Of a stretch of 64,000 nt of DNA, positions 1 to 64,000 are shown piece after piece. The translations under genes and the position numbers were made by a program. This DNA is from Tetramitus jugosus. Taxonomy: Eukaryota; Protista; Heterolobosea. A model generated the notes under the pieces. It saw only the letters and a program-made list of their open reading frames with translations. It made no database searches and had not been told where the DNA came from. Within the stretch, counting starts at the first letter, position 1, and each line of letters begins with the position of its first letter. Location of the stretch: NCBI GenBank assembly GCA_937625935.1, contig OW569351.1:558001-622000 (forward strand), given 5' to 3'.

Positions 1-2
1 TT

Positions 3-260
3 CGTGGCGAACGAACAGGTGCAAACAAGAGAGGTCGTGTGTACAAGATTAACTACATTGCAAGAAAGGTTGGTCGACCATCGACTGACGATTCTGCTTC
101 TGCTCTCTGTTATGGTACAATCACTAGTCTTTGTGTGCCACATGATCAGAAGAAGTACAAGGAACAATGCACGATATCGAGCACAGACCAATGGATCGAT
201 GCAACCCGATGTACTCGCAGACACCACTTTTCATTCACGGACAACCGCTACTGGAACTAG
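3..260 (+). CDS. 3' end of a gene entering from the left of the window; unknown, possibly secreted-type C-terminal domain
   Basis: Frame is open from base 3 (RGERTGANKRGRVYKINYIA...LCVPHDQ) to a stop at 260, convergent with the next gene. Confidence 0.5.
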   Translation, partial: RGERTGANKRGRVYKINYIARKVGRPSTDDSASALCYGTITSLCVPHDQKKYKEQCTISSTDQWIDATRCTRRHHFSFTDNRYWN

Positions 261-299
261 CAATCTCAACTCATTAAAATTTTATTCTTCTTTTTGTTC

Positions 300-947
300 C
301 TATTGTGCAAGTTGCAATAGCTCCTCAATTGCTGATGGCACCTGAGTCCAATCCAGCACTCTTCTCACCGAAGCAGTCAAATGCTCCTCCGTAGCGTCTC
401 TATTCCACGGATAATCACCAAACAAAACAGCCTTAATGTTATGCAGTGCCACATGACTCACATAATCCAAGCTATCATCAATCAACAAGCAAGCACCAGC
501 CTCCTGACACAACTCTGGCTTACTCTTCTTGACACCATCATCACCATAATGATTTCCCATCTTTAGCTCCTTGAACACACCAGGATAGTGCAAATCCAAA
601 AACTGTTGAGTATGATCTCTCAAAAAGTGTTGTCTACTGGTCACAACAACAAACTCGTATCGATGTGTCAACGATTGAAGAATGGACTGTGAGTGAGCCA
701 ATGGTCCCTGTTGAAGAAACCGATCAGTCGTGAAAAACTCATTGACCAGAGTGCTGGCATTCTCGCATGTGCCGCCCCACACTTTCCAAAATTGGTAAGA
801 ATTGAATTTTTCAAATGGAATGTTATCATTGTGTTTTTCATTGTAAAAATCGAGGAGTGGAGGAACGAATGCCATGAGTACTTCGTCTACATCTACGGCA
901 ATCACTGGTTTTGTTTGATTATTATTGGTGGTGGTCATGTCTGTCAT
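300..947 (-). CDS. HAD-family 5'(3')-deoxyribonucleotidase (NT5C-like)
   Basis: IAVDVDEVL (DxD motif I), VVTSR (motif II), K and LIDDS (motifs III/IV), and LFGDYPWN. Confidence 0.85.
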   Translation of the reverse strand: MTDMTTTNNNQTKPVIAVDVDEVLMAFVPPLLDFYNEKHNDNIPFEKFNSYQFWKVWGGTCENASTLVNEFFTTDRFLQQGPLAHSQSILQSLTHRYEFVVVTSRQHFLRDHTQQFLDLHYPGVFKELKMGNHYGDDGVKKSKPELCQEAGACLLIDDSLDYVSHVALHNIKAVLFGDYPWNRDATEEHLTASVRRVLDWTQVPSAIEELLQLAQ

Positions 948-1248
948 TTTGTGAATGATGAATATGTTGTGTTTTGTTTTTTATGTGTGTGCGCCAAAAT
1001 GCAAACCGAAAAATAGCTCTCCTTTCTGATGCGCAACACGACACAAGAATGAGTGTGAGGGCTTTTGTGTGATTGACCCGTGTGGGATTTCTCAATCAAA
1101 ATCTTTGGATCAGATGAATCAATAAGAGATTGGTCTTACCAGGTTCCTCAATCATTCACAGAGCTCTTTCATGAATCCTCGAACACGAGCTGTAGTCGAT
1201 CGCAACACCATCATCTGACATGCAATACTCCGTCAGAGATTCCCCTCT

Positions 1249-4200
1249 ATGGCAAAAAAAATCATCTCCTTGCCAAAGAAAAAAGCAAAAAAGCACAACA
1301 ACCACTTCAAAATCATGTCATCACCCAACAATAACAACACCAACAACAACAACAACAACAATTCTTCTCCCTATGCTCCTCCACAACCCACATGTCTCTT
1401 CTCTCGATTCTCTGACACCAAAGTTCACAACATGGACCTCCATCCAGTGAAACCATGGCTCTTGTTTGCCAGTAAGCACGGTCACGTCTATCTCTACGAC
1501 TATGAGCAAAATGATATTCTACACAGCTTCTCACTCAACAGCATGTACGAAAGCAAGAGAGAAGAAGCTCAATTACTCAAAATTTTGGAACGAAATTACA
1601 ATAATGTGTCATTGCCCGATTGGTACGATGATCAATTATTGCAATCACAAAAATTGGGTGATATCAAGAGTATTCGATTATTGGACGAAGATGTCATTCA
1701 TTGGAAGTTGTTTGAGAAGGAGCATTTGGATCATTCTCAAATCATGTCCATTGATCGCTATTCTCGACAGTTTGAAAAAGTAGGAAAGAGCTTACAGTTG
1801 GCTTCGTCTCACAACAATAATGGTGATCCATTGACTGCCAATCATGGTAGTAGTACTACGACTAACAATAACAACAATAACAACAATAATAGTGCAGCTG
1901 ATACGAACAGTACGTTGAGTGATAGTTTTGTGCAGAGTATGGGAGGTGGTGGTGGTACTTCAGGTGGTGGTAGTGGTGGTGGTCCATTGAAGAGCTATGT
2001 GCCATCCAGGAGACCCAAGTGCATTGTTTTGCACACGGAGACACGTGTCATCATGCTGAGGTATGATGAAGTGTCGAGTTCCGTCTACTTTTTCGACGAG
2101 GTCAAGAGTCATCAACTAGACAAGCACAATATTCTGTGCATGGAGTTTTTCTATAGTCATCCGATTATTGCGTTGGGCATGTCTGATGGCTCGATTCGAT
2201 TGTGGAACTACAAGACTCGTGAAGTACTGAGACGTACGATTGTTACGCAGTCAAAGATTGCAAAGATGATTGCTGTGCACAGGGAGGATGGACTGAGCAA
2301 TTATCCACTGCTGCTGACCATTTATGACAATGGATCGTTGGCCATGTGGAGCCTGGAGACTGGAAAAGCAGAGTACACGATTCCAAAGGGACAGGGATTG
2401 ATCAATGATGCCATGGTCGATTGGGACAAGGGCCATTTGATTACAATTGGAAACGATCGATCCATCTTTATTCGAAAATTGCTCACAGGTGAAGTCATTC
2501 ATAGCATCAAGCTCAGAGCAAAGAACATTATGCAATCCATATCCAAGATTACGACATGCAACTGTATTCCATCCTGGTTCCTCATGATATCGGACAACAA
2601 TCGAAAATTGTATCAGATATCTGCGGATTTGAACGAGAGCACATACTCCAACTCGTTTGACGTGATTCAGTACGTGCCACAGAAGAAGCAGGCGAGAACG
2701 GACAAAATCTACACGATTCTGCACCATCCTTTGCAACCCAATGTCGTTTTCGTGGGAACAAACTTTGGTCTGCTGAGTTTCAAGATGGATGCCACACGAT
2801 CGCCACCAGTGGTCACTGGTATCGTTCGTCAGGTCAATAGCGAATCCTCCATACCAACAAGCTCATTCAGTCTTCCTGCTCCAACGCTGTCTCTGTCTCT
2901 GTCCGGTAGTGTTGCATCACCAGTAGCGGAGGCCTTACCAGAAGGCTCTCGATTTATTTATTATGTGAAGAATCAGGCCATCTTCCAACGAACGGCCACA
3001 ATAATCAACAACAAGGAATGTTATTCTGAGCCAGTTAAGGTTCAATTATTGCCAAGACTTGGTAATGTTCAATTGAGTGCGAGTTACTCTGGACGATACT
3101 TGGCTATCCTGTGGGAGAAGGAGCAAGACTATGAGATTTATAACACTTCGACCTGGAAACGACAGTCCAGTGGATCTCAGTGCACCTCTCTCGTCTGGAG
3201 CGCACGTGAAGATCGATTTGCTGTGTTGAAGAGCGCTGGTGGACCAAAGCAAATTGCCATCTACTGCATCGTGAACAACTCAACTCATATGATTATTGAG
3301 CGAGCGAACGTCTCTGCCCAAGTCAAGTCTCTGTTCGGAGGTGTGTTGCTGGGCGTGTTGTATCAGGATTTGGCAGAAGAAGCTGGTTTCCACTTTTTGG
3401 AGTGGACCGGTGATTCTGCCAGAGGAGAGTTGTTGCCCAAGCCAAAGTTTGTCGAGTGGGACTCTCTAACAGCCAAGTGTATCATGGTGTATGACGAAGC
3501 GTACGCTGTTTTTGAATTCTATCCAGAGTTCAGAATTCAGTGCTATGTCAAGGATAGAGTCGAAGCTGTCAAATGGTGGAACTCTACTCTGTTTATTGCC
3601 AATGAATCAGAAATCAAGTGCATCTTCCCTACGCGGAAACAATTGTACACAGTCGTGTTGGCTTCGTTCAACATTGCCCACTATGCAAATTTGACACTGG
3701 GAAGTGATGAAGACAGCTTGGATCCAATCCCTCAACCAAGACCAAAAGGAAATTTATCATTTGTCGATGTTGTCGGTGACTCCGTGTATGTTCTCGATAC
3801 GAACTGCATTTTGCATACTCTTTCATTGGATACACCATCCCTCAAGTTTAGAACGCTTGCAGCTAGTGGATTAGCAGACAAGGCACTGTCATGGATTCCA
3901 TACATACCACAGGAACTGCACGACTATTGTGCAGATTTCCTCGTGGCACATTTGTACCCTGATTTTGCTTGTCAGATTGAAACTATGACACCTAGCAAAC
4001 GATTCCAGTTATGCATTGAATATGGTCTGATTGAGAATGGTTATGATGCACTGACACAGATTGATGTGGACAAGCACATACATAATCTTACTGACAAGGA
4101 ATTGGCTAAATTGTTTATTCGTTTAGCTTCTGTTGGAGAGCGTCAGATTGATTATTTGAGCAAGATGCCAGAGTTCAACGAGGTTCATCAAGCGAGAATC

Positions 4201-4461
4201 AATGATCTGATTGAGATTCTCGAGAGGAGTTACAAGAGAGCCACAGAACTTGATCCTTCTCTCTTTGTACAATTAATCGTCTTCTACACAAAGCATGGTG
4301 AGACAGATAAGCTGAGAAATCTGAAACAGGTGATTCAAGAGAAGAAGAGGCAAGCTACGATTCCAATTGATTGGGACAATGTGCTCACAATGCTCGGCTT
4401 GTTCACTCAAGACTTTTCTCTGGTTACCCAGTTCCTTCCAACGAAGAGCACCACCCTGTAA
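1249..4461 (+). CDS. WD40/alpha-solenoid coat protein, TSET/TPLATE complex TTRAY (TWD40)-like
   Basis: LHPVKPWL...HVYLYDYE...IKSIRLLDEDVIHW resembles the TWD40 N-terminus; tandem WD repeats then a helical C-terminus. Start may be Met 1315. Confidence 0.7.
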   Translation: MAKKIISLPKKKAKKHNNHFKIMSSPNNNNTNNNNNNNSSPYAPPQPTCLFSRFSDTKVHNMDLHPVKPWLLFASKHGHVYLYDYEQNDILHSFSLNSMYESKREEAQLLKILERNYNNVSLPDWYDDQLLQSQKLGDIKSIRLLDEDVIHWKLFEKEHLDHSQIMSIDRYSRQFEKVGKSLQLASSHNNNGDPLTANHGSSTTTNNNNNNNNNSAADTNSTLSDSFVQSMGGGGGTSGGGSGGGPLKSYVPSRRPKCIVLHTETRVIMLRYDEVSSSVYFFDEVKSHQLDKHNILCMEFFYSHPIIALGMSDGSIRLWNYKTREVLRRTIVTQSKIAKMIAVHREDGLSNYPLLLTIYDNGSLAMWSLETGKAEYTIPKGQGLINDAMVDWDKGHLITIGNDRSIFIRKLLTGEVIHSIKLRAKNIMQSISKITTCNCIPSWFLMISDNNRKLYQISADLNESTYSNSFDVIQYVPQKKQARTDKIYTILHHPLQPNVVFVGTNFGLLSFKMDATRSPPVVTGIVRQVNSESSIPTSSFSLPAPTLSLSLSGSVASPVAEALPEGSRFIYYVKNQAIFQRTATIINNKECYSEPVKVQLLPRLGNVQLSASYSGRYLAILWEKEQDYEIYNTSTWKRQSSGSQCTSLVWSAREDRFAVLKSAGGPKQIAIYCIVNNSTHMIIERANVSAQVKSLFGGVLLGVLYQDLAEEAGFHFLEWTGDSARGELLPKPKFVEWDSLTAKCIMVYDEAYAVFEFYPEFRIQCYVKDRVEAVKWWNSTLFIANESEIKCIFPTRKQLYTVVLASFNIAHYANLTLGSDEDSLDPIPQPRPKGNLSFVDVVGDSVYVLDTNCILHTLSLDTPSLKFRTLAASGLADKALSWIPYIPQELHDYCADFLVAHLYPDFACQIETMTPSKRFQLCIEYGLIENGYDALTQIDVDKHIHNLTDKELAKLFIRLASVGERQIDYLSKMPEFNEVHQARINDLIEILERSYKRATELDPSLFVQLIVFYTKHGETDKLRNLKQVIQEKKRQATIPIDWDNVLTMLGLFTQDFSLVTQFLPTKSTTL

Positions 4462-4509
4462 AATGACAATTGCACACCACATGGTGATATCATAAATAAT
4501 GTTGTAACC

Positions 4510-5469
4510 TTATTTTGAGGCTATTCCGACTGCAATGGCAAAAAATACAATAAAACCTGTGAGACCAATGAAAGCACATACACTGAAAACACCAAACATC
4601 AATGCTGCTTTCTTGCAATACAATGCCCAGTTTCTAACTTCTGGGTCCTTTGATTCTTTGAACATGTAATACCCGATTAACCATGTGACAGCTCCTCCGC
4701 ATATGAAGCCTAAAAGGAAGAGAAACATGATTGTTTCTTGCTCCTTTCCAACCCTATCATTCCGAGCTGCTTCAGTCGATGTAATTGACCTCTCAGACAT
4801 TAACCGCTGGAATGTTCTATTCGATTGGGCAGGTGTATAAGGTGAGGTGTATCGAGAATCGTATTCAGATCTCGGACTCGCCATGACCTGTTGGGCTGCC
4901 AGAGGATTGGTTCTGAATGAACCAGGTTTCAGTTCGTTGAAGGATAAACTAACGAGAGGGGAGTCAGATCGATCGGGAATTGCTTTCAATAGAGATGTAG
5001 CTGATTGGCTCTTAATGATGAGAGTATTCTCATTTGGTGTGGAAGGTCGGGGTGATGAATCAAACAATAATTGAGGTTGAGAGGATTCATTGGACTGATG
5101 TTCCATTTCCGACAGTGGTACCACTTTCTTTGGAGACTTTCTGACCATTGTATCTCCCAAATCCTCTGTTGTCTCTCCGTCCTCACCGCCAACACTCGTT
5201 TCACTATCCGAGTAGTGAATACGGAAGTCTGCAGCGAGTTCAGCTAGTTTGCTCCTGCCTCTGATGTTTACTTCACTCCCATTGTCACTCATTGAATCGT
5301 TTTTACTGTCTAGGAGAGGCGTCGGGCTCGATATATATCTCTCGAGTTCGGTATCCTGTTGAATATCACTCAACTTCATCGCTTCCTTCAGTGGAGGTAA
5401 TGTTCTCTTTTGGCTATCTGAGTGATTGTGATGACCACCCAGATAATCATTTTCCAGAGATTTCATCAT
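4510..5469 (-). CDS. Membrane protein: disordered N-terminus, two C-terminal TM helices
   Basis: 319-aa ORF with two hydrophobic segments at the C-terminus. Confidence 0.65.
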   Translation of the reverse strand: MMKSLENDYLGGHHNHSDSQKRTLPPLKEAMKLSDIQQDTELERYISSPTPLLDSKNDSMSDNGSEVNIRGRSKLAELAADFRIHYSDSETSVGGEDGETTEDLGDTMVRKSPKKVVPLSEMEHQSNESSQPQLLFDSSPRPSTPNENTLIIKSQSATSLLKAIPDRSDSPLVSLSFNELKPGSFRTNPLAAQQVMASPRSEYDSRYTSPYTPAQSNRTFQRLMSERSITSTEAARNDRVGKEQETIMFLFLLGFICGGAVTWLIGYYMFKESKDPEVRNWALYCKKAALMFGVFSVCAFIGLTGFIVFFAIAVGIASK

Positions 5470-5613
5470 TGTCCTTGCTTGTTTTGTCCGTAGGATAGTT
5501 CGTTTATAGAGATGTCGTTTCTGAGCGCCGCCTGAGTAGAATTTGTAGATGACAGGCCGTAGTGGCGCGTTGTCGGAGCGATAGGAGAGAAAAGGGAAAT
5601 CAACAAAGTGATT

Positions 5614-6768
5614 TTATTGACTCCTCCTGAGTCGTGTCAAGAAGTCCAACGCGAATTGTTCTTCTTCTCCTAGTTGTCCATTTGGGCGAACAGTTGTTAG
5701 AGATGCCAATTCACCTCCAAATGTCTTGAATACCCGTCTCACGTTATCTCCGTCAAACTTTAGCTCTACTTCATCGTTTGCATCCATCACCGTATGAATA
5801 AACAAGTGTTCTTTTGAATCTGTGGAAAACTCAGAGTCATCCACACTGTCATCTTCACTTCTATCTTCAAACGGTGATAAAACCATGTCAATCTTGACCG
5901 TCACATGTGTTGGCTGCTGCAAATCATCTTCCTTGCGCTCCGTGCCTGAAAAATGAATCATGATTGGCCTAGTGCAAGACATGATAAATACGGAGAAGCG
6001 CGACAGAGTCACATGTCGCGAAACTTGCTTTGAATGAATGTGAAAGAATCCTAGTGCATGGAGCGCTCTGATGCGCACCGCTTCCATCAAATGATGATCA
6101 AAATTTCTCCGAAGATTTCGATTTCTGCTCTGTTGTGATCCGGCAGTGGTGTCATTGGACGGAGGAGGTATATCACTAAATTCCATATCCCAAGACATTT
6201 CACCAAGCTTTGACAGCATGTGATAAGCACGTTTCCACAATAGTACGCTATCACTTACAGGCATGGTTTCTTCTGATGACTGTTGTTGTTGTGCATCTGT
6301 TTCGTTGGTTGGTTGATCAGCAGCAGTATTGTTGTTATTGTTGTTGTCAATATTGACTCTCATTGGCTGATCATCATTTTCATCATTATCAAAAACATGA
6401 TCCATCTCATCAGCATTGTCATCATCATCTTCTAAATCACTGACAAACACTGTTGCATATTCATCATGATCACCAATGTCCATCATCACTGTCTGATCAA
6501 TCAATTTGGACGTTGTTTGAACATAATTCCTTTTCCACAAGTCATCTACAACGTCCTTCCATATCGTACAGACCAATTCACACTGATTGAGTGATTGAGC
6601 ATCGACAAATGATAGGAAATGATTGAAGAGAAAGGAGTGATTTGTTTTCACAATGGATGGATGATTGTTGTGAGCAATTGATGTGAGGATGGGTGTGGCA
6701 TTTGTTGTTGTTGTTTCACGAGATCGTTTGGTTCCTCTCGTTTTGTGTAGTGTTGTGTTGTGCGACAT
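5614..6768 (-). CDS. F-box-like protein
   Basis: LFNHFLSFVDAQSLNQCELVCTIWKDVVDDLWKR fits the F-box consensus. Confidence 0.65.
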   Translation of the reverse strand: MSHNTTLHKTRGTKRSRETTTTNATPILTSIAHNNHPSIVKTNHSFLFNHFLSFVDAQSLNQCELVCTIWKDVVDDLWKRNYVQTTSKLIDQTVMMDIGDHDEYATVFVSDLEDDDDNADEMDHVFDNDENDDQPMRVNIDNNNNNNTAADQPTNETDAQQQQSSEETMPVSDSVLLWKRAYHMLSKLGEMSWDMEFSDIPPPSNDTTAGSQQSRNRNLRRNFDHHLMEAVRIRALHALGFFHIHSKQVSRHVTLSRFSVFIMSCTRPIMIHFSGTERKEDDLQQPTHVTVKIDMVLSPFEDRSEDDSVDDSEFSTDSKEHLFIHTVMDANDEVELKFDGDNVRRVFKTFGGELASLTTVRPNGQLGEEEQFALDFLTRLRRSQ

Positions 6769-6927
6769 GATGTGTGTGCGTTTTTGTTGTTGTCGAATGA
6801 GCTTTTTGTGTGTTGTTTCAAACTTGCATGTTCAACTCTTTTGCAGAACTGGGTGTGAAATTTGCTTGTTGTCGAGTGTGCATGCACTTTTTTTATTCGT
6901 GTGTGTGTTGTAGGTAGGGTCTACAGG

Positions 6928-8629
6928 TCAAGGGCTCGAATCTTGCATTTGTTGTTGCGACTGTTGTTGATGATGTCTCTGATTCATCTGATTCAGTTCG
7001 TCCTTGTACTTTTGAATCAATGACTCATAAAACTCATCATCAGCCTTCCATTGCTCATGCTCCAGATTGGCATGAAACACCTTGGCATCCAAATCGGCAC
7101 AAACATTGATCAAATGTCTGCACCTCCTTGCACCAGCAAACTGCTCTGCTCTCAAGTGATTCACCTCCAACAGCGTATCATACATTTCTTGATTGTACAC
7201 TTCATCAATGACAAACTCGGGACCGAATGGTAAACCTACTTTGAGTTGTTTTTGTTTGTCTGTGACTTGATCCAGCATTTTGTTTTGTTCAGCGAGTTGC
7301 TGCGCGTCTAGGATGGATGAAGCAGATGATGATGACGATGACTGTGCATTGGCACTTGATGCCGAATGTTGTTGTTGTTGTTGTTGTGTGGAAGGTGGTG
7401 GAGGTGGTGGTTGAGAGAATTGCTGTTGTTGTTGCTGATTATGTGTAGATGGTGGAGGTGGTGGAGGAGGTTGTTGTTGTTGAATGGTACTACTACTCGC
7501 GGAGCTTGCATACTGTTGGTGTTGTTGCTGTTGTTGTTGCGTTGGTGGATGATGAGCAGCATGTTGTTGATAGGATGGTGGTGGAGGTGGTGGAGGACCA
7601 ATCGAAGTTGTCGACCCAGGAACAGATGAGGAAGGTGATTTCAAGTATTGCATGTTGGATGATTGTTGTGAAGAACGATTGGATGATGCCACATGTTGTT
7701 GCTGTTGTTGTTGTTGCTGTTGTTGAGAATAGGAGGAAGAAGATAATGGTGGAGGTGGTGGTGGATAGGAACTTGTTGATGATGATGAAGACACAGAGGA
7801 GGAAACACCTGGTGGTGGTGGAGGTGGAGGTTGTTGTTGTCTCTGAGGTGTAGCAGTGCTCTTGGTGATCGACATGGATGGTGTTGTTGATGCTGATGAT
7901 GACGATGTGGGAGGTGGAGGAGGTGGAGATGCCATATGTTGTTGCTGTTGCTGCTGTTGTGATGATGATGATGGCGGTGGTGGATGATGTTGCATGTGAT
8001 GAGAGGGTGATGGATGAGACATGAATGACGACGATGCTTGTGATGATGATGATGACTGTGGTGGCATGGGTGATCGACCAGTGTTACGGAATGGAGATGA
8101 GAGGCGATCAGATGTAGAAGAAGCAGTAGAGACAGCAGCAGAGGATGGAGTGGATGTTGTTGATGGTGGTGGGAATGGACTGTCAGTCGGTGTTTTCACT
8201 GGTGTCAATGGATGAGTGTTGACCATGCTAGTGGAAGCACCAGTATTGACTGCACCGGCATTGGAAGCACCCATAGTAGTAGTAGCAGTTGATGATGATG
8301 AGACTGCAGTAGTGGCTGATGCTGATGATGATGATGATGATGGTACATTGGTTTGAATAGTCAATGAACGATTACTGGTGCTTGATGGTGTGCCTGGTGG
8401 TCCTGAGACTTTGTTCATGTAGGATGATGATGATGAGTGATGATGACCACCACCACTACTACTATTGTTATAGTAGGGATGTTGTCTCGAGTAATAAGCT
8501 CCACCACCGCCACCACCACTACCACCATAGTAATCACCACCTCGTCCACCTGATGATGATGATGATGGATACTTGTTCTCATAATGATACTGTTTCTTCA
8601 TATTATAAGAGGATCTGTGATGATGTTGT

Positions 8630-8661
<32 letters not shown>

Positions 8662-8931
8662 ATGGTGATAGTGAGGTGAGGAATAATAGTTTCTATTTCC
8701 ATAATTTCTATTGGAACCATGGTGTTGATGATGCTGTTGATGATGACCATGATGGTAATGATCAGCTTCATCATATGATGATGCTGACTGTTGATTTCTG
8801 TTGTTATTGTTGTTGCCAGTGGTGGCATTGTTGCCAGAAACCGGAGGAGGTGGAGGGGGTTGATGAGGCGGAGGACCATGGTGATGGTACCTGTTGTTGA
8901 ATGATGGTGACCGTGATGATTGTTGACTCAT
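6928..8931 (-). CDS. Low-complexity Q/S/P/H-rich protein with C-terminal coiled region
   Basis: 667-aa ORF with poly-Q/P/S tracts and an ordered ~110-aa C-terminus. Confidence 0.7.
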
Positions 8932-9024
8932 TGTTGTTCTCCCTCGATTTTTTTGTGTTTGGTTCCAATTTCTTTTGTTTTAAAAATTCCCGCCAATTGT
9001 TGATTTACGGTGAAATACTCCTGT

Positions 9025-11292
9025 TTATGCTTCAGGAACCTTGAATCGAGCAATGAATGGATTGTGGAAGGAACCAACGTACATGTAACCTTTGAAAATG
9101 TTGGCTTCAGATACTGAATGGAACCGAGACATTGAGTCATAGATGGCTCTCTTCATGTGGCCGCTGTTGGCATCAATCACTAGAATGAGTGCTGCCTTTG
9201 GTCTGACGAGAGAGAACAGAGCACTAAAGAACGGAATTTTGGCAAATATCTTTCGTACACCTGGATGTCTGGATAAGAGCTGAGTGAACTTTGTTCTAGG
9301 ACTGGCGCATCCAACTGTTATCTCATCTCCAAATTGGCGGATATTGTCTGGGAAGCAAGGCATATTCTCTGTGAGATAGTGTTTTTCATTCGAGTTCTCA
9401 GCTACTGATTTGTGTAGTTCATACTCTCTGATCCTGAATCGAGTCGTTTCGGATATTAGCAGCTTGGACTCGTCTGGAGATAGGATCAAACCATTGGCAA
9501 AGTGGAGATTGTCGAGTAGTAAGTCAAGTTTCTTTTGTCCCAGGTTATATCTAAATAACCTGCCTAATCCATTACCTTCAAGTGTTTCGAGTTGATAATC
9601 CGATAGATAGAACTTGGTACTCGAGTCAGTAAAATAGAGCACATCATCCGACGATACAACCACATTGTTCGTAAATTTGAACGGTACTCCTTCATAACGA
9701 TCAACTACTCTGGTCAACTTGTTGTTATTGTTCAAATCAAGGACAAGTACTCCAAAATAGGAATCGGCCACATACAACAGGTGGTCATGAAGAAATAGTC
9801 CGAGTGGCACTCCACAAACATGTTGCATTTGAGGCTTGTTGCATTCGGAGAGAGGAGGCAAATCTGTATACTGCACACTTCCAGTCCTAGCAATAATTTG
9901 ATTTGTTCCAGAATTGAAATCAACTGTTCTTATTGTTCCATCTCTCATGGACGTGTAAATAACGTCCTTTGCAGTATCATAGGCGAACGATTCTGGTGCA
10001 AAGCTATCATTGGCAAATAATTGAACATCCTGAACAAACTGAACAGGGAAATCAAAGTCGAATGGAATCTTGTGTGGAGTTGGCTTTGGATCAAAGAACT
10101 GAGGATCAATTGGAGATGGATCAGTGATCATTCGGTACAACAATATTGATAGCAATAGAACTACTATTGATAAAAAAGCAAAGCGAATAGGACGACTGGT
10201 GCGTTGTGATGATCGTTTCTTTGCTTCGCTCTTCCACTGATCAGATGGCACAGCCTCTCTCTGTCCAATTGTGCACTTGAGTGAACCAATTCCATCGATT
10301 GAAATATCTAACTGATCATCTGGTTGCAGCTTCTCGTTTCTCTCGATACCACAGCATCCAGGTATTGTTCCTAAGCCAATCACCTCTCCAGGATGCAAAT
10401 TCTCAGACTGAGAGATGAATGCAACAGCTTCTCCAACAGAATGTGCCATATTCTTCGTATTACCACTTCCAACCACTTTTGAATTGATTCGACACTTGGC
10501 CTCTACGATTCCGTGACTGATCTTTGGCAAGAATTCATCTGCTGTCACAATGATATTGCCCATCTGATTCGAAGAGTTCTTGGCCTTTCCAAATCCCAAC
10601 TTTCCAAACACCTCACCCAGTTGGACATTTCGAACAGAAAAGTCATTCCAAACAACAAAACCTCCAACAATGTTCTCTGCTTCCGTTTCAGTCAAGTTTC
10701 TTCCATGCTTCGCAATGACAACACCAATCTCAAGCTCATAATCAAAGAATGTGGCATAACTAGGCATAGGGACAACATCTCCATCTCCATACAGATTCAA
10801 ATGACTGGCCATGTAGTGCAACGGTTGTTCATACCACAGCTTATTTGGCTTATAAATGGGGAACGGCTTTCCTATCAATCGGAATGGTAGCTCTAAAAGC
10901 GAAAAGACACCATAAGCGAACAAGGATGAGGAAGCAAGCTGATTCTTGACCAAATTTCTCGCGGATTCCACCATATGTCGTTCCCACAAGCTACAATCGC
11001 GCCAAGATTTCACTTCAAAGGGAAATTTTTCAATTGTAAATTGTGGTTGTTGTTGTGTGGACACAGAGACACTGGTATTCTGATTAAACTTGTGGATCCA
11101 ATTCTGAACCATTTGTCTGTTACCTTCGTCCAGATAAAAGGCCAAAAACTTCAAAACATCACTCGCATCATTCTCGTAGGATGAGTTGTTCGGAAGCAAA
11201 TGTTTGAGTGGTAACCATTGACTTGTTTGTTCATCAAAGAGTGCCACAGATCTCTCCTTTGTGACAGTGAATTGGATCAAAGAGACTTTCAT
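9025..11292 (-). CDS. Fumarylacetoacetate-hydrolase-family domain + TM + strictosidine-synthase/APMAP-like propeller fusion
   Basis: DYELEIGVVI, WNDFSVR and LHPGEVIGLGTIPG (FAH); a TM helix; APESFA, LYVADSYFG, YFTDSS, LHFANGL and FPDNIR (SSL/APMAP). Confidence 0.85.
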   Translation of the reverse strand: MKVSLIQFTVTKERSVALFDEQTSQWLPLKHLLPNNSSYENDASDVLKFLAFYLDEGNRQMVQNWIHKFNQNTSVSVSTQQQPQFTIEKFPFEVKSWRDCSLWERHMVESARNLVKNQLASSSLFAYGVFSLLELPFRLIGKPFPIYKPNKLWYEQPLHYMASHLNLYGDGDVVPMPSYATFFDYELEIGVVIAKHGRNLTETEAENIVGGFVVWNDFSVRNVQLGEVFGKLGFGKAKNSSNQMGNIIVTADEFLPKISHGIVEAKCRINSKVVGSGNTKNMAHSVGEAVAFISQSENLHPGEVIGLGTIPGCCGIERNEKLQPDDQLDISIDGIGSLKCTIGQREAVPSDQWKSEAKKRSSQRTSRPIRFAFLSIVVLLLSILLYRMITDPSPIDPQFFDPKPTPHKIPFDFDFPVQFVQDVQLFANDSFAPESFAYDTAKDVIYTSMRDGTIRTVDFNSGTNQIIARTGSVQYTDLPPLSECNKPQMQHVCGVPLGLFLHDHLLYVADSYFGVLVLDLNNNNKLTRVVDRYEGVPFKFTNNVVVSSDDVLYFTDSSTKFYLSDYQLETLEGNGLGRLFRYNLGQKKLDLLLDNLHFANGLILSPDESKLLISETTRFRIREYELHKSVAENSNEKHYLTENMPCFPDNIRQFGDEITVGCASPRTKFTQLLSRHPGVRKIFAKIPFFSALFSLVRPKAALILVIDANSGHMKRAIYDSMSRFHSVSEANIFKGYMYVGSFHNPFIARFKVPEA

Positions 11293-11407
11293 GCTGCTTG
11301 GAAATTTTTTTTAACTTTTTTTTCTCCATCCAGATCACAAGTTTTTTTGCTTTCAACCAAAAAACAACGAAACTCACAAGATCAACTAGAGAATATACTA
11401 CGACAAT

Positions 11408-14400
11408 ATGGGTGTTCCTAAATTTTTTGGATGGCTCACTTCCAAAGTACCTTCAATGATCATCAATCTGGATGATAAGATTATGGACCGACAAGTGCAT
11501 CACTTTTATATTGACATGAACGGAATTTTGTACTTGATCAAAGAACAGTTTACGGTCAATGAAGCTGAGATTGATTTGAACCAATTCATCTATCAAGTGT
11601 TTCTCTATGTGGAAGAGTTGGTGTATCGTGTCTCACCTTTGAAAACTCTCATGATTTCATTGGACGGTGTTGCACCAGGTGCCAAATTGCAACAACAACG
11701 ACAACGCAGATGGAAAAAGTATGTCAAGAAGCATCAACAAAGTAATCAGAGTAACAACAGTAATGAAAATAGTGAGAATGATGAGAATGATCATGTCATG
11801 AGTGATAGTGAAGAACAAAAGTTGTTGTTTTCATTTTCTCCCGGTACTGAGCTCATGACAATGATTAATCAGCATATGCAATACTTTGTTCGGAGGAAGC
11901 TTCAAGATGATCCTCGTTGGCGCAGGATACAACATATTGTCCTATCCGATGCCAGTGTTCCAGGTGAAGGCGAACATAAAATTATGGACTACATACGAGC
12001 GAATAATAATAACAATCAGAATAATAATAGTATTAGTAGTACTCAGAAGAATGATGAAAGTAAACAAATTTACTTTGAAGACAATGACGTACATTGTATG
12101 TATGGCATGGACTCTGACTTGATCATGTTGGCATTGTCAACTCATTTGCCACATTTTATTCTGTTGAGAGAGCATGTGGTCATCAGTACGCCGTTCAAGA
12201 ACAAGCACGGACATCGCAAGAACAAACACAACAGAAAACAATTGAGTAAGCAATTTAAGATGAATCAAAAAGTGTTAGAGAAGAGAAGATTACAAATATT
12301 GGATGCAACTGTTTTGCGTCATTACATTGATCATGAGTTTAGCGATCTATCAGACAATATTTCATCTCATGATATGGGACAGACGACACTCGAATACAAT
12401 CTCGAACGATTGATTGACGACTTTATTTTTATGCTCTTTTTGTGTGGAAATGACTTTCTACCCAATTTACCTACGTTAGACATTGGTGAAGGTGCTCTGG
12501 ATTACTTTTTCAGTATCTACAAGGCAATATTGCCTGAATTAGGAGGATATATCGTTGATGTTAGTTCAATTGAACGAAAATGCAGTCATGAATTAATTAA
12601 TGTGGATCGCTTTGTGCGCTATTTGAACGTACTGGCTCAATATGAACACTCTGTATTGGACAAGCGGCTCTCTAAGGACGATTCATTCAAATACCGATTG
12701 AAGCAAATTAAGATGTTACGTGAAAGGAGTCAAACACCTCCAAGCACTCTGCTCGATGCGTCTCCTAAACCCAGCACCACTCCTAGCACTTCAAGCAATA
12801 CTTCCAGCTCCTCTCAAGCACCTGCTCCCAGTAACTTTAAACTCTTGTTCAGTGCCCAGAATGAAGTATTGAAAAACCTGATGACCGCCATTGATGCTAC
12901 TAACGCTACGACTGTCAACTGCAAGGGAGATGTGAAAAGACTGGTCATGGTCGGTTCATTGATCTCCAATTCGGTCTCTGCCCAATCGTTCCTCACAGAC
13001 TCTAGCTGCTCTCTTACAAGCGACGTTGATGAACAAATGATAATCAAAATTCCATTCAAGAAACCAGTGACAATCAACTCCATTCTTTTGTTCAGTGCGG
13101 ACTCAGCACCTAAGAATGTCAAGCTGTTTGTTGATCGTGTTGAGATTGATTTTTCGAATGTTGACTCATATGTACCTACTCAACATCTCTCTTTGCCTGA
13201 GGATCCCTGCTCTGCTACCTACCAAAATTTGGAACACAAGTTGAATCCCATTAAGTTCGATACGGTGAACCACTTAACTGTATGTTTATTCACTGACATT
13301 AGTCGTGTACGATTAACTAACTCATTTCTTCTTTAATGTTAGATTTATATTCAAGACAACATTAACAACTCAATGCATACCAAATTGACTCGATTAGGCT
13401 TGTTTGGGCAAGTGATTGACATGTCCAAGAGAACGGCCAAGAAGAAACCTAAAGATTTGACATCCATCTTGTCAGAGTACAGAAAAGCTCACGATCATTC
13501 CCATGACCACAGCCACGGTCATAAGCATCATCGTGGAAATACATGCGAAAAGGAGTGTAGCCACGAACACCATCATCACGAGCAAAAGGAAAAAAAGAGA
13601 CCTAAACTCTCTCCGGATGACAAGTATACGCTTCTCCCACCTCCATCCGATCTCTCGCATTTCTCTCCATTCAACATTTTTCCCTATTGCATGAGCCTTA
13701 ACCTTAACAATCAATATCTTACTTTGGATATAAACGAGTGGAAGAAGAGATATTACTCAATTAAAATGGACATACAAGACGAAGAGGGGAAGAAACAATT
13801 GATACGAAAATATTGCGAAGGCCTCTGCTTTGTTCTTCTGTATTATTATGTTGGTCTACCCAGTTGGAGCTGGTACTATCCCTACCATTATGCTCCTCCA
13901 GTGTCTGACTTAGCACAATTCAGTAGTCAAGAGCTATCTCAACCCGTTCGATTCAAAATGGGCCTACCTCTGAAACCATTGCAACAATTGCTATCAATCT
14001 TGCCTCCGAGTGCTGCTGTATTGCTTCCTCAAGCCTACCAAGCTCTCACAACACAAGAACCATCACCCATCAAGTTCTTATTCTCCTTGGAGCGTAATCA
14101 TATGGCAATTGATGACACTGAGCGAACAAGCAAGTGGGAGTCAATTGTTCGGATCCCTTTTGTTGACCCTTGGTACATACGAGACGCAACGGATAATGTC
14201 CAGTTAAGTGATCGCGAGCTCGCACGAAATGCAACGGGAGAAGTCTTTTTGTTTTGGTTTGATCCCTCTTACACCAAAGACATTTACAAATCAACGTTGC
14301 CTGGACTTCTGGATGACATACACGATTGTCACACAAACTCGTTACTTCTTCAAGCGGACCAGTTACCCACCCACTTACAGGGTAATTCTGACTCCCTCAT

Positions 14401-14449
14401 TATAATTACCCTCAACAAGCAAAACACTAGAAATGAGAGGTTGTATTGA
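11408..14449 (+). CDS. XRN-family 5'-3' exoribonuclease with inserted PITH domain; intron 13280-13342 (possible second intron 14382-14430, giving a stop at 14498)
   Basis: MGVPKFF, DMNG, DGVAP, PGEGEHKI, YGMDSDL, GNDFLP and SWSWYYPYHYAP. A phase-0 GTATGT..TTAG intron joins the two ORFs in frame. Confidence 0.88.
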
Positions 14450-15008
14450 ACGGTCAGAGACAAGTCCCAAGTTTTCGTTTGGCAAGTGCGGTCTATAAAT
14501 AATGACGCGCTTCAGCTTTGTCGCCGCATACCCAAGTACGCAGACCATTCCCCATAAAAAAGCAAAAAAAGCTGTCATACGTCAGCATCCACTCACCCAA
14601 ATGGAGGACTATCGAGGGGAATTAATGCTCCTACGTGAGAAAAAAGCGTGACAATGTGGCGTTGGTCCTTCTTGGAGTTTTTGGGCGCTGCCAAACACAA
14701 CGTTCACTACATCAGGAATCAACCCAACCTCGACATCCACACCACTACACAAAAAAAAAACGACTCACCAGACAAAGAGGAAGCACTTCACCAGACGTGA
14801 TTTTATGTGAAACAGTGCGAATCATTGATCAATAAACTAAACATCCCAAAACTGTGTATCTCACAAACTCAACTCGCTAGCTCACATAGTTCATAACAAA
14901 CAATAATAATAATAATATCGTATCATAATCTACATCTACACACACAGTCTTCAACACAACAATAATAGTTAAAGGACACAAACAACAACAAACAACAACA
15001 ACAAAAAC

Positions 15009-18000
15009 ATGATGATGATGAGAAGGAATCATTCTTCGTCCAAGTCCAATAGCAAACAACAAAAACAGCAACAGCAAAATTTGACTGGCACATCCAACAA
15101 TGAACCAACAACAACAACATCCACATCAACAACAACAACAATGAAGGGTATCTTTCCAACAATCATGACTTCTCCACTGAGCAAGAGAAACCCATCACAC
15201 ACTTCCAACAAGGGCAAAAACAATAGCAACAGCAACAGTCAACTTTCATTGGACGGCAGTAACTATAGCTCCTGTACAAGTACGAGCACTGGCAGTATCG
15301 TCACTGGTTATCGCAATTATCATCCATCCAATAGAAACAGTAGTAATAATAACAATAATAGTAACAGTAGGCAACAACATTATCACCGGAGCAACGGTTA
15401 CAATCAGTACAATGGAACGAATAGTGAAAATACGAATACATGTACGGATGATTGGGTATCTGATGTCAATTCATGTTTTGATGAGTCATTGGCTACCACT
15501 ACATGCACACAATACTATACAAATAACAACAACAATAATAACGGTTATGCGTCAATCAATAGAAACAGTGTCACTAATCGTCATTCGAGTCTATTGACCA
15601 ATACGAATATCAAGAGTCATGATGATAATGACATGATGATGTCGTCACAGAGTGCACATGTTACCACTGGTGATGCAGCAACAGTTGATGCAGCCGTTGT
15701 CGCTGCTACTACTGCTACTACTGCTACTCGACATCATCAACAACAACATAGGAGTCATCATGATGATACTGAACAAGGTTTCCTCCAAGGCAAGGGACAA
15801 GAAGTGCAAATGACAAGAGGAGATGAAGAAGAACAATGCATATCATTGGCCGAAGACATGAAACATTACAACAATTATCATAACAAGCAGAGGAATAGTC
15901 ATCATCGGTTACAGGATCAAATTGAACGTTTGAATCAATACTATCGGCACTCTCCACCACAGCAGCAGCAACAACAGCAACAACATCGGAACAATCACCA
16001 TCATCATGATCACAACCGATCCAGCATGATGAACCAGTATCATCAAGGTGTGAGAACCAAGCATCACAGTTTGTTTGTTCACTCAAAAAGCAGTCATCAT
16101 AAGCATCAGTGCTATGTGTGCAATCCATTTGATCATGGTGAGCATAACATGTGTAGTCATGGGGATGACAGTGATGAGGCTAGTGATGAGGATGTGGTTG
16201 ATGATGCAGTCAATAGTGTGGATGACAAGGATGACGACGATGAGAACAACAACAACTTGCACAGGAGCTTTATTATTGTGAAGAGAAAGATTTCACAATC
16301 TGATGCAACAAAGAACAATTCGACAAAGGATACTGGCGCTTTGAATGCTGCCGTCGTCACACGGTCAAATGACGATACGGTCTGTGGTGCAACTAGTGAT
16401 TCGTTGAGTAGCGATACAAGTCATGGCACTGTACGTCGTGTTCAGAGTCACATGCATCATCACAGACACAGTCAATCATGTGTTGATGCTGCCATATGCA
16501 GAAGGAGAGCCTTACAAAGAAGAAGAATAAGCAGAGATGTTCGAAGCAAGAATAGCAGGAGGCCTAGTTCAGCGACGTCCTGTGCCAGTGACATCTTCCA
16601 ATCGGATGATGAGGACGAGCAAGATGAATTAAACGAGATATTACTGGACCCTACTCGGTTGGACGAGAGCGAATGGAATGATAATGACTACTCTTGCTCT
16701 GTTCATTATTCAGATGATGAAGAGGACGAAGGGGTTGAGAGCAGTGGAACACATGATCATTACAACAGTCAAGGTCACATTTGTTACTCCTTGCGCAAGG
16801 CATCACAATTGCTTTTTGGTAGTGTGAGTGCAGGTCAGTACGCTTATGGACAAATGGAGACTCATGATATGGCAAGAACTATTCTTGAGTCACTAGTTCA
16901 ATACAGTTCTGATCAAGTCATTGTGTTCCATGCATTGGAACTGTTGTGTATCATGTACACACAGCAGTATCGATATGATTTGACAGCTTCTTACGCAACT
17001 ATGGCTATCACCGGGGTCGATGTTGATTATAGTGAGAAGCAGAAACTGTTTAACAATATTGCAGTCGCGCTGTTTCCATTTGGAGTGATTTACAATCAAT
17101 TCATTTATGGAGTTTATACTTATTTATTGAATGAGATTCAAATGATTCTTGAATCACCAGTGATTAAGCACGATTATCGAATGCTTGTGATCAACGAGCT
17201 GAGTTACTTCTTCTCAAGTGTGCAAATACTACTGGTACATTGCTTAATGAAGACGAGAGATGAAGATTTGATGTCACTGATTGGCTATCATGCAAACAAG
17301 TATCAACTCATTGACAACATGCACTATATTCATCTCTGCTATTTGACCTATATGCCTAATTCAAGTAATGTCATGGTGAATCAATTTGACATATTGTCAA
17401 AGCAGGTTGACTGGCCACAACGCTGTGAATATGCAAAGGTTATTGTGTATTACATGGCCAAGACTGGCGATTGGAATAATCTGTTTCAATTTTTGAAGAA
17501 ATTATTGATAAGGAACAGTGTTTCCTTCCCTGGTGCATATGAGGCCATGCTCTGTTCTTCACTGATTCAAGGATTGGCTCTCGATCCGTATTTGAAGCTA
17601 GTGGATGAACCAGGAGTTCAATGTTGTAAATATTTGCACATGGCTCATGATTTTGGCAATTTGCAGCTGTTTGACCGCATGCTCCTGAAGTCATATCCAT
17701 TTATACAACTCAATTTCCCCTTTGGTCACTATTCATTTGCCGATGAGTTGGAGAATGTGAGACAAAGAATTGTAGATAATATGAAACAAAACACATTGGA
17801 CTATGTCCTTTGTGTGAGGCATTTAGCTAACCCAAGGATCTCTGCGACTGTTGATGTTCCATCAACAACAGATATGGTCTGCTTGGGAACAGGAAGCACT
17901 GTCAATTCAAGTGTTTTCTATTGTAAGCAAACGCACAAGTTGCATTCAATGCAACTTGATGATCATGAAGGGAAACTCTCCTTCATCAAACAGGTGGAGC

Positions 18001-18833
18001 GCCCATTGGATGAAGCAAATACAGCATGGAAGGCTCTACTGTGTCCCAACAGTGAACAAGAATTACTTCTCTTCAACAACAATCAAGCATCCTTGTATGA
18101 TATAGAGAGCACTCAAATGAGCCCATTGAGTGTCTCTGGCGATGTTGTGCTACACAATGGCTCAACAGTCTATGTGATCGATCAGTCACTATGTAGAATT
18201 TATCAGCTCGTGAATAAGAGCTTTGAATGCGTGTTTGAGTACTCGTTCAATCACTCTCGCCTATTGAACTTTGCGATAACCAAAGAGAACTGCATCGTAG
18301 CACTGTCTGCTCTAGAGCCAGATGTTTTTTATTGGATTGATTTGGAGTCGAAAACACAACATCAAGTGCATCAACAGAATTGTATTCCATCCAAATTCCA
18401 ACGCAGCCCAACTTATTTGCTGCGATACCTACCGGTATCTAACGAATTATTGGTCACTTTTGCAAAGGAGAGTGGCTTTATTGGTGCATGTAGTTTCTCA
18501 TTTTCTAAGGCTCAGTGGAGCGAGGTACTTATTGCAGGTGATTTAGTCACACAGTTCTCTCTCATAGCAAGTAATTTGCCTGTGCCCGGCAGTCCTAGTG
18601 GTGCCTTCTTGCTCACAAAATGCAAGCAATTGAGGGACGTTAGTGCTGGCAATCAAGTTGTTTGTTTGCAGGATGGCCTCTGCAGAGTGGAAACTGCCTC
18701 GAAAGCTTCTTATTTGTGCGATGATGATGATTCGTATCGGGGCAAGATGTATCGCCACCTGATACAAGGACAGTGGAACTTGGATGTTACCAAGAGGTAC
18801 TTTTTCGACACACAAATCATATTCACTCAGTAA
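15009..18833 (+). CDS. Large protein: low-complexity N-terminus, helical middle, beta-rich (propeller-like) C-terminus
   Basis: 1274-aa uninterrupted ORF; no family recognised. Confidence 0.7.
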   Translation: MMMMRRNHSSSKSNSKQQKQQQQNLTGTSNNEPTTTTSTSTTTTMKGIFPTIMTSPLSKRNPSHTSNKGKNNSNSNSQLSLDGSNYSSCTSTSTGSIVTGYRNYHPSNRNSSNNNNNSNSRQQHYHRSNGYNQYNGTNSENTNTCTDDWVSDVNSCFDESLATTTCTQYYTNNNNNNNGYASINRNSVTNRHSSLLTNTNIKSHDDNDMMMSSQSAHVTTGDAATVDAAVVAATTATTATRHHQQQHRSHHDDTEQGFLQGKGQEVQMTRGDEEEQCISLAEDMKHYNNYHNKQRNSHHRLQDQIERLNQYYRHSPPQQQQQQQQHRNNHHHHDHNRSSMMNQYHQGVRTKHHSLFVHSKSSHHKHQCYVCNPFDHGEHNMCSHGDDSDEASDEDVVDDAVNSVDDKDDDDENNNNLHRSFIIVKRKISQSDATKNNSTKDTGALNAAVVTRSNDDTVCGATSDSLSSDTSHGTVRRVQSHMHHHRHSQSCVDAAICRRRALQRRRISRDVRSKNSRRPSSATSCASDIFQSDDEDEQDELNEILLDPTRLDESEWNDNDYSCSVHYSDDEEDEGVESSGTHDHYNSQGHICYSLRKASQLLFGSVSAGQYAYGQMETHDMARTILESLVQYSSDQVIVFHALELLCIMYTQQYRYDLTASYATMAITGVDVDYSEKQKLFNNIAVALFPFGVIYNQFIYGVYTYLLNEIQMILESPVIKHDYRMLVINELSYFFSSVQILLVHCLMKTRDEDLMSLIGYHANKYQLIDNMHYIHLCYLTYMPNSSNVMVNQFDILSKQVDWPQRCEYAKVIVYYMAKTGDWNNLFQFLKKLLIRNSVSFPGAYEAMLCSSLIQGLALDPYLKLVDEPGVQCCKYLHMAHDFGNLQLFDRMLLKSYPFIQLNFPFGHYSFADELENVRQRIVDNMKQNTLDYVLCVRHLANPRISATVDVPSTTDMVCLGTGSTVNSSVFYCKQTHKLHSMQLDDHEGKLSFIKQVERPLDEANTAWKALLCPNSEQELLLFNNNQASLYDIESTQMSPLSVSGDVVLHNGSTVYVIDQSLCRIYQLVNKSFECVFEYSFNHSRLLNFAITKENCIVALSALEPDVFYWIDLESKTQHQVHQQNCIPSKFQRSPTYLLRYLPVSNELLVTFAKESGFIGACSFSFSKAQWSEVLIAGDLVTQFSLIASNLPVPGSPSGAFLLTKCKQLRDVSAGNQVVCLQDGLCRVETASKASYLCDDDDSYRGKMYRHLIQGQWNLDVTKRYFFDTQIIFTQ

Positions 18834-18870
18834 ACAGACACACATGTCTTTTCTAAAAGCCTGCTCTTAG

Positions 18871-20639
18871 TCACCGGCTCGATCTTTTATGTTGTTTCTC
18901 TCCACCACCACCACTGCTCTTTGGCGTGTGTTGTTGTGGCATTTTTGCACCTGGTGATGTGTCACTGTCGCTGTGTTGACTGTGCATGGACACTGGTATG
19001 CAAAAGAGAGATATCGGCAGCGAAAAGTTCCTCCTTCTGCCTACTGTGTTGTTGCTCCCTTGCTTCTTCCGCTTCAAATACGGCTCCTTCCTCAGTTCTG
19101 AATCCACGCGATGAATGGCTCTGAGCACTGGTTCGAGCACCAAGTGCGCCTCAATCACATCTTGCTTGCTCCCATAGATTCCAAAATCTGTTTCCAAGTA
19201 GCCTTCGAACAGTGTTGACCGATCCACAAAATTCAACACTCGTTCCGTCAAAACACAAGGTGCCATATCATCTGCCATTGATCCACCATCTACCATGGAC
19301 TCTGATGTTTCATCCACCACTTTGCCATAGAATGAATCAGTGAGACTGGCAGCATCTGCGTCCATTGTCATTGTCGCATCATTTGAAATGAATCGATGAT
19401 GAATCGGTTTGGTGGTCCAATTGGGTTGTATCAGAGTAATCGAATGATTATTATTGTTACTTTGATTGTTGTTTTGAAAAATGTTCGTGTTGTTACTATT
19501 GTTATTAAAATTGTTGTGGCTGTTATTATTACTACTATTATTATTATGAAGATTGGTCATACTACTACTATTGCTGTTACTACTGTTGTTATTGGTATTA
19601 TTGGTATTATTGTTGTTGTTATTATTTTGTTGCTGTGATGGTAGTTGATGATGTTGATGATTACTTGTGTTGGGTTGTGCGATCGTCAATGATAAATCAC
19701 TACTATTGTGATTGTGATTGGCTTCACTTGTCACAATTGTCTTATTATTATTATTATTCTTGTTATTTGATACCAATAGGGGTGCTCTATTGATGACTTG
19801 TTGTTGTTGATTGTTATTGTTGTTATTGTTGTTATTCATCATGTATTTCGTTCCAATGATAAACAGTGGAATATGGTTGACTGATTGTTTCTTGAGATAG
19901 GATTCAATAGAAATGGCCGTCTGTTCCCAATCATAATCCACCAACAGATTAATCACATAGACAATGGCTGATATTCGATGACTACTAGTACTGTGATTGT
20001 TATTGTGTGCACGTTTATTGTTACTATTCGGTTGTTGAGCATGGTCACCAGTTGTTGTTGTTGTTAACCAATCATCATCTTCATTTTTCACATTATTATT
20101 AGCTGTGGCATTATTAGTTGTTGTTGTTGTTGTTGAATCGAGAATGGTCAATTTTTGACCAAAGTTTTGACTGTGACGAGAGTTTGTGCTTGCGCGCAAC
20201 AATTGATTGACGTGTCGTTCCATTTGTTGATCGTTGCAAAAGTCGAATTGAACCATGTAGGAGTCACCACTGCCATTCGATGTCGTATAAAGGTAATCGC
20301 GTGAGCTATGAGGTGATGTGAATGTGTTGGCGAGTTGTTTGTGTTGATTGGACAAGTCTTTTGCAATCATTAGCTAATGATTTGTGTGTTTGATTGTCAG
20401 CAAAATTTTGTTGTGCGTTTAGTATGTTTTGTTGTCATTGGTGTGCATTTTTGTATGGTTGTGCGCGCAAGTAGCAAAAATAAAAGGTTTGTTTGTGTGA
20501 GATGATGAAAAAGCTTTTGGCATGAAAAAGTGGTTTGAACAAAAAAAAAGTTGGTTGAAATACTTACGATTGTGGCGCGCTTTGTTTCTGGTGAGGTACC
20601 GCAGGAAGAAACGGGTGTTTGGTCAGATTTTCCCCTCAT
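18871..20639 (-). CDS. Asn-rich protein with degenerate small-GTPase-like strands; exon 20568-20639, intron 20374-20567
   Basis: GTAAGT donor and TTAG acceptor join ..RATI-LMIAKD in phase 0; ISAIVYVINL and IPLFIIGTK resemble Ras-fold strands. Confidence 0.55.
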
Positions 20640-20929
20640 TATTTGTTTGTTGTTTTGTTGTTTGTTGTGAAGTAACGTGTCTTTTGTTTTGCTATTTGTT
20701 TGTTGGTTGTGCGATGCAACCATAAGTTTTTGGCGTGCATGACACGTGACAAGCTATTATTTCCTTTGTGTCTCCCTGGGAAACAAACGAACGACCGCTC
20801 GGATGAAAAGGACCCAAATCCTGCGAGAAATTCACCAAACAAAGGCTGTAAATTGGTAAAAACAGTGAAACAGCAAAATGCATGGTTGTACTATACAGTA
20901 TTATTCTTTGTCTAATTAGAATAGGTTAT

Positions 20930-23242
20930 TTACACAGATCTGGGCTCAAAGTTGTTCTTGGCAGATCGGTTAGTCTTGCCCGAAGAAGAGTTGGAATGGA
21001 ATGTCCATAGTTCGACACAATAAATAGAGAAACGTTCATCCACCATATCACACAACAAATCGTTGTTGAATGTAGGGCATCTATTAGTGATGCCATACAT
21101 AAAATCACTGTCAACACGGAATGCGGCACCACTGCCTCCTCCACCGAATCCAATGTACTTTTCGGTCGATGATTGAAAATAGTCATTGAATCGGGTCGCC
21201 CTGAAGAATTTGAATTGCTTAGCAGTTGCCTTGGGCTCTGTTTGTTGTTGTTGTTGTGCGATATCAATCTCCATGTCTACGCCTCCGGTGGCAATAAAGA
21301 GAGTATCATTTGGATCATCATGATGTGCCTTCTCAGAACCACTGCTCTCAGAGTTCAACTCATCCTCGTGGTCACTATTGTCATTTAGTCCTTCAAACTC
21401 ATCGACAGACTTTCCTGGATTGAATGTAAACACTAGTGACTCACCAGTTCCATAGTAGCGCGATGTTGGATGCCACCGCTCCGATGCATAGCCACCAAAT
21501 ATTTGTCCCTTTGATGTCTGAACAACAATCACAGTTTCTTCAATATTGGATCCCACTGATCGATACAGTGTTGCCAATGAAATTCCATGTTCTCTGGAGC
21601 TGTACACTAGATCCCAGTCCTTGTTGTAGTGACGCACAGGAAGTGCCCGATGAATTGCATCCAATTGATCACTAGACAGGATGGAACCCTTCTCACTCTT
21701 CAAGAGCTTTGGCGTCCTGAGCACAATATTAGAAGTTCTCTTTGATTTCATTAACGCTGCAATTCTTCTCAACTTTTCACGAGCCTCTCTCGCATCATCA
21801 TCACCATCATCGTAGTCATCGTCATCTGTTCCATTGTCATCACCACTTAAATTGCTTCCTTGGCTATGCAAATCAAACGAATCTTCATCACCACTGTTCT
21901 CGCCATCTTCGTCATTACTTGACCTCCTATTGTTAAAATAGTTACCTTCACTGCTGAGTGTAGGAGAACTGGGTGCACTGAGTTGACTCGACAGTATTCT
22001 CATGCCTAAAATGGGTGAAAGTGCAGAGAGAGAAGAAGACAAGATACCAGCTCCACTACCCGACCTACTCCGTGTTCCAACAGACAAGATTCCAAATGAC
22101 TGTTGCGGTTGTGGTTGCTGTTGCTGCTGCAATTGTTGTTGTGGTTCATTCTGTGACTGTGCAAGAATGGATGGATCATGGGAGGAACTAATCTTGTATC
22201 GATTGGCATTTTCATTGGAGATACTCTTGCTTCTTGATCCTATTCTTGGTGGAATCGACAAAGTTGTACTCGCTCCTGATTTCTTCTGTTCACTCTGATC
22301 AGAATCGTTATTTGATTCACTCGTGCTATTGTTTAACTGATCACCAGTCGCAGTACTGTCATCCTCTGTTTGGTCAGTAGTGGGAGAATGACCCAACACT
22401 CCACGTATGCACACTCCAACAGATCGACTCGTTTTTTTTGATCTCTTCACATCTTCTTCTGCTTGTGCAATGGCATTTGCAAAATCAGTGATTGATTTAA
22501 CAATGATTTGTGGTCCACCTTTTTGAACACCTCCACTTGTTGTTGCTGTTGCTGGTTGTTGTAATGTACCATCACCAACAACACCATTACAGTCATTATT
22601 ATCATTACTAGATGTGTCATTATCAACAACACTAGTCACAGGATCCGTACCAGTCACCCCTCCACTATTGTTATTCACCTCAACAGTAGCAGCAGCAGCA
22701 TCAGAAGAAGAAGAAACAGAAGAATTCACCGCAGCAATCTTAACTTTCAATTCTTGACCATCATACAGTGATAAACTATCAAAATGAGACATTGAATTGA
22801 TGGATAAGAGTTCATTGACATCCATTCCGAACCGAAGAGCAATCGATGCGATACTATCTCCACTCTGTACCAAATATTTTTGAATCATTGATTTTGTTGT
22901 TGTTGTTGTTGCTGCTGCTGCGTTATTATTATTCGTGTTAGTAGTAGTAGTGTTTTGAGAAGGAGTAGTAGTAGCGGTGGTAGTAGCGGTAGTGGACACT
23001 GGAGGATTCACAATAGTGGTTGATAGAGTAGTGGTTTCAACGGGTGGTGGAACAGATGCATTCGATGTCAATGATGATGATGATGATTCACTTTTGTTTG
23101 TAGTTACATTTTCGTCATTTGTCGAATTGATTATGTGATTTTCGGGGAGTACTACTGTAGTTGTTGTGTGATTGGTATTATTGTTATTGTTGTTGTTTTG
23201 TGTGACGGACAAAGTGGTTGTCTCGTTACTGTTCTGATCCAT
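20930..23242 (-). CDS. LysM + TLDc domain protein (OXR1/NCOA7-like)
   Basis: YLVQSGDSIASIALRFGMDVNEL (LysM); WDLVYSSREHGISL, IFGGY, YYGTGESLVF and CPTFNN (TLDc). Confidence 0.9.
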   Translation of the reverse strand: MDQNSNETTTLSVTQNNNNNNNTNHTTTTVVLPENHIINSTNDENVTTNKSESSSSSLTSNASVPPPVETTTLSTTIVNPPVSTTATTTATTTPSQNTTTTNTNNNNAAAATTTTTKSMIQKYLVQSGDSIASIALRFGMDVNELLSINSMSHFDSLSLYDGQELKVKIAAVNSSVSSSSDAAAATVEVNNNSGGVTGTDPVTSVVDNDTSSNDNNDCNGVVGDGTLQQPATATTSGGVQKGGPQIIVKSITDFANAIAQAEEDVKRSKKTSRSVGVCIRGVLGHSPTTDQTEDDSTATGDQLNNSTSESNNDSDQSEQKKSGASTTLSIPPRIGSRSKSISNENANRYKISSSHDPSILAQSQNEPQQQLQQQQQPQPQQSFGILSVGTRSRSGSGAGILSSSLSALSPILGMRILSSQLSAPSSPTLSSEGNYFNNRRSSNDEDGENSGDEDSFDLHSQGSNLSGDDNGTDDDDYDDGDDDAREAREKLRRIAALMKSKRTSNIVLRTPKLLKSEKGSILSSDQLDAIHRALPVRHYNKDWDLVYSSREHGISLATLYRSVGSNIEETVIVVQTSKGQIFGGYASERWHPTSRYYGTGESLVFTFNPGKSVDEFEGLNDNSDHEDELNSESSGSEKAHHDDPNDTLFIATGGVDMEIDIAQQQQQTEPKATAKQFKFFRATRFNDYFQSSTEKYIGFGGGGSGAAFRVDSDFMYGITNRCPTFNNDLLCDMVDERFSIYCVELWTFHSNSSSGKTNRSAKNNFEPRSV

Positions 23243-23796
23243 TCAATAGTTGTGGACAAATACAATTATTATTATTATTCTTTGTGTGTTTGATTGGTTC
23301 TAAACAACCAGTGTCCTTTTGTTTTTTGGTGTCGTCGTTGATAGTGAGTATTGATGGTCCGAATCGCAAATATGAATCAAATTGGAGTTGATTGATGAGA
23401 TTTATATCATATGATTGTTTTTGTGCAAAAGAGTTGTGTTGTTTGAAACTATCGATATCAGCTGTTTTTTGTTTTTGGGCGTTTTTTTGGACAGCAGGGC
23501 TATTTTGTCTTTGTTTGGGGATGTTCTCTTTGCTTGTGTGTTTCAGTTTGAATGTTTTTGATGTGGGGTTGCGTGTTTTTTTTTGTGCCTAGGGATGACC
23601 TCCCAAGGTAAACGTGTGCGTGTCATTGCGGACCAAGTCACTGTCACACTACGGAAACCAATCATCTGAGCACAGGGATAGGCAGAAAAAAGAAGGTAAA
23701 TGAGAAACAACCACAACGAATGAGGAGCTCCCACGTAAAACAAAAAATTTCATTTATGTTCTCTATCTTTATATTAAATTGTAGGTTGTTGTTTGT

Positions 23797-24693
23797 TTAG
23801 ATATCTGGATCATCATCTGGTTCAGCAATCTTAGTCTTTGCCAAAAACTCTTGCAGCTTCTTCTCATACACCTCATCTTCCAACATTTCAGCATGTGCCA
23901 ACTTCTCCATTGTTTGAGAAACGACAGCCATTTGATGTTTCACGTGTTCATTGATCAATTCGTGCTCCTTTGTAGCGAATGCTGGGAACGGAATCAAGTG
24001 TGGATCCTTCTTTTCGGTTCTTGTCGCCGCATCAAATTTCACTTGTTCAAACTTTCTTCTCGCTTGATTCGACAATTCGACCACTGATCTCATGGACAAT
24101 GGTTCAGTCTGAGCCAATTCTGACAACATTTTTCTGTTCAATTGACAACCTGAGAGAGCCAATCCGTACATGAATTGATGATACTTGATACCAAATTCCT
24201 GTGTAGAGGCCTTAATGTTCTGTATCCACAGTGCTCTATAATCACGCTTCTTTTGCTTTCTGCCCTTGTATGCATGTTGAAGACCGTGTTCAACTATTAT
24301 TATTATTATTATTATTGTTTTGACATCAATCATTCATATAATTATCATCATCATCATCATCACACCAATGGGAATGCAATATTTTTTGTCGTGTGGTCGG
24401 TCATTTTGTTTCAGTCATTCCACATTGCAATTGTTGACATGATGTTCGTTTGCGCGAATGTATGGTTGTTGAGAGTAAATTCGTTTGATGTTCAACAGTA
24501 AATCACATATCATGGATGATAGATAATAGAGCAAAAACAACGAAATGATAAGTTTTACCGTCGTGTGTGAAAAATGCGAGTGATGGAAAAAAGAAAGTGA
24601 CGTACCTCTGTTGGCGGCTAGTCGGTAGCTACTCTTGCTTCTGCCATAGAAACCCTTGGCCAATTCGAAAATTTTGCTTCTTCTGTTGGTCAT
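23797..24693 (-). CDS. MRPL20: Mitochondrial ribosomal protein bL20m; intron 24294-24605
   Basis: Spliced product reads LAKGFYGR..YRLAANR-VEHGLQHAYKGRKQKKRDYRALWI..LNRKMLSELA, the L20 signature; the GT-AG intron restores the frame. Confidence 0.88.
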
Positions 24694-24823
24694 TTTTCGA
24701 AGTTTTAGTTTGTGGGTGTTGCACAATCAAAGAGAAAAATGTTTTGCGTTCTTTGTAATGTGAAAAAGAATCGGCGACAACTATTCCCCGACTATTGATT
24801 TTGTATTGGGTTGGTATTGGCCT

Positions 24824-26635
24824 TTAGCTGACCATCACATGGACCATGCTCTTGTGTACTTCTCCAAATATCGTGCTTTTCATATCCAACATTGATTCTC
24901 CATCGACTGAAATATTTTGAGGGAGCTTCTCAGGGTCGAGAAATTCAATTTTGTAAGCTCTTGTCTTCACTCTGGATATTTGCAGACGAGTGTCATTGGA
25001 AAACTCTCCCTTTCGACTCCAGTTGAAAGCTCCACGAAGGAGAACAACTCTTGGAAGTGGTACTGCATCGTTTGACAAATTTGATTCATGTTTTGAGCAC
25101 TTTGACACCCACAAGAGCTCGACTTCACCGTCATTGAGAACGTTCTGCTCTATTTTCTTATGACTTGCCGCAAATCGATCCAAATGATTGTTATTTACCG
25201 TCGCTATAAAGAGAAATTCTCCCTCAATCACCTTAACTCGATCCGATGGACTGTGTCGTCCCGTGGAATGCTCCTCGGTTTTATACTCTGGGAAGTACTT
25301 GTCGAGCAGTCTATGTTCCGTGTTTCCTTCGATGTACTGAATCCGTGCTCGAAAGTAATGGTTTTTCGCGATGGCTTTCAGGGCTCCCAATAAGTAACGT
25401 GTGTCCCCATGAAGTCGATATCTCTTGAATTTGTCACTAAAGTGAACAATATCAGAAAAGAAACCCACTATCGACGTACACACAGCATATTGCTTCTCTC
25501 TGTTCTGATGGTACTCCAATACATCCATTGGTAGTGACTGTCCCTTGGCGATCATTGCAAAATAGAGACTGGCAAGTTGTCTATATTGAATGCTGGGAGT
25601 GTGGTGGTCAATGTCTGTCGGCACTGGATATCGATCTGCATTGAGAGTCATTGCTAATGAATTATTGGTTCCGGCAGGGATCACTGCAATGGATAACTTT
25701 CTATAAACCTCCTGTGCATCCGAGCGATTGCGTAACGCATTGACAATCTCGTGCACTAAGCCATCACCCCCAATGGCAACTATCACGTTATAGTCATAGA
25801 TAAAATCACCTTCTGATATCAATGCAAAAGCATGATTGTAATACTTGGTTTCGAAGTGAGTGAAGGAGAAGAGATGTGGCATATTGTTTGAAGTGTTGCG
25901 GAACAGTGGGAATAGAACCTTGTTATACAACTTGTCACCACGAGAACCAGATTTGGGATTCACGAATATCAATGCCTTCCCCGGTGTCTCAGATGTCCAG
26001 TGAGTAATCCTTTTCGTGAGAGCACTAATCCATCGATTACAAGCAGACATGTTGTCACACAATATGGTGATGTAGCTCTCCTCTGGTGTCAATAGATGGC
26101 TCGTGTTGGGTATGGGAAGCACCATGATCTTGAACTGTTCGGGTAAACCGGATCGAAACACAGCGTAAATATCACTGTATGGAATGCTAAAGTACGGTAT
26201 CGATTGTGTCACAGGTAGATGATCTGGATGAAAATTCAATTGACTCTCACCCAACTTCAATTTGACTAGAACTGGATGTTTTGCGACATTCTCGACTTTT
26301 TCACTGTGAACCAAGTACCGAAAATCATAGGTCACCGTCAGTATCATTTCTGACAGGCTATCACCCTCGATTTGCCTTTCGCGTAGATCAATATCGTCTA
26401 ATCTGGCTTCCCTTCTTCTAAGGTTCTGCTGAGGTTCTGGCGATTGTCTTGGATTTTCAGGGACAGAATAGATCACATTGTTATTGTTGAGGGAGGTGCA
26501 TTGATGATTGTTGATGGGCCACGAATGGACAGCGAGATACTCCTCAAGTTGAGGAAGATGAGTATTAATGTATGAAAGGGAGTCATCGGGTGGAATTGTA
26601 GCTGGGCTTTGTGGTTGCTGGGGATATGAATTCAT
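24824..26635 (-). CDS. Sphingosine/ceramide kinase-like (DAGK catalytic family) with PH-like N-terminus
   Basis: IFVNPKSG, IGGDGLVHEIVN, IPAGTNN and VDGE motifs. Start taken at the first ATG. Confidence 0.85.
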   Translation of the reverse strand: MNSYPQQPQSPATIPPDDSLSYINTHLPQLEEYLAVHSWPINNHQCTSLNNNNVIYSVPENPRQSPEPQQNLRRREARLDDIDLRERQIEGDSLSEMILTVTYDFRYLVHSEKVENVAKHPVLVKLKLGESQLNFHPDHLPVTQSIPYFSIPYSDIYAVFRSGLPEQFKIMVLPIPNTSHLLTPEESYITILCDNMSACNRWISALTKRITHWTSETPGKALIFVNPKSGSRGDKLYNKVLFPLFRNTSNNMPHLFSFTHFETKYYNHAFALISEGDFIYDYNVIVAIGGDGLVHEIVNALRNRSDAQEVYRKLSIAVIPAGTNNSLAMTLNADRYPVPTDIDHHTPSIQYRQLASLYFAMIAKGQSLPMDVLEYHQNREKQYAVCTSIVGFFSDIVHFSDKFKRYRLHGDTRYLLGALKAIAKNHYFRARIQYIEGNTEHRLLDKYFPEYKTEEHSTGRHSPSDRVKVIEGEFLFIATVNNNHLDRFAASHKKIEQNVLNDGEVELLWVSKCSKHESNLSNDAVPLPRVVLLRGAFNWSRKGEFSNDTRLQISRVKTRAYKIEFLDPEKLPQNISVDGESMLDMKSTIFGEVHKSMVHVMVS

Positions 26636-27001
26636 TTGTTTCAAGTTATCTGAATGTATGATTTGGTTGTATTCCAGAAGTTTTAATCCCAAAAAAGAAA
26701 TGCCATATTTTTATCGTCAAAATTGGCAGATTCTCGCTACAATTTCTTTGCATAAAATTGCATCAAACACGCTTCCATGGAGTTCTTGGAGTTTATTCGA
26801 CACGTTGTAATTCTCCGATGAGATAAGCTTCACCGAGCTTGAAGAAAACACGTTGTACGGAGCGATGTTCAAACCACCGGAGACAGCACTACGTGTTTTT
26901 GTTTCTTCTTGTCAACCATGCTACACCTTTATAAACAAGTTATTCCATCGGCATGACTTTTGTTCTCTCTCATAAAAACAAAAAACAATTAATTAAGAAT
27001 T

Positions 27002-27937
27002 ATGAGAGCTATCACTATTGCTTTGCTTGTAGCCATGTTTGTAGCATGTGCTTCTGCTTACACCTTGATCAACGATGTCAACATGATTGACAGAGTTAAC
27101 TCCAACCCAAAGGCTTCCTGGAAGGCAAAGGCCCACAAGAAGTTCGAAGGTATGACCATGGAACAAATGAAGAAGACTCTTGGTAACTTTATGCCAGTCC
27201 AAGAAACTTTGCACATTGAGAGACACAACCCTGTTGTCAAGTCCAACATCCCTGACGAGTTCGACGGTAGAAAGGCTTTCGGTAACTGCATTGGTCCAAT
27301 CAGAGATCAAGCTCACTGCGGTTCCTGCTGGGCAATGTCCAGCGCTGCTGCCATGTCCGACAGATTCTGCATTGCTTCCAAGAACAACAGCTATGTTGAA
27401 TTGTCCCCACAATACATTGTTTCCTGCGACTCTAGCAACTATGGTTGCGATGGTGGTTATTTGGACTTGGTCTGGAAGTTCTTGGCTACCACTGGTACTG
27501 TCTCTGAGAAATGCGACCCATACTCCTCTGGAACTGGTCACGTTGAATCTTGCCCAAGAACCTGCAAGGACGGATCCAAGATTGACACCTACAAGATGGA
27601 CAGAAGCAGCATCAAGCTCTTCGACCCAAAGAACATTGAAGCTATGCAAGAGGACATCATGACCTACGGATCTGTCCAAATCGGCTTCAGAGTCTACCAA
27701 GATTTCTTCTCCTACAGCTCCGGTGTCTACAGACATTTGCACGGTGGTTTGGCAGGCGGTCACGCTGTCAAGGTTATCGGCTGGGGTCACGATTCCGCTT
27801 CCAACCTCCCATACTGGATTGTTGCCAACTCCTGGGGCGAGTCTTGGGGCATGGACGGCTTCTTCTGGATCTTGAGAGGCGCAAACGAGTGTGACTTGGA
27901 ATCTCAAATGTTCTCCGCTAGACCATTGTTGAACTAA
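27002..27937 (+). CDS. Cathepsin B-like papain-family cysteine protease
   Basis: Signal peptide, QAHCGSCWA, GCDGG, GHAVKVIGWG and NSWG; strong high-expression codon bias. Confidence 0.95.
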   Translation: MRAITIALLVAMFVACASAYTLINDVNMIDRVNSNPKASWKAKAHKKFEGMTMEQMKKTLGNFMPVQETLHIERHNPVVKSNIPDEFDGRKAFGNCIGPIRDQAHCGSCWAMSSAAAMSDRFCIASKNNSYVELSPQYIVSCDSSNYGCDGGYLDLVWKFLATTGTVSEKCDPYSSGTGHVESCPRTCKDGSKIDTYKMDRSSIKLFDPKNIEAMQEDIMTYGSVQIGFRVYQDFFSYSSGVYRHLHGGLAGGHAVKVIGWGHDSASNLPYWIVANSWGESWGMDGFFWILRGANECDLESQMFSARPLLN

Positions 27938-28252
27938 TTCACTGATCGATTGATGTACTAGTAAATATTTGACATATTATTGCTCAAGCAACTCAACTTG
28001 TTTATCACGTCGTCTAAGAAGTTTGATTTTCCTTGTTTCTTCGTTCGAATCTCGTGTGTTCTTCTTCTTGCTAATCTTGAGGAGTAACTAACATCTTCTT
28101 CCACTTCACCTAGGATTCATCTTCATCCTCGAGGATTGCTTCGGTCTTTGCTCAATGAGAACTGAAGAACATTGTGTTGTTGCTCGTTGCAAGATGGTAG
28201 TACTTGACCACTGTTTGGTCCAAGAAATGATCAATAATGTGGATGATCAATC

Positions 28253-30286
28253 ATGTCCGCCTGTCGTAAATTAACAACTCCAAAAAGATCGTTCAACCAG
28301 GATGCAAAAATAAAGTTGTCCCTTGAAAGGAATTGGACCACAAGATCAGAAAAGCTGAAAATGAGCAAAAAGAACAGATCATCCTCGAGTCACACCAACA
28401 AGAAGAAGAACCAAGCACCAAAATCCATGTCTTCATCATCAGAGCCTCCCTTGGATAAAATATCTGTTCTCCAGAGCGACGACAAGCACAATCTCGATCA
28501 GAATGCAACAGTTGCGTCTGGAGAACTGAAGAATCAGAGCTCCATGGTCATAATGAGAGCGAATGGTGAAAACAACAATCGTAGCGGTGATAACGATGAG
28601 ATCATTGTTCCCAATGTGATTCAATTACAACAAGTGCAGCAGGACGAAGATGTGAACGAGATGCTCTTGAATGCACCTTCCATAGCAAACACCTCTACTC
28701 TCACTGATGCGGGTGCAGAGAAATTGTTGGAAGAGAAGCTCCATGAGATCAAAAATGATCAACAGCAGTCTACGAGTGTCAATGCAGAGCATAAGGCAGA
28801 TGAAATGAATAGTGATGTGGAGAGTGATGCAGAGGTTGAATCTCCGGAAGATCATGACGATGAAGATGAACACAAGTCAGCCACCATGAGACGATCCATG
28901 AGTCACATGGGCAAATTTATGATTATTACAGAGTTGCCTACGAACAAGATGATAAGCACAGGTGTTTTACTGTTTGAACACAATCCACAAAAGATGAATC
29001 AAGAAGTGTTCAAGAGACTGTTGTTTGAACGAGTCATTCGCAAGTACACGCGTTTTCGAAGCCTTGTAAACGAAGACACCAATGAGTTTGAAGAAATGTG
29101 CGATGACTCGTTCAATATTGACAATCATTTCCACACTGAGAGCATTCGTTTCACTCGCAAAAGAAGGTACAGTCCAGAGAAGAATGCCCAGTTGGAAGAA
29201 AGATGTCTGAGGCGATTGATGAGTCGTGTAATTACGAGGCCATTCAACAAGAGTCTACCATTGTGGGATGTCATTACAGTTGACGACTATTCAAAGGGAT
29301 TTCTAGTCATGTGGCGAATTCATCACTGCATAGGTGATGGAACATCGTTGGCCATGGTCGTAGCCGAGATGGGTGACAATTCTCATGTACCTGAACAATT
29401 CAAGAGCTTGAAAGAAAAGTATACTCCGAGTGAGACTCATCACTGGTTCTTGAGTCGGAAGCTCATTCGTTTGGTGCACTCTATATTGTTGGTGCTATTG
29501 TTCTTGCTTGGATGTATCCGTATTTTGATCAAATGGACATTTATGGCTTTAAGTGGACCAGATCCACCTACCAGATTCAAGGGGCAACTAACCGAGGAGA
29601 AAATTGTTGGATTCAAGAGCAAGAAAATAAAGTTGACACAGGTAAAGGAGGTGGGTAAAGTGCTCAAGACCACAGTGAATGATGTCGTCATGTCATGTTT
29701 CGCTGGAGCACTAGACAGATATTGTAAGGAAAAGGGAGATGAAGTAACTCAGAGAATGGTCCGATTGAGTATTCCTGTCAACATTAGAACTGACTTGCAT
29801 GAGATGCTCACTCCTTCTAACAAGTTTGGTTTCATTGTTTGTAAGTTGCCGCTCGGTATCAACGACACACTCATGAGACTAAAGCAAGTGAAGAAGGAGA
29901 TGGATTATAACAAGAGACTGCCTGAACAGGTGTTCTCATACTATGTGGGATTGGTGACTGGTTATCTACCAAAATCATTCGTGAGACATAGTTTCAATCT
30001 ATTGTCGTCCTATCAGACAGCAGTGTTGACAAACATTAGAGGACCGACTGAGGAGATCGCCATGAATGGTGTCAAAGTCTTGGATATAACGGCATTTGCT
30101 CCTCAACCTGGTGGGGTTGGTGTAGGAGCATTGGCCCTCAGCTACAATGGCTATTTGAATATCACTGTAGTTGGCGATCAACATCTGTTGCCTGATGCGC
30201 ATGTGATTGCTGATTATATTATCGAGGAATTTCAAGTATTGTATCAAATTATCAAGGCTGACACACTGGATAAGTGCTGGGAATAA
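28253..30286 (+). CDS. Wax ester synthase/diacylglycerol acyltransferase (WS/DGAT)
   Basis: HHCIGDG catalytic motif, PLW, TVNDVV, TNIRGP and SYNG. Start may be Met 28361. Confidence 0.9.
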   Translation: MSACRKLTTPKRSFNQDAKIKLSLERNWTTRSEKLKMSKKNRSSSSHTNKKKNQAPKSMSSSSEPPLDKISVLQSDDKHNLDQNATVASGELKNQSSMVIMRANGENNNRSGDNDEIIVPNVIQLQQVQQDEDVNEMLLNAPSIANTSTLTDAGAEKLLEEKLHEIKNDQQQSTSVNAEHKADEMNSDVESDAEVESPEDHDDEDEHKSATMRRSMSHMGKFMIITELPTNKMISTGVLLFEHNPQKMNQEVFKRLLFERVIRKYTRFRSLVNEDTNEFEEMCDDSFNIDNHFHTESIRFTRKRRYSPEKNAQLEERCLRRLMSRVITRPFNKSLPLWDVITVDDYSKGFLVMWRIHHCIGDGTSLAMVVAEMGDNSHVPEQFKSLKEKYTPSETHHWFLSRKLIRLVHSILLVLLFLLGCIRILIKWTFMALSGPDPPTRFKGQLTEEKIVGFKSKKIKLTQVKEVGKVLKTTVNDVVMSCFAGALDRYCKEKGDEVTQRMVRLSIPVNIRTDLHEMLTPSNKFGFIVCKLPLGINDTLMRLKQVKKEMDYNKRLPEQVFSYYVGLVTGYLPKSFVRHSFNLLSSYQTAVLTNIRGPTEEIAMNGVKVLDITAFAPQPGGVGVGALALSYNGYLNITVVGDQHLLPDAHVIADYIIEEFQVLYQIIKADTLDKCWE

Positions 30287-30667
30287 GAAAACGGAAATGT
30301 CGGATGAGCGATTGTTCCAGAATACAGCCATGTTCTGTCCTTCATCTTTCCTAAACATGAACGGTACGACATGCAACCGGAAGAACAACAATAAAGGAGG
30401 AGTGGCAATTTCCATTCGATTATCAACACACATACAACCAATTGATGAGGGTTTGACAGTGGTGGTGGGTGGGGGATTGGATGGGGAATATTGGGTGTTG
30501 ATTGGATCGTGGAGGACAAAGTGACGATTTTTGTTTTTTGTGTAATGTGAAAGTCCGTACGTGAGAAAAACGCGGGAGAAAACAAGTCAGTTCATCTGTT
30601 GTCAACTTCAGATGTTGGCCGGCAAATTTTCAAGTAATTGCAACAATTCACATTCCAAAAACAAAGA

Positions 30668-31015
30668 ATGCTCGTCAATGATTTAAACACGATACCAGTG
30701 TCCTATCTCTCCCATGATCAAGACGTAGAGAAGAGAGTCATTTTGAAGAATGGAGACGTCCCGAACATCACCCAATTTGCACAAGCAATCCTCCAGCCAG
30801 GTCAAGTGGTTACGAGGCACAAACACAGTGATATGAACGAAGTATTCCTGGTCCAGAGTGGATCCGCTGAGATGGAAGTGGATGGTAGAGTGTTTGAAAT
30901 TCGTAGAGGAATGGTCGTGACTGTTCAACCTGGAGAGTTCCATTCGATCGTCAACAATAATCCAAAGGAAGAATTGGTTTTATTGTACTTTGGAGTGTTG
31001 CAGAACGCTGAGTGA
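30668..31015 (+). CDS. Cupin-2 domain protein
   Basis: PGQVVTRHKHSDMNEVFLV..G and PGEFHSIVN cupin motifs. Confidence 0.85.
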   Translation: MLVNDLNTIPVSYLSHDQDVEKRVILKNGDVPNITQFAQAILQPGQVVTRHKHSDMNEVFLVQSGSAEMEVDGRVFEIRRGMVVTVQPGEFHSIVNNNPKEELVLLYFGVLQNAE

Positions 31016-31079
31016 AGAAGAAGAAGTTTACATGATAACCTACTACGACGACAATAAGGGATGAGTTAGAATCTCAACT

Positions 31080-33320
31080 TTAGATGGTTACATTTGGGTT
31101 GATCATATCCTTGATCAATGTGGAATAGTATGGAGGGATGACTGCTGTTGGATTCGATGCCTTCACTCTGTCAAAGTACTTCTTGTACACTTGGCCGTCA
31201 TAGCAACCCAATGGTGAATTAATAATAAAATCTGAAAGATTGAAACTGTCGACAATGCTGATACTATCGCGTCTAATTTCCTTCATTAGTTCACGCACTC
31301 TTTGTCCAAGCATCTTGTACTGCTTGGATGACATGTAATCTTCTGACAATAGAATGGTTGCGTCCTGTTCGAGACACATGTGACAAACGAACAAATCGCA
31401 AATGTTCTTAAGGACGCGATGAACGGAGGCATCAGAGGTATTCTCAGCCACTGCTTCCATGAAAGACTCTGCCATATAGAGATAGCAGTGAGCCTTGGCA
31501 CAGGACAACAGGTCAACTTGACATTCGTTCCATGCAATCGGCATATTCTTTTTTCTGTCTTTTCCAATGATTTTTTGAGCGCGAAGACCAGTGTTGGACA
31601 ACAGTTTAGCACTCTTGAATCTTAGGGCATGCAATTGAACTTTGACATCACTAAAGTCCTCTGGTGATTTAGCTTCACACTTTTCTGTCAATAAGGTCAT
31701 CAGATCTGTGAGATAAGCGACAGATGTATTGGAAATATCGGACTTTGTTCTACCAGTTGTCACAGCAATAATAGTTTTCAACAAATAGCGAGACGTCTGT
31801 TGAGCTAGTACTGAGTTCTGCCCATCCCAAGTTTGCTGCACAGCAGAATCGGCCAACATTTGTGGGAATCCACTATACGCACTATAGCCATGTCCCCCAC
31901 AAGCTTGTCTACATGATTCAATACCTTCATAGGTGATCCATGTGGTGTATGCCTTCAGACCAGCACTCAGATTGTGCAAATCTGGTAAAATAGAGGACAC
32001 AATGCCCTTCTCTTGATCATGAAGGGCTCTGTTGTGCACATTATTGAGTTTTGCAGCAGAAAAATGCATGGCAAAGGCTGCACTCACGTATGGGAACAAG
32101 CGATATTGGTGACTCTGGTAGTCCATAATCTTCTGCTCAGCATCCAAGCTAGTCGTATGGAACTGGCGTCTCACACATCCATATCTAATAGCAATCGTCA
32201 ATGCTCTTTGGAGATCGACTGAGGATTGACCAGCAATATCGATTCTGGCAGGCACTACAGCACCGTATGCCAACTGTGGCAGAGGAGGTGGAGTGTACTT
32301 TCCTTCTCTTGATACTTGAGCCCATTTCATCAACATGTGGCCTCTAGGGATACGCACGCGTGTAAACTGAATCCAACCATTATCGATTGTATCCCGACCC
32401 ATCTTTTTTCCGATATCTCCGAACGCGACTCCCATCATTGGCTCATGCGTTCTCAAGTCACGCAACTGAACCAAGAACGAGTGAGGTCCATAACTCTTTC
32501 CAGCAATGCACAGTTGGGCAAATACAACAGCATGAGTAGCCGTGGATCCAGCACCGCCAATCCACCACTTGGTCGACGTGTCAGTAGGAGAATGAATCAC
32601 GAATTCATCGCGATCCGCATCAAATGTCGCAGTGGTCTCTAATCCTCTCAAGTAACTTCCATGACCCAGTTCTGTCATTGCGAACACACCGTAAATCTGC
32701 AAGGATTCAGCCAATGGAACCACCTTGTTCCTCAACTCATCATGTCCCTGTCCCTTGATTGCATTCATAAACAGACCACAATGAACTCCGAATCGAGTAA
32801 ATGAACCGGGATCAGATACAGACAACAGACTCCATACGTGACGATTGGCAATACCAATCATTCTCTCTCTTTCACTTGCATCCATATTCTTATCCTTGTT
32901 CAGAAGCAACTTGTCCATCTCTAATGCAATGTTTTTAAAAAACATGGGTCCCTTTCTCGCCTTTTTCATACTAATCTCTCTCAATTCCTCCAGATTCTTA
33001 TCATAATTATCAACCTGTCCAAACACTACATCTCTCTCCATCAATTGCATTGCATATTCCTTGATCAGTGTCACGTCTTCACCTTCACTCAGAATGTGAG
33101 TCAATGCACGAATGGATTGAGGGTTCAAAATGGATTGACGTCGTTCCTCTTCCAGTGGAGATGACAATGATTGGACAGTAGCAGCAGCGTCAGCAGCAGC
33201 AGAAGTATGATTCAGTTGAATCGCTTGGGCCGAGTGGTTGTTATGGATTGATACTTCATCAGCAGGTGTCAAGTGAGCCTGCAAAACTTGTAATCGGTTA
33301 CGAATCTGTTGAGTGGACAT
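31080..33320 (-). CDS. ACOX: Peroxisomal acyl-CoA oxidase with N-terminal PTS2
   Basis: FAMTELGHGS, KWWIGG, DIGKKMG, RQACGGHGY and PLGCYDG; RLQVLQAHL matches PTS2. Confidence 0.93.
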   Translation of the reverse strand: MSTQQIRNRLQVLQAHLTPADEVSIHNNHSAQAIQLNHTSAAADAAATVQSLSSPLEEERRQSILNPQSIRALTHILSEGEDVTLIKEYAMQLMERDVVFGQVDNYDKNLEELREISMKKARKGPMFFKNIALEMDKLLLNKDKNMDASERERMIGIANRHVWSLLSVSDPGSFTRFGVHCGLFMNAIKGQGHDELRNKVVPLAESLQIYGVFAMTELGHGSYLRGLETTATFDADRDEFVIHSPTDTSTKWWIGGAGSTATHAVVFAQLCIAGKSYGPHSFLVQLRDLRTHEPMMGVAFGDIGKKMGRDTIDNGWIQFTRVRIPRGHMLMKWAQVSREGKYTPPPLPQLAYGAVVPARIDIAGQSSVDLQRALTIAIRYGCVRRQFHTTSLDAEQKIMDYQSHQYRLFPYVSAAFAMHFSAAKLNNVHNRALHDQEKGIVSSILPDLHNLSAGLKAYTTWITYEGIESCRQACGGHGYSAYSGFPQMLADSAVQQTWDGQNSVLAQQTSRYLLKTIIAVTTGRTKSDISNTSVAYLTDLMTLLTEKCEAKSPEDFSDVKVQLHALRFKSAKLLSNTGLRAQKIIGKDRKKNMPIAWNECQVDLLSCAKAHCYLYMAESFMEAVAENTSDASVHRVLKNICDLFVCHMCLEQDATILLSEDYMSSKQYKMLGQRVRELMKEIRRDSISIVDSFNLSDFIINSPLGCYDGQVYKKYFDRVKASNPTAVIPPYYSTLIKDMINPNVTI

Positions 33321-33699
33321 TCTGAACAAGCAATTAATGGCACTAGTGTGATTGGATTGTTGTTGTCAGGTTTTTTTTTCCGGACAATATCCGCTTTGAT
33401 CATCTTGTTCCGATATTCTCCATGAGACAATTTACTCCGTTGGCCGATGATGACAGCAAAAAAAAAAAAAAACAAGTTCGCCCACAAAAGAAGAACGAAT
33501 TTTCTGCCTTGTTTCTTCACCAGTTCCACCACTCACCTTCCTCGAACCCCTATTACTTTCGTTAGACAGTTTGTTGCCTCTCAATACTACAGTGAAAAAA
33601 AATCATCTGAAGAATCATTTTTTTTTTGTTGCCACCATTGATTGATTTGAGCGAGAGCTAAAAAAGAATACATTTTTCACTCAGCAGCAGCAGCACACA

Positions 33700-36057
33700 G
33701 TGATAATAATGATGACAAATATGCCATCATCTCCACTCTCCTCTCCAACAACCATGTTAACCATTAAAACAACACTTTTACAGGAGAAACGACGATTTCA
33801 AATACCACTTGCGACACCATCAGATGACAACAATAATCAGATTGACAACAACAACAACAATACGATGTATGATATGATTCGAAAAAAAATTGTTCAACTG
33901 TATCAATTGAACCCTGATTACGACACATTTCTGATACAGTACAAGGACGATGACGATGATGATATAATAGTGACGAGTGACGATGATTTGCATGTTGCGA
34001 TTCGATGCATGAACAGAACATTGACTAAAAAATTGTCGTCATTGGAAAATCAAATGATGGGTAGTAGTAGTGGTAGTGGTAGTGGTAGTAGTGGTGATAT
34101 TGTGCTTCATTTATCAGTGGCAAAAACATTGAATCATCATAGTCAGAGTGCAGTAGATGGTAGCAGTGTTGGTATTGGTGCTATTGTGGATCGCATAGTA
34201 GAAGATCAATCTTCATCTTCTTCGAGTCATGGTGTCAACGTCATTGCTGCTGATACTGCTGATGGTAATGGTGATCCTAGGAATAATCATAATGATGATG
34301 TGAATAAGCGTGGTAATCGATCGTCGAGCAACCTTCTCGGTCGCATCTCGCGTATACTAAAGGATAAGAATCGTAGACGTCGTCATCGTCATCATGGTGG
34401 TAGTAGTAGCAACAATGACAATAATGACGATGAAAATGATAACAATACGGATCATGTGGTGAATGAAGAGGGATTGGATGATAATGGTGACGATGGAGAT
34501 GATGTGGACGATGATGTTGATGATGCAGATTTGGATGATTTGGGTGCTGATTCCGGTACGAGCTTTGATGAAGAGGAAAGCGAGCACAATACGCGGTCTA
34601 TATCGAACGTACTGACAGCTCATACATCGACCGAGTATTTGGAAAATGAGATTACGAGCACGAGTTTCTATTTCCCGCATGCCCTGCAACAGCACCATCA
34701 CCAACAACAACACCGTCAAAACAATAGTGACGTTGTTGTGAGTTCGAAATTGGCTCCCAAGGAGAATCAACAACCCACGACAACAGGCAGAAGTTCTCCT
34801 GTTCCCATGGCTACGTTGCATCCCAGCAACTACCAAGGCATAATACCGCCTACTTCTCCTTCGTCGACTCCACCTCCCCTGGTTCCCTCTCAATACTACA
34901 TCTCCATGTATCAACAACAGAGTAATGGTGGATCGAATATGGTGTATCCTCAGCAGGGATATTATCACGTGCCCTATGGTAATTTGGTTGGTGCTGCGAG
35001 TCATGTTGACTCTCCTCTCCCTAGTCATCCGCATCATCCATACTTTACTCATCCACAAGTGGCTGCTTATCATCTGGGAGCTACAGGCAATACCACAGCC
35101 AACAATCGTTCCTATTCTCCTTCGGCTCAGTTCATGCAACAACAAAATGCAGCACTGGGATTGGTGAGTGCCAGTAGTGGTGATATGGGAGTAGGATCTC
35201 ATCGTATACCATTTCTACACGAATTGCCTCCTGTTCCATCACTAGCTCAAACGATGGCTCTCTATGAGGAACCTATTCCATTGAAACTACAACTTAAATT
35301 ATTGAAATTAGAGTTCCAATTCAAGAGGCAACTTCTGATGAATGAATACAAGCAACAATTTCTGCAATTGAAGCGAGACAATGCGAAACCAAATTCTCGG
35401 CTGGACAAAAAATTGCAGGTTCAGATGACGAATATCAGATTAACTGCCCAAAAGCAGCGACTCTTGATCACGCATCAACAAGAAAAAGTACTCAACAGTT
35501 TCGAAAAGCTGAGGCTAAAGAGAAAAAATGTGGCCGTGGATGACGTAGATTTGTCATCTCGGTTGATGTGGCCCAACAACTTGGAGAAAGTCTATGTTCA
35601 TGGAAATAACATGTTTGCCTTCAATCCGCTGAAGAAGTATGCAAAAAAGGATCGAGACTTTGCCAATAAGATTGTGATTGATCTGTGCTCAGCATTCTTT
35701 GGAGAGATGCAAAATTTGTCTCTAGTGCATGTTGTGTTTGACAACACTGGTCGTGTGGTCGAGACTGTAGATCCAAATCACGCCAATCGATCCTTCACAG
35801 TGAGTAGTGCTGCGTCGCAACAAAAGGATGCCGATGATGTTATTATTGACTTTGCAATGTACAGTAGAAAGAATACGGGAGTTGGCATACCTGAATCTTC
35901 AGTGTTTGTCACCTGCGATAGAGATTTACGACAAGTGTTGAAACAATTTGGATGCAAGTGTATTCATCCACAAAGATTTCTTGAATTTATTTACATCATT
36001 CTGGATGGTCATGACCGGACATTCGATGACTGGTTGACGCAGGATTTTATTCACTAA
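33700..36057 (+). CDS. PB1 domain + C-terminal NYN/YacP-like PIN-fold protein
   Basis: KRRF..IQYKDDDDDDIIVTSDDDL (PB1); VYVHGNNM, VVFD, DADDVII and VFVTCDRDL (YacP-like NYN). Confidence 0.7.
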   Translation: MIIMMTNMPSSPLSSPTTMLTIKTTLLQEKRRFQIPLATPSDDNNNQIDNNNNNTMYDMIRKKIVQLYQLNPDYDTFLIQYKDDDDDDIIVTSDDDLHVAIRCMNRTLTKKLSSLENQMMGSSSGSGSGSSGDIVLHLSVAKTLNHHSQSAVDGSSVGIGAIVDRIVEDQSSSSSSHGVNVIAADTADGNGDPRNNHNDDVNKRGNRSSSNLLGRISRILKDKNRRRRHRHHGGSSSNNDNNDDENDNNTDHVVNEEGLDDNGDDGDDVDDDVDDADLDDLGADSGTSFDEEESEHNTRSISNVLTAHTSTEYLENEITSTSFYFPHALQQHHHQQQHRQNNSDVVVSSKLAPKENQQPTTTGRSSPVPMATLHPSNYQGIIPPTSPSSTPPPLVPSQYYISMYQQQSNGGSNMVYPQQGYYHVPYGNLVGAASHVDSPLPSHPHHPYFTHPQVAAYHLGATGNTTANNRSYSPSAQFMQQQNAALGLVSASSGDMGVGSHRIPFLHELPPVPSLAQTMALYEEPIPLKLQLKLLKLEFQFKRQLLMNEYKQQFLQLKRDNAKPNSRLDKKLQVQMTNIRLTAQKQRLLITHQQEKVLNSFEKLRLKRKNVAVDDVDLSSRLMWPNNLEKVYVHGNNMFAFNPLKKYAKKDRDFANKIVIDLCSAFFGEMQNLSLVHVVFDNTGRVVETVDPNHANRSFTVSSAASQQKDADDVIIDFAMYSRKNTGVGIPESSVFVTCDRDLRQVLKQFGCKCIHPQRFLEFIYIILDGHDRTFDDWLTQDFIH

Positions 36058-36063
36058 ATTAAA

Positions 36064-39000
36064 TCAAAACGTGCATACTGGAACAAACAGCTTGCTCAAA
36101 TCAGATCCAATCTTTTGCTCATTAGTTTCTCTTTCCTTTTCATCTATTGGTGCGTTGGCACTTGAAGCCACAGAATCAACCATCCGTGCCAATGGGGAAG
36201 TGAGCAGAGGTCCCGATAACTTTTGAATGACATCTTCAGCTAATTTGGAGAGCAATGAAAAGTCATACTGTCGCACATACTCTTCTGCTGTGTCTTGTGA
36301 TGGAACAAGACAATCTTGGCAATGAGCTTCTGCCATCTTGGCTGCTTGAAGCTCAAGCAACATTGTGAGTCGTTTGGGTCGAAGAGCACCGATCGCTTTC
36401 TTGCAAACGTATTCTCTGAGTTGATCCATCGATTTATGGGCGATCGGATTTTCAGGATCGAATCCAGGCAATCGTCTGTAGTTGACCAGTTTTTCCACAA
36501 TGCGTGGAAGAAGCTCGTCCTTGAACCGAACTAGTCTCGCTGCCAAGTCTAACAGATCTTCTTCTCCATAGGGGCCAGTGATTGAGGACTCAATCTGCTC
36601 CAGATGGTTAGGTTTGGCGATTCCCTTGAGTTTGAGAGCAGTGAGCACTGTCTGCGTCTTTTGTGTTTGGCTGTTCTGCTGCTGAGACATGCTCTTTCGT
36701 GTTTGTTTCACTACTTCGATATGAAATCCATTTTGCTTGAGAATCGCGTCAAAACATGGAGCTACAAGGGCATGCAATATTTTCTGATTCTGCTTGAATT
36801 TGGGTATCGCTAGGAGATTGACTGGATTGTCCAGCGGAACAATATTCGTTTCATAATTAGCATTATACTTGAGTGTGTTAAGTTGGACTAGTCGGTCAGA
36901 CTCGAACACTGACATGATGAGTATCGTACAATCAGCAGTTCGATATCTGTCCGATTTTTTAGATCCACTACTAGCTCGCTTATTCATCTTGAGTAAGATA
37001 GGAGCGAATGCAAAGTCTAGAGGAGTTTCATACGGAGAAGGTCCCAGTACCGAGACACGGGATAGATCTGATCTTCTTATTGTCCAATTTTTGTCTTCGA
37101 AGCACTTGAAAAATTTTGTGCTCATGGGAGGCAAGGTGTTCCTCATTTTTAAGTCCATAAACTTTGTACAAACGTCGTCAGTATTCAATTTGGCAACTAC
37201 CACGGCCGTGTCACTCTCTTGTTCATTGCTCGTAATGAGCCTCTGCTTTTTGGCACCAGAAGATAGATCGAGTATCTGAATCTCACTTTCCTGTTTTCTC
37301 TTACGTTTTTGGGTTGTTTTTGTTGCAGCAGAGAGAGACACACTTCGAGCTTTTTGCTTTTGAGAGTCCGAGCCAAAGAATTCTATGATGGATCTATTAG
37401 TCGGTACTTCGTCTTCCTCACTATCTTCGTCGTCAATCTCCATGCTCTTCCTTGGATGAGGAGGATTATACTTGCTAGCTGCAAAAAATGTAGCATCCTG
37501 TGTCGTTGAATGAACTGGATTGGCATCATTGGCAGGAGGTGATACTCTTTTGTTCGTTAGATTGAGAGGAGGAGAGCGAGAAGGAGTAAGGTTGTTGTCT
37601 TCAATTTCTGCACGATCTTCAAAGTCAGCTTTGCTGCTCGATGATTTGCGGTAGTGATGCTGGAATTGTATCGGTTCCATTCGTTCTAGTACTCCTTCAC
37701 TATTACGAAGCACAGGAATTGAACCTTTGTTCGGTGAAATTTCTCTAGATGCCGGTACAATCTTTGCCACGATGGGAGATCTACTAGCAGGTGTCGTTTG
37801 CTCTACCGACGTCTTTGAGTTCAGTAAAAGCTCAATCTGAGTCGCGAGAGGAGCTCTCTGGGTATTACTTGATGCTAAAAGCACATCCATAGCTGTGGAA
37901 GTGCTGCAATTGGCTTGTCTCGCTCGATCTTCTTGAATTATACTGACGGTTTCGGGTGATACTTGAGTGGATTTTACAGGCTTCAACAACTCAAGAATAT
38001 CTCTTATGATTCTAATGATTTGAGTCTCCTGAGTGAATCGAACCTCTCGTTTGTTGGGAGCAAGGAAAATATCCACATGCTCATTCAAGGATTCAACAGA
38101 TTCATACTCGATACAACAGATACCCAGGAACAGAATGGATGATATTTCCCTATAAAAGTTCTTCAGGGCAACCTTGATTCCAAAGTGGTCAATAGGTCGA
38201 CCATTAAGAAAGATAAACAACTTGGTTTTCTTGGGTGTGTTGGGTAGGAGATCACCATTGTTCATTTTTGGTACATGCAATGCAATCTTAAACGCCACTC
38301 TCTTTGCCAATAAGTTATCTTCAGGTAGGCTATCAGAAGTGAGCATCACCATTTGAGGGAGGAGTTGTCGCGAGAATACGTTGCAAATGGCCTCACCCAT
38401 ATTGCTATGCTTTTGCTTTACGTACAATGGAGATGGATCTTGCTTATTCTTAACAGTGATAATCGTACTACAATTCATTGGAGAAAGACAATACTCATGT
38501 ATGACATCCATCATCGCATTAAACTCTTTTTGTAAATCATCGAGAAGTCTCTTTCTTCGAACGGGCAATCCCCGACCAAATATATTCCGTACAACTACGG
38601 TTGTGCCTCTCACACAACTAATTTTTTGCTCGTTGATAATGTTTCCATCGGAATCGAACACGACCTTTGTACCCAAATCATCATTCTCAGTCTTCGTAAT
38701 GAGATGCACCTCTTCACAATTGGTACATAGGGAATGCATGGCTTCTCCTCTGAATCCCAATGAACAAGAAAGATCTTCTCCGCTATCATTATCATCACTT
38801 GTGCTTGGTTGATCCTCATGATGACTACTCGACAACACAAACATGGACTCGTACTTTGAAGTATAAAATCGCTTAGCCACAAATGGTAAGTCCTCATATT
38901 TGATACCTGTACCATCATCTCTCACTGTGATACTATCATAACCTTGTCTCTCCAATGTGATATCAACTCGTGTCGGTTTGGCATCTAAACTGTTCTCCAA

Positions 39001-39111
39001 TAGTTCTTTGACGCATGTGGCCAATGAGTTGATTGTGAAACCGGAGCGGATTTGTTTAGATACCTGATCAGGCAACAGGACAATCTTACCAGAAGGTATT
39101 GTTGTTGACAT
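36064..39111 (-). CDS. MutL-family mismatch repair ATPase (PMS1-like)
   Basis: VKELLENSLDA, VRDDGTGI, TSK, GFRGEA, GTTVVV, LPVR and FLNGRP. Confidence 0.88.
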   Translation of the reverse strand: MSTTIPSGKIVLLPDQVSKQIRSGFTINSLATCVKELLENSLDAKPTRVDITLERQGYDSITVRDDGTGIKYEDLPFVAKRFYTSKYESMFVLSSSHHEDQPSTSDDNDSGEDLSCSLGFRGEAMHSLCTNCEEVHLITKTENDDLGTKVVFDSDGNIINEQKISCVRGTTVVVRNIFGRGLPVRRKRLLDDLQKEFNAMMDVIHEYCLSPMNCSTIITVKNKQDPSPLYVKQKHSNMGEAICNVFSRQLLPQMVMLTSDSLPEDNLLAKRVAFKIALHVPKMNNGDLLPNTPKKTKLFIFLNGRPIDHFGIKVALKNFYREISSILFLGICCIEYESVESLNEHVDIFLAPNKREVRFTQETQIIRIIRDILELLKPVKSTQVSPETVSIIQEDRARQANCSTSTAMDVLLASSNTQRAPLATQIELLLNSKTSVEQTTPASRSPIVAKIVPASREISPNKGSIPVLRNSEGVLERMEPIQFQHHYRKSSSSKADFEDRAEIEDNNLTPSRSPPLNLTNKRVSPPANDANPVHSTTQDATFFAASKYNPPHPRKSMEIDDEDSEEDEVPTNRSIIEFFGSDSQKQKARSVSLSAATKTTQKRKRKQESEIQILDLSSGAKKQRLITSNEQESDTAVVVAKLNTDDVCTKFMDLKMRNTLPPMSTKFFKCFEDKNWTIRRSDLSRVSVLGPSPYETPLDFAFAPILLKMNKRASSGSKKSDRYRTADCTILIMSVFESDRLVQLNTLKYNANYETNIVPLDNPVNLLAIPKFKQNQKILHALVAPCFDAILKQNGFHIEVVKQTRKSMSQQQNSQTQKTQTVLTALKLKGIAKPNHLEQIESSITGPYGEEDLLDLAARLVRFKDELLPRIVEKLVNYRRLPGFDPENPIAHKSMDQLREYVCKKAIGALRPKRLTMLLELQAAKMAEAHCQDCLVPSQDTAEEYVRQYDFSLLSKLAEDVIQKLSGPLLTSPLARMVDSVASSANAPIDEKERETNEQKIGSDLSKLFVPVCTF

Positions 39112-39242
39112 GTTGTTGGATTTTTGGTGCTTTGTTTTGTTTTCGATTTTGGATCGAATTCCAGAAAAACCAGGACCTTTTTATTGAGCGCTGTGGTAAA
39201 TTCCAAGAAAAACGAGCAGCGAGTGAATCCGGTCAGCGAGTT

Positions 39243-41603
39243 TTATTTAAATGATAACCTTGTGACAGGAAGGTTGAGTAAAATGTTCAATGACAATGAG
39301 TAGCCTCTTGCTTCGTGAGCGATTTGATTCGAGCCAATGGATGGGAGAATCACTTTTGTGACAAAACTCCACAAATCAACCTTTGTTCCAGTGTAATCCT
39401 TTCTCCAAAGAAGGTGGTCTCGAATACATGGCTCAACAAGTGGTAACAAGTCTGACACACCTACCGAATCAGAAGATACAATCGCACAATTATCCATCAC
39501 AACCCGCTCAACATCTGGAAATAATAATAATATCATGAGCCACATGCCCAAATCCATGTGCAGATTGTGAAACTCGAGCCTTCTCACGGATTCACTGACA
39601 TAAAATTGATCGTACGACCGTAATTTTAAGTCATCCAAACTATCCAGATAAACTTCTTTCAAACCCCTGCAATATGATAGCGCAATTGCGAGAACAGTGA
39701 GACCATCAGGTCCACTATTCTCTATTCGCAGTTGCTTTAGCATGGGGCAACTGTGATAGTTCGGTTCCAAATAGTATGGAACCTTCATTTTCGAACACTC
39801 AGAAATGCTATCCAAATGCAAGTATTCTAGACCAGAAAATACATCCAATAAACCACTAAACTGCCGATAATTACAGAACTGGATGTCATCGATCCTTAAC
39901 AATTTACAACTACTCATACAACCCGATTCATAAACAAGAGATGTCTCCTGAGAGTGAACTTCGAGCACCAATTTTTCAATTCTGAAATGCAGAGCATTAG
40001 CTACTAAGGATCTTACTATTTGATTGGTGCACACCACTGGTACCTGTAGACTATTGACTTCGGAGCAGATACTGTGTTGAAATAGGGAATCGAGTAAAAT
40101 GTCACTAGCAAAGTACTCATCGCTTATGGTTATTTCTTTGAGAGGAGCAACTTGCACGTATTGTAAGAAGAAGATTAAACTATTAATATCCATCTGTAGC
40201 TTATTCAATCTCTCATATTGATTGTATCTATCGAACATTTGATCGTCTGATTGTTCGTGTAAAGTCTGTATAAACTCATCAAATATAAAATCTGAATTTT
40301 CGTAGCATAGTGATTCAATGTGGAGATACTTTGCGAATTGTAAGATGCATATTGGTGTGGTAGATGGACATTGCACAATGGACACAGATTGCAATGTCGC
40401 TGTATAACCTCTCTCTGTGCCAGTCCAAAAATGTTGATCAGTTATTGATCTACAATTCATTAGCTGAAGTGTCTCTAGTGCTGTACTCGATAATAGACTC
40501 TGCAAATCATCACCAGATAACATTAATTCATTTGACTCATAAAACTTAAATCTTCGCAATTTCAATTTGGATCGCTCAATCAATTGAGACACAAAGCATG
40601 TTTGAATGTGACGCCTCGCGCTTTGTACTCTTATTAAACATAAACTCTCTAGATTCTCCAGACCAAACTCGGAAAATTGAACCTCTCTCAGATCATTACT
40701 CATAACGATCACATCGCACAACTCCAACGTCCTCAACGATCTACAATAATTTAATAGAGACACGAGCCAGGGATGAGATATGGAGACCGATTTGAAAGAT
40801 AGTGTTGTTATATTGGTGCTAGGGTAACAAAACTGCAGTATTTGATAACTTAGATCAATCTTGCACTTTGAACTGACACTCTGTACAATACGAAGATGAT
40901 TGAACTTGCAAACTTCGTGAATATTCGTCCTTTCAGCCATGATTGAAATTTGATAGGGAGATATGTGCAATACTGAGCTTCTCCACAAGATGGAACTGTA
41001 GAGAGCTTCATGAAAAGATTGACAAACGAGACCCAATTGACAAAATAATTCATTCTGTAAGTGGATCATGCCTTGATAATCATATGACTCCTCTTCTATT
41101 GATGATAACTCATATGAAGAGGAATAGCTGTTTTCTCTGTAGAGACGTTCCTTGTTCATATCGTCTATAAGATCAGAGTTGTCACCACAGTACAAATCAT
41201 TGAAATCATGATCATTGTCATCGTCACGATGATACCAAGACTTTTCCGTGTTTACAAAGAAGGAATAAATGACTTGAATCAGCTCTATCGGTAGTTGACT
41301 AAGCGACATGGGAGGAGTTTGCGAAGATGGGATCATAATCATGGAACGCTTGGTTGGACGACACGTACCACCACCTGTTGTTGAAACGAGCCACAATTTG
41401 TCCTCTATTGTTGTAGTTTCCAACTGTGTTTCCCCTCCAACTGAGACACAGGTCGTCAGCATTTGTTGTTGCTGTTGTCGGTGATTATGACAGTGCTGTT
41501 TTTTAGTAGTATCCTCTTCAGTCTCCCAAACACCATACCCGCTCTTGCTCATTGCATGCGATCGTCTTCCTCGAGATATCGGTTGTTTTCTCTTTCGAAA
41601 CAT
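39243..41603 (-). CDS. F-box/LRR-like protein
   Basis: LSQLPIELIQVIYSF..LGLVCQSF..LW followed by LxxLxL repeats. Start uncertain. Confidence 0.7.
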   Translation of the reverse strand: MFRKRKQPISRGRRSHAMSKSGYGVWETEEDTTKKQHCHNHRQQQQQMLTTCVSVGGETQLETTTIEDKLWLVSTTGGGTCRPTKRSMIMIPSSQTPPMSLSQLPIELIQVIYSFFVNTEKSWYHRDDDNDHDFNDLYCGDNSDLIDDMNKERLYRENSYSSSYELSSIEEESYDYQGMIHLQNELFCQLGLVCQSFHEALYSSILWRSSVLHISPYQISIMAERTNIHEVCKFNHLRIVQSVSSKCKIDLSYQILQFCYPSTNITTLSFKSVSISHPWLVSLLNYCRSLRTLELCDVIVMSNDLREVQFSEFGLENLESLCLIRVQSARRHIQTCFVSQLIERSKLKLRRFKFYESNELMLSGDDLQSLLSSTALETLQLMNCRSITDQHFWTGTERGYTATLQSVSIVQCPSTTPICILQFAKYLHIESLCYENSDFIFDEFIQTLHEQSDDQMFDRYNQYERLNKLQMDINSLIFFLQYVQVAPLKEITISDEYFASDILLDSLFQHSICSEVNSLQVPVVCTNQIVRSLVANALHFRIEKLVLEVHSQETSLVYESGCMSSCKLLRIDDIQFCNYRQFSGLLDVFSGLEYLHLDSISECSKMKVPYYLEPNYHSCPMLKQLRIENSGPDGLTVLAIALSYCRGLKEVYLDSLDDLKLRSYDQFYVSESVRRLEFHNLHMDLGMWLMILLLFPDVERVVMDNCAIVSSDSVGVSDLLPLVEPCIRDHLLWRKDYTGTKVDLWSFVTKVILPSIGSNQIAHEARGYSLSLNILLNLPVTRLSFK

Positions 41604-41796
41604 AACCAAACGACGAATGTGTGTGGAGGGTGAAACGAACGTTCGCTGATGTGCTTTGAGTTTTCGAATTGGGGCGCAATCCAATTTTAATTTACCAAAG
41701 GAGAGCAGCCCAAAAATTCCTCCGCTTCACGACGTCAACAACGTTTGCCAATTGTGAAAAAAATTGCGCGTTTATTCATTTGATTCTTTCGGTGCG

Positions 41797-43266
41797 ATGC
41801 TGTTTTGGGTTCAACTTTGTGTGCTTGTCGTCTTCTTCCTAGGAGTGTCGCCAACGAATTGGTACTCCTCCACCGTGCATGGATACCGCTCTCGAACGCC
41901 AGTCGTTAGAGAAGCATCAACAAACACTTCCAGTTTGTTTTGTGGTGGAATTGTGCGGATTAACATGAGAGAGCTCAACTATGTGTTTGATGGTCAATTT
42001 TCATCATTGGCAAAAATGATTTCTCCAGCTTCGCTCGACACTGATCAACAATTGCATTCGCTCATTCGATCAGAAATTGAACGAATTGAATTCCTCACCA
42101 CCAAGAATGATGATTCCAGTGGTGGAGATGATGGACAGTGCGCAATACATGCAAGAGCTTTATCTCTTCCGAATTCACTGATCGAACAACAATATGTCCT
42201 AATGATGACATCAGATCAGAGTGATCCATTGGTTATGAGCATGTGGGATCATCGTACAAGATCTTTTTCACAGGAGCCTGTTGTCATGGGAATGAACTAT
42301 CACATATCTGCACTCAACCATTCTCATGAACTAGTGGTACAACGAACATTGAATAATGAACTATTTGTCACGCAGCATATTGTGCATAAGGATCAATTAC
42401 GCATGGAGGAGTCATGCTTTGGACATGCACGTCGTTCTGTTAAAGTTCGATTTATGAGCATGAATATTCAAAATTTTTTCAAGAGTTGGAGGATCAGAAG
42501 TAGAATGATTAGAAATATTGTAGAGAGTAACAACTCTCCCCGAGTGGATGTCATTGGAATTCAAGAGGTTCGCCTAGATGAGTCTCGCTTGTTTGACAAG
42601 CATCAGATGGATCTCCTGAAGAAAGAATTGCGCGATCTTGGCTTTTATCATTATGTATTTCAACCAGCAATGAGCTATATTAGTAGTAGACCATTCAATG
42701 GAGTACATCGGCATGAAGAGGGACTGGCAATCTTTTCTCGATACGAGATTTTATCTACAGACACGCTTTTACTCGCTCGTAACCTATCAGACCATCTATC
42801 ACATCAAAGAGTAGCTCTTAGAGCCCGCATACGTATATACAATGGTTTGGATATTGATTTTATTACGACTCACTCCTCTCTAAGTGAATCGGAGCGTGAC
42901 ATTAATGTCAATGATGTCGAGAATCATTTTAATACTTTTGGGCTTGTTCCTCAGGTGATTGTAGGGGATTTTAACGCAGAACCATTTGAACAAAGTGTCA
43001 AATCCATGTTATCACACAAAATGAAATGGAAAGATAGTTATATTGAGGCAGTTGATCGTGGACAAACCGTGTTCAACAAAACATTCAGTATTGACACGAA
43101 GTATGATAAGAGAATTGATTACATCATGCACAGAGGCTCAAATAGCGTGGAAACAAAAGGTACCAACTACAATGTATTGCATGAGAAGCTCGATATGGGC
43201 CACAGCATCCTAAATATGAGTGATCACTACTTTATCCTGTCAGACATTGAATTTTCCGAATCGTAG
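41797..43266 (+). CDS. Secreted endonuclease/exonuclease/phosphatase (EEP) family protein
   Basis: Signal/TM N-terminus; SMNI, IGIQEV, GLAIFSRY, GDFNA, RIDYI and SDH. Confidence 0.88.
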   Translation: MLFWVQLCVLVVFFLGVSPTNWYSSTVHGYRSRTPVVREASTNTSSLFCGGIVRINMRELNYVFDGQFSSLAKMISPASLDTDQQLHSLIRSEIERIEFLTTKNDDSSGGDDGQCAIHARALSLPNSLIEQQYVLMMTSDQSDPLVMSMWDHRTRSFSQEPVVMGMNYHISALNHSHELVVQRTLNNELFVTQHIVHKDQLRMEESCFGHARRSVKVRFMSMNIQNFFKSWRIRSRMIRNIVESNNSPRVDVIGIQEVRLDESRLFDKHQMDLLKKELRDLGFYHYVFQPAMSYISSRPFNGVHRHEEGLAIFSRYEILSTDTLLLARNLSDHLSHQRVALRARIRIYNGLDIDFITTHSSLSESERDINVNDVENHFNTFGLVPQVIVGDFNAEPFEQSVKSMLSHKMKWKDSYIEAVDRGQTVFNKTFSIDTKYDKRIDYIMHRGSNSVETKGTNYNVLHEKLDMGHSILNMSDHYFILSDIEFSES

Positions 43267-43342
43267 TGCGGAGTATTCACAATTTATGACGGGTGACGTC
43301 GTGTCACTGGAATCCAAAACACAAAAAGCACACTGAACAAAT

Positions 43343-44692
43343 ATGACAACACGCAACGACGATGGAGATGACAGCAAAATGTATGGTTCTCTGACTAGAG
43401 ACCAAAAGAAGGAAGCTGATGCAAAGTTATTGGCCAGATTAAAGGGCATGGGTTTCATCGGCAAGAAACCAGCAGCACCCGTGACTCGCTCCGATCACTC
43501 ATGGCTCAAGAAGGATGACACAGCAACGACGACAAGTTCTTTCACCACTACCACCACCACCAATAATACCATACCGACAAGTAGTAGTAGCAGTAGTTCT
43601 ATCAGTCAAGGACGCCGCAACACTGTGATGGGCACGAGTAGCAGTAGCAGTAGTAGTCAATTCATGAAACCGAGCAACACAACAACTACGACAACAACAA
43701 CCGGTAGCAACAGAAACAGTACTCCATATAACAGCACCATTACCGGTGCAGGAGTAGTCAATAAGGAGAGATCTGCCTCTGTGCGACTGTCAAGTACAAG
43801 TGTCGCCTCATTTAATAATACTGTCAATCAAGCAAAACCAACAACGAGTACACTCGGCAACTCTTCATCGCTCACTAAAACCATTGAACCGAGTACAAGT
43901 CCTGTATCAAGTAACAGACATAGTGTTGGTAGTACTTACAAGACCATGGGCTCAACAACAACTACTACTACACCGGCATCATATGTTAGAAATAGCACTA
44001 CTACCTCTCAGAGTAGTGTAACTCCCTCCTCGATATCGAGTACATCTTCTTCACCTTACTCTAGCACCAAATTTGGTGCAAAGCAATCAAGTGTTGAAAC
44101 TGCACCTAAACCTCAGTTGACTGCAACTGACAATACAACCAGTGTAAAAATCAACACCTATACGACACCATCAGACACCAACTCGACAAGCAATGTAATT
44201 GTGTTGAACACAGCTCCACCCTCGGACAATCCAAACAGCAAATATACTGCTGAAATTGTTGCCAAGGTCTATTTGGGCAATGTTTCCGTAGCTAATGATG
44301 TTCAATTATTGAAAGGCATGTCCATTTCAGATGTAATAGTCCTGGGCAAAATTCCATCTCTCGTGCAACATGCTGGACTCAATTACACTCGCTTTGAACA
44401 AGCTGAAGATAGCACCGATTTTGAACTATTTGATCTATTTGATGATATTGCGGACGCCATTCGTGCTGTTACCAAGAAGAGAAGAAGTAGAGTGATAGTT
44501 GTTGACTCGTCCGGTATATCAATGAGTCCTGCAGCCTTGATGGCATATTTGATGAGAGAACACGAACAAACCTTAAAGCAAGCAACTGCCACTGTGCAGA
44601 GTAAGCTGAACTTTGCACAACCAAACTCTAGTTTTTTGGAACAACTTCTTGATTATGATCTGGAGCTACAAGATGAAAGAAATGGAAAGTGA
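43343..44692 (+). CDS. Dual-specificity phosphatase-fold protein, probably catalytically dead
   Basis: VYLG, AYLM and QPNSSFLEQL motifs; the active-site loop reads VDSSGISMS instead of HCxxGxSRS. Confidence 0.8.
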   Translation: MTTRNDDGDDSKMYGSLTRDQKKEADAKLLARLKGMGFIGKKPAAPVTRSDHSWLKKDDTATTTSSFTTTTTTNNTIPTSSSSSSSISQGRRNTVMGTSSSSSSSQFMKPSNTTTTTTTTGSNRNSTPYNSTITGAGVVNKERSASVRLSSTSVASFNNTVNQAKPTTSTLGNSSSLTKTIEPSTSPVSSNRHSVGSTYKTMGSTTTTTTPASYVRNSTTTSQSSVTPSSISSTSSSPYSSTKFGAKQSSVETAPKPQLTATDNTTSVKINTYTTPSDTNSTSNVIVLNTAPPSDNPNSKYTAEIVAKVYLGNVSVANDVQLLKGMSISDVIVLGKIPSLVQHAGLNYTRFEQAEDSTDFELFDLFDDIADAIRAVTKKRRSRVIVVDSSGISMSPAALMAYLMREHEQTLKQATATVQSKLNFAQPNSSFLEQLLDYDLELQDERNGK

Positions 44693-44716
44693 GGATCATC
44701 ATACATATAAAATGAT

Positions 44717-47265
44717 TTATATATCCAACAGTTCTCCATCCATCAAAAGGTATTCATCATCTGCCTCGATCACTGAGAGAGGTGTTTGATTCTTTGTCCT
44801 CATCTTCATGTTCTTCCATGTTTTCAAGCGCTCAATGATCAAAGACTTGCCTTCTTCGTTCTTCACAACGTTGAGAATAGCAAATCGAACAGGCATTCTG
44901 TCCAAGTTCTTGTAGTCCTCCATGGTCTTCATCATGATTTGCTTTTGTTCTGCCTCCAACATTACTAGGGCCTTATTGTATCGTGATTTGAACACGGGGC
45001 TGTTCATTGCTAACACACCATTGTTGAAGAAGGATATTAACTGTGGAATCAAGGGCATGATAGCTATGGATAATCAGTTGATTCATTCGCAAGTAAACTG
45101 AAGTTTAGTTTCCATTTGGTCCACATGAACAATAATAAAGTACAACTACTTACTTCCAGTCACAATACCAAACAGGACATTATTGGATTTGCTGCTAAAT
45201 AAATCAGAATTGAATGTCTGAGCAGCAAGATAGAACAAACAAATGACGAACAGAGTTATAAAACCCTGGAGTAAACTGCCGTTAGTAATTTGGTTGATGT
45301 GAGACATCTTAGCCAATCGTGTAAACTGAGTCCAAGAAATAGGAGAGTAATAGAAATCGGCAGGAACCAGTTTAAGTTCCTCCTCTGTCAATTGACTCAA
45401 TCGATTATTGTTCTTCTCAATATCTGCAGCGTTCATTGTGGGTCGATCAGTAAAGACGAATTCTCTCATGGTGGCATAGGGCATCTCAATATCATTACTG
45501 AATTTGTATACTGTTGCAGCCAATGAGACAAGGTAGCCATAAGTCTTTTGATTGAAAATACATAAAGTTGAAGTTAGCATTGTATACACTCTTAGATAGT
45601 TGAAGTCATCAAGATGCAACATACCTTTACACTATCGCTGTTCAACAAAAAGTTAGACACGGTACTCCAGGCAAATCGTCCAACAACCCCTCCAGCATTG
45701 AAGGCAACAACCACGCAACTCATAAACCAAAAGATATCCAGTGTATACGAACACATCAAATAAAAGTAGTACTGGAACATGTCCAAAGCTTTCTCCTTTC
45801 GTTGAGAAGAACGGCAGCACAACTTCTCCAACACTGTCACAACGAATGCGTTTAGCTTATAAACAGGAGATCTGTGAAGAGTGATGACCAATGAAATAAT
45901 GATAACGACAGCTGCTGTCACATGAATCGCAATCTTTTCAATGATCAAATCAGACTCTGAGAAATAGGCATAAGTCAACCAGCCGATTCCAGCCAACGAA
46001 CTAATGAACAGAGCAAATAGTACTTTGAAAGCTCTGGCAAAAAGGTTCTGAGCCTTGGTTTCATAGGTTTGTGTTTGTTTTCTAGCAGCCAATAACAACT
46101 TTAAAACTGCACACCAAAAGTTGATTGCAATTACCGGTATTGTCAACGAGAGAAACTTCAACCTCTCAGTCGTATATATTTTAGCAAATGATTTCTCGGG
46201 CCAATCATTTGGCACGATAACTGAAATCACCATCAAAGTATAGAGGAGAGCGAACACACACAGAAGCCATAGGCCCTCCCATATTCTGAAATTAGAAACC
46301 GTCTTGGCAGGTACACCACTGAGCAAGTTTTGCCAAAATGGTGGTCTATACAAAGAGTTGCTCATGTTCTTTGTCTTGGAGGCTCTCTGAATGACTCTCA
46401 ACTTTCTCGTCAAATACTTGATCATGAAGAAAATGACCAAATATCTCAACACTTCAAACGCATACTCAACAATCATACTGTCTCTAGGAGACTCTACAGA
46501 CTCAATAGACTCCATTAGAGAAGCAGGATCCAATGGATCAGATCTCGATATAGTCAAACAGTTGTAAATATTGCTCAATGAGAACTGATATTTGCTATAG
46601 GTGTTTCTATTGGTCACAAAACACACATAGTACTGAGACTTTTTCAACAAATCATTCATCACTGACTCTCTCATGAAAACATCTCTCAAAAAAGTCATAT
46701 TCATTCGCTGTTGCAAATCCTGTGACGTTCCATGCTCTGAAAACGTGAGTGAATCATAAAAAAATGATTCTGATATCGTTCTTTGAGTAAAGAATCGAGA
46801 GTATGGTTGCAAGAAGAGCAAACCCTTTGAGTCAACCACATAAATTGACCTTTTTCCATTCTTAAATGTTGGTTTCAGAGCATTGTTCCCATCGACTTGA
46901 GTTGTTGATTTTTCTTCTTCGGCTGATAGTTTTGGTAAATGAATAACAATCATCTTTGCTGATGAAATTAAGAGTCTGGAGTTGATCACTTCCATGCTCT
47001 TTTTTGTAAAAATGAGCTCACTGTTCGTGTTGTTGTTATTGTCTGCTGCTGCCTCATTGTTCATATTATTATTGTGCATTGATAATGGAGACCAATCATT
47101 ATCATCGTCATCATTGTCGTTGAACGAAGCTTCTTGTTGTTGCTCGTTTGTCAACAAGTGATTTTTGTGGTTGTTGAGAGCGTGCACTCTTGACTCCAAA
47201 AAGAGGAAAAGAATGGCTGCACACAACAGGAGCACAGATATGGTTCGCCCCAATCGAGAAACCAT
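44717..47265 (-). CDS. Multi-pass membrane protein with signal peptide; introns 45545-45624 and 45064-45153
   Basis: Three ORFs joined in frame by GTATGT..AAG and GTAAGT..TAG introns; multiple TM helices. Confidence 0.7.
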
Positions 47266-47834
47266 CAGTAATGTTCGACTCGTCTAAGTGTGTTGTAGTG
47301 TCTTGGTAATTTTTTGTTGTGGACAAAAACTACGACAAAAGAATTCGTCCGACAGATGTCATTTCGGAACTGGGCAACTACAAATTTAAGGTGTGAATCC
47401 ACAGATCCGCAAACCAACGGCAACTACAATCCTTTGTTTCAGAAGCAACAAAAAATTCACACATAAAGATGAAAATGGTGAAAGAACGATTGCCATCTTT
47501 TATCCTTGTGTGTGGCGTCTCTGTGTGAATCTTACCAGAGTAGCGCGCACAACGGTCAAAAAAACCAATATTGTGTTAATCTGGACTTCTGCGAACTTTT
47601 CCACCTTATTTTTAGCTGCGCTGTTCGGGACGTCATCCAGATATCAATCGTCATTGGTCGCAAAAGTAGTTCTGTCGTTTTTTTTCACCCAATTTAGAAC
47701 TTTGTCATTACCACCTATGGTGGAAAAGCGAAGAAGGCAAATTCCTGCTGGAAAACAAAGACCTTCAAAATCCACAGAGCACATCACACAACATCACAGA
47801 GAAAAACAAAAGAAGATACCCGTAACACACAACG

Positions 47835-49574
47835 ATGAAGTTTTTTGGTACACTCAAGAGACAGCTCTCCCCAAGCAATGAAAGCCTCACCAATAATGGC
47901 ACGACAGCAAACAAGTACGACAGAGGAAGCAATGGCCTTAAGAGAAGCAAGAGTCACTTTGACAAGCAGTCTATTGTTGATATTGCTGATGATTGGATCA
48001 ATCATATCTCATTGAACACACCACGGTACTCCCAATACACTCGATCCCAATACAAGAGTTTGTCAATAAGTCATTTCAAGAACATGAATGATCTGAGAGT
48101 CACCGAATTTCCAATGATCAGTTCCTCTCCAGCCTCTTTTGCTTGCTCCCTCTCAGCAATCTCTCAACCTCTGGAAGTTTCCATCAACAACAAGTGCACC
48201 TCTACTCCAAGCACCACTACACTCGATGGGCATTGCAATGAAATGAATGAAATGGGAGAAGAGAAATTGTGGGACGAGGTGATAACGGATGAAGATGAAC
48301 TCTCTACAAGCACTGGTGTATTCATGGAAGACACTGAAAACTATTGTGGAACGAACACTGATGAGCTCTTTGATTCACGGACAACTAGCATGTACTGTTT
48401 CACACCACAGAGTCCTCAATCTGATGCAGAAAGAACCAACAGTCAACAAACGTCTGTCATTGAGCAAATGGCAACTTGTTGTATGATGCCTAATGATTCT
48501 GGATATGGAATGTTGAGAATGTTGATTGAACAACATGTTGGCGACACAGTGAGCATTAATTCTGTGAGAGATAAAACGAGAAACAATTGCACGCTGTTGC
48601 ACTTGGCTGCAAAGCACGACAATATTGAGTGCATGTCTTTCTTGATCAATAATCAAGAAGCAGATGTGAATGTTGATGATTGGTGTGGCAGTAGTCCACT
48701 GCACTATTCTGTTTCAGGAAACGCAAGAGATGCCACAATTCTTCTCTTGAGCAGCAAAGCAAATCTTAACAAGAAGGATCACTATGGCAGTTCCCCTCTT
48801 CAAATTGCTCTATACAATAATAATCTCGACATTATGAGAGATTTGATTCTTTGGGGAGCAGATGTTCATCTGAGAGGCAAAAGAGGTGATACTGTGCTCC
48901 ATCAAGCATGTAAGGGCGGCTTCTTGAAGCGTGTGAAGTTTCTGATTGAAAGCTGCAATGCCTCTATTCTCAGAATGAACACCAACAATGAGCATGCTTT
49001 GTTCTCTGCTTTGGCTTATCCATCAGTTCTACAATACTTGTGTGATCACATCGAAACAAGTCAACAGTTTGTTAAACTGATATCATCAACGAACACATAT
49101 GGAAAAACAGTGTTTCATGTTGCTGCTGAAAGAGGATACTTGGAGGGGTTACTAGTCCTCATAAGAGAGGTAAAGAAATGGGCAGACGAAGGAGAACAAG
49201 ATTTGATTGAACAAATACTAGTTCAACGACTAAATGAATATGAGAATGAGAAGGGTTTGACTCCATTGCATTTGGCAGTCTCACATGGGAGAGAAGAAGT
49301 CACCAAGTTTCTTGCAATGAGTCTTCAAGTTGATGTGAACAAAAAGTGTAGAGCACGCGGTGAATCTCCAATCCAGCTCGCTATTCGCAAGTGCAATAAA
49401 TCAATATGCGAGATATTGATTGACCATGGAAAGGTTGAAGTGGCCAAGAATGAACTTGTCGCTTTCCAACTGTTGGGAGTAGATCCACAGTTGAATGAGA
49501 TCAAGAAAAGACAATCCGTTGGTAGTGTAGCACTGACATCGATCAAAAAGAAAGCGAGCTCACTTTTCGTATAA
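47835..49574 (+). CDS. Ankyrin-repeat protein
   Basis: TLLHLAA, SPLHYS, TVLHQAC and TPLHLAV repeats. Confidence 0.9.
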   Translation: MKFFGTLKRQLSPSNESLTNNGTTANKYDRGSNGLKRSKSHFDKQSIVDIADDWINHISLNTPRYSQYTRSQYKSLSISHFKNMNDLRVTEFPMISSSPASFACSLSAISQPLEVSINNKCTSTPSTTTLDGHCNEMNEMGEEKLWDEVITDEDELSTSTGVFMEDTENYCGTNTDELFDSRTTSMYCFTPQSPQSDAERTNSQQTSVIEQMATCCMMPNDSGYGMLRMLIEQHVGDTVSINSVRDKTRNNCTLLHLAAKHDNIECMSFLINNQEADVNVDDWCGSSPLHYSVSGNARDATILLLSSKANLNKKDHYGSSPLQIALYNNNLDIMRDLILWGADVHLRGKRGDTVLHQACKGGFLKRVKFLIESCNASILRMNTNNEHALFSALAYPSVLQYLCDHIETSQQFVKLISSTNTYGKTVFHVAAERGYLEGLLVLIREVKKWADEGEQDLIEQILVQRLNEYENEKGLTPLHLAVSHGREEVTKFLAMSLQVDVNKKCRARGESPIQLAIRKCNKSICEILIDHGKVEVAKNELVAFQLLGVDPQLNEIKKRQSVGSVALTSIKKKASSLFV

Positions 49575-49597
49575 ATATAGTTCATGTTTATATTCAA

Positions 49598-50893
49598 TTA
49601 TTCTTTGCCACAATGTGATTTGTGGTGAGTCCAATTATTCTTTTGACAATCAGTGCTGCAATACTCAATCGACTTGCATCGCCCACATCGCTTGAGAGTT
49701 TTGTGTCCTTCACCACACTCTGCACAAACACCAGCAGCTTTCCCTAATAAAATTACCTGCTTATCTGACTTGCCAAAGTATGCTCTCCAATACTTGTAAA
49801 CTTGTGTTGCTATCTTCATGAGTATGTCGTTTCCTTGAGCGGATAGTTTCATCGTACTCAGATGCATACACCATGTCACAAGTTGATCCAAGAAAATTGT
49901 TGTACCGATTGTGGCTTTGTCCAGGTAGTCCAAGTAGAGTTGTAATTTGTCGAATTGAATCATGTCTGGTGATTTCATATACAATGCAAAGTAGAGACTC
50001 TTCTCGAATTGCATTTGCCTCGTTAATCCAATAATCCAATGCTGTTCATCAACAATGGCCAGAGCTGAAGATACAAAACCATCTAGATCTACATCTCTAG
50101 TCTCTAGAGCTTCTTGATTTTTCTTTACTAATTCTTCCAATATTTCTTCTCTTGAAAGCATCATCTCATTATCCCTAAATTCTCTTGAAGTACAAGTGTT
50201 GCATTTCCAAGTTGACGTCGATGGATTTCTTATCGCTCTTCCATTCTTGCATTGAATACATTTCAATACTCGACTTAAGTCTGGAGAATTGCATCTGTCA
50301 CAGGCACACTTGTACAATCTCCGTGGCATGATGTACTCATCTCGGTTTTTGGCAGATTGAAACCGAATAGAGTCTGGAATATAGGAAGCACAGATTACTT
50401 CTCCTTTTTCAATGTTTCGTTGGGCAACAAAGACCAAATTTTGTTCTTCAGTTATGTGATACGCAACATTTGGTGAACAAGAGTGAGACGCTTTGGCTCC
50501 AATCCTAAACAAGGCAACATTACAGTCTCGAACTCCATAGCTGTTAATTCTACATATTGCAATGATTTTAGCAAGTGTAGTCTTATTACTCTTGAATGAA
50601 GCTGCTATCTCCTCTATTTCTTCTTCGACGCTACTGACGAGATCACTTGGAGCAAAACAGCTTTGTGCTTCAGATTGTATCTCTAACGAACAATTGTCAA
50701 AAGCGGAGCAGATGTTGGTCATGTATTGTTTCTCATCTTCAGATTCTTTCCAAAGAAAAAGTGGTCGGTCTGTAGCAACAGTAGTACCAAAAGGTATAAA
50801 TTTTGCAGCTGCGAGAGTCTCTCCATATCGTTCATTGTAGCTCAGCACAACATGCTCCATTTGCTCATCGATCCTTGTAGCTGCCATTTCCAT
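49598..50893 (-). CDS. SET-domain protein with C-terminal MYND finger (SMYD-like)
   Basis: ASHSCSPN, GEVICASY, post-SET CACDRC, and CAECG..CGRCKSIEYCSTDCQKNNWTHHKSHC. Confidence 0.9.
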   Translation of the reverse strand: MEMAATRIDEQMEHVVLSYNERYGETLAAAKFIPFGTTVATDRPLFLWKESEDEKQYMTNICSAFDNCSLEIQSEAQSCFAPSDLVSSVEEEIEEIAASFKSNKTTLAKIIAICRINSYGVRDCNVALFRIGAKASHSCSPNVAYHITEEQNLVFVAQRNIEKGEVICASYIPDSIRFQSAKNRDEYIMPRRLYKCACDRCNSPDLSRVLKCIQCKNGRAIRNPSTSTWKCNTCTSREFRDNEMMLSREEILEELVKKNQEALETRDVDLDGFVSSALAIVDEQHWIIGLTRQMQFEKSLYFALYMKSPDMIQFDKLQLYLDYLDKATIGTTIFLDQLVTWCMHLSTMKLSAQGNDILMKIATQVYKYWRAYFGKSDKQVILLGKAAGVCAECGEGHKTLKRCGRCKSIEYCSTDCQKNNWTHHKSHCGKE

Positions 50894-51175
50894 AAGTTTC
50901 TGTGGTCTGTTGTTGAATGAGAGTGTACTTACTCATCGTAGGGAGCGATTCATCTCGAGATATCGTGCATTCCACCGTGTATTCGAAACGTGTCTTGATA
51001 AAACGTGTGCGAAAGTCCACCCGATTCGTGCGCGAAAAAAATCCGACGAACAAATATGGTTGTATTGTCCACCAATGAGTGGGCTAGTTCTTGGCCAAAG
51101 CGCCAAAGAACAGGCACACCGATGATCGACAGGCAGTAAGAAGCATATGAAGGCGATGTTTATTCACAATAAGAT

Positions 51176-52477
51176 TTACGCAAATACAAAATCGATATCT
51201 GTCCATCGCTTCAATTGTCTTGCCATTGTTAGTTTTTTCAAGAAAAGGATACTATCTGCTGAAGTATCATTCAAGGTGAAGACAATCGTATGGTGCTCAC
51301 CACAAGCAATTGCTAAGCGTTGAGATGAGTTTGGAGTAATTGGACATCCGAAAGAAGATCGAGCAACAGATCCATCTATCAGATCATCTTCATTCAACCC
51401 AGAGGAACTGAGGTTCAGTTCACCATCTTCATTTGTACCAGCTGAAAAGATCTCTTCACGTGTCACGACATGGATAGAATCACGTCCCATCACTACATCG
51501 ATCACTGGCGGTAAAGGCCGATTATTTGGCAATATGAATCGATATACTCCGCTGAAACCATCAATATTGACTTCATCACAGTATTTCTTCTTCTTTGTCG
51601 ATATTATGAACAGGTATACTTCATTGTCACACGTTACAATCACACTCGCATCACATTTACATCGAACTAACTTTGCTCGTTTCTCTCCTAAAGCTGTTAC
51701 AAGCCTAAAGCCATCAAACGTTCCACAATTGGAAGGCTGTGCCAATTTTGAAGAATTTTCTCCACCACTAAAAACTCGACCCATATTGGTCAATAACATA
51801 CAATGAAAACTTCCTGCACTCAATCGAACGATATACTCTCCATGCATTAGATCATTGAATGGTAGTAGGACTCTGGATGCTGAAAGACGATTGCTATTAA
51901 GCCAATTCTGACCCGAGACAAATACATACTTGTTGTTGCACACAAATGTCGTAAATGAATAAGAACATGCTATATGAGTCACACTCAAGTCGTCATCAAC
52001 ACTATCAGAGAGACGGAAAGGCGGCAATAATTGTACGTCCCTGTAATCTGTCGGTTCTGTCAATCCCAATTGATAATACGTGTTAGATCCAACACCATAC
52101 ACACTTTTACCCTGATCTGAAACAAAGAAGGATCTGAGGGCGCCACATGAGATCCATTCGATCTTCTTGTTTTCGATGAGACTTCTGACACGCTGAAATT
52201 TGTGATGATGCCTTTCACTATTATTGTTGGATGCTTGTTGGTCATCAATGGCAATCTGTTGTGACACGGGTGTGACACCTGTTTGACCCTTGGTTTCAGC
52301 TCCTGAAGCAAACACTTGACCATCCTTTGTCAAAATAGTTGTAAAAGTGTAACCACAGTCAATTTGACGGATGGAAAAAGGGAAAAAGGTTGTAATCATT
52401 TGTTTAACACTGTGTGCGCCCGAAGAGACGCCACATTGAAGCTCACCATTTCGTCCAACAACTCCGATCAAGCTCAT
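51176..52477 (-). CDS. RCC1-repeat beta-propeller protein
   Basis: GRNGELQCG, IDCGYTFT, GSNTYYQLG, LSAGSFH and IACGEHH. Confidence 0.9.
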   Translation of the reverse strand: MSLIGVVGRNGELQCGVSSGAHSVKQMITTFFPFSIRQIDCGYTFTTILTKDGQVFASGAETKGQTGVTPVSQQIAIDDQQASNNNSERHHHKFQRVRSLIENKKIEWISCGALRSFFVSDQGKSVYGVGSNTYYQLGLTEPTDYRDVQLLPPFRLSDSVDDDLSVTHIACSYSFTTFVCNNKYVFVSGQNWLNSNRLSASRVLLPFNDLMHGEYIVRLSAGSFHCMLLTNMGRVFSGGENSSKLAQPSNCGTFDGFRLVTALGEKRAKLVRCKCDASVIVTCDNEVYLFIISTKKKKYCDEVNIDGFSGVYRFILPNNRPLPPVIDVVMGRDSIHVVTREEIFSAGTNEDGELNLSSSGLNEDDLIDGSVARSSFGCPITPNSSQRLAIACGEHHTIVFTLNDTSADSILFLKKLTMARQLKRWTDIDFVFA

Positions 52478-52506
52478 GGGTGTGATTCAGTTTTGTTTTT
52501 TTTTAA

Positions 52507-52518
52507 GGATGTAGTTCG
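52507..52518 (+). repeat. Left terminal inverted repeat
   Basis: GGATGTAGTTCG, preceded by TTAA (52503-52506). Confidence 0.88.
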
Positions 52519-52599
52519 TTGGACCTCAACGTATAAATAGAACTCTACCTATAAATTTTTTTGGGCACGACACCCAATCACAAACACAAACTTACGATC

Positions 52600-52770
52600 A
52601 TGGTTGCCACATCTCATCAATGGTTCTGTTCCGGCTGTGGTTCCGTCTCAGCCAAGAGTATTATAATGAATACTGCCTCATGGTTCTGCCCAGGATGCGG
52701 TCAAGTACTGGTTGATTCAACAAGCAATCAAAACAGGCACAAAAAATTTCCTTTGCAATTTGCACGGTAA
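52600..52770 (+). CDS. 56-aa putative zinc-ribbon mini-protein inside the element
   Basis: Duplicated WFCSGCG/WFCPGCG motifs; TATAAA boxes and a C/A-rich leader lie upstream. Confidence 0.4.
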   Translation: MVATSHQWFCSGCGSVSAKSIIMNTASWFCPGCGQVLVDSTSNQNRHKKFPLQFAR

Positions 52771-53037
52771 GCCTGACTTGCAAACGGCCAAACAGTGTGA
52801 GTACAAATTGTCCATATAAGACCTTATTGTTGATAGATTATTGACTATCGAAGATCGAAAATCCCGACACGTCAATACCAAATTCAACACATCTTCTACA
52901 CCAAGGAACGAACCAACTAGATACACAAATAAATCAATATGTATATCGGTTATTCTTACTTTTCTTTTGACTCCAAACTTTACCAATTGTTGGTGTTGGT
53001 TATGTCTTCTTTTGGCGCCTTTTCCTTGTTTTCCCAT
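52717..53037 (-). pseudogene. F-box-like ORF or fragment carried by the element
   Basis: ITDIHIDLFVYLVGSFLGVEDVLNLVLTCRDFR follows a basic N-terminus; no substrate-binding domain follows. Confidence 0.5.
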
Positions 53038-53109
53038 TTGTTCATTGATTTTTTTCATCACTTGCAAAAAACAGAAAACAAATACTCTGAAGGACATCGT
53101 GAATGCGAG

Positions 53110-53823
53110 TGACCTGATGATGAGTATGAGTTTTCTGATGTTTGTCAAATTCTGTCCTACTATTGATACCATTAGAGAGGTGTTGAATTGTCCGATAACT
53201 TGAGTATTCAGATCTCATTGATGACACTTGCTCTTCAAACATATCCTGATAACACTGACTATGTCAACAAGATTATTAATAACATTGCTAGTCAATTGAA
53301 TAGCACTGCACTTGCTTCAGATGAAATTGTAGAGATGTTGAAGCGATTGTTGTTGGTGCCACTCGAGTCATACAACAATGTGCTAACAGTTTTGAAGTTG
53401 GAGAAGTATGGTGATATTATTCATTCTCTTGGATATGAACAGAGAAAGTTTATTGCACTGAGCATTGTGAGATGCGCACTTGACAATGGACACAAGATTT
53501 CAACATTTGAACAAGTGAACAAACTGTTTGATTTGATTCGTCCACTGTTGAAGGATGAGGAAGACCAAACAACATTCTCACCTTCTGACGACTCACCAAT
53601 AGCTGCAACATTGCTCGAAGATTTCGAAGAAGAACAGAACTTGATTGCCAGATTGGTTCATTTGTTTGATAATAGCGATACTGATCAATTGTTTAAAGTT
53701 TTGGCCGCAGCCAGAAAGCACTTTGGTCAGGGTGGTGTCAAGAGAATTCAATACACATTGGTACCGCTTGTATTCTCCTACTTGAAACTTGCTCAGAGAA
53801 TCTACAATGCACACTGCAAATAG
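53110..53823 (+). pseudogene. VPS35: Captured internal fragment of retromer subunit VPS35
   Basis: SIQISLMTLALQTYPD..DYVNKI, LLVPLESY, EDFEEEQNLIARLVH and ARKHFGQGGVKRIQYTL are VPS35 hallmarks. Truncated at both ends; frameshifted near 53175. Confidence 0.85.
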
Positions 53824-53845
53824 ACACCTCTTGTCGACTCTCCAT

Positions 53846-54179
53846 CTTTTTTGATTGATTTGGTTGTTGTTGTTGTTGTTGATGTTCGTTGTGCGACTTG
53901 TGTTTTTCGTTGTTGTTGTTGTCGTGTCAGAGAGAAAGTTTTTCGTTGTCTTTCGTTTGGTTCAAGATTGGATAGATAGGTGGATATATTATAAAAAAAT
54001 ACAATAAATGTTGTATCAGTTTCCTCTAAGCTGCGGAATTGGTGCAGTTGTAAAAATTTCCGTTGAGACTGTCTTTACAACGACAACGGCCATCTACCTC
54101 GGTTTAAAAAGCGCTGTCTTTTTCGCTGTTTGATTCAACTCACACAACAAACACAACACACAACAAATACAATAACATT
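53846..54179. promoter_or_regulatory. Candidate bidirectional promoter upstream of Fanzor
   Basis: TATA-like TATTATAAAA near 53990, flanked by C/A-rich leaders ending in ATG on both strands (54180 on +, 53845 on -). Confidence 0.4.
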
Positions 54180-56093
54180 ATGCCACGAGGCGTGCCTAAG
54201 GACGGCAAGAGAAAGAGAAAGAGAGAGACTGTCAAAAAGAATGAATACTCATCACATTACGTGGTCAAGGTCGGTCTGAAGTCTCTGTTGTTGCATCATC
54301 CAACTCTGTTACCAATCATACAGACTCAAGCTCTGGAGATTACAAGGATTGCTCTTCGACTCACAAGATTTATAAACATATTCGTTTTGAGGCACTTGGA
54401 GTCTGACTATCAAATCCCTTTATTAGATCAAGTGTTTCTTCAAAGATTAGGTTCTGTGTTGTTTGGACGCAATTCAAAACCAAGAGACAATAACTTAAGT
54501 CTCATCAACGAGTCTGTCAACATGGACGATGTAGTAGTCAAACTCAGAAAGATTTATCAGAGTTTTGCCACGTCCATCAATTATGTTGCCAGGTCTCTCA
54601 ATGTCAACATCTCCAACATGCTCAAGTTCACATTGGAACCAAGACTGAGGAAGTATCTGAGGGTCAGAATGAATCAACTACACAGTGACTCATCTATTCC
54701 AAAGTCAGAACAAAGAAGGGTTGTTGAATACATTATCAGAAGGTTGACATTTAGCACTCCTGTCCACGATTTTATCAAATTGCCTCCAAAAGAGTTGATA
54801 GAGACGATTCCTGTGTTGATCCGAGAGGTTCGAACACTTGTTGATGCTAAAACTGATGAAGTAATTGATGAATCATTTGTGAAGAACAACACCAATAACA
54901 TGCTGAAGTTTTACTGGCATGTTCAACAATTTCTGATCAACAATGATATGAAATCGTTTGCACTACTTCCTTTGTCTCATTTCAAGTGCAGGTGTATGGA
55001 GATTGGCACAAAGGAATTAGTTGATATGCTTAAACAGAAGAAACAAGGAAGACAAAAGAAGGGCGAGGAGTCAACTGAATTGAAGTGTAATCTCAAGTGT
55101 TTGAATGTTGGAACAAAGAAGATTCAAATCGACTCTATCAGAACTGACGGTATTCAGGCCTCTGTTGTTCTCAGACATCAACTCATTGGCAATCACAAGA
55201 ACAATAAGGCAAAGGAATCCAAGGGCCAGAAAGAAGCAAAGAAGAGAAAGAAAGAAACAAGTATGAACGAAGGTGCTGAATATTTGGTTGGGATTGACCC
55301 GGGTATTGTTACGTTGGTGAGTTGTGCAGATTCAGATGGCAAGAAGTGGGAGTTTTCTAACAAAACATATAGACATCTGTCCCACCATTCAAAAAACTCC
55401 AAGCGATTGCTGAAATACAAAGCAGAATGGAACGAAATGAATGAGAAGAACTTGGATGAACTCCAAAACTCAATCAAACAGGCCGGTGTACCAACAAGTG
55501 GTCTGTTCCTTGAACACATCAATTCTGTGTTGAAAGTCGAGGATGATTTGTTGAATTTTTATTGCACCCCAAAGGTGAAGAGACTGAATTGGGATAGCTA
55601 TATAATGAGAGATAAGACGATTGCCAATGTTATGAATGACTTTCGAAAGAGAGCAAATGGAAGAAGCATGTTAATTGGGATGGGCAATGCTGGTTTTGGT
55701 CATTGTTACAAAGGACATGCTCCAACACCAAAAGGAAAGCTATTGAAAAAGTTGAATGAGCACTTCAAAGTGAAAATGATCGACGAGTTCATGACAAGTC
55801 AGAAATGTCATCATTGCCATTCTCACATGAAGCCAGTCAAGCATAAGAGAATAGACAAGAATGGAACGTTGAATGTCTCTGTCGTCCGAGGAGTTAAACA
55901 GTGTGCAACCACTAAATGTTTAGTGACTCACAACAGAGACATCAATGCGGCCAAGAACATGCTCCATCTACTGAGAACAGAAATGGATGGACAGTCACGT
56001 CCCGATGCCTTCAAGAGGAAGAAAAAGGTCGCAAAAGAATTAATCAAAATGGTGGAACACCTCCAAGGCTCACTCCATCAAGCTGCTATGTAA
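54180..56093 (+). CDS. Fanzor: Fanzor (Fanzor1-type) TnpB-like RNA-guided endonuclease
   Basis: RuvC-I VGIDPG (D373), RuvC-II IDEFMTSQKC (E536), Zn finger CHHC..CATTKC and RuvC-III NRDINAAKNM (D587); RTDG motif; NLS-like KRKRKR; 637 aa, intronless. Confidence 0.93.
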   Translation: MPRGVPKDGKRKRKRETVKKNEYSSHYVVKVGLKSLLLHHPTLLPIIQTQALEITRIALRLTRFINIFVLRHLESDYQIPLLDQVFLQRLGSVLFGRNSKPRDNNLSLINESVNMDDVVVKLRKIYQSFATSINYVARSLNVNISNMLKFTLEPRLRKYLRVRMNQLHSDSSIPKSEQRRVVEYIIRRLTFSTPVHDFIKLPPKELIETIPVLIREVRTLVDAKTDEVIDESFVKNNTNNMLKFYWHVQQFLINNDMKSFALLPLSHFKCRCMEIGTKELVDMLKQKKQGRQKKGEESTELKCNLKCLNVGTKKIQIDSIRTDGIQASVVLRHQLIGNHKNNKAKESKGQKEAKKRKKETSMNEGAEYLVGIDPGIVTLVSCADSDGKKWEFSNKTYRHLSHHSKNSKRLLKYKAEWNEMNEKNLDELQNSIKQAGVPTSGLFLEHINSVLKVEDDLLNFYCTPKVKRLNWDSYIMRDKTIANVMNDFRKRANGRSMLIGMGNAGFGHCYKGHAPTPKGKLLKKLNEHFKVKMIDEFMTSQKCHHCHSHMKPVKHKRIDKNGTLNVSVVRGVKQCATTKCLVTHNRDINAAKNMLHLLRTEMDGQSRPDAFKRKKKVAKELIKMVEHLQGSLHQAAM

Positions 56094-56200
56094 GTCCCGA
56101 TTATGTAGGAGCGTTAAGGTGTCTTCTCGGGAAATCATAATTTTTTTATTATGGGTTTTATTTCACCGAACTACATCCTTAAGGTGTGATGTGTTCATTT
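56094..56200 (+). ncRNA. Candidate Fanzor omegaRNA (scaffold through right TIR, plus flank-derived guide)
   Basis: Lies between the Fanzor stop and the right end. Stems TCCCGA/TCGGGA and CATAAT/ATTATG; ATGTAG can pair with CTACAT in the TIR. Boundaries are inferred. Confidence 0.65.
56167..56178 (-). repeat. Right terminal inverted repeat
   Basis: CGAACTACATCC, followed by TTAA (56179-56182). Confidence 0.88.
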
Positions 56201-56268
56201 TATCGGCTTTGTAGCCAACCAGTGGTCAAAAAGCGGAACAACAGGAAACATTCACGAGTTCGATCATT

Positions 56269-56748
56269 GTGGATGCAAGGAGGTTAGTGATCAAGTGGCT
56301 ACTTGACAGTTGCTTTGAATTGTCTGTTCCGTGTCTAAAGAGCACAAAATCAGAGCATGACGAGGATGGTAGTGAGGATGGTGAGGAGGAGAATCATCGT
56401 GGAGATGCCTTCCCATCGAAAAAGCAAAAAAGAAGTGAAGAGATTGAGTTTGCCAGTGGTCCTGATGCGTTGCAAGTGATTGGTGAGATGGAACGTGACA
56501 TGTTTTGTCAAAATTTACTCGCCTTGTTGAAATTGTCAGTGTCGGATCAATTGAGTACCAATACGTTTGTTATCGATGGTGTAAATCAGATTCAGATGCT
56601 TCAAGTGGGAGAAACGAAACAAGAAGAAACATTCAACTCGGACGAGTCGTTGTTTGCGGTTTTCCTGGAGCTTTGGCACTGCATTTCTTTTCACAATCTT
56701 AGCTCATGGCTAGTGGAAAGGAACTCTGGTGATTGTTGTGAATCATAA
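56269..56748 (+). pseudogene. Unidentified ORF, probably a gene fragment
   Basis: 159-aa ORF with protein-like composition but no clear ATG start. Confidence 0.3.
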
Positions 56749-56783
56749 GGAGAAGCAGGATCATTTCATTTTGATATACAACC

Positions 56784-57851
56784 TCACTCAGCAGCTCTAT
56801 TTACTATTAGTAGATCAGAAGCACCATCTCCACCTCCACCCCACCCAAATTTTTGAGTAATATCGGACAAGGGTGTTCTCTCTTTTGAAGGTTGTACAGT
56901 CGACCTTCTAATCTCTTTGTTAATATTCTGAAGATGCTTCCATGCATCACTCATGTACATTCTCTGACGCCAATCAGTAATCATACAGCCTCCAATTATC
57001 GCTTTTAGGTGATTGAAGCAAGGAGCATATTCTTCACCAAAAACTGAACTAAAGGTTTCGTATGCCTCATTCATGTATTTGGATATCATACTATGGCACT
57101 TTTGGTTTTCGATAGTGTTTGTGACAGGCTGAATGAAGCATTCATCCCCTGTCAACATCAATTTTAGATAATGGGCAAATAAAACACCAATCGAAAAGAT
57201 ATCCATGGCTGTATTGATAAGAAAATCGTCCCCACATACAAATGGTCGTGTTCTTCCAATAGTACCCGTTATTGAATGAGTCAATGAGTAGCTGCAATTC
57301 ATATCGATAATAACAGCATCATGCAATTCAAAGTCATTTTCCACAACTATGTTCGATTTTCTGAACATGACGTTCCAAATCGATAGGTCACCATGAATAA
57401 TAGTCTTCCTATGCAATTCCTTTACACCTTTCATTATTCCAATCATTAGGTGACAAAGGATTTTCAATTTAGATCCCCCTGAAAGTTTTTGAATCTTACT
57501 GTAACTCAAATATTGGTCAAAGGGTACAAGTGTTTCTGTAACTGTTAAGTAGCACATTTTCCAGTATTTCACTTGTATTTCACTCTCCATTTTAGTTTTC
57601 CACTCAATAGGTGCCTTATTCACTCGTTCATGTTTCAAAATTTGAACCAAATTCATATGTTTCGGCACTTCACTCATTACTTTCTCTTCATCAACTGTTC
57701 CAATTGAAAGTTTCACAAACACTGGATATTGTGTTGATTGTGATTTTTGAGAGATAAAAGCAAAGCATTTGCTATTGTGCATCAACTCTCTGTTAATCGT
57801 AAATCCTAGCTCCAGTACAATCTCTGCCATTGATGAACAGTAATTCGTCAT
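56784..57851 (-). CDS. Divergent protein kinase domain (probably the 3' half of the upstream gene)
   Basis: VFVK, IIHGDLSIWNVMF, IIDMN (at the DFG position) and DIFSIG. Confidence 0.8.
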   Translation of the reverse strand: MTNYCSSMAEIVLELGFTINRELMHNSKCFAFISQKSQSTQYPVFVKLSIGTVDEEKVMSEVPKHMNLVQILKHERVNKAPIEWKTKMESEIQVKYWKMCYLTVTETLVPFDQYLSYSKIQKLSGGSKLKILCHLMIGIMKGVKELHRKTIIHGDLSIWNVMFRKSNIVVENDFELHDAVIIDMNCSYSLTHSITGTIGRTRPFVCGDDFLINTAMDIFSIGVLFAHYLKLMLTGDECFIQPVTNTIENQKCHSMISKYMNEAYETFSSVFGEEYAPCFNHLKAIIGGCMITDWRQRMYMSDAWKHLQNINKEIRRSTVQPSKERTPLSDITQKFGWGGGGDGASDLLIVNRAAE

Positions 57852-57913
57852 GAGATTTCTTGAGGAGCTTGAGGACGATGTAGAACCCCTATCTCTTTGC
57901 CCTTATATCCCTT
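57827..57913. repeat. Direct repeat copy 1 (~88 bp)
   Basis: CCATTGATGAACA.TAATTCGTCATGAGATTTCTTGAGGAGC...CCCTTATATCCCTT recurs at 59094-59183. Confidence 0.9.
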
Positions 57914-59033
57914 GTTGTTACGACTGGAAGAATTATCTTTGTTGTTCTTTCGTTGACGATAGTCATTGTTGTCATTTTCATCATTATTTTCATTATTGTT
58001 GTCATCACTATCATCATTATTGAGGTAATCCTGCTTGTTGTACGTTAATTCAAATCTTTTTTCAAAGATTCCGTGCCTAAGAGTTCCTTTTCTAACATGA
58101 CAGCCATACTGGTCTCTCCAAATGAGATCAACTTCACAATTTCTTGCTCCCGAGAGAATATGCAATTGACTGTCTTGTTGGATAAAACCTAGAGAGCGTT
58201 TCGCTATTACTAGGGAAGTCAATAATCTATCTTGCAACTGTTGACTCATTTCCTCAGTTGTCATATCGACATCTAGTTGTCTCATAATTCTATGAACATT
58301 CGAAAATATCTTCATATCAATTTCTGGTAACTCTACACAGCATTTTTTGAGAGCAGCACCACAAGCGAACATGTCGGTCACTATTTCACACTTTACAACA
58401 GATGTGGTAAGCTTCAGTTTTTTGGGTGTTTCTTGGATGAGTGTCTCTTCTTTTTTCTTTGGTTCCGGTGTTCTTGGGATCAAATCATCTGATGATCGCT
58501 CGGATGTTTCCTCTTGTTTCTTGAGAGGTGTATCATCATACTTAATCAACCAAGAATTTAGAAATTGTTCTAATGGTTGTGGCAAGGCAGGAATGTCAGC
58601 ATTATGAACGACAACATCATTCTTGTGTTTCCCCCAAATTGGTTTGTTCAGTCGAAATTGCAGTTCAGCTGCCAAACCTCTTATCAATTCCACTTCATCA
58701 GAAAGTGTTCCTTGTGTCTCTAGCTTTTTAGTTACTTGGTTAATCTTTCTTAACAGCCTGGAGACCTCCTCGCTGTTGATCGTCCCACTTGATGAAACAT
58801 GTTCTTGGATCCTATTGTTGATGTACTCTTCTTCATCTTCACTGCCACCACTGGGCTGATAATTTTGGTCCTTCGAATCATCTGCTGGTTCTTCCTCTCT
58901 TTCATCTTCAGTCTTGTTCTTCTTGTTTGGATGACCTGAAGTACGTATTAGATGGCAGAGCACAGAGAAAAAAAACTGAACAATTCATACCATTTGCTTC
59001 AGCATCACGAACCCTCTTTCCATTCCTCAGCAT
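57848..59033 (-). CDS. Unknown protein, N-terminal partner of the kinase ORF; intron 58936-58990
   Basis: MLRNGKRVRDAEAN-G-HPNKK joined by a GTATGA..TTCAG intron; its stop overlaps the kinase ATG (ATGA). Confidence 0.6.
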
Positions 59034-59093
59034 TTTTTTCTTGTCCGTTAGGTCTTTTCGCGGGAAGGAAACAGCATCAAGCGAACCCATGAA

Positions 59094-59183
59094 CCATTGA
59101 TGAACAATAATTCGTCATGAGATTTCTTGAGGAGCTTGAGGACGATGTAGAACCCCATCTCTCTCTTTGCCCTTATATCCCTT
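59094..59183. repeat. Direct repeat copy 2
   Basis: Near-identical to 57827-57913, with a small indel in the CT tract. Confidence 0.9.
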
Positions 59184-59189
59184 CTTTCT

Positions 59190-59819
59190 TTGAAGGCTGG
59201 TCATGCACAACGGCCTTCTAGCATGGAGGACGAATCCATTTGTCAACAAGAGTTCTTGGATGATTCCAGACTTGAATGGCCAACCATTCCATGGATTAGG
59301 ATTATGGGATGTTCCGCCGGAGTATTGCGATTACAACAAAATTCAGTCACTTCAAAATCCACCCACAGCTGAAGCGTCAAAAGTACCCGTTGTTCGTTGT
59401 ATAGTTTGTAGAGTTCTTCAATGGTTGTTGCATGAACAGTGAATCCTTGAGATTATTTTGATACAACCGCTTGTTCTTAAGGTGGCGGTTTGACTCGGCC
59501 AAGAAGACTCTCGTCGTATTTAAACCTTAAGTGATTGTCATGGGAAAATGCTCTTTCTTACGACAAGAAGCAAGATAATTTCAAAATTGCTGCTAGAGTT
59601 CTGAAACTTATACACTCTTTACAAACCATTGTAGAAAGCTTCTTGGTCCAACATACCTACAGTCCCAAACCTAAGAGAGCTAAGAGGACTACAGAATCTG
59701 AGGAAGAGGGTGAGAATTTCCAACAATTGTGTTTTTCATTACTTTATCGGCTCACTACCTTCCATAGATCTTTGCCTTATCGTGTTGAAAGCCTTTCACA
59801 AAGACTAACGTCGCTGTGA
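59190..59819 (+). pseudogene. Degenerate coding remnants
   Basis: Successive short protein-like ORFs broken by stops and frameshifts. Confidence 0.3.
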
Positions 59820-60006
59820 TCAAGTACATACATGGGAACTTCAACCATAGTGATTCTTTTTTATGCTGTTTTAGGAAATTCCCTGAGCCACAGTTTAGAC
59901 TGTTCGAGAGAAAGATTATTAGTGGAATGCCCAGGCTAACTCTAGGTCCCACAACAAGGCGAAGTCGAGTGAAAGAAAAAACATAAGCCATCTATTCGAA
60001 AGTAGA

Positions 60007-60843
60007 TTGAAGGGCAATGTACGCAGTGTGAAGGAGGTAATCCCCTCATACAGAGTGGCTAGGAATCAAGTCAAGGAGTTCATTTTCAAATTTCTATCTA
60101 CAATGTATGATGATAATGAAGGTACGGAAAATAATTTGAACTCTAAAGTTGAAGATGATGATTGGGTGAAGTTGAGGACTGAGTTGTGCAAGTATCAATG
60201 GGCAAAGAAAGGAGAGAACACATATGTGATCTATCAACTTTTGGCTATTTACTGTTCTGTGGCTAACTTTTTTTCGATCGATTTGCATAATGACCAACAA
60301 GGGGGGAACAGGATGTTCTTGTGGACCAAAATTTTATTCACATTGTTTGACTTGAACTTAATAGAGAGAGCTTCTCTAGACCGAATAACATTCGGAGGAC
60401 TTCTCGAGTTTTGGATCCTAATTGTATCCGGTCATTGGATTCAGGAGCTTTGGGAGTTCATCGATGATGAAGAAAATGCATGGCATGAACTTCAATCTTG
60501 TCCAAACCACAGGACATGTGTCTTATCTGGTCCTAATATGGATGAAACAGGGGATTATTTTATGTCCATGTTACAGCAAGGGGTGTACAGAGTATCTCAC
60601 GATGAAGACGTAAAAATTCTGGACGAGGAGCAGGATTCATCTTCATTCCTGGATAAGGAAGAACTTCAATATTTGTTCGAGGGACTTAGATCCTCAACTG
60701 ATGAGGATGAGGAGGTTTCAACTGTATCAAAGAAAGTAACACCCAAGAAGACCTCCAAGGCCTCCAAGAAACCTGATACTATTGACCAGGTCACAGTACT
60801 AACCAAACCAAGAAGTTCTTCAAGAAGAATTTCATCACCTTAA
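60007..60843 (+). CDS. Hypothetical protein (5' end uncertain)
   Basis: 278-aa ORF followed by AATAAA. Confidence 0.45.
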   Translation: MKGNVRSVKEVIPSYRVARNQVKEFIFKFLSTMYDDNEGTENNLNSKVEDDDWVKLRTELCKYQWAKKGENTYVIYQLLAIYCSVANFFSIDLHNDQQGGNRMFLWTKILFTLFDLNLIERASLDRITFGGLLEFWILIVSGHWIQELWEFIDDEENAWHELQSCPNHRTCVLSGPNMDETGDYFMSMLQQGVYRVSHDEDVKILDEEQDSSSFLDKEELQYLFEGLRSSTDEDEEVSTVSKKVTPKKTSKASKKPDTIDQVTVLTKPRSSSRRISSP

Positions 60844-61234
60844 TTGATTTTAGTATAAAAAAATAAAGATGTCACTTTTGGCTTATGAAAGAAGTAACTC
60901 ATCTCCTTCATTTACCAGAGCTGTTTCGTACATACACTGTTAATGTTGACTATTCGAATCAGAACATTCCCAAAGCATCGCACCATCTCCTGACGCTCCA
61001 ACGACGTTCTTAGATGCAAACCAATTTGAAACTCGATCTACACTAGGATCATGAATACGTATCGGGTGGCATACGCAGTTGGAATCACAACTACTGAAGT
61101 TCAACCGAACGTATTCAATGAACCGATTCTACCGAATACACAAGAACAAAAAGTCATTCCAATATTCAACTAAATCGGGGCAATTATCATGTTCGCCAAG
61201 TCGTGTTATTTTCTAGGCTTTTGCCCGCCGCCCG

Positions 61235-63382
61235 ATGCATCCTTTTTCAAAAGGACAAGAGATGAGCAATTATCAAACCGGTCATCAGTCTTGGAACATT
61301 ATTAATCAGCCACTTAAGAATCCGAACAATGGATTCCAGCTCGGACCTTCAGATAAAGAAGTTGTCACACCTGCCGTTGTTGTTAAAGACAAAAGAATGG
61401 TGGCTAAGAAGATGCAGGAAGCCAATTGGGAACCAATACTTTTTAAGGATGGTGCTACCTCTCTCTCAGTCCATAGTATTGATTCTGTTGATGATCTTGA
61501 TTTTTCTGCTGTTTCTTCTTCGAAGATCCGTTCGAAGACCAGTTCCAAATCGAAGAAACGTGGGACAAAATCGCATCGTGTTCTGTTGGATCAATTGAGA
61601 ATCGAAGACAGTCTTCCAGTCGACCAAACCAAAATGGACGAAAGCATGTCGTATGTAGAATTGGGTGTCGAGAGGGGTGACACGTTGGAACATGTTTATG
61701 ATGAGCATATGAGAGTGGGAAACTACGCATATGATATCATTGTCCCTCATCATATTCTTGAGCCATTTCGACAGTTTGTACCCGCAGAATTGCAACCGGA
61801 GTATAGATACAATATATTTTCTCAAGAAAAGGAGCTGAAGACGCACTATGCCTACTTGGGCTGCCATGGAACTGGCACAGGCATTCACTGGGACATCTTT
61901 TCCTCCATTGGAATCAATCAAATGGTAGGTATCTACTACCCGGACAAGAAAGCAGATGTCTGTATCATCGGTTCCAAGGATAAAGATATCAAGGCTCAAA
62001 AAGACTCGATGTATGCTATATGGGTGTTTGGGGCTCCCCAACACCGTGAGGCTCTTCTCTCAAAGGTCCACAACTTGGCTACTGGTAAGAGATTCCTGCA
62101 TTGGAGAAAGATATCAGATCTGGGATTGCCTTGTGTTTTTTTGAAGCAAAGTATTGGTGATATCGTCATCATACCTCCTGGTTGGTTGCATCAGGTTTCC
62201 AACGTCAGTCATGACATGGATAAGGATGAGCGAGCCTGCTTAAAGATAGCATGGAACGTACTGCATGTCAAGGATTTACCACTTACAAATGCAGAGTACG
62301 AAGTCCATCGAGCATATCACAGGGATACTACCTATGTGGTCCGCGCGTCTGCGTTTAGGTGTCTTTCTAATTTGCTAAACATGCATAAGCATAGTGATAA
62401 GGATAAGGAAGTCGTTCGAACGCTTTACAGTACCTTATCGCACTGGTTTGATGAGATAAGGCTTGATATTGATGTCATTCCCAGTTTGACACCAAACAAG
62501 GATTGTCTCACCTCCTATATGTGCTCTAGATGTGCCACTGATTTATTTGTCTTTGGATTCAACTGTTCTAGTTGTTACTCATTTCTCATTTGCCACAAGT
62601 GTGTCCTGATGAATGATACTTTGTGTCATCCTGAGAATTACAAGGTAGTTAGAACGAACGATGTAGCATTCGAGGACGTCGACAAAACTCTGTCCAAAGC
62701 TCGAAGTCATCTGGAACAGTGGAATATTCAAATTGAACCAAATGAAGTCCCAAAGTTCACTTGTGCCATGGCTCTTCAAAAGATTGAATATGAAAGAAGC
62801 AAGATGATGCTCCAGAAATTTCAACAATTGCTATTGAACGATAACGAACTGAAAGGCAAGTTGAAGAAATGTCACTTTTTTGAAGATGAAGAAAATGGCC
62901 TGGTTATCAGAGAGCTCACTCAACTGGAACTAATAATTGAAGCAACAAAGGTCGAACAACATTACCTCTGGAAATTCAACTCTCGAAACATCTTACGTTT
63001 CGCAATCAAGGCCATAACTCCCGAGGATGTGATAGTGTTGAATATTCATCAAAACTTTCTATCCGATAATCACAAAGTCCAGATGGAGATTCTTTTGGGT
63101 CCAATGAAACCGTTGGTGTCAATATTGAATTTATTGAATGATAAACCTGAGGATGATCGAGAAGGTGCCATCATTGCTCTGACCGGCATTTTGCAATCAA
63201 TCACGGATATAGGAAACAAGGCAATTAAGAGCAAAGGAGATGTACAAGAACCACCAAGAAAGAAACAAAGACTTCCAGCTGAAGGCTTCTGTTTGTCAAT
63301 TGGAAAGCTGGTTCGAGTATGTGATAGTATTGATCAATGGTACTACCACAACGAACAAAAGAATATTATTTTCATGATTTAA
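61235..63382 (+). CDS. JmjC-domain protein with Cys-rich zinc finger
   Basis: YLG..GTGTGIHWD (HxD), QSIGDIVIIPPGWLHQVSN, LKIAWN, then CSRC..CSSC..CHKC. Confidence 0.85.
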   Translation: MHPFSKGQEMSNYQTGHQSWNIINQPLKNPNNGFQLGPSDKEVVTPAVVVKDKRMVAKKMQEANWEPILFKDGATSLSVHSIDSVDDLDFSAVSSSKIRSKTSSKSKKRGTKSHRVLLDQLRIEDSLPVDQTKMDESMSYVELGVERGDTLEHVYDEHMRVGNYAYDIIVPHHILEPFRQFVPAELQPEYRYNIFSQEKELKTHYAYLGCHGTGTGIHWDIFSSIGINQMVGIYYPDKKADVCIIGSKDKDIKAQKDSMYAIWVFGAPQHREALLSKVHNLATGKRFLHWRKISDLGLPCVFLKQSIGDIVIIPPGWLHQVSNVSHDMDKDERACLKIAWNVLHVKDLPLTNAEYEVHRAYHRDTTYVVRASAFRCLSNLLNMHKHSDKDKEVVRTLYSTLSHWFDEIRLDIDVIPSLTPNKDCLTSYMCSRCATDLFVFGFNCSSCYSFLICHKCVLMNDTLCHPENYKVVRTNDVAFEDVDKTLSKARSHLEQWNIQIEPNEVPKFTCAMALQKIEYERSKMMLQKFQQLLLNDNELKGKLKKCHFFEDEENGLVIRELTQLELIIEATKVEQHYLWKFNSRNILRFAIKAITPEDVIVLNIHQNFLSDNHKVQMEILLGPMKPLVSILNLLNDKPEDDREGAIIALTGILQSITDIGNKAIKSKGDVQEPPRKKQRLPAEGFCLSIGKLVRVCDSIDQWYYHNEQKNIIFMI

Positions 63383-63779
63383 TACAAGCAGAAGATAGAC
63401 AGAGAGGGTACCGACTACATTGTAGATAATAAAGAGGTTTGAAAGTTGCCATACCTAGAAATTCATTTGCGGTATCTTCACTCCTTGATCCTATCCCTCG
63501 AACAGAGATACGTTTATCATCTCAAACATAGATGGAAGTGCAACTACGGACGATATTGAACCAGGATACGTTTGTGATAGCAAACGTCTGTGAGTTCACA
63601 ACTACGGTTGTTCAACTTTCCAACATGGACAAAACAGACAATGACAAGTTGATTTCAAACAAATAACTAAAGAAATAAAATGAATCCCTGTAGTGACATC
63701 ATCCTCTATTTATTCGACCAGTATATCGACACGCGTCAATACTTTTTCCATACAACCATGACTGGATTGAAGTGCTACA

Positions 63780-64000
63780 CACCAATCACGATTCCTGTTG
63801 GTCGCACTAATAAGGGCAATCCCCTCAGTCAAGGTCAAGAAGAATATAATGCCAAACAGAGAAGTGCGAGAGCTCGACCTATTTTTCGGTTGTAAAACCA
63901 AAATCCCGCGCCACCTTCGGGGAAATTAAAACAAAGTTGAAGAGTTTCACCACAGCATGGGCTGAAAGTGAACACCAACAAGATTACCTGTTTTCCATTG
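63780..64000 (+). pseudogene. Broken C-terminus of a DDE_Tnp_4 (IS5/Harbinger/ISL2EU-like) transposase
   Basis: PLSQGQEEYNAKQRSARAR, then after a frameshifting insert TFGEIKTKLKSFTTAW; this fits the YN..R..vE..FG.lK signature. Confidence 0.55.

Follow-up and report, generated by a model that had tools for sequence, protein, structure and literature searches.

A Fanzor1 nuclease gene on a Kolobok-type transposon of Tetramitus jugosus, and scars that may record its homing

Homing is an established role of the bacterial nucleases TnpB and IscB; in the literature searched, it has been demonstrated for no Fanzor. For Fanzor1, the catalytic residues of SpuFz1 are published (D383, E541 and D606), and SpuFz1 and GtFz1 cut about 14–21 nt past the TAM. 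A DPG motif in RuvC-I has been defined as a Fanzor fingerprint, and Fanzor1 scaffolds take in the terminal inverted repeat (TIR) and the target-site duplication (TSD) (PMC10711439). Bao and Jurka (2013) described in Chlamydomonas 5'-truncated Fanzor1 Helitrons with duplications of 7–19 bp after TTTT, in 10–70% of the copies versus 1/200 of the Fanzor-less ones. They named the pattern “one-ended transposition” and left its cause open, in a work that predates the RNA-guided activity (PMC3627910); in the literature searched, nothing later links this term with Fanzor. Kolobok transposons are defined by a TTAA duplication, 5'-RR…YY-3' termini and a DDE transposase with C/DxxH (PMC9587614).

The window, i.e. 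the whole stretch of 64,000 nt analyzed, comes from Tetramitus jugosus, whose genome is described as 26.3 Mb in 55 scaffolds plus the mitochondrion, with a second haplotype deposited (PMC11106597). The assembly searched here holds 26.35 Mb in 56 contigs, the longest of about 0.7 Mb. The Fanzor gene sits in a 3,680-bp TIR element (52503–56182) that reads TTAA, GG…CC, TTAA (Table 1). Its TIRs are of type A; a second type, B, exists in the genome. The neighbours in the window are eukaryotic by Pfam (SET/MYND, RCC1, VPS35). The captured VPS35 piece (678 bp) is 99% identical to one host locus, and no source was found for the 151-aa F-box-like cargo ORF.

Table 1. Coordinates of the Fanzor element and of its right flank in the window
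Feature	Position	Strand	Basis or remark
Left TTAA target-site duplication (predicted TAM)	52503..52506		
Left terminal inverted repeat, 12 bp, begins GG, type A	52507..52518	+	same end on transposase element L060
Left subterminal DNA from Kolobok parent	52519..52660	+	75% to L060
Cargo ORF, 151 aa, weak F-box-like	52717..53172	-	Pfam E 0.04; Atlas F-box cluster 0.93
Captured VPS35 fragment (ORF 53188-53823)	53136..53813	+	PF03635 E 1.4e-44; 99% to C22:83229-83909
Fanzor cassette 5' part, in type A and B elements; putative promoter/5' UTR	54016..54179	+	function inferred
Fanzor1 ORF, 637 aa	54180..56093	+	
Candidate omega-RNA core, long hairpin	56114..56182	+	folding; upstream hairpins 56050-56112 overlap ORF end
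Right terminal inverted repeat, ends CC	56167..56178	-	
Right TTAA duplication, predicted scaffold last bases	56179..56182		role by analogy with PMC10711439
Predicted guide, first ~15 nt beyond the element	56183..56197	+	length by analogy
Filler-like DNA past right end	56218..56704		99% C34:323531-323917, then 100% C1:675069-675170

The ORF starts at the first ATG downstream of an in-frame stop at 54105 and runs uninterrupted. A sequence-only reading of this DNA had called it intronless; no intron has to be assumed, and contigs of run X3 span nearly the whole ORF free of gaps. The TIR transposon around the gene and the many copies were not part of that reading. The three RuvC acidic residues also stand where that reading had placed them: D373 (codon 55296–55298) lies within a DPG motif, E536 is encoded at 55785–55787 and D587 at 55938–55940, and they align with D383, E541 and D606 of SpuFz1 (counted with a fusion offset of 394). 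The glycine described at the canonical RuvC-II place is G502 of LIGMGNAG (residues 498–505), and the Glu, displaced downstream as claimed, shows the alternative spacing E536-x6-C543. The zinc finger is present as a C4 finger (C543-x2-C546 ... C575-x4-C580), followed by R586-D587 of RuvC-III, with a match to the TnpB/Cas12f zinc-finger domain PF07282 (E 7e-10). Across 107 aligned relatives D373 and G502 are invariant, and conservation is 90% or higher at E536, at D587 and at each zinc-finger Cys; the three acidic residues are retained in every intact copy and in relatives. As for the basic patches announced at both ends of the protein, basic runs are indeed found, but there are three of them rather than two (residues 10–15, 354–358 and 612–616), NLS-like by sequence only.

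The rearranged RuvC had been taken as the Fanzor signature. The arrangement is there, but it is common to Fanzor1, Fanzor2 and some TnpBs and is therefore insufficient alone for an assignment to Fanzor1; the fold decides. A PDB sequence search gave SpuFz1 as the sole significant match (E 1.9e-13). The AlphaFold model built from 107 sequences, the structure prediction that had been proposed as a check, reached a pLDDT of 90.5. Its seven best Foldseek matches are all Fanzor1 (SpuFz1, PpFz1 and GtFz1; E 9e-25 to 5e-17, TM 0.62–0.70), followed by Cas12f (E 5e-7) and Fanzor2 (E 1e-4), the TM being 0.21 for ApmFz2 and 0.23–0.25 for TnpB. The features of Fanzor2/IS607, i.e. a serine recombinase partner, a GG target, no TSD and about 500 aa, do not describe this locus, which has TIRs, TTAA duplications and a poor fold match to Fanzor2. 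From the sequence match to SpuFz1, the DPG motif with the alternative Glu, and the fold, the ORF product is an intact Fanzor1, the class that had been proposed. Its 637 aa also agree with the size of Fanzor1, roughly 600–700 aa with an enlarged REC/RuvC. Its relatives form a small clade (54–97% identical), everything outside this clade being about 22–35% identical. The protein itself is a new member of a known family; the novelty is in the pairing with a Kolobok host and in the scars described below.

The element has the TTAA duplication of Koloboks (an internal anchor located 24 right ends, of which 23 terminate in CCTTAA; TTAA also at left ends) and GG…CC termini, in type A as in type B. The DDE transposase with C/DxxH is not within the window element and was found on an element with the same ends. 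Contig C47 carries a lone type A right end behind a gene remnant, the homologue of which led to contig L060 of another assembly. L060 contains a 2,373-bp Fanzor-less element, both ends of which are as in type A, with a frame for a 571-aa DDE transposase bearing one frameshift near its C-terminus. The first Asp (D250) lies in D-x-R-W-S-Q-R-R-N and the second (D334/D336) in H-D-Q-D; D-P-G-H (355–358), H-W-V-G-D-H and Glu 533 follow. By eye these motifs agree with the Trichomonas Kolobok_1/_2 rows (supplement of PMC9587614). The PF20700 match of this transposase (E 0.0013) is below the cut-off, and a PF20700 profile search of the genome, which gave no match, is uninformative because the positive control was silent too. 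In this assembly only 3' remnants of the transposase were found and no intact gene, nor was a partner transposase with type B ends found. The Fanzor element, with its cargo, has the ends of a Kolobok, and its partner is of the Kolobok1 type. The pairing of Fanzor with Kolobok was not found in the literature searched, in which the one source that mentions both names other superfamilies as Fanzor hosts.

Other classifications of the host were considered. piggyBac (YY/CC 5' termini and a DDE_Tnp_1_7 transposase) was rejected, the termini being GG and the L060 transposase having no PF13843 match. piggyBac-type frames of 580–970 aa occur elsewhere in the genome (C34:198515, C18:150749, C30:266267, C18:38735 and C39:393561). 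A TA duplication with AGG…CCT ends corresponds to the same letters as TTAA with GG…CC; it is disfavoured by the invariant flanking T and A and by the Kolobok-like partner.

The last 69 nt of the element fold (z -3.1) into one long hairpin in which an internal UUAAGG is paired with the terminal CCUUAA. Type B, a 42%-identical copy on C32 and two relatives from metagenomes close their hairpins in this way too, with compensating changes among elements in the inner stem; over the five divergent elements z is -2.2 to -6.5. Fanzor-less ends have no such terminal hairpin (z -1.0 and +1.1). By analogy with the published scaffolds, a candidate omega-RNA would come from the right end, TIR and TSD included. 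We infer such an omega-RNA, a TTAA TAM and cleavage by the protein, all of which are very probable. In the assembly no second TTAA + guide site was found for the window copy. The window also contains, at 59477–59530, a 54-bp unit TTAA GG…CC TTAA, the minus strand of which includes the terminal 9 bases of a type B right end. It folds weakly (z -1.4) and could be a mini element, a ghost omega-RNA or a repair footprint.

In an RNA run and in X3, contig depth over the cargo is far above that of the Fanzor ORF or of the neighbours, and Fanzor ORF contigs are shallow in the one RNA run recorded. Cargo positions 53028–53791 are ~80–200x deeper than single-copy neighbours in X10 and X3 contigs, versus ~17x in the DNA run X5. 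This deep region may reflect strong transcription, perhaps in antisense to VPS35. In run X10, a joint between 53060 and 56059 appears to be another strain's short Fanzor-less derivative that keeps the omega-RNA region (a ghost element).

In the genome 66 matches were found; 17 copies carry an intact ORF with the native end, and 2 an altered tail. The variants are 99, 95, 91, 83, 81 and 65% identical, and dN/dS stays at 0.12–0.20 at all divergence levels; the protein is therefore under purifying selection. Together with the guide-matched scars described below, this lends indirect support to the earlier reading of the nuclease as probably active. On the Fanzor protein tree (a quick tree, used for the TIR label only) the TIR type switches at least 3 times, and in one copy the ORF DNA is 59–76% identical, yet the cargo and the 3' end are 97–100% identical. 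The copies are therefore mosaics. Element letters were left unread for about a dozen copies (C8:461k, C10, C24:126k, C25, C27, C35, C39, C43, C52 and the left parts of B' copies). The 42%-identical Fanzor of C32:2809–4988 (L041) is frameshifted; its type A element, close to the end of a contig, is a minimal one of 2.2 kb. The nearest relatives (62–75%) are on three metagenome contigs (L051, L052 and L053; JGI 3300042923) that are gene-dense, intron-free and resemble a protist giant virus. Type B ends are present on L052, while L051 and L053 have neither ends nor hairpin. A viral contig collection held no relative of the Fanzor or of the transposase piece, and a search of metagenome contigs returned three short contigs and no new element ends.

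The element ends that stand unpaired are strongly biased, i.e. about 16 right ends versus 2–3 left ends. Eight left-truncated copies have a readable junction, and five of them keep a TTAA no more than 25 nt away from it (~5% expected by chance for each; p about 2e-5). Three of these copies, at C2:615330–619186, at C3:518529–522567 and on C48, begin with TTAA and a stretch of their own right flank (lengths among the three: 9, 12 and 9 bases), giving the order left flank, TTAA, guide bases, left-truncated element, TTAA, guide. The order is observed; its cause is discussed below. The five other junctions have TTAA+1 at most, or none. As a control, TTAA plus at least 7 bases of any of 29 guides was sought on both strands of about 280 kb: it occurs only three times, and each hit marks the left junction of the very copy whose guide it matches. 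One scar is joined via a 3-nt microhomology, another runs on into 75 bp matching C13. When the left and right flanks of the scar copies are rejoined they give a plausible native host sequence. In the single assembly examined, no full-length donor was seen at the three sites.

On its left the C2 scar adjoins a native gene with an open frame of 591 codons. Three B' elements (C8:128805, C22:243474 and C26:154382) carry as cargo ~190 bp of this left flank together with the TTAA and the seed, with one mismatch. The mismatch is at guide position 3, so that the captured scar would be shielded from the guide of the C2 copy. The simplest order, in this one case, is that the C2 scar formed first and was later captured by repair copying through the truncated copy into the flank. 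The DNA behind the C3 and C2 scars had been considered as random filler, which was rejected since it is mostly B' element cargo; the capture pattern stands.

We consider it probable, by a fair margin over an even chance, that these observations reflect an active Fanzor1 on a non-autonomous Kolobok1-type transposon, which homes by an RNA-guided cut of the empty allele. A transposase acting in trans, as suggested by the ends shared with L060, would move the element to TTAA sites. An omega-RNA of ~70–140 nt from the right end would finish with the duplicated TTAA and extend into ~15 nt of flank, i.e. the guide. The target of the RNP, TTAA + guide, would then be present only at the empty allele, and the cut would fall about 14–21 nt past the TAM, as judged from SpuFz1 and GtFz1. 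With the filled sister or homologue as repair template the element would be copied back. The free TAM-distal end would invade first, so copying would begin at the right end, and aborted copying would leave the left flank, TTAA, 9 to 12 nt of guide, the left-truncated element, TTAA and the guide. Template switching during repair would shuffle Fanzor variants between the two TIR types and capture host DNA as cargo. Plain excision followed by gap repair cannot put right-flank bases on the left side, whereas a break in a restored empty site can, provided that it lies at least 9–12 bases beyond TTAA. Also in favour of homing, the scars (9–12) stay short of the reported Fanzor cut positions. Against it, excision by a DDE transposase already leaves a break, and this weakens the need for a homing nuclease (PMC13565253). 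Further points against are that just three scars are diagnostic while the five other junctions have TTAA+1 at most, that no full-length donor was seen in the assembly examined, that no intact transposase was found there, and that the Fanzor ORF contigs are shallow in the recorded RNA run. On the letters of the junctions, homing is nonetheless the cause we favour for the scars, with odds somewhat better than even, and they may be the first genomic trace of the natural role of Fanzor. The wider proposal, that Fanzor1 is a eukaryotic RNA-guided homing nuclease the cuts of which are recorded as TAM + guide-seed duplications while aborted repair yields truncation, TIR swaps and host-gene capture, is only slightly favoured over its negation.

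The insertion site was compared between samples. Other samples are without the element at this site, and copies are polymorphic between strains. One empty allele of another strain has TTCA in place of TTAA and differences inside the would-be protospacer. This fits a resistant allele, as expected under homing, shared ancestry being an alternative. Beginning 35 nt past the right end, a stretch of about 490 bp is 99–100% identical to two distant loci. It may be repair filler; the neighbourhood is repeat-rich, and the C1 piece may have been copied in either direction. Further right the window contains a divergent kinase gene (56784–57851) with paralogues near contig ends (C40, C24 and C18) and a C-terminus unlike that of the other strain's allele. 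A 63-bp and a 28-bp duplication (57827–57916 / 59094–59186) flank the ORF after the kinase gene. A 721-aa open frame (61217–63379) lies amid repeat debris; it matches JmjC weakly (E 6e-5) and is rich in Cys over part of its length. The frameshifted piece at 63760–64000, without Pfam match, resembles by eye the end of a Harbinger/DDE_Tnp_4 transposase, with five more copies at 83–86%.

Among other explanations the most serious, although we think it unlikely, is a one-ended Kolobok insertion: the right end would be joined at TTAA, and repair would extend the left target by 13–16 nt and join it to a degraded left end, the Fanzor being active or a passenger. The duplications do start exactly at TTAA, the target of the transposase, no donor allele is required, and this is the published reading of the Chlamydomonas cases (PMC3627910). 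But Helitron2 and a DDE/TIR element, which have only Fanzor1 in common, both show this signature, and it is found in just 1/200 of Fanzor-less Helitron copies. Moreover the lengths of the duplications (7–19; 9–12) end near the Fanzor cut positions, and purifying selection on the nuclease is left unexplained. That the nuclease is kept for another use, i.e. to cut incoming giant viruses or competing elements, or to work for the host, is much less probable still. It would suit the virus-like, gene-dense contigs of the nearest relatives, and the conservation of the Fanzor though no intact transposase was found in the assembly. Against it, the guides are each copy's own host flank (29 different ones), with no fixed guide and no single orthologous locus, and the copies are strain-polymorphic. 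We give slightly less credit again to a Fanzor that binds DNA via its guide without cutting, as a regulator or transposition helper, although a Chlamydomonas Fanzor1 formed an RNP with no in vitro cleavage (PMC10530073). The three acidic residues are kept in all intact copies and in relatives. Least credible of all is retroposition of transcripts by a LINE in trans as the origin of the left-truncated copies: 5' truncation with variable duplications, here of 13–16 bp, is typical of target-primed reverse transcription, but there is no poly(A), the 3' end is exactly on the TIR, every duplication begins with TTAA, and the copies take in cargo that lies in antisense orientation ahead of the Fanzor promoter.

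The interest of this locus is in the host element and the scars rather than in the protein alone. Kolobok is added to the transposon superfamilies that carry Fanzor1, and homing with aborted repair suggests a possible route for the origin of Pack-type cargo. The compact nucleases form a distant clade, for which a TTAA TAM and a scaffold of roughly 70 nt are predicted and which offers several natural variants (65–99% identical). The family is young and polymorphic, and its host is a free-living amoeba that can be cultured and for which a second haplotype has been deposited, so that homing can be tested by sequence comparison alone.

SpuFz1, from the Spu-1 elements of Spizellomyces punctatus (PMC10432273), is the best match in sequence and structure (TM 0.70, 19% identity) and has the same D-E-D triad. 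Like the family described here, Spu-1 forms many near-identical copies between inverted repeats, with no internal transposase and a short 3' region for the omega-RNA. Spu-1 however has TA/CATA and 30-nt repeats, whereas the window element has TTAA, 12-bp GG…CC ends, host-gene cargo and a partner transposase that can be named. GtFz1 of Guillardia theta shares the Fanzor1 fold (TM 0.62), and its TAM, TTAAN, is the one predicted here; it differs by an N at the third catalytic position, D587 in the window Fanzor, and by the lack of evident inverted repeats. The Kolobok1 lineage (Kolobok_1/2_TV; PMC9587614) has the TTAA duplication, the RR…YY termini and the DxxH DDE transposase seen on L060, but its recorded accessory genes are KolX, exonucleases, RecQ and a His-Me nuclease, and no Fanzor. 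The restorative homing of TnpB and IscB (PMC13565253), i.e. a cut of the empty site and repair from the filled copy, is what is proposed here; that source lists homing experiments for prokaryotic TnpB and IscB only, and for Fanzor nuclease activity only. The Helitron2-Fanzor1 elements CRe-1, 2 and 3 of Chlamydomonas, together with MCi-2, have the same 3'-biased, 5'-truncated copies, with duplications of 7–19 bp that begin directly behind the target tetranucleotide, and additional captured DNA on the 5' side (PMC3627910). Their host is a rolling-circle or unclassified element, in contrast to the DDE/TIR host of the window Fanzor. If homing is the true reading, it would also account for the “one-ended transposition” of the Chlamydomonas Fanzor elements.
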